A stretch of 24,895 nucleotides of DNA from the IMG/VR virus record IMGVR_UViG_3300036982_000202, positions 1-24,895 of that record; one strand, written 5' to 3'. The notes under the pieces were generated by a model that saw nothing but the letters and a program-made list of their open reading frames with translations, made no database searches and had not been told where the DNA came from. Shown here in pieces: positions 1 through 24,895 of this stretch (position 1 is its first letter; every line of letters starts with the position of its first letter). Both the position numbers and the translations under genes were made by a program. Origin of the DNA: a virus (Duplodnaviria > Caudoviricetes).

Positions 1-144
1 CAAGCCAACGCACAGATGCAAGCACAACAAAACGCTGGGATCATGAGTGCTTTCGGTCAACTTGGTGGTGCTGCATTATCTGCACCGCTTACTGGTGGAG
101 GTTCACTTTTTGGACTTGGAATGAAAAAAATTGGAGTTGGATAA
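1..144 (+). CDS. 3' end of a Gly/Ala/Gln-rich internal virion (DNA ejection/pilot-type) protein, partial
   Basis: Frame 1 is open from the window edge: QANAQMQAQQNAGIMSAFGQLGGAALSAPLTGGGSLFGLGMKKIGVG, TAA at 142-144. Composition is typical of small ejection proteins. Not in the ORF track. Confidence 0.6.
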   Translation, partial: QANAQMQAQQNAGIMSAFGQLGGAALSAPLTGGGSLFGLGMKKIGVG

Positions 145-148
145 TATT

Positions 149-1645
149 ATGGCACTATTAGGAGCATCAATTGACCCCAGCCTGTTCAGACAGGACTACT
201 CTGGGTTTGTAAACGCAGCGAACACCAACGCTAACGCAATTGCTGGGCTAGGGCAGACCATTGCAAATACTGCGACTGATTACTTTAAAGACCAGAACGA
301 CAAGAAGAAGGTACTAAAGCAAAGTTCCACGCAAATTGATGCAGCAATCAAGTTGTATCCAGAGTTACAAGGCGCATTTGCACCAATTTTAGATAATCTC
401 CGTGATGAGAACATTTCTTTAAATGATCGCTTTGCTTCCGCTAGTGCTACCCCTGGGCTTATTGAACTTGCAATAGGACAGTCAAATAAAAATAGGGAGT
501 TTGGTCTTAAAACTAGGGAGCTTAACGTACAGGAAGGTAGGTACAAAAGGCAAGATACATCTGAACAAAATCAACTAGGTCAACAAAACCAACAAGATAT
601 ATCAACTTCTGTTGGATTGTTTCAATCATTAGGTGAAAGGCTGACCCCAGAACAAGTAGCAACAGCAACAGATTTAATTCAATCAGGAAGAGGATCAAAT
701 AGTAAAGCTTATTTAGAAGCAATATTTAAAGGATTACCAACAAACGAACAAAATAAAGTTATTGAAATTGGAACTAAAAATGGTGGTGTTGCTGGCACTA
801 TACCAATGCTTCTTAATACTACAACTGGCGTAACAAAAAATATTACTCCGCCTGAAGATGCATTACCAATTGACAATCCTCCACCGCTTGATATTCCAAC
901 AGTGGAAGGCATTATTTTACCTGCAAATGAAACGGTGCTTTCTACTGATAGAAAAACCGCAACATATCAAGGAAAAACATATACTGTTGATGATGGTGTT
1001 CTTCAACCAAAAGAACCAGCACCTCCACCGCCTTTTGGATTTAAACCTGCTGGTGGATCACTTGTAAGTGTAAACACTGGAGATGCTCCCCAACAACAAC
1101 GTGAATCTGCAATTGATAAGTCTTTGCTTATAATTAAAGACGAAGCGGCACAGGCGGCATCTCAGCTTTCAAAAATTAATGAGATTTCAGATCTTCTTAA
1201 TAAGGGAGTTGAGACAGGATTTGCACAAGATGTACTTATGCAAGCAGGAAAAGTATTTGGTCAAGACGTTTCCAACCAAGAAGCATTTAAGGCTGCGTCT
1301 GGAAGTGTTGCATTAGGATTCATAAATCTTACTAAAGGTGCAATATCAGATACGGAAATGACATACTTCACACAAGTTCTTGCTCCTAGTATTGGCACTT
1401 CGGTTGAAGGAAACAAAAAAATTGCTGACTACCTTCGTAGATCTGCTGAAAAAGCAGCAAAAGTAGAAGAAATCATATCAACTGGTATGAGGTCTGGGAA
1501 ATCAGCATTTGACATTGATAGCGAAGTGCAAAAATTTAGAAATACTGAAACAATTATTCCAAAAGAAGTAATAAGACAAAACCAACGCTCTCCTGAAGCC
1601 CAAGCTATGCAGGAAGAACTAGATGCTATCAAAGCTGGAAAATAA
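149..1645 (+). CDS. Putative internal virion/ejection protein
   Basis: The ATG at 149 (MALLGASIDP), 4 nt after the upstream stop, is a better start than TTG 131. Helical Q/A-rich N-terminus, Pro-rich linker, helical C-terminal domain. Lies between two other ejection-type genes. Confidence 0.55.
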   Translation: MALLGASIDPSLFRQDYSGFVNAANTNANAIAGLGQTIANTATDYFKDQNDKKKVLKQSSTQIDAAIKLYPELQGAFAPILDNLRDENISLNDRFASASATPGLIELAIGQSNKNREFGLKTRELNVQEGRYKRQDTSEQNQLGQQNQQDISTSVGLFQSLGERLTPEQVATATDLIQSGRGSNSKAYLEAIFKGLPTNEQNKVIEIGTKNGGVAGTIPMLLNTTTGVTKNITPPEDALPIDNPPPLDIPTVEGIILPANETVLSTDRKTATYQGKTYTVDDGVLQPKEPAPPPPFGFKPAGGSLVSVNTGDAPQQQRESAIDKSLLIIKDEAAQAASQLSKINEISDLLNKGVETGFAQDVLMQAGKVFGQDVSNQEAFKAASGSVALGFINLTKGAISDTEMTYFTQVLAPSIGTSVEGNKKIADYLRRSAEKAAKVEEIISTGMRSGKSAFDIDSEVQKFRNTETIIPKEVIRQNQRSPEAQAMQEELDAIKAGK

Positions 1646-1656
1646 AACTAAAAATC

Positions 1657-4596
1657 ATGGCAATTAAAGTAATTTCCGAGCTTGAAGCGCAAAAGCAACA
1701 AGCCACTTCTGAATTTGAACAACTAAGCCAACAAGCTAATTCGTTGTTTTCTGCTGGGGATCAACTTGGGGCCGCTAAATTAACTCAACAAGCGCAGAAA
1801 TATGTTGATTTTGTTAGTAAGGCTGACCGTATGATTCTTGATCAAAAAGAAAACCTTACGACAAAACTTGCTAATGGATCATTTTTAAGTGATAAAGACC
1901 CAATGGATGAACCATTGACGACATCTGAGGGTGTTGACAATAAAATAGCTAAGGGGATTTCAGCAGTTATTGGGCAACCAGTAAATATGCAATCAGAACT
2001 TGGGTGGAAAGAACGATCAAAGTTAGCATTTTTAAATGATGTGTCTAAAGATGAGTATTTAAAAAGTCAATACGGAGAAGAAAACATAAAGACCATGAAT
2101 GTCATGGGAAAGCCAGTAAGATTAATTAATGATGGAACCAGTTGGTTTCCAGTTGATCGTTATGACCTTACTTCAAATGACTTTATAGATATGATAGGCG
2201 AAATTGCGCCAATGATTGGATCTCTTGTCGGAGGATCTGGTGGAGCAGTATTATCCAAGAGTCCTGCTGGAACAGCAATTGGAAGTGCTGCTGGATATAC
2301 TGCTGCAGGGACGCTTCAAGATACCCTTGCAAAAGCAGTGATGGGCGCAGGCGAAGGTTTTGGAGAGTCAATCACAAAGCGAGCAACGGAAGCTATGATT
2401 GGTCTTCCTATTGAATATGGAATAGCAAAAATTGGTGAACCTATTCTTCGTGGTTTGACAACAATGAGGAAAGGAACAACTCCAAAAAGAACTCAGCTAA
2501 TTAGTGAAGCTGGAGAGTTTTTAAGCAGAGAAGGTTATCCAACAAGTCTTGCTAGGTTTGCTGGAGGAAGCGTTGAGCAACAACAAAGAATGCTTCGTGC
2601 TGCTGAAAACTTGCCAAATTCAAAAATAGGTCAAGATCTTGCTTTTGGAGCAAAAAGACTTGAGGCATTTATGGATGATAATATTTCAAGGCAAGCACTC
2701 CCAGAGAGGTTGTATGAAGATACAATGAAAGCCGTAAAAGCCGAGAACGATCTTTATCTAAAACAAGTTGCTATTTCTGATGAAGGTGTTGCAAACACGT
2801 TAAGAAAAAATCTTGATGACGATCTTCAGAAACGATTAATAAGACCCGAAATCCAAGAAGAAGCCGCAGCTACATATTTAAAAGCAACTTTAGGAAAGGC
2901 TAAATCTTCTGCTGAAAAAGCAAAGAAAGATATTTATAATCCTTTTTATCAAGAAGCCGATCAAATCGTTTCAGTTGATCCTCTTGAGTTAGCAAGAAAA
3001 ATGGAAGATCAATATTTTAAACAGGGTGTTAGACCCGCTGAAATTGATAATTTTATTAATGAACTTAGAGCTAGACCTCAAAACGCAAAAATAATTGCTG
3101 ACCTTCAAAGCAAAATTAACAGTGGTAGCTTGACTCCTCAGATAAAGGAACTTTCAGAAAGAGAAATTAGAAGGCTTGAAAACATTTCAGGCCCACTTAA
3201 CGCAAGTCAACTAGACGAGCAATTTCGTAAAATTCGTGACCTTGCTCCTACTGGGCCTATAGCAGGAAGTGGTGCTACACAACTTAAAACACAGGTTAAA
3301 AACGCTGAAGGAGTGTTGCAGCAATTTCGTGATGATGTTTATAAAAAAGCTAAATTATACGATAAATGGACTGCAGCTACTGAGAAAAATAAAAACTTTC
3401 TACAGTACACGAAAACCAATATTTCAGACATACTTGAAAGCGGTATTGGAAAAGAAATGACTTCACGAAAAGTTATGGATACTGTTTATTCGTCTCCTGA
3501 ACAAACTCGGTTAATTCTTTCAGCAGTGAAAAGAGACGATCCTGCTAACTATGCGGTTTTTGCTGAATCAATGCGAGAATCTTACATGAACAGAATTGGA
3601 CTAAACGGGCGTGGTTTAGGATCTGGAGTAGGATTTAAATTTGATGATAGGATAGTCAGGGAACTTTTTGGTTCAGAAAACTTAGAGCGAGGAAATCGCA
3701 TGGTTCAAAAACTAGAAGGCCTGCAATCTGTTTTTAAGTTCAAAAAGCTAGATCCAAGCAAAATAAGCATGAAAGATGTACAAGAACTCGAAGGAGTTTT
3801 GCATCAAGATGGAGTAAGAGATATTACTGCATCAATCGCCAATCGTGCGGAAGCATCTCAAAAAGCTGAAAAACTTGGTCGGAACATTCTAATTAAAGAT
3901 GTTTTAAATGGGCACAAAGAATCCATTACTAGAGGTGAGTTTCCAAGAGCGTTGTTTGATGCGGAACCAGCTCAAGTAAGAAAAATATTTTCAATGTTCA
4001 AACCCGCTGAACAAAAGGCGATACGAGAAGACTTTGCTGAACATGTTTTTTCTCGTTACCCTGGTAATCCTGACTCAACAATAATGAGACTAAAGTTATG
4101 GGATGGAGAGACATTTTTAAATGACATTGCAGCAAATCCAAAACTGCAAGAAAATATGAAGATTGCTCTTGGAGAACCCTTTGTTAACAAAATGGTTGCT
4201 GCATCTCGACTTACAGAAGCTACTCAAACAGTTGCTGGTGGAGCAAAAATGAGGTTGACTGGGGTGGTTACACCAGAAGAAACTCGTGGATTTTTAGCAC
4301 TTGGCCCTGTGTTAAACTCAATTGGTACTAGAGCTACCGCAGCAATGTATAGGGCTGGATCATTAGTCCCATTACTTGGGAAGATGTCTCAAAAAGAACT
4401 TACAAAAGACCAATTTGAAAGAGAGTCTGTTAAAGCTCTAGGTGTTGCATTGCTTACATCAAACGGAATTCAAGCAACATTAAAAACAGGACGATATGAT
4501 CCAGAATGGTCACGCCGTATTGGACAAACTCTTGGAACCGCTTCTAAAGAATCTGTTGATTATGCTAAAGCCTTTGGATATGGCACAAGATTTTAA
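1657..4596 (+). CDS. Large internal virion/ejection protein (979 aa)
   Basis: Long, mostly helical ORF with a Gly/Ala-rich hydrophobic segment (IAPMIGSLVGGSGGAVL...AIGSAAGYTAAG) typical of large podophage ejection proteins. No catalytic motif recognised. Confidence 0.55.
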   Translation: MAIKVISELEAQKQQATSEFEQLSQQANSLFSAGDQLGAAKLTQQAQKYVDFVSKADRMILDQKENLTTKLANGSFLSDKDPMDEPLTTSEGVDNKIAKGISAVIGQPVNMQSELGWKERSKLAFLNDVSKDEYLKSQYGEENIKTMNVMGKPVRLINDGTSWFPVDRYDLTSNDFIDMIGEIAPMIGSLVGGSGGAVLSKSPAGTAIGSAAGYTAAGTLQDTLAKAVMGAGEGFGESITKRATEAMIGLPIEYGIAKIGEPILRGLTTMRKGTTPKRTQLISEAGEFLSREGYPTSLARFAGGSVEQQQRMLRAAENLPNSKIGQDLAFGAKRLEAFMDDNISRQALPERLYEDTMKAVKAENDLYLKQVAISDEGVANTLRKNLDDDLQKRLIRPEIQEEAAATYLKATLGKAKSSAEKAKKDIYNPFYQEADQIVSVDPLELARKMEDQYFKQGVRPAEIDNFINELRARPQNAKIIADLQSKINSGSLTPQIKELSEREIRRLENISGPLNASQLDEQFRKIRDLAPTGPIAGSGATQLKTQVKNAEGVLQQFRDDVYKKAKLYDKWTAATEKNKNFLQYTKTNISDILESGIGKEMTSRKVMDTVYSSPEQTRLILSAVKRDDPANYAVFAESMRESYMNRIGLNGRGLGSGVGFKFDDRIVRELFGSENLERGNRMVQKLEGLQSVFKFKKLDPSKISMKDVQELEGVLHQDGVRDITASIANRAEASQKAEKLGRNILIKDVLNGHKESITRGEFPRALFDAEPAQVRKIFSMFKPAEQKAIREDFAEHVFSRYPGNPDSTIMRLKLWDGETFLNDIAANPKLQENMKIALGEPFVNKMVAASRLTEATQTVAGGAKMRLTGVVTPEETRGFLALGPVLNSIGTRATAAMYRAGSLVPLLGKMSQKELTKDQFERESVKALGVALLTSNGIQATLKTGRYDPEWSRRIGQTLGTASKESVDYAKAFGYGTRF

Positions 4597-4619
4597 TTAA
4601 AAATACAATAATCCCGCTC

Positions 4620-4647
4620 TTGCCAGAAGCATATCGTTAGCTATAAG
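4620..4647 (+). promoter_or_regulatory. Possible sigma70-type promoter for the terminase operon
   Basis: TTGCCA (4620-4625), 16 nt, TATAAG (4642-4647), in the intergenic gap before terS. Confidence 0.3.
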
Positions 4648-4676
4648 TGGTGCTTCAACCAACAAAGAGAAATAAC

Positions 4677-5243
4677 ATGAGCGACAACGAACTTCTTGAG
4701 ATTGACAGTAAGCAGGCAATTAAGGAGTTCTTTCTTGAGGTCAAGGAACGTGCAAAGTTATTCCCTCGCAACTCAATTGAGCATTACAATCCTAACGTAG
4801 CAGCACAGATCCTCTGGATGCTTGCACAAGGTGGACGTATCAGCGTCATTGCCAAGAAGTGCAAAGTGTCGCATGAGCTAGTAAGGTCGCTAGAATGGAG
4901 GCATAACGACACGCTTGAGTCAAAACGCAAGGAGTTCTCTAAACGCTACGCAATCGCTGCGGCTGAGTACACGGATCTCTTGTTCGAGAAAGCAGAACAA
5001 TTAGCCAACGATCCAGAGCAATTGAAGATGATCTCACCAGACCGTCTCGCGTTGACTATCGGTATTATGACAGATAAGGCTGGACAGCTCTCTGGAATGG
5101 CAAGTACAATCGTAGAACATCGTAAGGGTGCAAGTATTGACGATGCTGCCAAGATGATTGCTGAAGCTAAATCCCGCATTGCCAATAAGATCAAGGAACA
5201 AGCAATTGACGTTGAAGTTGTTGACGAACCTAATGAGTTTTGA
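4677..5243 (+). CDS. Probable terminase small subunit
   Basis: ATG 4677 (MSDNELLEID). HTH-like segment (QILWMLAQGGRISVIAKKCKVSHELVRSLE) followed by helical oligomerisation-type region. Positioned upstream of terL. Confidence 0.65.
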   Translation: MSDNELLEIDSKQAIKEFFLEVKERAKLFPRNSIEHYNPNVAAQILWMLAQGGRISVIAKKCKVSHELVRSLEWRHNDTLESKRKEFSKRYAIAAAEYTDLLFEKAEQLANDPEQLKMISPDRLALTIGIMTDKAGQLSGMASTIVEHRKGASIDDAAKMIAEAKSRIANKIKEQAIDVEVVDEPNEF

Positions 5244-5251
5244 TAAAAAAC

Positions 5252-5286
5252 AAGCGTCCCCCAGATATGTGGTCTAGGAGACGCTT
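5252..5286 (+). promoter_or_regulatory. Stem-loop in front of the HNH endonuclease gene
   Basis: AAGCGTC (5252-5258) pairs with GACGCTT (5280-5286), with further inner pairing (CC..AGA/TCT..GG). Only a short T tail follows. Confidence 0.45.
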
Positions 5287-5306
5287 TACACAATACATAA
5301 AAGACT

Positions 5307-5825
5307 ATGAAAAGTGCTGAGAAAAATAAGTCAAAAGAACTGATTGATGTCAAGAGCATATCCGATTATTTGGATTACTCACCTGAGACTGGGGTTTTTA
5401 TCTGGAAAGTTAAAACCAAAACTAGCAATGTGAACGATGTTGCGGGAAACGCAAATTGGCGTGGATATGTTTCCATCTGGATTAACGCAAAACCATATTA
5501 TGCCCACAGATTGGCTTGGGCAATTTCTCATGGTGAATGGCCTATTGGTGACATTGATCACATAAATGAGGACAAGTCAGATAATAGGATTTCAAATTTA
5601 AGAGTAGCAAGCCGATCTGAGAATATGTTTAATCGGGGTTCAAATAAAAACAATACTTCTGGAATGAAAGGAGTTAGTTTTTGCAAATCGACAAATAGAT
5701 GGCGAGCGCAGATTACAATGGATAGAAAAAGCGTGAATGTTGGTCGATTCCAAACCAAGGAGGAAGCTGCAAATGCCTATATTCTAAAAGCTCGAAAAAT
5801 TAGAGGGGAGTTTGCTAAGTGTTAA
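5307..5825 (+). CDS. HNH endonuclease with C-terminal AP2 DNA-binding domain (free-standing homing endonuclease type)
   Basis: YYAHRLAW...IDHINEDKSDNRISNLR (HNH) and NNTSGMKGVSF...RWRAQI...VGRFQTKEEAANAY...GEFA (AP2). Confidence 0.92.
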   Translation: MKSAEKNKSKELIDVKSISDYLDYSPETGVFIWKVKTKTSNVNDVAGNANWRGYVSIWINAKPYYAHRLAWAISHGEWPIGDIDHINEDKSDNRISNLRVASRSENMFNRGSNKNNTSGMKGVSFCKSTNRWRAQITMDRKSVNVGRFQTKEEAANAYILKARKIRGEFAKC

Positions 5826-7420
5826 AATGGACAGATCATCCAGTTCTTGTCACTCCAACTGACGAGGAAATATCGTACATGGATGCTGAGGAGTTAATGC
5901 AATTCCACCGAATCCGTGAAGAAGCAATTCAAAATGCTGTAAGAGATCCATTTAGGTATGGCTGGAAGTTTGAAAACTGGAAAAAAGTTGAGCAATATCT
6001 AGATACAAGAAACGAAGTTCTTATTAGCGGAGGAAACAGGTCAAGCAAAACTCAGGTGGGAGCATACTTTGTTGTAAAGGCGGCTGTTGAAAATCCTAAT
6101 GCTGATATTTTTTGCTTTGCCCAAAATGCCGAGGTATCAATTCGCCAACAACAATCTGCTGTTTATGACTGGATGCCAGCAGAATTTAAAAACAAGCAAA
6201 CAAGTCAAAACACATATCTTTCTTATTCACGGAAAAATGGATGGACAGATAACTCGTTAATTCTTCCTAATGGTTCTAGAATTTCATTTAAAACCTATGC
6301 TGCTTTTGCGAACAATCAAACAATTTTAGAAGGAGCTGAATTAGGATCAAAGGAAGCTACTTGGTTAAATATTGGCGCATGGTGTGACGAAATGCTAGGT
6401 GGCCCAGAAATAATTGATACATTAAGATTCCGATTGGCAACAAGAAACAGCAAAATGATGCTGACATTTACGCCGATTTTTGGATATACAGAACTAATAA
6501 AGCAATATCTTGATGGAGCAAAAGTAGTTGAAAGCACAAATGCTGAACTGCTTAATGGCGAGGTAGTGCCAACAATTCTTGAGTGTAAAAACATTAAGGG
6601 TACAGTCCATTATTTTCATTCTCAAGATAATCCTTTTGGTGGATATGATCGAATAAAACAAACCTTAATTGGAAAGACCAGAGAAGAAATTCTAATTAGA
6701 GCGTATGGAATACCAACTAAAGCCGCTGCAACCAAGTTTCCAAAGTTTAACAAAGTTGTAAACATTGTTTCACCTGATAAAATACCAACAACCAATGTCA
6801 CAAGGTATCACGTTATCGACCCCGCTGGATCTAAAAACTGGTTCATGTGCTGGATTGCCGTTGATGAATCAAATACATACTGGGTGTACCGTGAATGGCC
6901 TGGGGTTGACGTTGGCGACTGGGCTGAGTGGCGTGGAGGAAAGTGGGTTGGTGGAGCAGGATCTAAAGGACAAGGATTCGGCATAAGAGACTACGTTGAC
7001 ACCATTTTGGAACTTGAAGAAAACGAAGAGATATTTGAACGACTAATCGACCCAAGACTTGGTGCTGCAAAATACCAAGCAGCAGATAGTTCGTCGAGCA
7101 TCATTGAGGATTTGAACGAGCAGGAGATTATTTGCATCCCTGCGCCTGGAATGGAAATTGATGACGGATTACAAGCGTTGATCTCAAAAATGTCATGGGA
7201 TACAACTAAACCTCTAGATTCTGTCAACAGACCGCATTTCTATGTAAGTTCAGACTGTGAGAACATCATACAAGCACTTTCCGAGTACACTGGTGAGGGT
7301 GGTTTAAAGGAAGCGTGGAAAGATCCGATTGACGTATTGAGATATGCTGCTATTGCTGGTGTTGACCATGTTGATGAATCAAGGTCTTATTCTACAAGAC
7401 AAGGTTCTGGAGGATACTAA
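5819..7420 (+). CDS. terL: Terminase large subunit
   Basis: Walker A-like GGNRSSKT, Walker B AWCDE, coupling motif LTFTP, nuclease-domain VIDPAGS and C-terminal KDPIDVLRY. GTG start overlaps the HNH stop, with GAGGGGAG upstream. Confidence 0.92.
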   Translation: MLKWTDHPVLVTPTDEEISYMDAEELMQFHRIREEAIQNAVRDPFRYGWKFENWKKVEQYLDTRNEVLISGGNRSSKTQVGAYFVVKAAVENPNADIFCFAQNAEVSIRQQQSAVYDWMPAEFKNKQTSQNTYLSYSRKNGWTDNSLILPNGSRISFKTYAAFANNQTILEGAELGSKEATWLNIGAWCDEMLGGPEIIDTLRFRLATRNSKMMLTFTPIFGYTELIKQYLDGAKVVESTNAELLNGEVVPTILECKNIKGTVHYFHSQDNPFGGYDRIKQTLIGKTREEILIRAYGIPTKAAATKFPKFNKVVNIVSPDKIPTTNVTRYHVIDPAGSKNWFMCWIAVDESNTYWVYREWPGVDVGDWAEWRGGKWVGGAGSKGQGFGIRDYVDTILELEENEEIFERLIDPRLGAAKYQAADSSSSIIEDLNEQEIICIPAPGMEIDDGLQALISKMSWDTTKPLDSVNRPHFYVSSDCENIIQALSEYTGEGGLKEAWKDPIDVLRYAAIAGVDHVDESRSYSTRQGSGGY

Positions 7421-7423
7421 TAC

Positions 7424-7711
7424 ATGAATACAACCAAACAAGCAAAGAAGCGTGGACGACCATTCAAGGCAAAGGTATTAGAACCATTGCCAACAACTGA
7501 TGAAACAATCACATTGGATGACAACTATGTTGGTTCATTCTTGGTTATTATGTTATGCCCAAACAAAAGCTGGGTAGGAGTGCGTATGGACGGAGAAAAG
7601 GTGCTTGTAAGGTGTCACGCAAACCGATCAGATAAACTACTTGGCAAAACCATTAAAGTAGGTATCATCAAGTCACCAGACGCAGAAGATTTTTACGAAC
7701 ATATTTTATGA
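7424..7711 (+). CDS. Hypothetical protein with AT-hook-like KKRGRP motif
   Basis: Tightly packed between terL and portal, with an ATGA overlap with the portal start. Confidence 0.7.
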   Translation: MNTTKQAKKRGRPFKAKVLEPLPTTDETITLDDNYVGSFLVIMLCPNKSWVGVRMDGEKVLVRCHANRSDKLLGKTIKVGIIKSPDAEDFYEHIL

Positions 7712-9777
7712 GTGACATGACCAACGAAGACGAAGAAGCAATGATTTACGCCGAGGACGAGCCTAATATCAATGCTTTGACAGATGCTTATAACACTTGT
7801 TTGTTGAATCTTGAAGAATACTTTGAGATTTGCCTACGTTCATACAATGATCGTCGCAACATATGGCCTGGGAAGACTGACGATTTACGCAAGAACGATA
7901 GTAACGCATTCCCTTGGACGGGTGCTAGCGATACCGAGGTCAACGTGGTTGGCGAGCGTATCAACGCATTTGTGGCTATCTTAGACCAAGCGTTACAACG
8001 ATCCCACATTAAGGCATTCCCAACAAGCATGGCATCCATGTCCCGTGCTGGCATGGTTTCGAGCTTCCTTAAATGGATGAGGTCTTCATACATACCTAAT
8101 TTCCGTCAAGAGATGGAACTAGGTTCAAATTATCTGCTAGAGAAGGGGTTGATGGTATCTTACGTTGGCTGGAAACGAGAAAAAAGAACATACTTACAAC
8201 AAGTATCCATACAAGAAATAGCGCAAGTCTCCCCTGATCTAGCGGAACTTATTAGTTCTGGCGTTGACGATATGATGGTAATGGATATGCTGGCTACGGC
8301 ATTCCCTGATCTATCTAAGAAACGCGCAACGAAGGTTATCAAAGACCTGCGGAAAAAAGGTACAGCATCCGTGTCGATCCCACGCACAACGGTAGACTGC
8401 CCAATGGTACATTCTTGCGCCCCAGATGGCGAAGTGTTATTCCCAGCATACGTTACCGATCCACAAAGGTCGCCATACGTTTTTTGGAGGACGTTCCTTA
8501 CCGCTCAAGAGCTTGAAAAGAAGGTTACAAGTGATGGATGGGACAAAGACTGGGTTGAGAATGCAATATCGAACCTGCGCGGAAAAGACTCGATGTACCT
8601 CGATGGCGAGAAGATCAAGCAGAACACTCGACTTCCAATTACGGATGACAACGATCTTGTGATGGTGGTTTACGCATATCAGCGTCTAATTGACGAGGAG
8701 GACGGCAGCGAAGGCATCTATTGCACCGTGTTCCACCCAATGACTGATGACTACGCAAAGCATGAGTTATTGAACGGTTACGACGATTATCCGTTTGTTG
8801 TGACTAGGTTGTCAAACGACCAGAAGAGGATGTACGACACACAGACGTTTTCAGACGTTCTAAGGGGCGCACAGATGCAAGTTAAGACAGAACGAGACTC
8901 TCGTATTGATCGTGCGTCCATGTCCACCTTGCCACCTTTAATGCACCCTGCTGGACGACCTCCTAGCGACTGGGGGCCAGGAGTCCGTGTACCATATCGT
9001 CGCCTTGGTGAAATTGCTTGGGGGCCGATCCCGCCGAATGATAACAACTCGATTGAGATCGAGCTATCAATGACAAGGCAAGCAGATCGCGCTGTTGGTC
9101 TTGACCTTGACAATCCTATCTCAGCATCAAGGCAGCAGTTTTATGTGTCACGTTTCCTAGACCATGTTCGTGATGTCTTGGCAATGTCGTGGAAGTTGTA
9201 CCAACGCATGGGCCCAGATGAAGTATTCTTCCAAGTTACGGGTAATCCTAACCCACAGACTATGACTAAAGGAAGTCCCGATGAAAACTTTTCAATCGTG
9301 GTAAACTTTGACTCACAATCAAGTGACCCAGAGACGGCATCCGAGCAACTAAAGAACATGGTATCCTTGGTGCAAATGGACAGGAATGGCGTTATTGACA
9401 TCAACAAGCTACTTGAGTTCACAGCAGCAAGCATCAATCCAATCTTTGCGGATTACGTCTTGCAACCAGTTGAAGAAGCGCAGCAGAAGGTAGCGAAGAA
9501 CGTCACCGATGACCTTGCTAAGATCTTTGCTGGTATCGAGGTTCCTGCACAAGCAAACGGAGCGCAGATGGCAATGCAGCTTGTTCAAGCATATGTGCAA
9601 CAGCCAGACATTGCAGCTAGAGCGCAGTCTGACGAGGCTTTTGCGGGTCGCTTGCAAAAATATGCATCAGCCTATCAATTTCAACTTCAACAAATGGAGA
9701 ATGCTCAGATAGGACGTATCGGTACGGCTCCAGCACAAATGGGCGGTATGCAAACCCAAGGAATGACCCAAGAATAA
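7708..9777 (+). CDS. Portal protein
   Basis: 689 aa following terL. Contains YPFVV and a Q-rich C-terminal helical barrel region typical of podophage portals. Confidence 0.85.
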   Translation: MSDMTNEDEEAMIYAEDEPNINALTDAYNTCLLNLEEYFEICLRSYNDRRNIWPGKTDDLRKNDSNAFPWTGASDTEVNVVGERINAFVAILDQALQRSHIKAFPTSMASMSRAGMVSSFLKWMRSSYIPNFRQEMELGSNYLLEKGLMVSYVGWKREKRTYLQQVSIQEIAQVSPDLAELISSGVDDMMVMDMLATAFPDLSKKRATKVIKDLRKKGTASVSIPRTTVDCPMVHSCAPDGEVLFPAYVTDPQRSPYVFWRTFLTAQELEKKVTSDGWDKDWVENAISNLRGKDSMYLDGEKIKQNTRLPITDDNDLVMVVYAYQRLIDEEDGSEGIYCTVFHPMTDDYAKHELLNGYDDYPFVVTRLSNDQKRMYDTQTFSDVLRGAQMQVKTERDSRIDRASMSTLPPLMHPAGRPPSDWGPGVRVPYRRLGEIAWGPIPPNDNNSIEIELSMTRQADRAVGLDLDNPISASRQQFYVSRFLDHVRDVLAMSWKLYQRMGPDEVFFQVTGNPNPQTMTKGSPDENFSIVVNFDSQSSDPETASEQLKNMVSLVQMDRNGVIDINKLLEFTAASINPIFADYVLQPVEEAQQKVAKNVTDDLAKIFAGIEVPAQANGAQMAMQLVQAYVQQPDIAARAQSDEAFAGRLQKYASAYQFQLQQMENAQIGRIGTAPAQMGGMQTQGMTQE

Positions 9778-9808
9778 TTTACAATAAAACTAATAAATAA
9801 ATAATAAT

Positions 9809-10090
9809 ATGCCTGCTATAAGAAAAGTCATTAAAGATATTGTATCTGCTCCATTTGATAAGTATGATAAATGGCAAAGTGATGCAAAAAAACAATCAGA
9901 AGGTGAAAATAAAATGAGATTTGCAAGAGAAGCTAATATCCGAAGCGCACAAGAAGATGAAAGACGGAGAACAGGAGATTTATCTGGAGAACCAACAATT
10001 GGTAAAGCCCTGATGAATATTATGGGTGAATCTAGAGGAAATAAAGCTAGAGGAACATCTTCTTCATCTGTTCGCAAAATTATCAAGTAG
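9809..10090 (+). CDS. Hypothetical protein
   Basis: 93-aa ORF with an A-rich leader and AT-rich codons, in operon context. Confidence 0.6.
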   Translation: MPAIRKVIKDIVSAPFDKYDKWQSDAKKQSEGENKMRFAREANIRSAQEDERRRTGDLSGEPTIGKALMNIMGESRGNKARGTSSSSVRKIIK

Positions 10091-10091
10091 C

Positions 10092-10238
10092 ATGAAACAA
10101 GGACTATATTCAAATATCAACGCAAAGAAAGATCGTATCAAAGCAGGTAGCGGAGAGAAGATGAACAAAGTTGGCAGCAAAAAAGCACCGTCTGCTGAAG
10201 ACTTTAAGAACTCAGCTAAGACCGCTAAAAAGAAATGA
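10092..10238 (+). CDS. Small basic protein (48 aa)
   Basis: MKQGLYSNINAKKDRIKAGSGEKMNKVGSKKAPSAEDFKNSAKTAKKK. ATG 1 nt after the upstream TAG. Resembles a recurrent GLYxNIxAK small phage protein type. Confidence 0.75.
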   Translation: MKQGLYSNINAKKDRIKAGSGEKMNKVGSKKAPSAEDFKNSAKTAKKK

Positions 10239-10360
10239 GTGCTGTATCAATTGGGATGGTGACGCTAGCTGGTTTTGCTGGAATAGCAATAGGGCTAGTT
10301 ATTGGCGTAGGGTTTCTTCTTTTTCTGACCAACGCTTTACGGCATCTAGCAAACCATTGA
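10235..10360 (+). CDS. Small single-pass membrane protein (41 aa)
   Basis: MSAVSIGMVTLAGFAGIAIGLVIGVGFLLFLTNALRHLANH. ATGA overlap with the upstream stop. Not in the ORF track. Confidence 0.6.
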   Translation: MSAVSIGMVTLAGFAGIAIGLVIGVGFLLFLTNALRHLANH

Positions 10361-10385
10361 AGCACACTAAGCCTAAACCAAAAAA

Positions 10386-10628
10386 GTGAACACGCTTTCA
10401 GACGATATAGCTCGGTGTGACGGTGACTGGTATGAAGACGGTGCGGATTCATGCTGGCGTGAAGGTTGCGAAACCTGCCTGCGGAGAACTGCCTATCGTC
10501 CAGAATACTACTCACTGATTGACCCTCCTGCTATCCTTGCCTTTGAATGCGAATACCTAATTGAACCCGTAACTCCACCAAGCAGTGAGCGTAGAGAGGC
10601 ATTATTATCGCTTTTAGAAAAATCTTAA
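10386..10628 (+). CDS. Small Cys-rich putative zinc-binding protein
   Basis: GTG start; DIARCDG...C..EGCETCLRR...CEY cysteine pattern. Confidence 0.6.
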   Translation: MNTLSDDIARCDGDWYEDGADSCWREGCETCLRRTAYRPEYYSLIDPPAILAFECEYLIEPVTPPSSERREALLSLLEKS

Positions 10629-10638
10629 TCAAACCATA

Positions 10639-10881
10639 ATGGAAAAGCGATTTACAAAGATAGTTACCAATCCCACTACTGGACGCAAAAGAACCGTAAA
10701 GTTTGGTCAAGCAGGCAAGGCAGCAGACGGTGGTGATCGCATTCGTCCAGGTACTGCTAAAGGTGATTCGTATTGCGCTAGGTCAAACGGAATCAAGGGC
10801 GACTGGCGTAGTGATAAGAACTCACCGAATAACCTGTCACGCCGCAAATGGAAGTGCAAGGGAGATAAATCAATGAAATAA
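10639..10881 (+). CDS. Small basic conserved phage protein
   Basis: TVKFGQAG...SYCARS.GI...SPNNLSRRKWKC pattern, recurrent in small proteins of aquatic phages. Confidence 0.75.
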   Translation: MEKRFTKIVTNPTTGRKRTVKFGQAGKAADGGDRIRPGTAKGDSYCARSNGIKGDWRSDKNSPNNLSRRKWKCKGDKSMK

Positions 10882-10885
10882 CTCT

Positions 10886-11053
10886 ATGAAGAATTTAAAA
10901 ACAAAAGTCGCAAAAGTCATGGGCGAGTACAAAGCTGGAACACTTCACGCTGGGCGTAATCCAAAGGGGCCGAAGAAAGCACCAATTGTTAAAAATCGCA
11001 AACAGGCAGTAGCTATCGCTCTCAGCCAAGCAGGAATGTCAAAACGTAAATAA
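10886..11053 (+). CDS. Small basic protein, DUF6496-like (55 aa)
   Basis: MKNLKTKVAKVMGEYKAGTLHAGRNPKGPKKAPIVKNRKQAVAIALSQAGMSKRK. KVxKVMxExKxGTLH and KQAVAIALS motifs. Not in the ORF track. Confidence 0.8.
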   Translation: MKNLKTKVAKVMGEYKAGTLHAGRNPKGPKKAPIVKNRKQAVAIALSQAGMSKRK

Positions 11054-11057
11054 ATCC

Positions 11058-11189
11058 ATGAAAAAAAGTAAATCAGGAAGTTGTAATCACGAAAAGATGG
11101 AAAACAAAGGAAAAGGTAAAGGTAAGGGCTACGTCGAGATTGAAATCAAGATGGGTAAAATGCCGAAAAAATCAGCTAAACGCAAATGA
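11058..11189 (+). CDS. Small Lys-rich protein (43 aa)
   Basis: MKKSKSGSCNHEKMENKGKGKGKGYVEIEIKMGKMPKKSAKRK. ATGA overlap with the next gene. Not in the ORF track. Confidence 0.65.
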   Translation: MKKSKSGSCNHEKMENKGKGKGKGYVEIEIKMGKMPKKSAKRK

Positions 11190-11389
11190 CCCCAATACCA
11201 AAACCAACGCTACAACAGGCAATCGACGGCATCAGCGACCGTGACGAGTTCAAAGCAATTGTATTATTTATCCGCGAAGAACGTGAAAAGTTCTTTGGTG
11301 ATCTTAGGTCAGCAGAATCATCCAATGACGTTATGAAGATTGCTGGATCAATTGCAGCACTTGATGAACTACTTTCAGTCTTGTCTTGA
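11186..11389 (+). CDS. Small helical protein of the portal-scaffold interval
   Basis: 67-aa ORF ending IAGSIAALDELL, of the kind often found between portal and scaffold genes. Confidence 0.7.
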   Translation: MTPIPKPTLQQAIDGISDRDEFKAIVLFIREEREKFFGDLRSAESSNDVMKIAGSIAALDELLSVLS

Positions 11390-11412
11390 CATCATCGTAA
11401 TCATGTTATAAC
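11386..11412 (+). promoter_or_regulatory. Sigma70-type promoter (extended -10)
   Basis: TTGACA 11386-11391; TGtTATAAC 11404-11412. The spacer to TATAAC is only 15 nt. Confidence 0.5.
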
Positions 11413-11418
11413 AAAGTC

Positions 11419-11491
11419 ATGCGCGGTTGTTCGTGCGTTTCATTGTTGTTGTGTTTAAAGCCTCCGAGCGTAAAAACTTGGAGGCTTTTTT
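11419..11491 (+). ncRNA. Candidate small RNA: 5' hairpin, U/G-rich single-stranded tract, terminator
   Basis: Bounded by the promoter and an intrinsic terminator. Hairpin ATGCGCGG-ttgt-TCGTGCGT; linker TTTCATTGTTGTTGTGTT. Confidence 0.5.
11457..11491 (+). terminator. Rho-independent terminator
   Basis: AAAGCCTCCGAG-cgtaaaaa-CTTGGAGGCTTT followed by TTT. Confidence 0.85.
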
Positions 11492-11557
11492 ACGTCTATA
11501 CCTATACATTACTAAACTACTTGACATGCTAATGGTTTAATGATTGACTTCGTGCAT

Positions 11558-11586
11558 CGCCAACGCAAGGCGTAAAACTAGCGTTT
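11558..11586 (+). promoter_or_regulatory. Predicted H-type pseudoknot in the scaffold leader
   Basis: CGCC (11558-61) pairs with GGCG (11569-72); loop AACGC (11562-66) pairs with GCGTT (11581-85), 1 nt before the ATG at 11587. Confidence 0.4.
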
Positions 11587-12636
11587 ATGACTAATAGCAC
11601 CAATCAAGCCACCGCTGAGGCTACACAATCAGTGTCAGATAACATCTCATTTGAAGAGCTTGTAGCTCGTAGAATCGGGAGAGAAGTTGCACCAGAGACG
11701 GAAGAAGAGTCCGAGGAGGAAGTAGTAGATACTGATGACGCTGAACTTGCCAGTCTAGAAGACGGAGATGACGCAGAGGAATCTACTGAAGAATCTGATG
11801 ACGAATCGGAAGAAACTCCAGAGGAGCATGAAGAAATAGACCTGCTAAGTCTTTCAACAGAGCAGATTCAAGAACTTGCCAAAAAAGGTAAAAGCCGACT
11901 ACTTCAACGAATTGGAGAGCTTACCGCCCAAAAGCGGAGCCTAGAGGAAAAACTTGCTGCTCAACCACTACTAGCCCCACTAGCGAATGGTGACAGAATG
12001 CCAGACGACATCCAAGCAATTGGAGATCTGAATGCACTGAAATCATTCCATGAGGAGATGGCAAGGACGTTGGAGATGACGGATGACATTCTTGACGAAC
12101 ACCAAGATTATGCTGATGACGATATTATCGTTGTTGGTGACAAAGAGTTCCCCAAGTCTAAAATCCGTCTAGCTAACCGCAATTCCAAAAAGGCAATTAC
12201 CAAGTACATCCCTGCAAGACAGCAGGAGATTGCAAAGGTTGCCGAGTACGGGGTGATGGAAAAGCAATACTTAGCAGCAGCGCAAAAAGAAGTTCCAGAC
12301 ATTGCGGACGAAACATCCGAGATTGGAAAGAACTATAAAGCACTAATTTCTGACCCGTTAATTTCTAAAATCAAACGAGACATCCCAGAGATTGGGATAC
12401 AAATAGAATACATCCTTGCACACGCATCAAAGTCTATCTTTGGAGGAAAAGTAAAGTCTATACAAACTGGAGCTGGGAATAAGTTGAAGGTGTCGCCACC
12501 CGCTTCCCCAGTTGGTTCTGGTTCGTTAAAGATTAACTCTAGCTTAAAGGCAAAGACTAAAGATGCGTACCATAGGTTTGAATCAACAGGATCTGTTGAA
12601 GATTGGGTTGCTTCCAGAATTGCTAGAATGAAATAA
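11587..12636 (+). CDS. Capsid scaffolding protein
   Basis: Highly acidic N-terminus, coiled coil (RLLQRIGELTAQKRSLEEKL) and basic C-terminal helix-turn-helix. Directly upstream of the major capsid gene. Confidence 0.8.
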   Translation: MTNSTNQATAEATQSVSDNISFEELVARRIGREVAPETEEESEEEVVDTDDAELASLEDGDDAEESTEESDDESEETPEEHEEIDLLSLSTEQIQELAKKGKSRLLQRIGELTAQKRSLEEKLAAQPLLAPLANGDRMPDDIQAIGDLNALKSFHEEMARTLEMTDDILDEHQDYADDDIIVVGDKEFPKSKIRLANRNSKKAITKYIPARQQEIAKVAEYGVMEKQYLAAAQKEVPDIADETSEIGKNYKALISDPLISKIKRDIPEIGIQIEYILAHASKSIFGGKVKSIQTGAGNKLKVSPPASPVGSGSLKINSSLKAKTKDAYHRFESTGSVEDWVASRIARMK

Positions 12637-12653
12637 TTTACCGAAATAATATT

Positions 12654-13637
12654 ATGCCTATCTCAAATACATATCAACCAAATGCCCCAACGGGCAAAAC
12701 CACCACTGGTTCCGCAGTGGCAAACCGTGAGGATCTCAGTAACGAATTGACGCTACTTGCTCCAGAAGAAACCCCACTACTTAGCCTTTGCTCAAAAGGC
12801 AAAGCTACCAGTACATTTTGTGAATGGACTGTAGACGGACTTGCTACACCATCAGCCGAAGGAATTTCCGAAGGTGTGGATGTTAGTTCGTTTGATGACA
12901 AGTTTGCAAATCGCGCTCGTCTTGGAAACTACACGCAAATCTTTCGCCGTGATTTCCTTGTGTCTAACTTACAACAAGCTGTCACCTCCGTTGGGCCTGC
13001 GAACGTAGCCCAGGCGGAAGCTAAGTCGATGAGAGAACTCAAACGTGATGTAGAATTTGCAATCTGTTCGGACAATGATCGTTCTGTTGAAAACGGTATG
13101 GGAACTCCTTACAAACTGCGTGGTCTTGGCAACTGGTTGGCTTCCGCTAGCCCTGCTGATGTCCCATCTACATACCGCACACCTACTGGCAGTATCTTGA
13201 CGGCTTCTCCTACAGAAACTACGTTTAACGATATTATTGCTTCTATCTTCACGGTAAATGGCGAGGCTAATAACCTAACGCTACTTGCAAGTGTTGCGCT
13301 TCGCAAGGTTGTTGCTAACTTTACTCGTAGTTCTGCTGCTGCAAGCTCTGAGGCTGTTTATAACGTCGCGCAAGATGCATCTTCTAAAAAGGTTACGCAC
13401 TCTGTTCAAGTCTACGATTCCGATTTTGGTATTGTTAACGTGATTAACGCAAACCCATCTTGCCTATCTGGTAACAAAGGATTTGTGATTAACCCTAAAT
13501 ATCTTGGATTTAACTCGCTTATCCCTATGGGTTCCACTCGTTTGGAAAACCAAGGTGGCGGTGAGCGTGGATTTGTTGATATGGTTGGTACGCTTGTTTG
13601 CAAGCATCCTGGCGCACACGGCAAGATTTCCTATTAA
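12654..13637 (+). CDS. Major capsid protein (SU10/DUF5309-like)
   Basis: NREDLS...PEETPLLS...EWTVDGL...EG.D...LGNYTQIF...ELKRDVEFA motifs; size and position fit. Confidence 0.9.
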   Translation: MPISNTYQPNAPTGKTTTGSAVANREDLSNELTLLAPEETPLLSLCSKGKATSTFCEWTVDGLATPSAEGISEGVDVSSFDDKFANRARLGNYTQIFRRDFLVSNLQQAVTSVGPANVAQAEAKSMRELKRDVEFAICSDNDRSVENGMGTPYKLRGLGNWLASASPADVPSTYRTPTGSILTASPTETTFNDIIASIFTVNGEANNLTLLASVALRKVVANFTRSSAAASSEAVYNVAQDASSKKVTHSVQVYDSDFGIVNVINANPSCLSGNKGFVINPKYLGFNSLIPMGSTRLENQGGGERGFVDMVGTLVCKHPGAHGKISY

Positions 13638-13663
13638 TCCTTAACCAATAAAACTAAAAAAAT

Positions 13664-14134
13664 ATGAAAGTTACTAATAACGAAGCTGGACGAGGATATA
13701 CGGATGTAATCGTGCTTACTGCTGCCGATCTTGCTGCAATTGCCGCAGGTGCAGGAACCAAAACCATTGGTATTATTCCAAAAGGTGGTGGTATTCGTGG
13801 TGCAAGCATTTCGACTAGCAAGACATTTGTTACTGCTGGAACCACTACTGCTGTTGCTGCAACTGGCGCTGTTAAAGTAGGTATTAGTGGTACTGATGCA
13901 AAGCATATTGCATCTGCTGTGCCTCCTGCAACTGTTGATACTGCTGCTCGCTTTAACAGCGGAAGTGGTTGGACAACTTACGTTGCTGGTGGTGCTATTG
14001 ACATCCCAACTACTGCTGCAATTCCAGTTATCCTAACGGTTGCTGCTGGTACAAGCACTGGTGCTTACTCGCTACTAGATGGTCAAATTGTTATCACTCT
14101 TGATATCATTGATCCAGTTGCAGCTAGTGCTTAA
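13664..14134 (+). CDS. Probable capsid decoration/cement protein
   Basis: Ala/Thr/Gly-rich beta-type 156-aa protein immediately after the major capsid gene and before a terminator. Confidence 0.6.
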   Translation: MKVTNNEAGRGYTDVIVLTAADLAAIAAGAGTKTIGIIPKGGGIRGASISTSKTFVTAGTTTAVAATGAVKVGISGTDAKHIASAVPPATVDTAARFNSGSGWTTYVAGGAIDIPTTAAIPVILTVAAGTSTGAYSLLDGQIVITLDIIDPVAASA

Positions 14135-14142
14135 TTAAAATT

Positions 14143-14180
14143 AGTGGGGGGTAGTAATCCTACCCCCTACTTTATTTTTT
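14143..14180 (+). terminator. Rho-independent terminator after the capsid genes
   Basis: AGTGGGGGGTAG-taatc-CTACCCCCTACT followed by TTATTTTTT. Confidence 0.85.
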
Positions 14181-14462
14181 ATGATTTCTAATGAGGCAAT
14201 GAATGATGCGTTGATTAAGGAACTTTGTTCTGGCCGTCAACTCATGGAAACAAAACAACACGTACGAGAGCTTTCTTGTGCAAAAGAAGCACAATCATTG
14301 CGTGGAACTACTACCGCAGCACTTGGAAAAGCAGTTGCAATAATTCCCTCGCATGAGTATTTTTTAATCCGTAATAAGTACGGAGAAGACGCATGGCATG
14401 ACCGTGGGTTTATCAAGAACTTCCAGAAATTTCATCCAGAACTTTCGCCAAATAAAGCATAA
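14181..14462 (+). CDS. Conserved hypothetical protein between capsid and adaptor genes
   Basis: VAIIP...KYG...FQKFHPEL pattern; TAATG overlap with the next gene. Confidence 0.7.
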   Translation: MISNEAMNDALIKELCSGRQLMETKQHVRELSCAKEAQSLRGTTTAALGKAVAIIPSHEYFLIRNKYGEDAWHDRGFIKNFQKFHPELSPNKA

Positions 14463-15472
14463 TGCAGACGAGAACCTACGCAGACCTATTCGAGCTAGTA
14501 TCAGCACTCTGCGGGGTCACCTTTGCGACTATAGAAGAACCTCGTATCCGCGCGTTGATGAACCGCAGGGCAGTACGGGCGTTTAAGTCTAGCAATTACT
14601 GGACACGGTTTATTAAGATCGGCGAGGAGCGCACCGTTTATGGTGGATGCATTCCATTTTTTCAAGCAGGTAAAAATACCATCGACTCGTTTTTACGAAT
14701 TTTTGCATACGCACCATATAGAACAAACGGTAGCCAAGAATATCAATACGCAGTTGGTCAAAGTGGTGCTGAGTTAGTTTCTGGTAATATAGTCCCAACG
14801 TCTGCATTTGTAGTTTATAAAAGTGCAATTAGCTTTTCCACAGCAGCAGGAGCAACGTCTTCCTCACTAACGTCATCGTCGCTGATACCAGAGGAATGGT
14901 TTGAATACATGGCGCACGGCACATACGCCGATTACCTACGAGCTGAAGGCCAGCAGGAAAAGGCAGCAGTAGCAGACGCTGAGGCTAGCGAAATACTACT
15001 CGACGAGTTAATGAAAATTGATGAGCAACATACTCAGACGATTATCTCAAAAAGAATCTTTACGAATATGAATATGCAGTCCCGTGAAGGTGGCGGCGGT
15101 GCAATGGGTGCAAGTAGTGGTTCTGGTGATCAAGTATTGTTCCCGCCAATCACGTCTGGGGATACATGGGGTGGGTTTACTTGGGAAATCACAAGTGTGG
15201 AGGCAGGAAATACAGACTATTTGGGAACTCTTACGCTTGCTCGCTTTGAACTTAAAGACCCATATGGTGCAGTTGCGTTATTGCTAACATCCCCAACTCA
15301 AATTACATTAAACAACACCGCAGCAAACTTATGGAGTGTGACTATTAACCCATTGACAATAACCCTAGCTGCAAATATTTACACTTATGGGTTGGAAACA
15401 ACAGACAGTATTACTGGGGTTAAAACCCAACTTGTTGGCACACTCACTGTGAATGTAGACCCAGTAATCTAA
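14462..15472 (+). CDS. Head-tail adaptor-like protein with an extra C-terminal beta (BppU-N-like) domain
   Basis: N-terminal adaptor-like region (TYADLFELV...IPEEWFEYMAHGTYAD), Gly/Ser linker, then GDTW...YTYGLETTD...GTLTV. Confidence 0.6.
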   Translation: MQTRTYADLFELVSALCGVTFATIEEPRIRALMNRRAVRAFKSSNYWTRFIKIGEERTVYGGCIPFFQAGKNTIDSFLRIFAYAPYRTNGSQEYQYAVGQSGAELVSGNIVPTSAFVVYKSAISFSTAAGATSSSLTSSSLIPEEWFEYMAHGTYADYLRAEGQQEKAAVADAEASEILLDELMKIDEQHTQTIISKRIFTNMNMQSREGGGGAMGASSGSGDQVLFPPITSGDTWGGFTWEITSVEAGNTDYLGTLTLARFELKDPYGAVALLLTSPTQITLNNTAANLWSVTINPLTITLAANIYTYGLETTDSITGVKTQLVGTLTVNVDPVI

Positions 15473-16998
15473 TGGCAAATATAACAGTAACAACGAGTGG
15501 TGGAGCAACCACACTAGTAAGTATTGGTTCGCGTGGGCCAGCGGGGCCAGCAGGTACAGGTGGCGGCGGAGGAGGCGTGACCAGCGTAGCCACTGGTACA
15601 GGGCTGACGGGTGGGCCAGTCACGACGACAGGCACGATCGCACTGGCAAACACGGCAGTGACGGCTGGACTTTATCAAGCTCCGTTCATCCAAGTCGATG
15701 CACAGGGGAGGTTGACAAAAGCACTAGACGAGCCATGCGACGACGAGATACACTTTTCTGGTGGTGCGTCGTTAAATACGACCAATATCCTCACGGCAAC
15801 AGGAGTTGCTGAATGGACTACGCCTGTTGTTTCTGCTGTTGCTCGCACAGGTATATTTTCGGGGATTACTACTGGTACTGATATTGCACTTATAGATACA
15901 TACACTTTCAGCTCAACGGCTGCGGTGAGTAATTTCTTACAAGTTACAGGTGGTGGATTTAATCACGTTTTTAACGTAGTCAAATCAGAAATCATCGTCC
16001 AATCATCGACTGAAATCATCACGAGACTGACGGGAAGTGTAACCAATTCATCAGGCACAGCACTACCAACAAGACCCGCGATTGCTATTTTTAGACGTGA
16101 GTCAACTAGTATTAATTTTACTTTAACTCTCAAAGTACAAAAGGAATTTTTATACACAGGCACGTCTCCTGTGGTTGTTACGGGCAGGGCGATCAGTCTC
16201 TCGACCACTCTGCCAAGTGCATATGAGTTTACCAATGCGACCCGCCCTACATCAAGCGGTACAAGTGCGCCAGCATCCAACAGCTTGATCACTTACAATG
16301 ATTTCCTGCGCGAACAACTTTTCTCATTGACCTCAGTTCGACGGTTGCGATTATATCAATATTTTTCTGCTAATTCTGGCACGGCAAGCCAGCTTGACGG
16401 TGATAATATATCTTGTGCTGCGGTAGCTTCTAGCAATGGTGGCATGACGTTTACGAGAATATTAACACACGCTGGAAGCGATACTGGCGGAAACACTAAA
16501 GCAACAGTTCCATTACTATTTTCAGTGATGGGTTGCTTTAATCTTGCAACATCAACCAACGCAAAAATAAGATTTTTAGTTGGAGTCGCTTCGGGAACTG
16601 CTCCCGCAGCAAACGTAAATGCATTAAGTGGGACTGGTGCTGGTTGGGAGATTTTTTATTCTAGCACAAACTCAAGAGTAGAGATCAGGTTAATCAACCA
16701 CAATAGTACATACAACGAGGGGACACCAGTAGCATTTCCAGTATCCTTTGCTGGCACGGCAAATGTAATCTTGGAAATTGTAGGCGACGGGACTTTGAAC
16801 TTATATGCATCAACTAGTACAGTAAGTGAGGGCATTTGTTTAAGACCATCTAATACTGCAATTTCAACCATGACTAATGCAGCAACCACAGGAAGGTATT
16901 CAAATAATTACACTACGCTTTCTGCCGTGGCTACAAATACTGCGCCAGTTAGCACTATTGGTATGAAAATTCAAGAGGTGATGGTGAAAGTATTCTAA
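15472..16998 (+). CDS. Tail fibre / receptor-binding protein
   Basis: Short collagen-like GPAGPAG, fibre motif GVTSVATGTGLTGGP...VDAQGRLT, T/S/A-rich body and beta-rich C-terminal domain. Confidence 0.75.
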   Translation: MANITVTTSGGATTLVSIGSRGPAGPAGTGGGGGGVTSVATGTGLTGGPVTTTGTIALANTAVTAGLYQAPFIQVDAQGRLTKALDEPCDDEIHFSGGASLNTTNILTATGVAEWTTPVVSAVARTGIFSGITTGTDIALIDTYTFSSTAAVSNFLQVTGGGFNHVFNVVKSEIIVQSSTEIITRLTGSVTNSSGTALPTRPAIAIFRRESTSINFTLTLKVQKEFLYTGTSPVVVTGRAISLSTTLPSAYEFTNATRPTSSGTSAPASNSLITYNDFLREQLFSLTSVRRLRLYQYFSANSGTASQLDGDNISCAAVASSNGGMTFTRILTHAGSDTGGNTKATVPLLFSVMGCFNLATSTNAKIRFLVGVASGTAPAANVNALSGTGAGWEIFYSSTNSRVEIRLINHNSTYNEGTPVAFPVSFAGTANVILEIVGDGTLNLYASTSTVSEGICLRPSNTAISTMTNAATTGRYSNNYTTLSAVATNTAPVSTIGMKIQEVMVKVF

Positions 16999-17018
16999 CT
17001 TATTATTGCACAAAATTT

Positions 17019-17390
17019 ATGTCACTACTAACTCAAAAATCACAACCTGACCAAGACCTCGCCGACAAGGACGCTGGCGTGTTCCGCGCTGCGACGGCAC
17101 TGCACTATGCTGCCACTGTACTCTCTGCCGAGAACACTCGTTTCTGGGGTGTACCTACTGACAGACTACTGGCAGTACTCAACGCCGATGTGCCGCTCAC
17201 GTTAGCTACGTTTGCCGCAAACTCAACAGCGGCAACTGCAATCAACGCACTACTCGACGATGTAGGTGCGCCAGAACTGAGCTACCGCGCACCTGTCACC
17301 GCTGGGCGTTCGGACATCGTGTTCGACGGCACTGCGTTTGTATATGTCGCACCACCAGCACCAGAACCAGAGCCAGAGCCAGAGCCATGA
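17019..17390 (+). CDS. Hypothetical protein, possible tail-fibre chaperone, with C-terminal Pro-Glu repeat
   Basis: Follows the fibre gene; ends APPAPEPEPEPEP. Confidence 0.55.
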   Translation: MSLLTQKSQPDQDLADKDAGVFRAATALHYAATVLSAENTRFWGVPTDRLLAVLNADVPLTLATFAANSTAATAINALLDDVGAPELSYRAPVTAGRSDIVFDGTAFVYVAPPAPEPEPEPEP

Positions 17391-17704
17391 TGAGAGTGCT
17401 GCTGGTCATGCTGATGCTAGCCACCTCTGCACTAGCAGAACGCACGGTGACGTTTGCATGGGACGCTACGCTCGATGCAGAGAGCTACATGCTTTATGTC
17501 AATGGATCACCTATAGCATCGACCAGCGACACGCAGATCACGGTTCAGATACCTGACGCTCGGACTGCTGTCAACGTGACCGGCAGCAACATTGCTGGTG
17601 AGAGTGAGCCGTCTGCAACGCTCATCGTGCCGCCTGCACCAAGCATCCCCAAAGGATTCAAAATTTCAAAAATCGTACGCACCACTACCGCCACACCAAA
17701 ATGA
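17387..17704 (+). CDS. Signal-peptide protein with fibronectin type III-like domain
   Basis: MMRVLLVMLMLATSALA signal peptide (AxA site); VTFAWD...YMLY...NIAGESEPS Fn3 signature. Confidence 0.7.
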   Translation: MMRVLLVMLMLATSALAERTVTFAWDATLDAESYMLYVNGSPIASTSDTQITVQIPDARTAVNVTGSNIAGESEPSATLIVPPAPSIPKGFKISKIVRTTTATPK

Positions 17705-17726
17705 ATCCGTCAACCTACATTGCTAA

Positions 17727-17915
17727 ATGAATCCGTTCGACAACACCAGCCTGCCAGTAAAGGCATTTGCGGGTATCTGTGCGCCCATTGCGAGCATGAT
17801 GACTGACCTAGTGCCAGCGGAGGTTAACCCGTGGTTACAGAGCATTGCATTCGTTGCGGCAATCATTGTATCGGTTCTTTCGGCATTGTCGATCATTCGG
17901 CAAAATCTTAAGTAG
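17727..17915 (+). CDS. Holin-like small membrane protein
   Basis: Hydrophobic segments, including WLQSIAFVAAIIVSVLSALSII; upstream of the endolysin. Confidence 0.55.
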   Translation: MNPFDNTSLPVKAFAGICAPIASMMTDLVPAEVNPWLQSIAFVAAIIVSVLSALSIIRQNLK

Positions 17916-17944
17916 TTGACAGGATAACCAAAATACACTAAACC

Positions 17945-18109
17945 ATGAATATGAATACGACAATCGTAGGCTTACTAGCAGCAATCTTCGCAGCCATCCA
18001 GAGCATCGTTCAGCAAGGCAACAGCATTGAAGATTGGAAGACATGGGCATTGCCAGCAGCACTCGCGGCACTAGGTTTCCTTGCTAAAGACCAAGAACCA
18101 ACGCTATGA
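17945..18109 (+). CDS. Holin-like 2-TM protein (54 aa)
   Basis: MNMNTTIVGLLAAIFAAIQSIVQQGNSIEDWKTWALPAALAALGFLAKDQEPTL; ATGA overlap with the next gene. Not in the ORF track. Confidence 0.7.
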   Translation: MNMNTTIVGLLAAIFAAIQSIVQQGNSIEDWKTWALPAALAALGFLAKDQEPTL

Positions 18110-18282
18110 AATCAGACTCAGCAGTTCCAGGCTTGTTCATGCTGCTTGCCTTGGCGGGTATCGCAATCTTTGCGGTGACCTGCTCGTCATGCGCTACCAG
18201 CGAGGCTTTCCCGTTCCGTGGTGAGTTTGGCTACACCCCAGCAACGGGTCAGTTTGACGTACAGATTCGTTCGAGCAAGTAA
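18106..18282 (+). CDS. Small putative lipoprotein, spanin candidate (58 aa)
   Basis: MKSDSAVPGLFMLLALAGIAIFAVTCSSCATSEAFPFRGEFGYTPATGQFDVQIRSSK: hydrophobic leader plus lipobox-like SSC. Not in the ORF track. Confidence 0.55.
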   Translation: MKSDSAVPGLFMLLALAGIAIFAVTCSSCATSEAFPFRGEFGYTPATGQFDVQIRSSK

Positions 18283-18296
18283 GCTCCATAGTCGCC

Positions 18297-18857
18297 ATGA
18301 GACGCGAAGCCATCATTGATATCCAGCAGAGGATTGGAGTAGTCCCAGATGGTTTCTGGGGCGTTAAATCCATCGAGGCTTGCCAACGTCATTGCCGTCG
18401 ATTGATGCCGATACCCAACCCATGGCCTGCGCAGTCAGAGGCAGCGTTAATTGGTTTCTACGGTATGCACGGCAACGAGAACAAATTAGTTAACTTATTC
18501 GTGGGTGACCTAGATGTACAGTACGATGGTAAAAAGGTAAAAACCATGCGTGTACACGGTAGGATCGCAGCACCGCTAAGAAGGGTACTAGAAGGGGTCG
18601 CTACGGTGTCGCCAGAGACTTTGCGGGAGTACTTCGGTTGCTACAACAACCGCCCTATGAGGGGGCTTAATAAGCCTTCCTTACACGCCTACGGTGCAGC
18701 AGTTGACTTCCGTGCAGATACCAACGCAAACCACCAGCACTGGCCTGCTTCCGCTGATATGCCATTTAATGTGATCGAGGCTTTCTCCCGCGAAGGATTT
18801 CTGTCAGCAGGTGTATGGTGGCAAAGGGACAGTATGCATTTCCAAGCAACAACTTAA
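18297..18857 (+). CDS. Endolysin, M15-family Zn peptidase with short N-terminal peptidoglycan-binding motif
   Basis: IQQRIGVVPDGFWG; YNNR; SLHAYGAAVD (SxHxxGxAxD); DSMHFQ. Confidence 0.9.
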   Translation: MRREAIIDIQQRIGVVPDGFWGVKSIEACQRHCRRLMPIPNPWPAQSEAALIGFYGMHGNENKLVNLFVGDLDVQYDGKKVKTMRVHGRIAAPLRRVLEGVATVSPETLREYFGCYNNRPMRGLNKPSLHAYGAAVDFRADTNANHQHWPASADMPFNVIEAFSREGFLSAGVWWQRDSMHFQATT

Positions 18858-19147
18858 TGGTAATACCTAAAAAAGTAACGATTGGTGGCGTTACTTTTAA
18901 GGTAAAACGTACCAAAATTGATGCATATGGTGAGATGGATTTTGAGGTGCGCGAGATCACTATATCAACTTCTATAAAGGATAACTTAGTCGCCATTGAA
19001 ACTTTACGGCATGAAATGATTCATGCCACACTCGCACTAGCGGGACACTCTTGGGCTGAGAACTACGACGAGGAGGCACTTATACGGTGTCTAGAAAACA
19101 TATTCTTCCCAGCGTGGGATCAACTAACTAAAAAGCATGGCATATAA
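18857..19147 (+). CDS. Small HEXXH zincin-like metallopeptidase
   Basis: ATG at 18857 (TAATG overlap with the endolysin stop); TLRHEMIHA and downstream DEE. Confidence 0.75.
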   Translation: MVIPKKVTIGGVTFKVKRTKIDAYGEMDFEVREITISTSIKDNLVAIETLRHEMIHATLALAGHSWAENYDEEALIRCLENIFFPAWDQLTKKHGI

Positions 19148-19865
19148 ACGATTCCTAGTGTGCGCCGACAATCATGGTCATTTGGTCGACACCGAAGCAA
19201 TGGTCAAACTCATGGCGTTTGCCGATAGTTGGAAACCACATTACAGGGTGCATTTAGGTGACCTGTGGGACTTCTCTCCTTTACGGAAGGGTGCTTCACC
19301 AGAAGATCGAGCTGAGGGTATCTCCATGGACTACCTTGCAGGGATGACATTCCTTGATGCGTTTAAGCCGAACTACCTGACCATTGGCAACCATGATGAC
19401 CGCATCTGGCTAGGTATGCATAGCGGTGACGGCATCTTACAAGAGCGTTGCGCTGAGTTGGTCAAGCACTCTGAAGAGCAGTTTAAGAAGCGTAAGATTA
19501 CATGGTGTCCGTACCATGTTTCAAAGTATTTACAGTTGCCAGAGGGGGGGCCTAAACTACTACACGGATTCCGTGCTACGATGTACCCAGCTCGATCCCA
19601 CTACGAAAACTGGGGTAGTTGCCTAGTAGGTCACGTCCACAAGCCAGACATCTATTCAGCTCGGCACATCGACGGGTCGCAAGCGTTTAGTCTAGGTTGC
19701 ATGGCAAACATCGACGCACTAACCTACGCAGACCGTCATGCCGCGAAGCTATCATGGAGAAACGGCTTCCTCTACGGAATTATTAACGATAAGACCGGGG
19801 CATGGAACGCTTGGAACGTAACAAAAGAAGGTGACGATTGGATTTCACCACAAGGGATTTTATGA
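19137..19865 (+). CDS. Calcineurin-like metallophosphoesterase
   Basis: All five motifs present: ADNHG, LGDLWD, GNHD, LHG, GHVH. Confidence 0.9.
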   Translation: MAYKRFLVCADNHGHLVDTEAMVKLMAFADSWKPHYRVHLGDLWDFSPLRKGASPEDRAEGISMDYLAGMTFLDAFKPNYLTIGNHDDRIWLGMHSGDGILQERCAELVKHSEEQFKKRKITWCPYHVSKYLQLPEGGPKLLHGFRATMYPARSHYENWGSCLVGHVHKPDIYSARHIDGSQAFSLGCMANIDALTYADRHAAKLSWRNGFLYGIINDKTGAWNAWNVTKEGDDWISPQGIL

Positions 19866-20236
19866 AGTATCTACTTATATTACTACTAGCAGGTTGTGCT
19901 ACAACGCCAAAGAATCCTGAGAAGTATATTGAATGGGAGAACAACTCATGCCTACCCACAGCAATTACAATGCACTATGGGCTACGCAACTCAACCAAGT
20001 GGAGCGAAGTTTTGTTGTACCAGTACACTTCCCTAAAAACTGGAGAGACCAAGGGTCACGCAGTTTGTGCATACATTTACCCGATTGGATCGAACAAGCT
20101 GTGGGTCTACGATTACGAGGGATCGACTCGTATTAAGGCATACATTAACGATCCACTAGAGATCGCCCAGCTCGCAGAAGTTGCCCGTGGACGTATCGCA
20201 AACCAAGTAAGCCAAGCAGAATACCTAAAAAAATGA
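19862..20236 (+). CDS. Lipoprotein with putative Cys-His-Asp (transglutaminase/papain-like) triad
   Basis: ATG at 19862 (ATGA overlap): MKYLLILLLAGC lipobox; NSCLPTA, GHAVC, WVYD. Confidence 0.6.
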   Translation: MKYLLILLLAGCATTPKNPEKYIEWENNSCLPTAITMHYGLRNSTKWSEVLLYQYTSLKTGETKGHAVCAYIYPIGSNKLWVYDYEGSTRIKAYINDPLEIAQLAEVARGRIANQVSQAEYLKK

Positions 20237-20463
20237 AATCGACAACATTGAATAAGACACTGACAGACCTTGATTTCGCCTTGTCCCAAGCACCTGAGTT
20301 GAAGAGAGATAACGAGTTTACAATAGCGGATTTCATGGCAAAAATGGGCGTAACGGAGTCAGTATCTCGTCGCCTTTTGGACGAGATGGTGAAAGCTGGA
20401 AAGCTAGTTCGCCGCAAAGCTTTACACGATGGGCGATATGCTAGGCTTTACTCAAGGAGTTAA
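20233..20463 (+). CDS. Small winged-helix DNA-binding protein
   Basis: FTIADFMAKMGVTESVSRRLLDEMVKAGKLVRR...RLY. Confidence 0.65.
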   Translation: MKSTTLNKTLTDLDFALSQAPELKRDNEFTIADFMAKMGVTESVSRRLLDEMVKAGKLVRRKALHDGRYARLYSRS

Positions 20464-20642
20464 TCTAGTGCTGGTATTTCAAACGTGAAATAATGGTCTA
20501 GTTCCAGCAAGATTGCCGCGACTACCTCTGCCTCGATATGGTCGTGTTCAGGGTCATCAGTATGCTTGTGCGCCCTGCGTATGCCCTTGACTGTTCCTGA
20601 TTCAATCGCGTCTCTGACTATATTGTATATGTTTGGTTTCAT
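20460..20642 (-). CDS. Hypothetical protein
   Basis: 60-aa ORF (AIESG..GIRRAHKHTDDP) ending the minus-strand operon. Confidence 0.7.
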   Translation of the reverse strand: MKPNIYNIVRDAIESGTVKGIRRAHKHTDDPEHDHIEAEVVAAILLELDHYFTFEIPALD

Positions 20643-20650
20643 GGTATTAG

Positions 20651-21376
20651 TTACTGGTTATTTTGAGAGAATTTTCCATGCCATTGCTGCACATAGTGGG
20701 ACTTGTCCGTTACCAATGGCTTTAAGTCTGTCCACCCTATCGACCATCCCATCAGCCATTCGACCCACATTGGGTTCAACTTCCCACCAGCGTAAGTTGC
20801 AAGCGAAAGAGTCCGTCTTCTGTATTCTGCCGGGTAAGCTGCTTCTTTGCTGTTGTGACACGTTGGTGTAGGAAATTTTTTCTTGCTGGTTTTTACCAAC
20901 AATCCAGATTCTATCTCGTTGGTGATTTGCTCCGACATTTCCAGCTCCCAACACTCCCCACTTTGCATCATACCCCATTTCGGCAAGGTCAGCAAGGATG
21001 GTGCTAAGTCCTCTTCCCACAAGCATTGGTGAGTTTTCCACGAAAGCGTATTTAGGTCGAACTTCACCGATGATTCTCGCCATGTGCTTCCACATACTGC
21101 TTCTTGATCCTTCGATTCCTGCACCTTTTCCTGCTGATGATATGTCTTGGCAAGGGAATCCTCCACACACGATGTCAACTTTTCCGCGCCAGGGTGTTCC
21201 GTCAAAGGTACAGACATCATCCCAGATTGGGAACTTTGGCAAGATTCCGTCTCGTTGTCTTTGGAGTAAGACCTTTCGGCAGTAAGGTTCAATCTCGACA
21301 GCACATACGGTGGTATGTCCGCAAAGCATCCCGCCAAGGATACCTCCTCCCGCTCCTGCAAATAAGTGTAGCTCAT
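20651..21376 (-). CDS. Overlapping alternative-frame methyltransferase beta polypeptide (motif IX, probable TRD)
   Basis: Frame is open for 241 codons; FPTPT...GGKLNPMWVEWLMGWSIGWTDL. True start uncertain and may be internal. Confidence 0.7.
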   Translation of the reverse strand: MSYTYLQEREEVSLAGCFADIPPYVLSRLNLTAERSYSKDNETESCQSSQSGMMSVPLTEHPGAEKLTSCVEDSLAKTYHQQEKVQESKDQEAVCGSTWRESSVKFDLNTLSWKTHQCLWEEDLAPSLLTLPKWGMMQSGECWELEMSEQITNEIESGLLVKTSKKKFPTPTCHNSKEAAYPAEYRRRTLSLATYAGGKLNPMWVEWLMGWSIGWTDLKPLVTDKSHYVQQWHGKFSQNNQ

Positions 21377-21380
21377 TCAT
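20658..21380 (-). CDS. C5-cytosine DNA methyltransferase, alpha polypeptide (motifs I-VIII and X)
   Basis: LFAGAGG (I), GFPCQDIS (IV), ENS (VI), HQRDRIWIV (VIII), RLKAIGNGQV (X). No motif IX in this frame. Confidence 0.92.
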   Translation of the reverse strand: MNELHLFAGAGGGILGGMLCGHTTVCAVEIEPYCRKVLLQRQRDGILPKFPIWDDVCTFDGTPWRGKVDIVCGGFPCQDISSAGKGAGIEGSRSSMWKHMARIIGEVRPKYAFVENSPMLVGRGLSTILADLAEMGYDAKWGVLGAGNVGANHQRDRIWIVGKNQQEKISYTNVSQQQRSSLPGRIQKTDSFACNLRWWEVEPNVGRMADGMVDRVDRLKAIGNGQVPLCAAMAWKILSK

Positions 21381-21444
21381 TTATGTTGTTGTTGTTCAAA
21401 AGTGTTAAAATATCCGTAATGGATGTTCAGGTCAGCGAGCAGGG

Positions 21445-21972
21445 TTATCCTGCGTTTCCTCGTTTATCGGTCGAGGCGACTTCGTTCAGTCCATCGCTGT
21501 TTAAAAAATATCTAGCTATCAGAAATGCGTCAACCATGCCGTCATGTGGGACGGTGCATCGTTCGTTCTTGCGCCAGTCTTCACCAGCAACAAGTTCATT
21601 CGCCTTACGTAAGGCGAAAATTTTCGTTTGGGCTTTAGGTACTTTTCCTAACATCTTCTTCTGCCAGTCCAGCACTTGGACGGGCTTGACTTTAAGATCG
21701 CGTGTTTCGCACATCCCCATTATCTTGCCGAATGATATGCCCATTGAGCGCATAGCCTGTGAGGATTTCGCGTGCTTCAACGGCTCCTCAATCGCGATTA
21801 AGGGTTCAGTGTACAGGTTACGAATCCAGTAGTAGATTGTTTTGGTATCAACTTCACGCTTGCCAGCTCGCAGGAATGTTGGCATCGCCAACTTGTCGAT
21901 GATTGATCCGTCGTGCTTTGAGATCGCACAGAGTCCGCCGTCGAGTCCATTGTCTATGCCGATTATTATCAT
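21445..21972 (-). CDS. ruvC: RuvC-like Holliday junction resolvase
   Basis: IIGIDNGLDGG, IAIEE, SFGKIMG, WQKKML, HDGMVDAFLIA. Confidence 0.85.
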   Translation of the reverse strand: MIIIGIDNGLDGGLCAISKHDGSIIDKLAMPTFLRAGKREVDTKTIYYWIRNLYTEPLIAIEEPLKHAKSSQAMRSMGISFGKIMGMCETRDLKVKPVQVLDWQKKMLGKVPKAQTKIFALRKANELVAGEDWRKNERCTVPHDGMVDAFLIARYFLNSDGLNEVASTDKRGNAG

Positions 21973-21998
21973 TTAACGATACAAAGTTGGTTTGAGAC

Positions 21999-22043
21999 GG
22001 TTACAAATTGTAACCAGTTGAGTAGGTGACAAGTTGTCACCTA
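21999..22043. repeat. Two tandem related palindromes
   Basis: GGTTACAA-A-TTGTAACC (21999-22015) and TAGGTGACAA-G-TTGTCACCTA (22023-22043). Confidence 0.85.
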
Positions 22044-22052
22044 GTTGTGGTT

Positions 22053-22279
22053 TCAGTCCTCATGTTTTTTGTATTGTGCCAGCAATTTCATTGCAGTTTT
22101 TGTAATGATTTGTAGTTCGTCTGGATCAAGTTTTATTGTTTGATCGTCTTGGGTTATACGATATAGCCACCACAAGCCTCGTCGTCAATGGTGATTGTTG
22201 TGACACCCTCGCCAAATATAGGGTTGCGGTCGTCCATGTGAACTACGGTGCTTATAATGCTGGTTATGTATTTACTCAT
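22053..22279 (-). pseudogene. Frameshifted small hypothetical gene
   Basis: ATG at 22279 (ATGA overlap) gives MSKY...NPIFGEGVTTITIDDEACGGYIV, stop at 22154. The -1 frame continues ITQDDQTIKLDPDELQIITKTAMKLLAQYKKHED to TGA at 22053. Confidence 0.55.
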
Positions 22280-22563
22280 TGGTTTATGTAAGGTGAAGTG
22301 AATAATTCTTTGTTTGAACCCGAACCCCAACGGCCTATATGTTTTCGTTCTGGTTGGTTAAGTCGCACTAACTCAGCGTGTCCCGTCTGCCAAATGTGGC
22401 AACTACGGATAGCTTGGTCACGTTCGCGCTCTAGTTTTCGTGACAACAAAACGATTGGATTTTCGTATGTGGTTTTATTGTTTCCTACATAGTGATCTTC
22501 TTGCAGGAATCTGAGGTGCTTATTTTCTTTTACGCACTCGTCTGTCTCTGGTGTATCACTCAT
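22276..22563 (-). CDS. TPETD/LERER-motif hypothetical protein
   Basis: MSDTPETD...SRKLERERDQA. Confidence 0.75.
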   Translation of the reverse strand: MSDTPETDECVKENKHLRFLQEDHYVGNNKTTYENPIVLLSRKLERERDQAIRSCHIWQTGHAELVRLNQPERKHIGRWGSGSNKELFTSPYINQ

Positions 22564-22738
22564 GAATTTGTAGTGCCTTCTCGGCTTTCGCTTTAGTTTT
22601 CTCCGTTAAACCAATGCCTAAAATGTATTCCAATGCTTCCGCTAGCCTATTCCGCTCGCGTTCTAGCTTTTCAGCAAACTCGGTTGGTACAACGTGGTTA
22701 CCTCGCGCTAAATTATCGGTTTCTGGTGTGTTAGTCAT
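22556..22738 (-). CDS. TPETD/LERER-motif hypothetical protein
   Basis: MTNTPETD...VVPTEFAEKLERERN. Confidence 0.75.
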   Translation of the reverse strand: MTNTPETDNLARGNHVVPTEFAEKLERERNRLAEALEYILGIGLTEKTKAKAEKALQIHE

Positions 22739-22983
22739 TGTGCTTTATATAGTGCTTGTTGGATCAATGCTTCAACTGGACATGGCTCGAAAGCCCCGTG
22801 CTGCATGGATTTAGAGTGATGGACTTGATGGCAAAGTTTGCCAGCTAGACTAAGCGCGTTGCGTAATTCATCCCGCTCGCGTTCTAATTGCAACATATCG
22901 CACTTGAAACAGGAACCAATAGGCAAAGGTTTACCGCACTCATGTTCGCTTTGTTCAATCCAGTATCTCGATGTTCCAGTCAT
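22735..22983 (-). CDS. LERER-motif protein with Cys/His clusters
   Basis: Start at ATG 22983 (ATGA overlap); HEC...CFKC, LERERDELR, CHQVHH...H..C. Confidence 0.65.
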   Translation of the reverse strand: MTGTSRYWIEQSEHECGKPLPIGSCFKCDMLQLERERDELRNALSLAGKLCHQVHHSKSMQHGAFEPCPVEALIQQALYKAQ

Positions 22984-23354
22984 TGTGCTTCCTCCCATTT
23001 TACTATTGTTTTGAGGAATGCTTCAGCGCGTTGGGCTGCGGTTGCGTCAAATGCGTAACCAATTAGCTCTGCGTATTTGTGCATCCTATCTCCTATGATC
23101 GTATCGGTATCTGATCCTTTCATGGGTTTGCGTAACATCTTCTCCGCTTCGTGCATGGCGTTGAGGTCGTTGAGGTAGTCGGGTAACGGACCAAACCGTT
23201 TAGGGATTCCTTCAGGTCGCCCTTTACTTGGATGTGTCCCACAAAGAACGGGTGGAAACTCGTCTTCAATATCGCTTACCCATAAAGGTTGAAGACATAT
23301 GTTAGTCCACCCACACGCTTCCGCAATAGCGATTCGTTGTTGTTTTTCAGTCAT
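22980..23354 (-). CDS. Hypothetical protein, phage ABA-sandwich-like
   Basis: Start MTEKQQRIAIAEACGW at 23354 (ATGA overlap); PDYLNDLNAMHEAE and ATAAQRAEAFL motifs. Confidence 0.65.
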   Translation of the reverse strand: MTEKQQRIAIAEACGWTNICLQPLWVSDIEDEFPPVLCGTHPSKGRPEGIPKRFGPLPDYLNDLNAMHEAEKMLRKPMKGSDTDTIIGDRMHKYAELIGYAFDATAAQRAEAFLKTIVKWEEAQ

Positions 23355-23647
23355 TTTAGCACCTCCTGCACTGTAATGCGTTCCCATTCGTCGGATTCAA
23401 CATATTGTTTTTCATCTTCAACCCAAGGATACATACGTCCTGTTGGTCTGTAGTACCACATTTCAAACGTGCGCGGTTCGGGCTTAATTCGGTAATTTTG
23501 TGGCTCGTCATAAAAACCGATTTCTTCAGGTTCTCCAAAGTCCTCCCAGTAAAAATTACCAAGTTCGTCGTTACAGAATTGTAGGTTTTTGCCATCCACC
23601 AATGCTTGCACCAGTGGTAAAAATAAGTGTGCGTTTTTTTTGTTCAT
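23351..23647 (-). CDS. Hypothetical protein (YRIKP-motif type)
   Basis: QALVDGKNLQF...W.D...YRIKPEPR. Confidence 0.7.
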   Translation of the reverse strand: MNKKNAHLFLPLVQALVDGKNLQFCNDELGNFYWEDFGEPEEIGFYDEPQNYRIKPEPRTFEMWYYRPTGRMYPWVEDEKQYVESDEWERITVQEVLK

Positions 23648-23649
23648 AT

Positions 23650-23916
23650 TCAGGTAGATGGGAAAAGAAGTGATTGGACTCCCAGCATGATGTGTTTAAT
23701 TTCTCCAGATGAATCAAGGCCTGATAAGTAAAACTCTTCCGTATCAACCGAATAATAAAGATCCACAAAACTATTTTTGCACCTTACTGGTATTCCGTAA
23801 TGCTTGAGACCATGAGGGATATTGTCATTTTCAACTCGGTCTAAAAGATAATCAGCAGCTTCTCCAAGTTCCTTGTGAAAGTTTTTTAGGTAGCAATGTA
23901 TTTCTCTATCTTTCAT
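23650..23916 (-). CDS. Hypothetical protein
   Basis: 88-aa ORF with an A-rich leader, tightly packed in the operon. Confidence 0.6.
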   Translation of the reverse strand: MKDREIHCYLKNFHKELGEAADYLLDRVENDNIPHGLKHYGIPVRCKNSFVDLYYSVDTEEFYLSGLDSSGEIKHIMLGVQSLLFPST

Positions 23917-23950
23917 TGTTTTGTATTACTAATTTCGTCACCGTTAGTAG

Positions 23951-24145
23951 TTACGGGTTGTACGGATCGTCACCGTGTTGGAAATCACATTCCTCGCAGG
24001 TCATGCCGTAAAGATAATGCCATTCTTTGATTCTGTAGCACTTGTGGCAAATGTATACCTCAGTCTTGCCAAATATCCTCTCGTAGTTTTCGGCATACTT
24101 CCCGCAATCTACTTTGCGTGGGGTGCTACCCTTGCCTGCGCTCAT
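23951..24145 (-). CDS. Small GKGSxPR protein with C-terminal CxxC-CxxC zinc ribbon
   Basis: MSAGKGSTPR...ENYERIFGK...CHKC...CEEC. Confidence 0.7.
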   Translation of the reverse strand: MSAGKGSTPRKVDCGKYAENYERIFGKTEVYICHKCYRIKEWHYLYGMTCEECDFQHGDDPYNP

Positions 24146-24402
24146 CTTGATAGTTTCTCCTTAGTTTTGTTAATGCTTTCCAATCGTTCGTTTTCCTCGT
24201 GCTTCTTGACCTCATCAAGGAACATCTTATAGGTGGCGATATCCTCCTCTAGACCGTCGATCTCATCCTCGCCCATTGGTAAGGTTGGGCGTGACTTACC
24301 CGTTGACTTGAAGTGCAGTTGGTCGAAGTAGACCTTGAGCATACAAAGCAATGGTAGGCTTTCGGCGTGGTGTTTTGGTAAGTTTTTGTTTGGTAAGTTC
24401 AT
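24142..24402 (-). CDS. Hypothetical protein
   Basis: ATGA overlaps on both sides. Confidence 0.65.
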   Translation of the reverse strand: MNLPNKNLPKHHAESLPLLCMLKVYFDQLHFKSTGKSRPTLPMGEDEIDGLEEDIATYKMFLDEVKKHEENERLESINKTKEKLSR

Positions 24403-24895
24403 AATATGTCTCCTTTTCTGTAAGATTCCCAGCTAAAATGTACGCCACATCCGTTCTCCCTAATCCGATCCAGCACCGCAGGGGATAGCGACTCAGCAAA
24501 CCGTTTCCTGTCATGGTTCGAGATTAGTAGCGTTGGTTTATTATCCATGTAACGTGCGTCGATGATGGCCGTCAGCTTCTGGTCTTCAAATGCCGTCTCA
24601 CCTCGATCTTGTATCTCGTCGATGACCAGGAAGGCAGCATTACTGTAATCGTTAATAATGCCTCTCTCGGTGCGCTCAGACTCTTTCTTGTACGTCTCGC
24701 GGATCTCCATGAATAAATTCACAGCGGTCGTGTATACGCAAGGCAAATCACGTTTCACCATACCAGAGCCTCTCCCAACAGTCGTTTGATTATTCGGCGG
24801 GGTGCAGATCATAGCAATCTCGTATGCCATGCGCGTCTTGCCAGTACCGTGTTTGCCGTACAATAGGGTAATTCCACCGTTATTAGTGGATAACA
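24399..24895 (-). CDS. DnaC/IstB-like AAA+ ATPase (helicase loader type), 5' partial
   Basis: Frame is open to the window edge (LSTNNGGITLLYGKHGTGKT, Walker A); LVIDEI (Walker B); IIDARY...PTLLISN; DRIRE; WESYR. Confidence 0.88.
   Translation of the reverse strand, partial: LSTNNGGITLLYGKHGTGKTRMAYEIAMICTPPNNQTTVGRGSGMVKRDLPCVYTTAVNLFMEIRETYKKESERTERGIINDYSNAAFLVIDEIQDRGETAFEDQKLTAIIDARYMDNKPTLLISNHDRKRFAESLSPAVLDRIRENGCGVHFSWESYRKGDIL

What the first reader, a model, noticed from the sequence alone, without database searches (positions are those of the whole stretch)
11386..11491. Candidate phage sRNA carrying an anti-start-codon tract complementary to early-gene initiation regions
Seen: TTGACA plus extended -10 TGtTATAAC, then about 70 nt made of a 5' hairpin (11419-11438), an unpaired tract UUUCAUUGUUGUUGUGUU (11438-11455) and a strong terminator (11457-11491). 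The tract is the complement of an A/C-rich leader plus AUG. It can form 17 bp (one bulge, one G-U) with the start of the minus-strand gene at 23916 (target 23911-23927, AAUACAAAACAAUGAAA) and 14 bp (3-nt bulge) with the methyltransferase start (21376-21392). Starts at 22738 and 22983 give 7-nt matches. Established: hairpin-seed-terminator is a classic trans-acting sRNA layout. Inference: a late sRNA that blocks translation of SD-less, A-rich-leader early or host mRNAs. Caveat: the tract is low-complexity, so some matches may be chance.
Basis: partly seen in the sequence, partly recalled or inferred. Interest (0 to 1): 0.8.

Follow-up and report, generated by a model that had tools for sequence, protein, structure and literature searches.

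The report
Conserved phage small-RNA gene, anti-start tract
Between two head-region genes of an uncultured freshwater phage lies a compact promoter-hairpin-G/U-rich tract-terminator unit that many related phages keep; it likely makes a ~75-base RNA that would pair with the start regions of the phage's early messages, but no such RNA has been seen and the two targets first proposed do not hold up.

Summary
The layout is real. It has TTGACA (11386-11391), TGtTATAAC (11404-11412), an 8-bp hairpin (11419-11438), an unpaired G/U-rich tract with one UCAU (11439-11457) and a strong terminator (11457-11491).

It is also conserved. Of 94 distinct homologous upstream regions, 51 have a terminator there, and 33 of those have the exact -35 hexamer upstream. 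36 have a G/U-rich tract and 41 have CAU. Hairpins and terminators change or are swapped, while the tract and promoter hexamers stay. CAU occurs in 18 of 25 curated tracts, against about 3 expected.

Their pairing is no better than shuffled tracts. Both target genes are missing from the closest relative, which has the identical tract.

At class level, early genes on the opposite strand have C/A-rich leaders without Shine-Dalgarno (SD) sequences, plus AUGAAA. The tract pairs somewhat better with these than with late starts in 5 of 5 genomes. There is no seed-target covariation.

There is no expression evidence for the small RNA, and the host is unknown.

Best reading (0.4): an independently transcribed sRNA with a GcvB-like G/U-rich anti-start seed. 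Rivals are a plain 3' end or relic, an antitermination leader, and a protein-binding RNA.

The parts
11386..11391 (+). -35 hexamer TTGACA, overlapping the TGA stop of the 67-aa ORF 11186-11389
   Evidence: Sequence. The exact hexamer lies 45-125 nt upstream of the terminator in 33 of the 51 distinct relatives' regions that have a terminator. It is invariant in group A.
11404..11412 (+). TG-n plus -10-like hexamer TATAAC (extended -10 type). The spacer to the -35 is only 15 nt.
   Evidence: Sequence. Invariant in the 7 group A sequences. Not listed by the promoter scan, which needs 16-18 nt. Relatives have TGn plus a T/A-rich hexamer at about 18 nt (read).
11417..11491 (+). Predicted small RNA of about 75 nt (start inferred from the promoter, end from the terminator)
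   Evidence: Fold. No transcript of this size has been seen.
11419..11438 (+). 5' hairpin: 8 pairs (three of them G-U) and a 4-nt loop
   Evidence: In group A, 3 of 8 pairs never vary and 5 vary on one side only, with 98% of cells paired. Other lineages have different hairpin sequences at the same place.
11439..11457 (+). Unpaired G/U-rich tract UUCAUUGUUGUUGUGUUUA with a single UCAU
   Evidence: Mean unpaired probability 0.88. Invariant in 6 of 7 group A sequences. CAU occurs in 18 of 25 curated lineage tracts against 3.0 expected.
11457..11491 (+). Intrinsic terminator: 12-bp stem, 8-nt loop, then six U
   Evidence: Three different terminator cassettes occur in group A, with 5 of 12 pairs changed on both sides and 100% of cells paired. 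No RNA contig bridges it, while DNA contigs do.

Best explanation
The unit is likely a small-RNA gene: host RNA polymerase would start at about 11417-11420 from the TTGACA/TGn promoter that overlaps the stop codon of the upstream ORF, and would stop at the terminator, giving an RNA of about 75 nt. This RNA would have a protective 5' hairpin, a single-stranded G/U-rich tract holding UCAU, and a U tail. The tract is predicted to pair with C/A-rich leaders that lack Shine-Dalgarno sequences, plus their AUG (AUGAAA-type starts). Such starts are typical of the phage's early genes on the opposite strand, and possibly of host mRNAs. Pairing would block 30S binding.

Shown: the layout, its conservation, the selection pattern, and the C/A-rich early leaders.

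Inferred: that the RNA is transcribed, that the pairing happens, that translation is repressed, and when.
For: 1. Conservation. 119 homologous upstream regions (the window included) give 94 distinct sequences. 51 of these have a strong terminator 86-150 nt before the scaffold-like gene. 33 have the exact -35 hexamer upstream of it, 36 have at least 70% G+U in the 24 nt before the terminator, 41 have CAU, and 24 have all four.

2. The -35 always embeds a TGA stop, behind different last codons. Lineages without the hexamer end the ORF with TAA or TAG (read).

3. Among phages whose scaffold-like protein is 96-99% identical, the hexamers and the tract are invariant. The hairpin varies only by pair-keeping changes, and the terminator occurs as three different cassettes.

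4. Deeper lineages have unrelated hairpin and terminator sequences but keep the same order of parts. In 29 distinct RNAs the first helix starts 31-39 nt after the start of the -35. The lower bound is set by where I cut the RNA.

5. L111 and L094 share the unit from 3 nt before the -35 onward, behind different upstream DNA. The unit therefore moves as promoter-to-terminator.

6. CAU is in 18 of 25 curated tracts against 3.0 expected; 0 of 5000 shuffles reach this.

7. The + strand folds more stably than the - strand in 35 of 40 distinct sequences, both for the 72 nt upstream and for the terminator.

8. Early genes have C/A-rich leaders. Tract-to-start duplexes are about 2 kcal/mol stronger for opposite-strand starts than for same-strand starts in 5 of 5 genomes, p 0.001-0.04. 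A Watson-Crick run of 7 nt or more across the AUG occurs in 22 of 126 opposite-strand starts against 7 of 127 same-strand starts (G001-G004, each with its own tract).

9. The same -35 hexamer 30 nt after the terminator precedes the points where RNA contigs of four studies begin (11536, 11555, 11564, 11570), while DNA contigs run through. This is a weak hint that the host polymerase uses such promoters and that the terminator works.
Against: - No RNA of this size has been seen. All runs are assemblies, which cannot show ends, and short RNAs are usually lost.
- One RNA contig runs from the upstream ORF into the tract (11186-11452). This fits a plain mRNA 3' end equally well.
- Pairing with the window's starts is no better than shuffled tracts. 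Pairing with early starts is not consistently better than with internal gene windows, p 0.002-0.5.
- There is no own-versus-foreign excess in the seed/start matrix.
- The spacer to the best -10 is 15 nt.
- 18 of the 51 terminator-bearing regions lack the exact -35. Two lineages (L063, L119) have a hairpin and terminator but no tract. 43 of 94 regions have no unit at all.
- Within families the 5' hairpin shows only one-sided changes.
- G/U-rich tracts beside hairpins also arise on this strand wherever an early gene's leader lies opposite.
- The sequences are related, so the counts are not independent.
- The host is unknown.
Confidence: 0.4

Rival explanations
1. The unit is only the 3' end of the upstream operon. 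The hairpin and terminator end and stabilise that mRNA. The G/U tract is a relic, or mirror image, of an early-type start region that once served a minus-strand gene at this spot. It has no trans function.
For: - The unit sits directly behind the 67-aa ORF.
- An RNA contig covers 11186-11452 in one piece.
- 18 of 51 terminator-bearing regions lack the exact -35.
- In L013, L082, L087, L118 and L126 a minus-strand gene does start at this locus, and its leader read backwards looks like the tract.
- G/U tracts beside hairpins occur opposite early-gene leaders elsewhere (G001 26553, G004 5238).
- Target pairing is only compositional.
Against: - A relic would not stay invariant while the hairpin and terminator around it change.
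- A relic would not keep UCAU across lineages down to about 50% protein identity.
- The -35 hexamer is conserved at nucleotide level across different codons.
- Relatives that lack the unit have no terminator here at all, so the operon does not need one (L049, L110, L112, L117).
- Minus-strand reading frames from the ATG are 8-37 codons long and change frame between variants (read).
Confidence: 0.25
2. The unit is a leader for regulated read-through, of the antitermination or attenuation type seen in lambda nut or PR'-tR'. A promoter fires into a terminator just before the head genes, and a phage factor that recognises the hairpin or the G/U tract would let polymerase pass into the scaffold and capsid genes. 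The short RNA would be a by-product.
For: - Position: promoter, short transcript and terminator lie immediately upstream of the scaffold-like and major capsid genes.
- Short terminated transcripts from an always-active late promoter are known; StxS comes from PR' (PMC7547250, search listing and start of abstract only).
- A hairpin followed by a G/U-rich stretch recalls the boxB/boxC order of nut sites (recalled, not tested).
Against: - A second, more widely conserved promoter-like element lies between the terminator and the gene (11521-11549). It is present even in relatives without the unit.
- Scaffold-gene RNA contigs from four studies start after it (11536-11570) and none bridges the terminator.
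- The unit is absent from 43 of 94 related regions that keep the same head genes.
- No antiterminator gene was recognised in the window.
Confidence: 0.1
3. A small RNA is made, but it works by binding a protein (for example a host RNA chaperone or a translation factor) through the G/U-rich tract. It would be a sponge or decoy rather than an mRNA-pairing RNA.
For: - The same evidence as above that the unit is an RNA gene.
- The conserved feature is a composition plus a short motif (G/U-rich, UCAU), not a long specific sequence.
- There is no seed-target covariation.
Against: - No candidate protein is known and the host is unknown.
- The motif is the exact complement of AUGA, and the tract mirrors the C/A-rich early leaders, which a pairing model explains directly.
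- No Rfam family matches.
Confidence: 0.1
4. One reading: a late sRNA whose main targets are the gene starting at 23916 and the methyltransferase gene starting at 21376.
For: 10-nt perfect cores and duplexes of -15.3 and -15.6 kcal/mol at these starts.
Against: - Both genes are absent from G001, the closest relative, which is 98% complete and has an identical tract. Window 20652-21403 and 23650-24041 have no counterpart there, and a protein search finds nothing.
- 53% of shuffled tracts do as well.
- Stronger sites lie inside genes.
Confidence: 0.05

Closest known systems
GcvB sRNA (R1 seed) of enterobacteria
   Same: [quoted passage not shown] 2007). The RNA ends in an intrinsic terminator.
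   Different: No homology: no Rfam match at gathering score, and no GcvB match even at E up to 10 in 11300-11620. This RNA is phage-encoded and about 75 nt instead of about 200. Its tract includes the anti-AUG UCAU. Hfq dependence and targets are unknown. My memory that the R1 letters closely resemble this tract is recall only.
DapZ / MicL class of 3'UTR-embedded sRNAs with their own promoter
   Same: An sRNA expressed from a promoter inside or at the end of the upstream coding region, sharing that mRNA's terminator (passage of PMC4474525). Here the -35 overlaps the stop codon.
   Different: The promoter is inferred from sequence only, and there is no homology. That DapZ carries a GcvB-like seed is recalled, not read here.
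c4 RNA of phages P1/P7 and sar RNA of P22
   Same: Phage-encoded small RNAs that block translation by pairing around the ribosome-binding site of a phage mRNA (review PMC12197685, sections 2 and 7).
   Different: Each of those acts on one gene (ant), through loops of a structured RNA or as a cis-antisense. Here no gene lies opposite, the seed is a linear low-complexity tract, and the predicted target is a class of start regions. There is no Rfam C4 match.
T4 RegA and RegB (proteins)
   Same: The job would be the same: shutting off many early mRNAs at their initiation regions. RegA sites overlap or abut the AUG on about 30 mRNAs and lack structure. RegB cuts within initiation regions (passages of PMC3014915).
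   Different: Those are proteins. Here an RNA would do the job by base pairing. Neither gene was recognised in the window.
Lambdoid PR'-tR' short transcripts (6S RNA, StxS)
   Same: A promoter followed at once by a terminator ahead of late genes, giving a short RNA that can itself regulate (PMC7547250, listing and start of abstract; 6S is mentioned in PMC12197685).
   Different: Here a separate conserved promoter follows the terminator, the unit is optional among relatives, and no Q-like gene was found.

Membership tests
Trans-acting base-pairing sRNA (generic) | Own transcription start | tested here: inconclusive
   The -35 hexamer is conserved in 33 of 51 terminator-bearing regions, and TGn plus a -10-like hexamer is present. 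No 5' end could be seen because only assembled contigs were available.
Trans-acting base-pairing sRNA (generic) | Intrinsic terminator at the 3' end | tested here: met
   A 12-bp stem plus U run. 100% of cells are paired, with 5 pairs changed on both sides. No RNA contig bridges it.
Trans-acting base-pairing sRNA (generic) | Conserved, accessible seed | tested here: met
   Unpaired probability is 0.88. The tract is invariant in 6 of 7 close relatives while the stems vary. UCAU and G/U-richness are kept across lineages.
Trans-acting base-pairing sRNA (generic) | Complementarity to targets beyond chance, kept in evolution | tested here: not met
   Pairing is no better than shuffles. The named targets are absent in G001. 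There is no own-versus-foreign excess. Only a compositional early-over-late bias is seen.
GcvB (Rfam family) | Match to the covariance model | tested here: not met
   No match at gathering score in the window. None is listed up to E = 10 in 11300-11620.
3'UTR-embedded sRNA with internal promoter (DapZ/MicL class) | Promoter within or overlapping the upstream CDS, and a terminator shared with that mRNA | tested here: inconclusive
   By sequence this is met: the -35 overlaps the TGA stop, and there is only one terminator behind the ORF. Promoter activity was not tested.
c4 / sar type phage antisense RNA | Encoded opposite, or adjacent in the same operon, to its single target's ribosome-binding site | tested here: not met
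   No ORF of 50 aa or more lies opposite 11390-11586. Minus-strand frames here are 8-37 codons and not conserved (read). No Rfam C4 match.
PR'-tR' / nut-type antitermination leader | Read-through into downstream genes, and a cognate antiterminator | tested here: inconclusive
   No bridging RNA contig, and no antiterminator family hit. A separate downstream promoter is conserved. Contigs cannot exclude read-through.
Any Rfam 15 family | Score at or above gathering threshold | tested here: not met
   0 matches in the window and in 10 related loci. The best sub-threshold hit is BTnc049, 20.9 bits against a cut-off of 81.9, E 0.22.

The most novel reading that the evidence does not exclude
A family of uncultured freshwater phages carries a tiny RNA gene whose G/U-rich, UCAU-bearing seed is a generic mirror of start regions that lack Shine-Dalgarno sequences and have C/A-rich leaders. 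As the RNA accumulates it masks the starts of the phage's whole early-gene block, and perhaps host mRNAs of the same type. This would be an RNA-only counterpart of T4 RegA/RegB that drives the early-to-late switch in hosts that initiate translation without Shine-Dalgarno pairing.
Probability: 0.25. Interest if true: 0.8.

Novelty: new variant of a known kind. Interest (0 to 1): 0.55.

Why it matters
Known phage small RNAs mostly act on one gene or on a host regulator (review PMC12197685, sections 2 and 7 read). A phage RNA that targets a whole class of start regions by a low-complexity anti-leader plus anti-AUG seed would be a new way to time a lytic programme. It would also bear on how translation is controlled on mRNAs without Shine-Dalgarno sequences.

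The unit is small, modular and widespread in one phage group. Its seed and start regions could be tested directly in reporters.

My three literature searches listed no described phage sRNA of this kind. That is a limited search, not proof of absence.

Tried and rejected
- **Rfam.** Gathering-score search of the window and of 10 related loci gave nothing. The permissive search gave only chance-level hits.
- **Phage genomes.** blastn of 10800-12000 against INPHARED phages gave no match.
- **Host search.** Prophage relatives were sought in 185,579 species genomes, with the capsid protein and with the scaffold alignment. Neither found a relative.
- **Expression.** Six metatranscriptome runs were laid, all as assembled contigs. 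No contig corresponds to the 75-nt RNA, and cover over 11410-11490 is low. This says nothing either way, because short RNAs are usually lost and contigs cannot show ends.
- **Coding readings.** The + strand ORF from ATG 11420 runs through the terminator and ends differently in close relatives. Minus-strand micro-ORFs are 8-37 codons long and shift frame between variants. Both were rejected.
- **Seed-target covariation.** The 9-nt core AACATGAAA occurs 4 times at early starts in G004, whose tract matches it, and 0-1 times elsewhere. But the full own-versus-foreign matrix shows no diagonal excess. I do not count this as covariation.
- **5' hairpin covariation across deep lineages.** This was not counted formally. 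The hairpins are not alignable, and five rows of alignment A2 were cut inside their hairpins.
- **Protein families.** Pfam and PHROGs scans of the neighbouring small ORFs found no RNA-binding protein or antiterminator.
- **Earlier notes.** There are none on this genome or on look-alike sequence.

Full report
**Context**

The window is a 24.9-kb fragment (66% complete) of an uncultured phage. The plus strand carries these genes in order:
- small terminase
- an HNH endonuclease
- large terminase
- a 689-aa portal-sized ORF
- several small ORFs, up to 11389
- a 349-aa acidic, scaffold-like ORF (11587-12636)
- the major capsid gene
- tail and lysis genes

The minus strand from about 20460 to the end holds early-type genes, including a methyltransferase, a RuvC-like resolvase and a DnaC-like loader. 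'Portal' and 'scaffold' are names by size and position only; neither protein has a family hit. The finding lies in the 197-nt gap between a 67-aa ORF (11186-11389) and the scaffold-like gene.

**Observation**

- TTGACA at 11386-11391, with its TGA serving as the stop of the 67-aa ORF
- TG-T-TATAAC at 11404-11412
- a hairpin, 11419-11426 with 11431-11438
- a tract, 11439-11457
- a terminator stem, 11457-11468 with 11477-11488, followed by six T

The RNA 11417-11495 folds exactly so: -29.6 kcal/mol, z -4.9, and 0 of 200 shuffles fold as well. One weakness is the 15-nt spacer between the hexamers. It lies outside the 16-18 nt that the consensus scan accepts, so the scan did not list this promoter.

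**Relatives**

A search with the scaffold-like protein found 56 viral loci. An alignment of nine such proteins found 74 metagenome loci. I left out L008, L051, L107, L128 and L130 because their matches do not include the gene start. Seven more loci have under 330 nt upstream. That left 119 upstream regions (the window included), which collapse to 94 distinct sequences.

- 43 of the 94 have no strong terminator there. L120 is wrongly among these, because its T run failed my rule.
- 51 have a terminator. Of those, 33 have the exact -35 hexamer 45-125 nt upstream, 36 have at least 70% G+U in the 24 nt before the stem, and 41 have CAU within 32 nt. 24 have all four features.
- Six of the 51 (L021, L032, L040, L083, L089, L114) are weak hairpins elsewhere in the region and probably unrelated.

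The unit is therefore frequent but optional. In L049, L110, L112 and L117 the ORF is followed directly by the scaffold promoter. Other relatives carry different elements at this spot.

**What is under selection**

Seven group A sequences have scaffold-like proteins 96-99% identical. Among them:
- The -35 hexamer and TGTTATAAC are invariant, and the tract is invariant in six; L079 has two changes.
- Five of the eight hairpin pairs change, but only between G-C, A-U and G-U.
- The terminator occurs as three different cassettes, with five of its 12 pairs changed on both sides.
- 99.3% of 139 cells pair, against 89.1% in shuffles (0 of 500) and 22-61% when the partners are slid.

Family B (about 57% protein identity) gives the same picture for the terminator and for the base of its longer hairpin. 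For that hairpin only one-sided changes are seen.

Deeper lineages have unrelated hairpins and terminators in the same order. In 29 distinct RNAs with the -35, the first helix begins 31-39 nt after the hexamer's first base; my cut at +31 sets the lower bound.

The -35 always holds a TGA stop behind different last codons. Lineages without it end the ORF in TAA or TAG (read). L111 and L094 share the unit from 3 nt before the -35 onward, behind unrelated upstream DNA.

The plus strand folds better than the minus strand in 35 of 40 distinct sequences, both upstream and in the terminator. A G/U-rich strand is expected to fold better anyway, so this is supporting evidence only.

**The tract**

I curated 25 lineage variants by eye. 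The tract is 77% G+U. CAU is present in 18, against 3.0 expected from shuffling each tract (sd 1.6; 0 of 5000 shuffles reach 18). UCA is present in 17. The variants are related, so this overstates independence. Still, CAU sits at the 5' end of the tract in some lineages, at the 3' end in most of family B, and in the hairpin loop in L088. The anti-AUG idea therefore has comparative support.

**Targets**

The two named targets do not survive:
- 53% of 500 dinucleotide shuffles of the tract reach an equal or better best hit among the 41 start regions.
- Stronger sites lie inside genes.
- G001, the closest relative (98% complete, identical tract), lacks both genes. Window 20652-21403 and 23650-24041 have no counterpart there, and a protein search finds nothing.

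At class level there is some signal:
- Opposite-strand genes in G001-G004 have leaders without Shine-Dalgarno sequences. These leaders are rich in C and A and are often followed by AUGAAA (window starts).
- Duplexes of each phage's own tract with opposite-strand starts are about 2 kcal/mol stronger than with same-strand starts in 5 of 5 genomes, p 0.001-0.04. Against internal gene windows the difference is inconsistent, p 0.002-0.5.
- A Watson-Crick run of at least 7 nt across the AUG occurs in 22 of 126 opposite-strand starts and 7 of 127 same-strand starts (G001-G004).
- The same matrix shows no excess of own over foreign tracts, so there is no seed-target covariation.

My gene calls were crude (first ATG, 50-60 codons or more, longest-first overlap filter).

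**The mirror-image rival**

On the minus strand the locus reads hairpin, C/A-rich leader, ATGAAA. That is the pattern of an early gene start. Five relatives do have a minus-strand gene here. G/U tracts beside hairpins also appear on the plus strand opposite early leaders elsewhere. The tract could therefore descend from such a start region.

Four points argue against a mere relic:
- the tract's invariance amid changing stems
- the conserved plus-strand promoter
- the one-directional terminator
- the short, frame-shifting minus-strand ORFs

The two views can be reconciled: an inverted copy of a start region is an easy way for an antisense seed to arise. That is inference.

**Expression**

All runs that hold the phage are kept as assemblies.
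- Scaffold-gene RNA contigs from four studies begin at 11536, 11555, 11564 and 11570, with no loose ends.
- DNA contigs of two runs run through 11333-11900.
- Upstream-ORF RNA contigs end at 11390, 11414 and 11452.

This is a weak hint that the terminator works and that the second TTGACA element (11521-11526) is a real promoter. It says nothing about a 75-nt RNA.

**Comparison with known systems**

By layout, the unit is a 3'UTR-embedded sRNA with its own promoter, as in the DapZ/MicL class. By seed logic, it resembles GcvB, whose seed binds C/A-rich enhancer elements at ribosome-binding sites (PMC4474525, passages). It is a member of neither: it has no Rfam match.

Among phage RNAs, c4 and sar block a single ribosome-binding site (PMC12197685, sections 2 and 7). 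Functionally, the nearest phage analogues for a class-wide shut-off of early starts are the T4 proteins RegA and RegB (PMC3014915, passages).

Earlier notes of this scan list similar anti-start-codon RNA candidates in other uncultured phages. Those are unchecked AI notes, not evidence.

**Verdict**

This is a real, conserved, modular element. It is most likely a small-RNA gene, about two chances in three. An anti-start, anti-leader mechanism is the best single explanation, at 0.4 overall.

Noticed in passing
window 11521-11549: A promoter-like element, TTGACA-N17-TTGACT, is conserved in all relatives, including those without the small-RNA unit. RNA contigs of four studies begin 10-45 nt after its first hexamer, while DNA contigs run through. 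The second hexamer is a poor -10, so an activator or an unusual sigma factor may be involved.
   Followed up: partly
window 11558-11572: A short hairpin (CGCC, loop, GGCG) in the 5' leader of the scaffold-like gene is kept in all groups with different loops. It may be a translational operator.
   Followed up: no
L020, L024-L032 and similar, about 100-200 nt before the scaffold-like gene: Relatives of group C carry, instead of the unit, two hairpins with 12-nt loops, flanked by repeats of a 7-nt word. This may be another RNA or a protein-binding array.
   Followed up: no
L022, L065, L066, L078, L082, L089, L092, L108, L122, L126, upstream of the scaffold-like gene: A different element of about 150 nt with long-range pairing occupies the same locus. 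None of the four tested (L022, L066, L078, L082) has an Rfam match.
   Followed up: partly
L013, L082, L087, L118, L126: In these relatives a minus-strand gene starts at this locus. Its C/A-rich leader read backwards resembles the G/U tract.
   Followed up: partly
window 11457-11500 versus L002, L005, L079: Phages with 96-99% identical scaffold-like proteins carry three different terminator cassettes behind the same tract. This indicates recent recombination limited to the terminator.
   Followed up: yes
G001 (L132/L133) 24741, 26125; G003 36754: Some early genes have leaders made of (CA)n runs directly before ATGAAA. Early genes in all four complete relatives largely lack Shine-Dalgarno sequences.
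   Followed up: partly
window 10858-11053: One metatranscriptome contig skips this stretch (the ORF 10886-11053, DUF6496) and has 21 other letters in its place. This is a strain variant without that small gene.
   Followed up: no
window 5307-5825: An HNH endonuclease gene sits between the small and large terminase genes.
   Followed up: no
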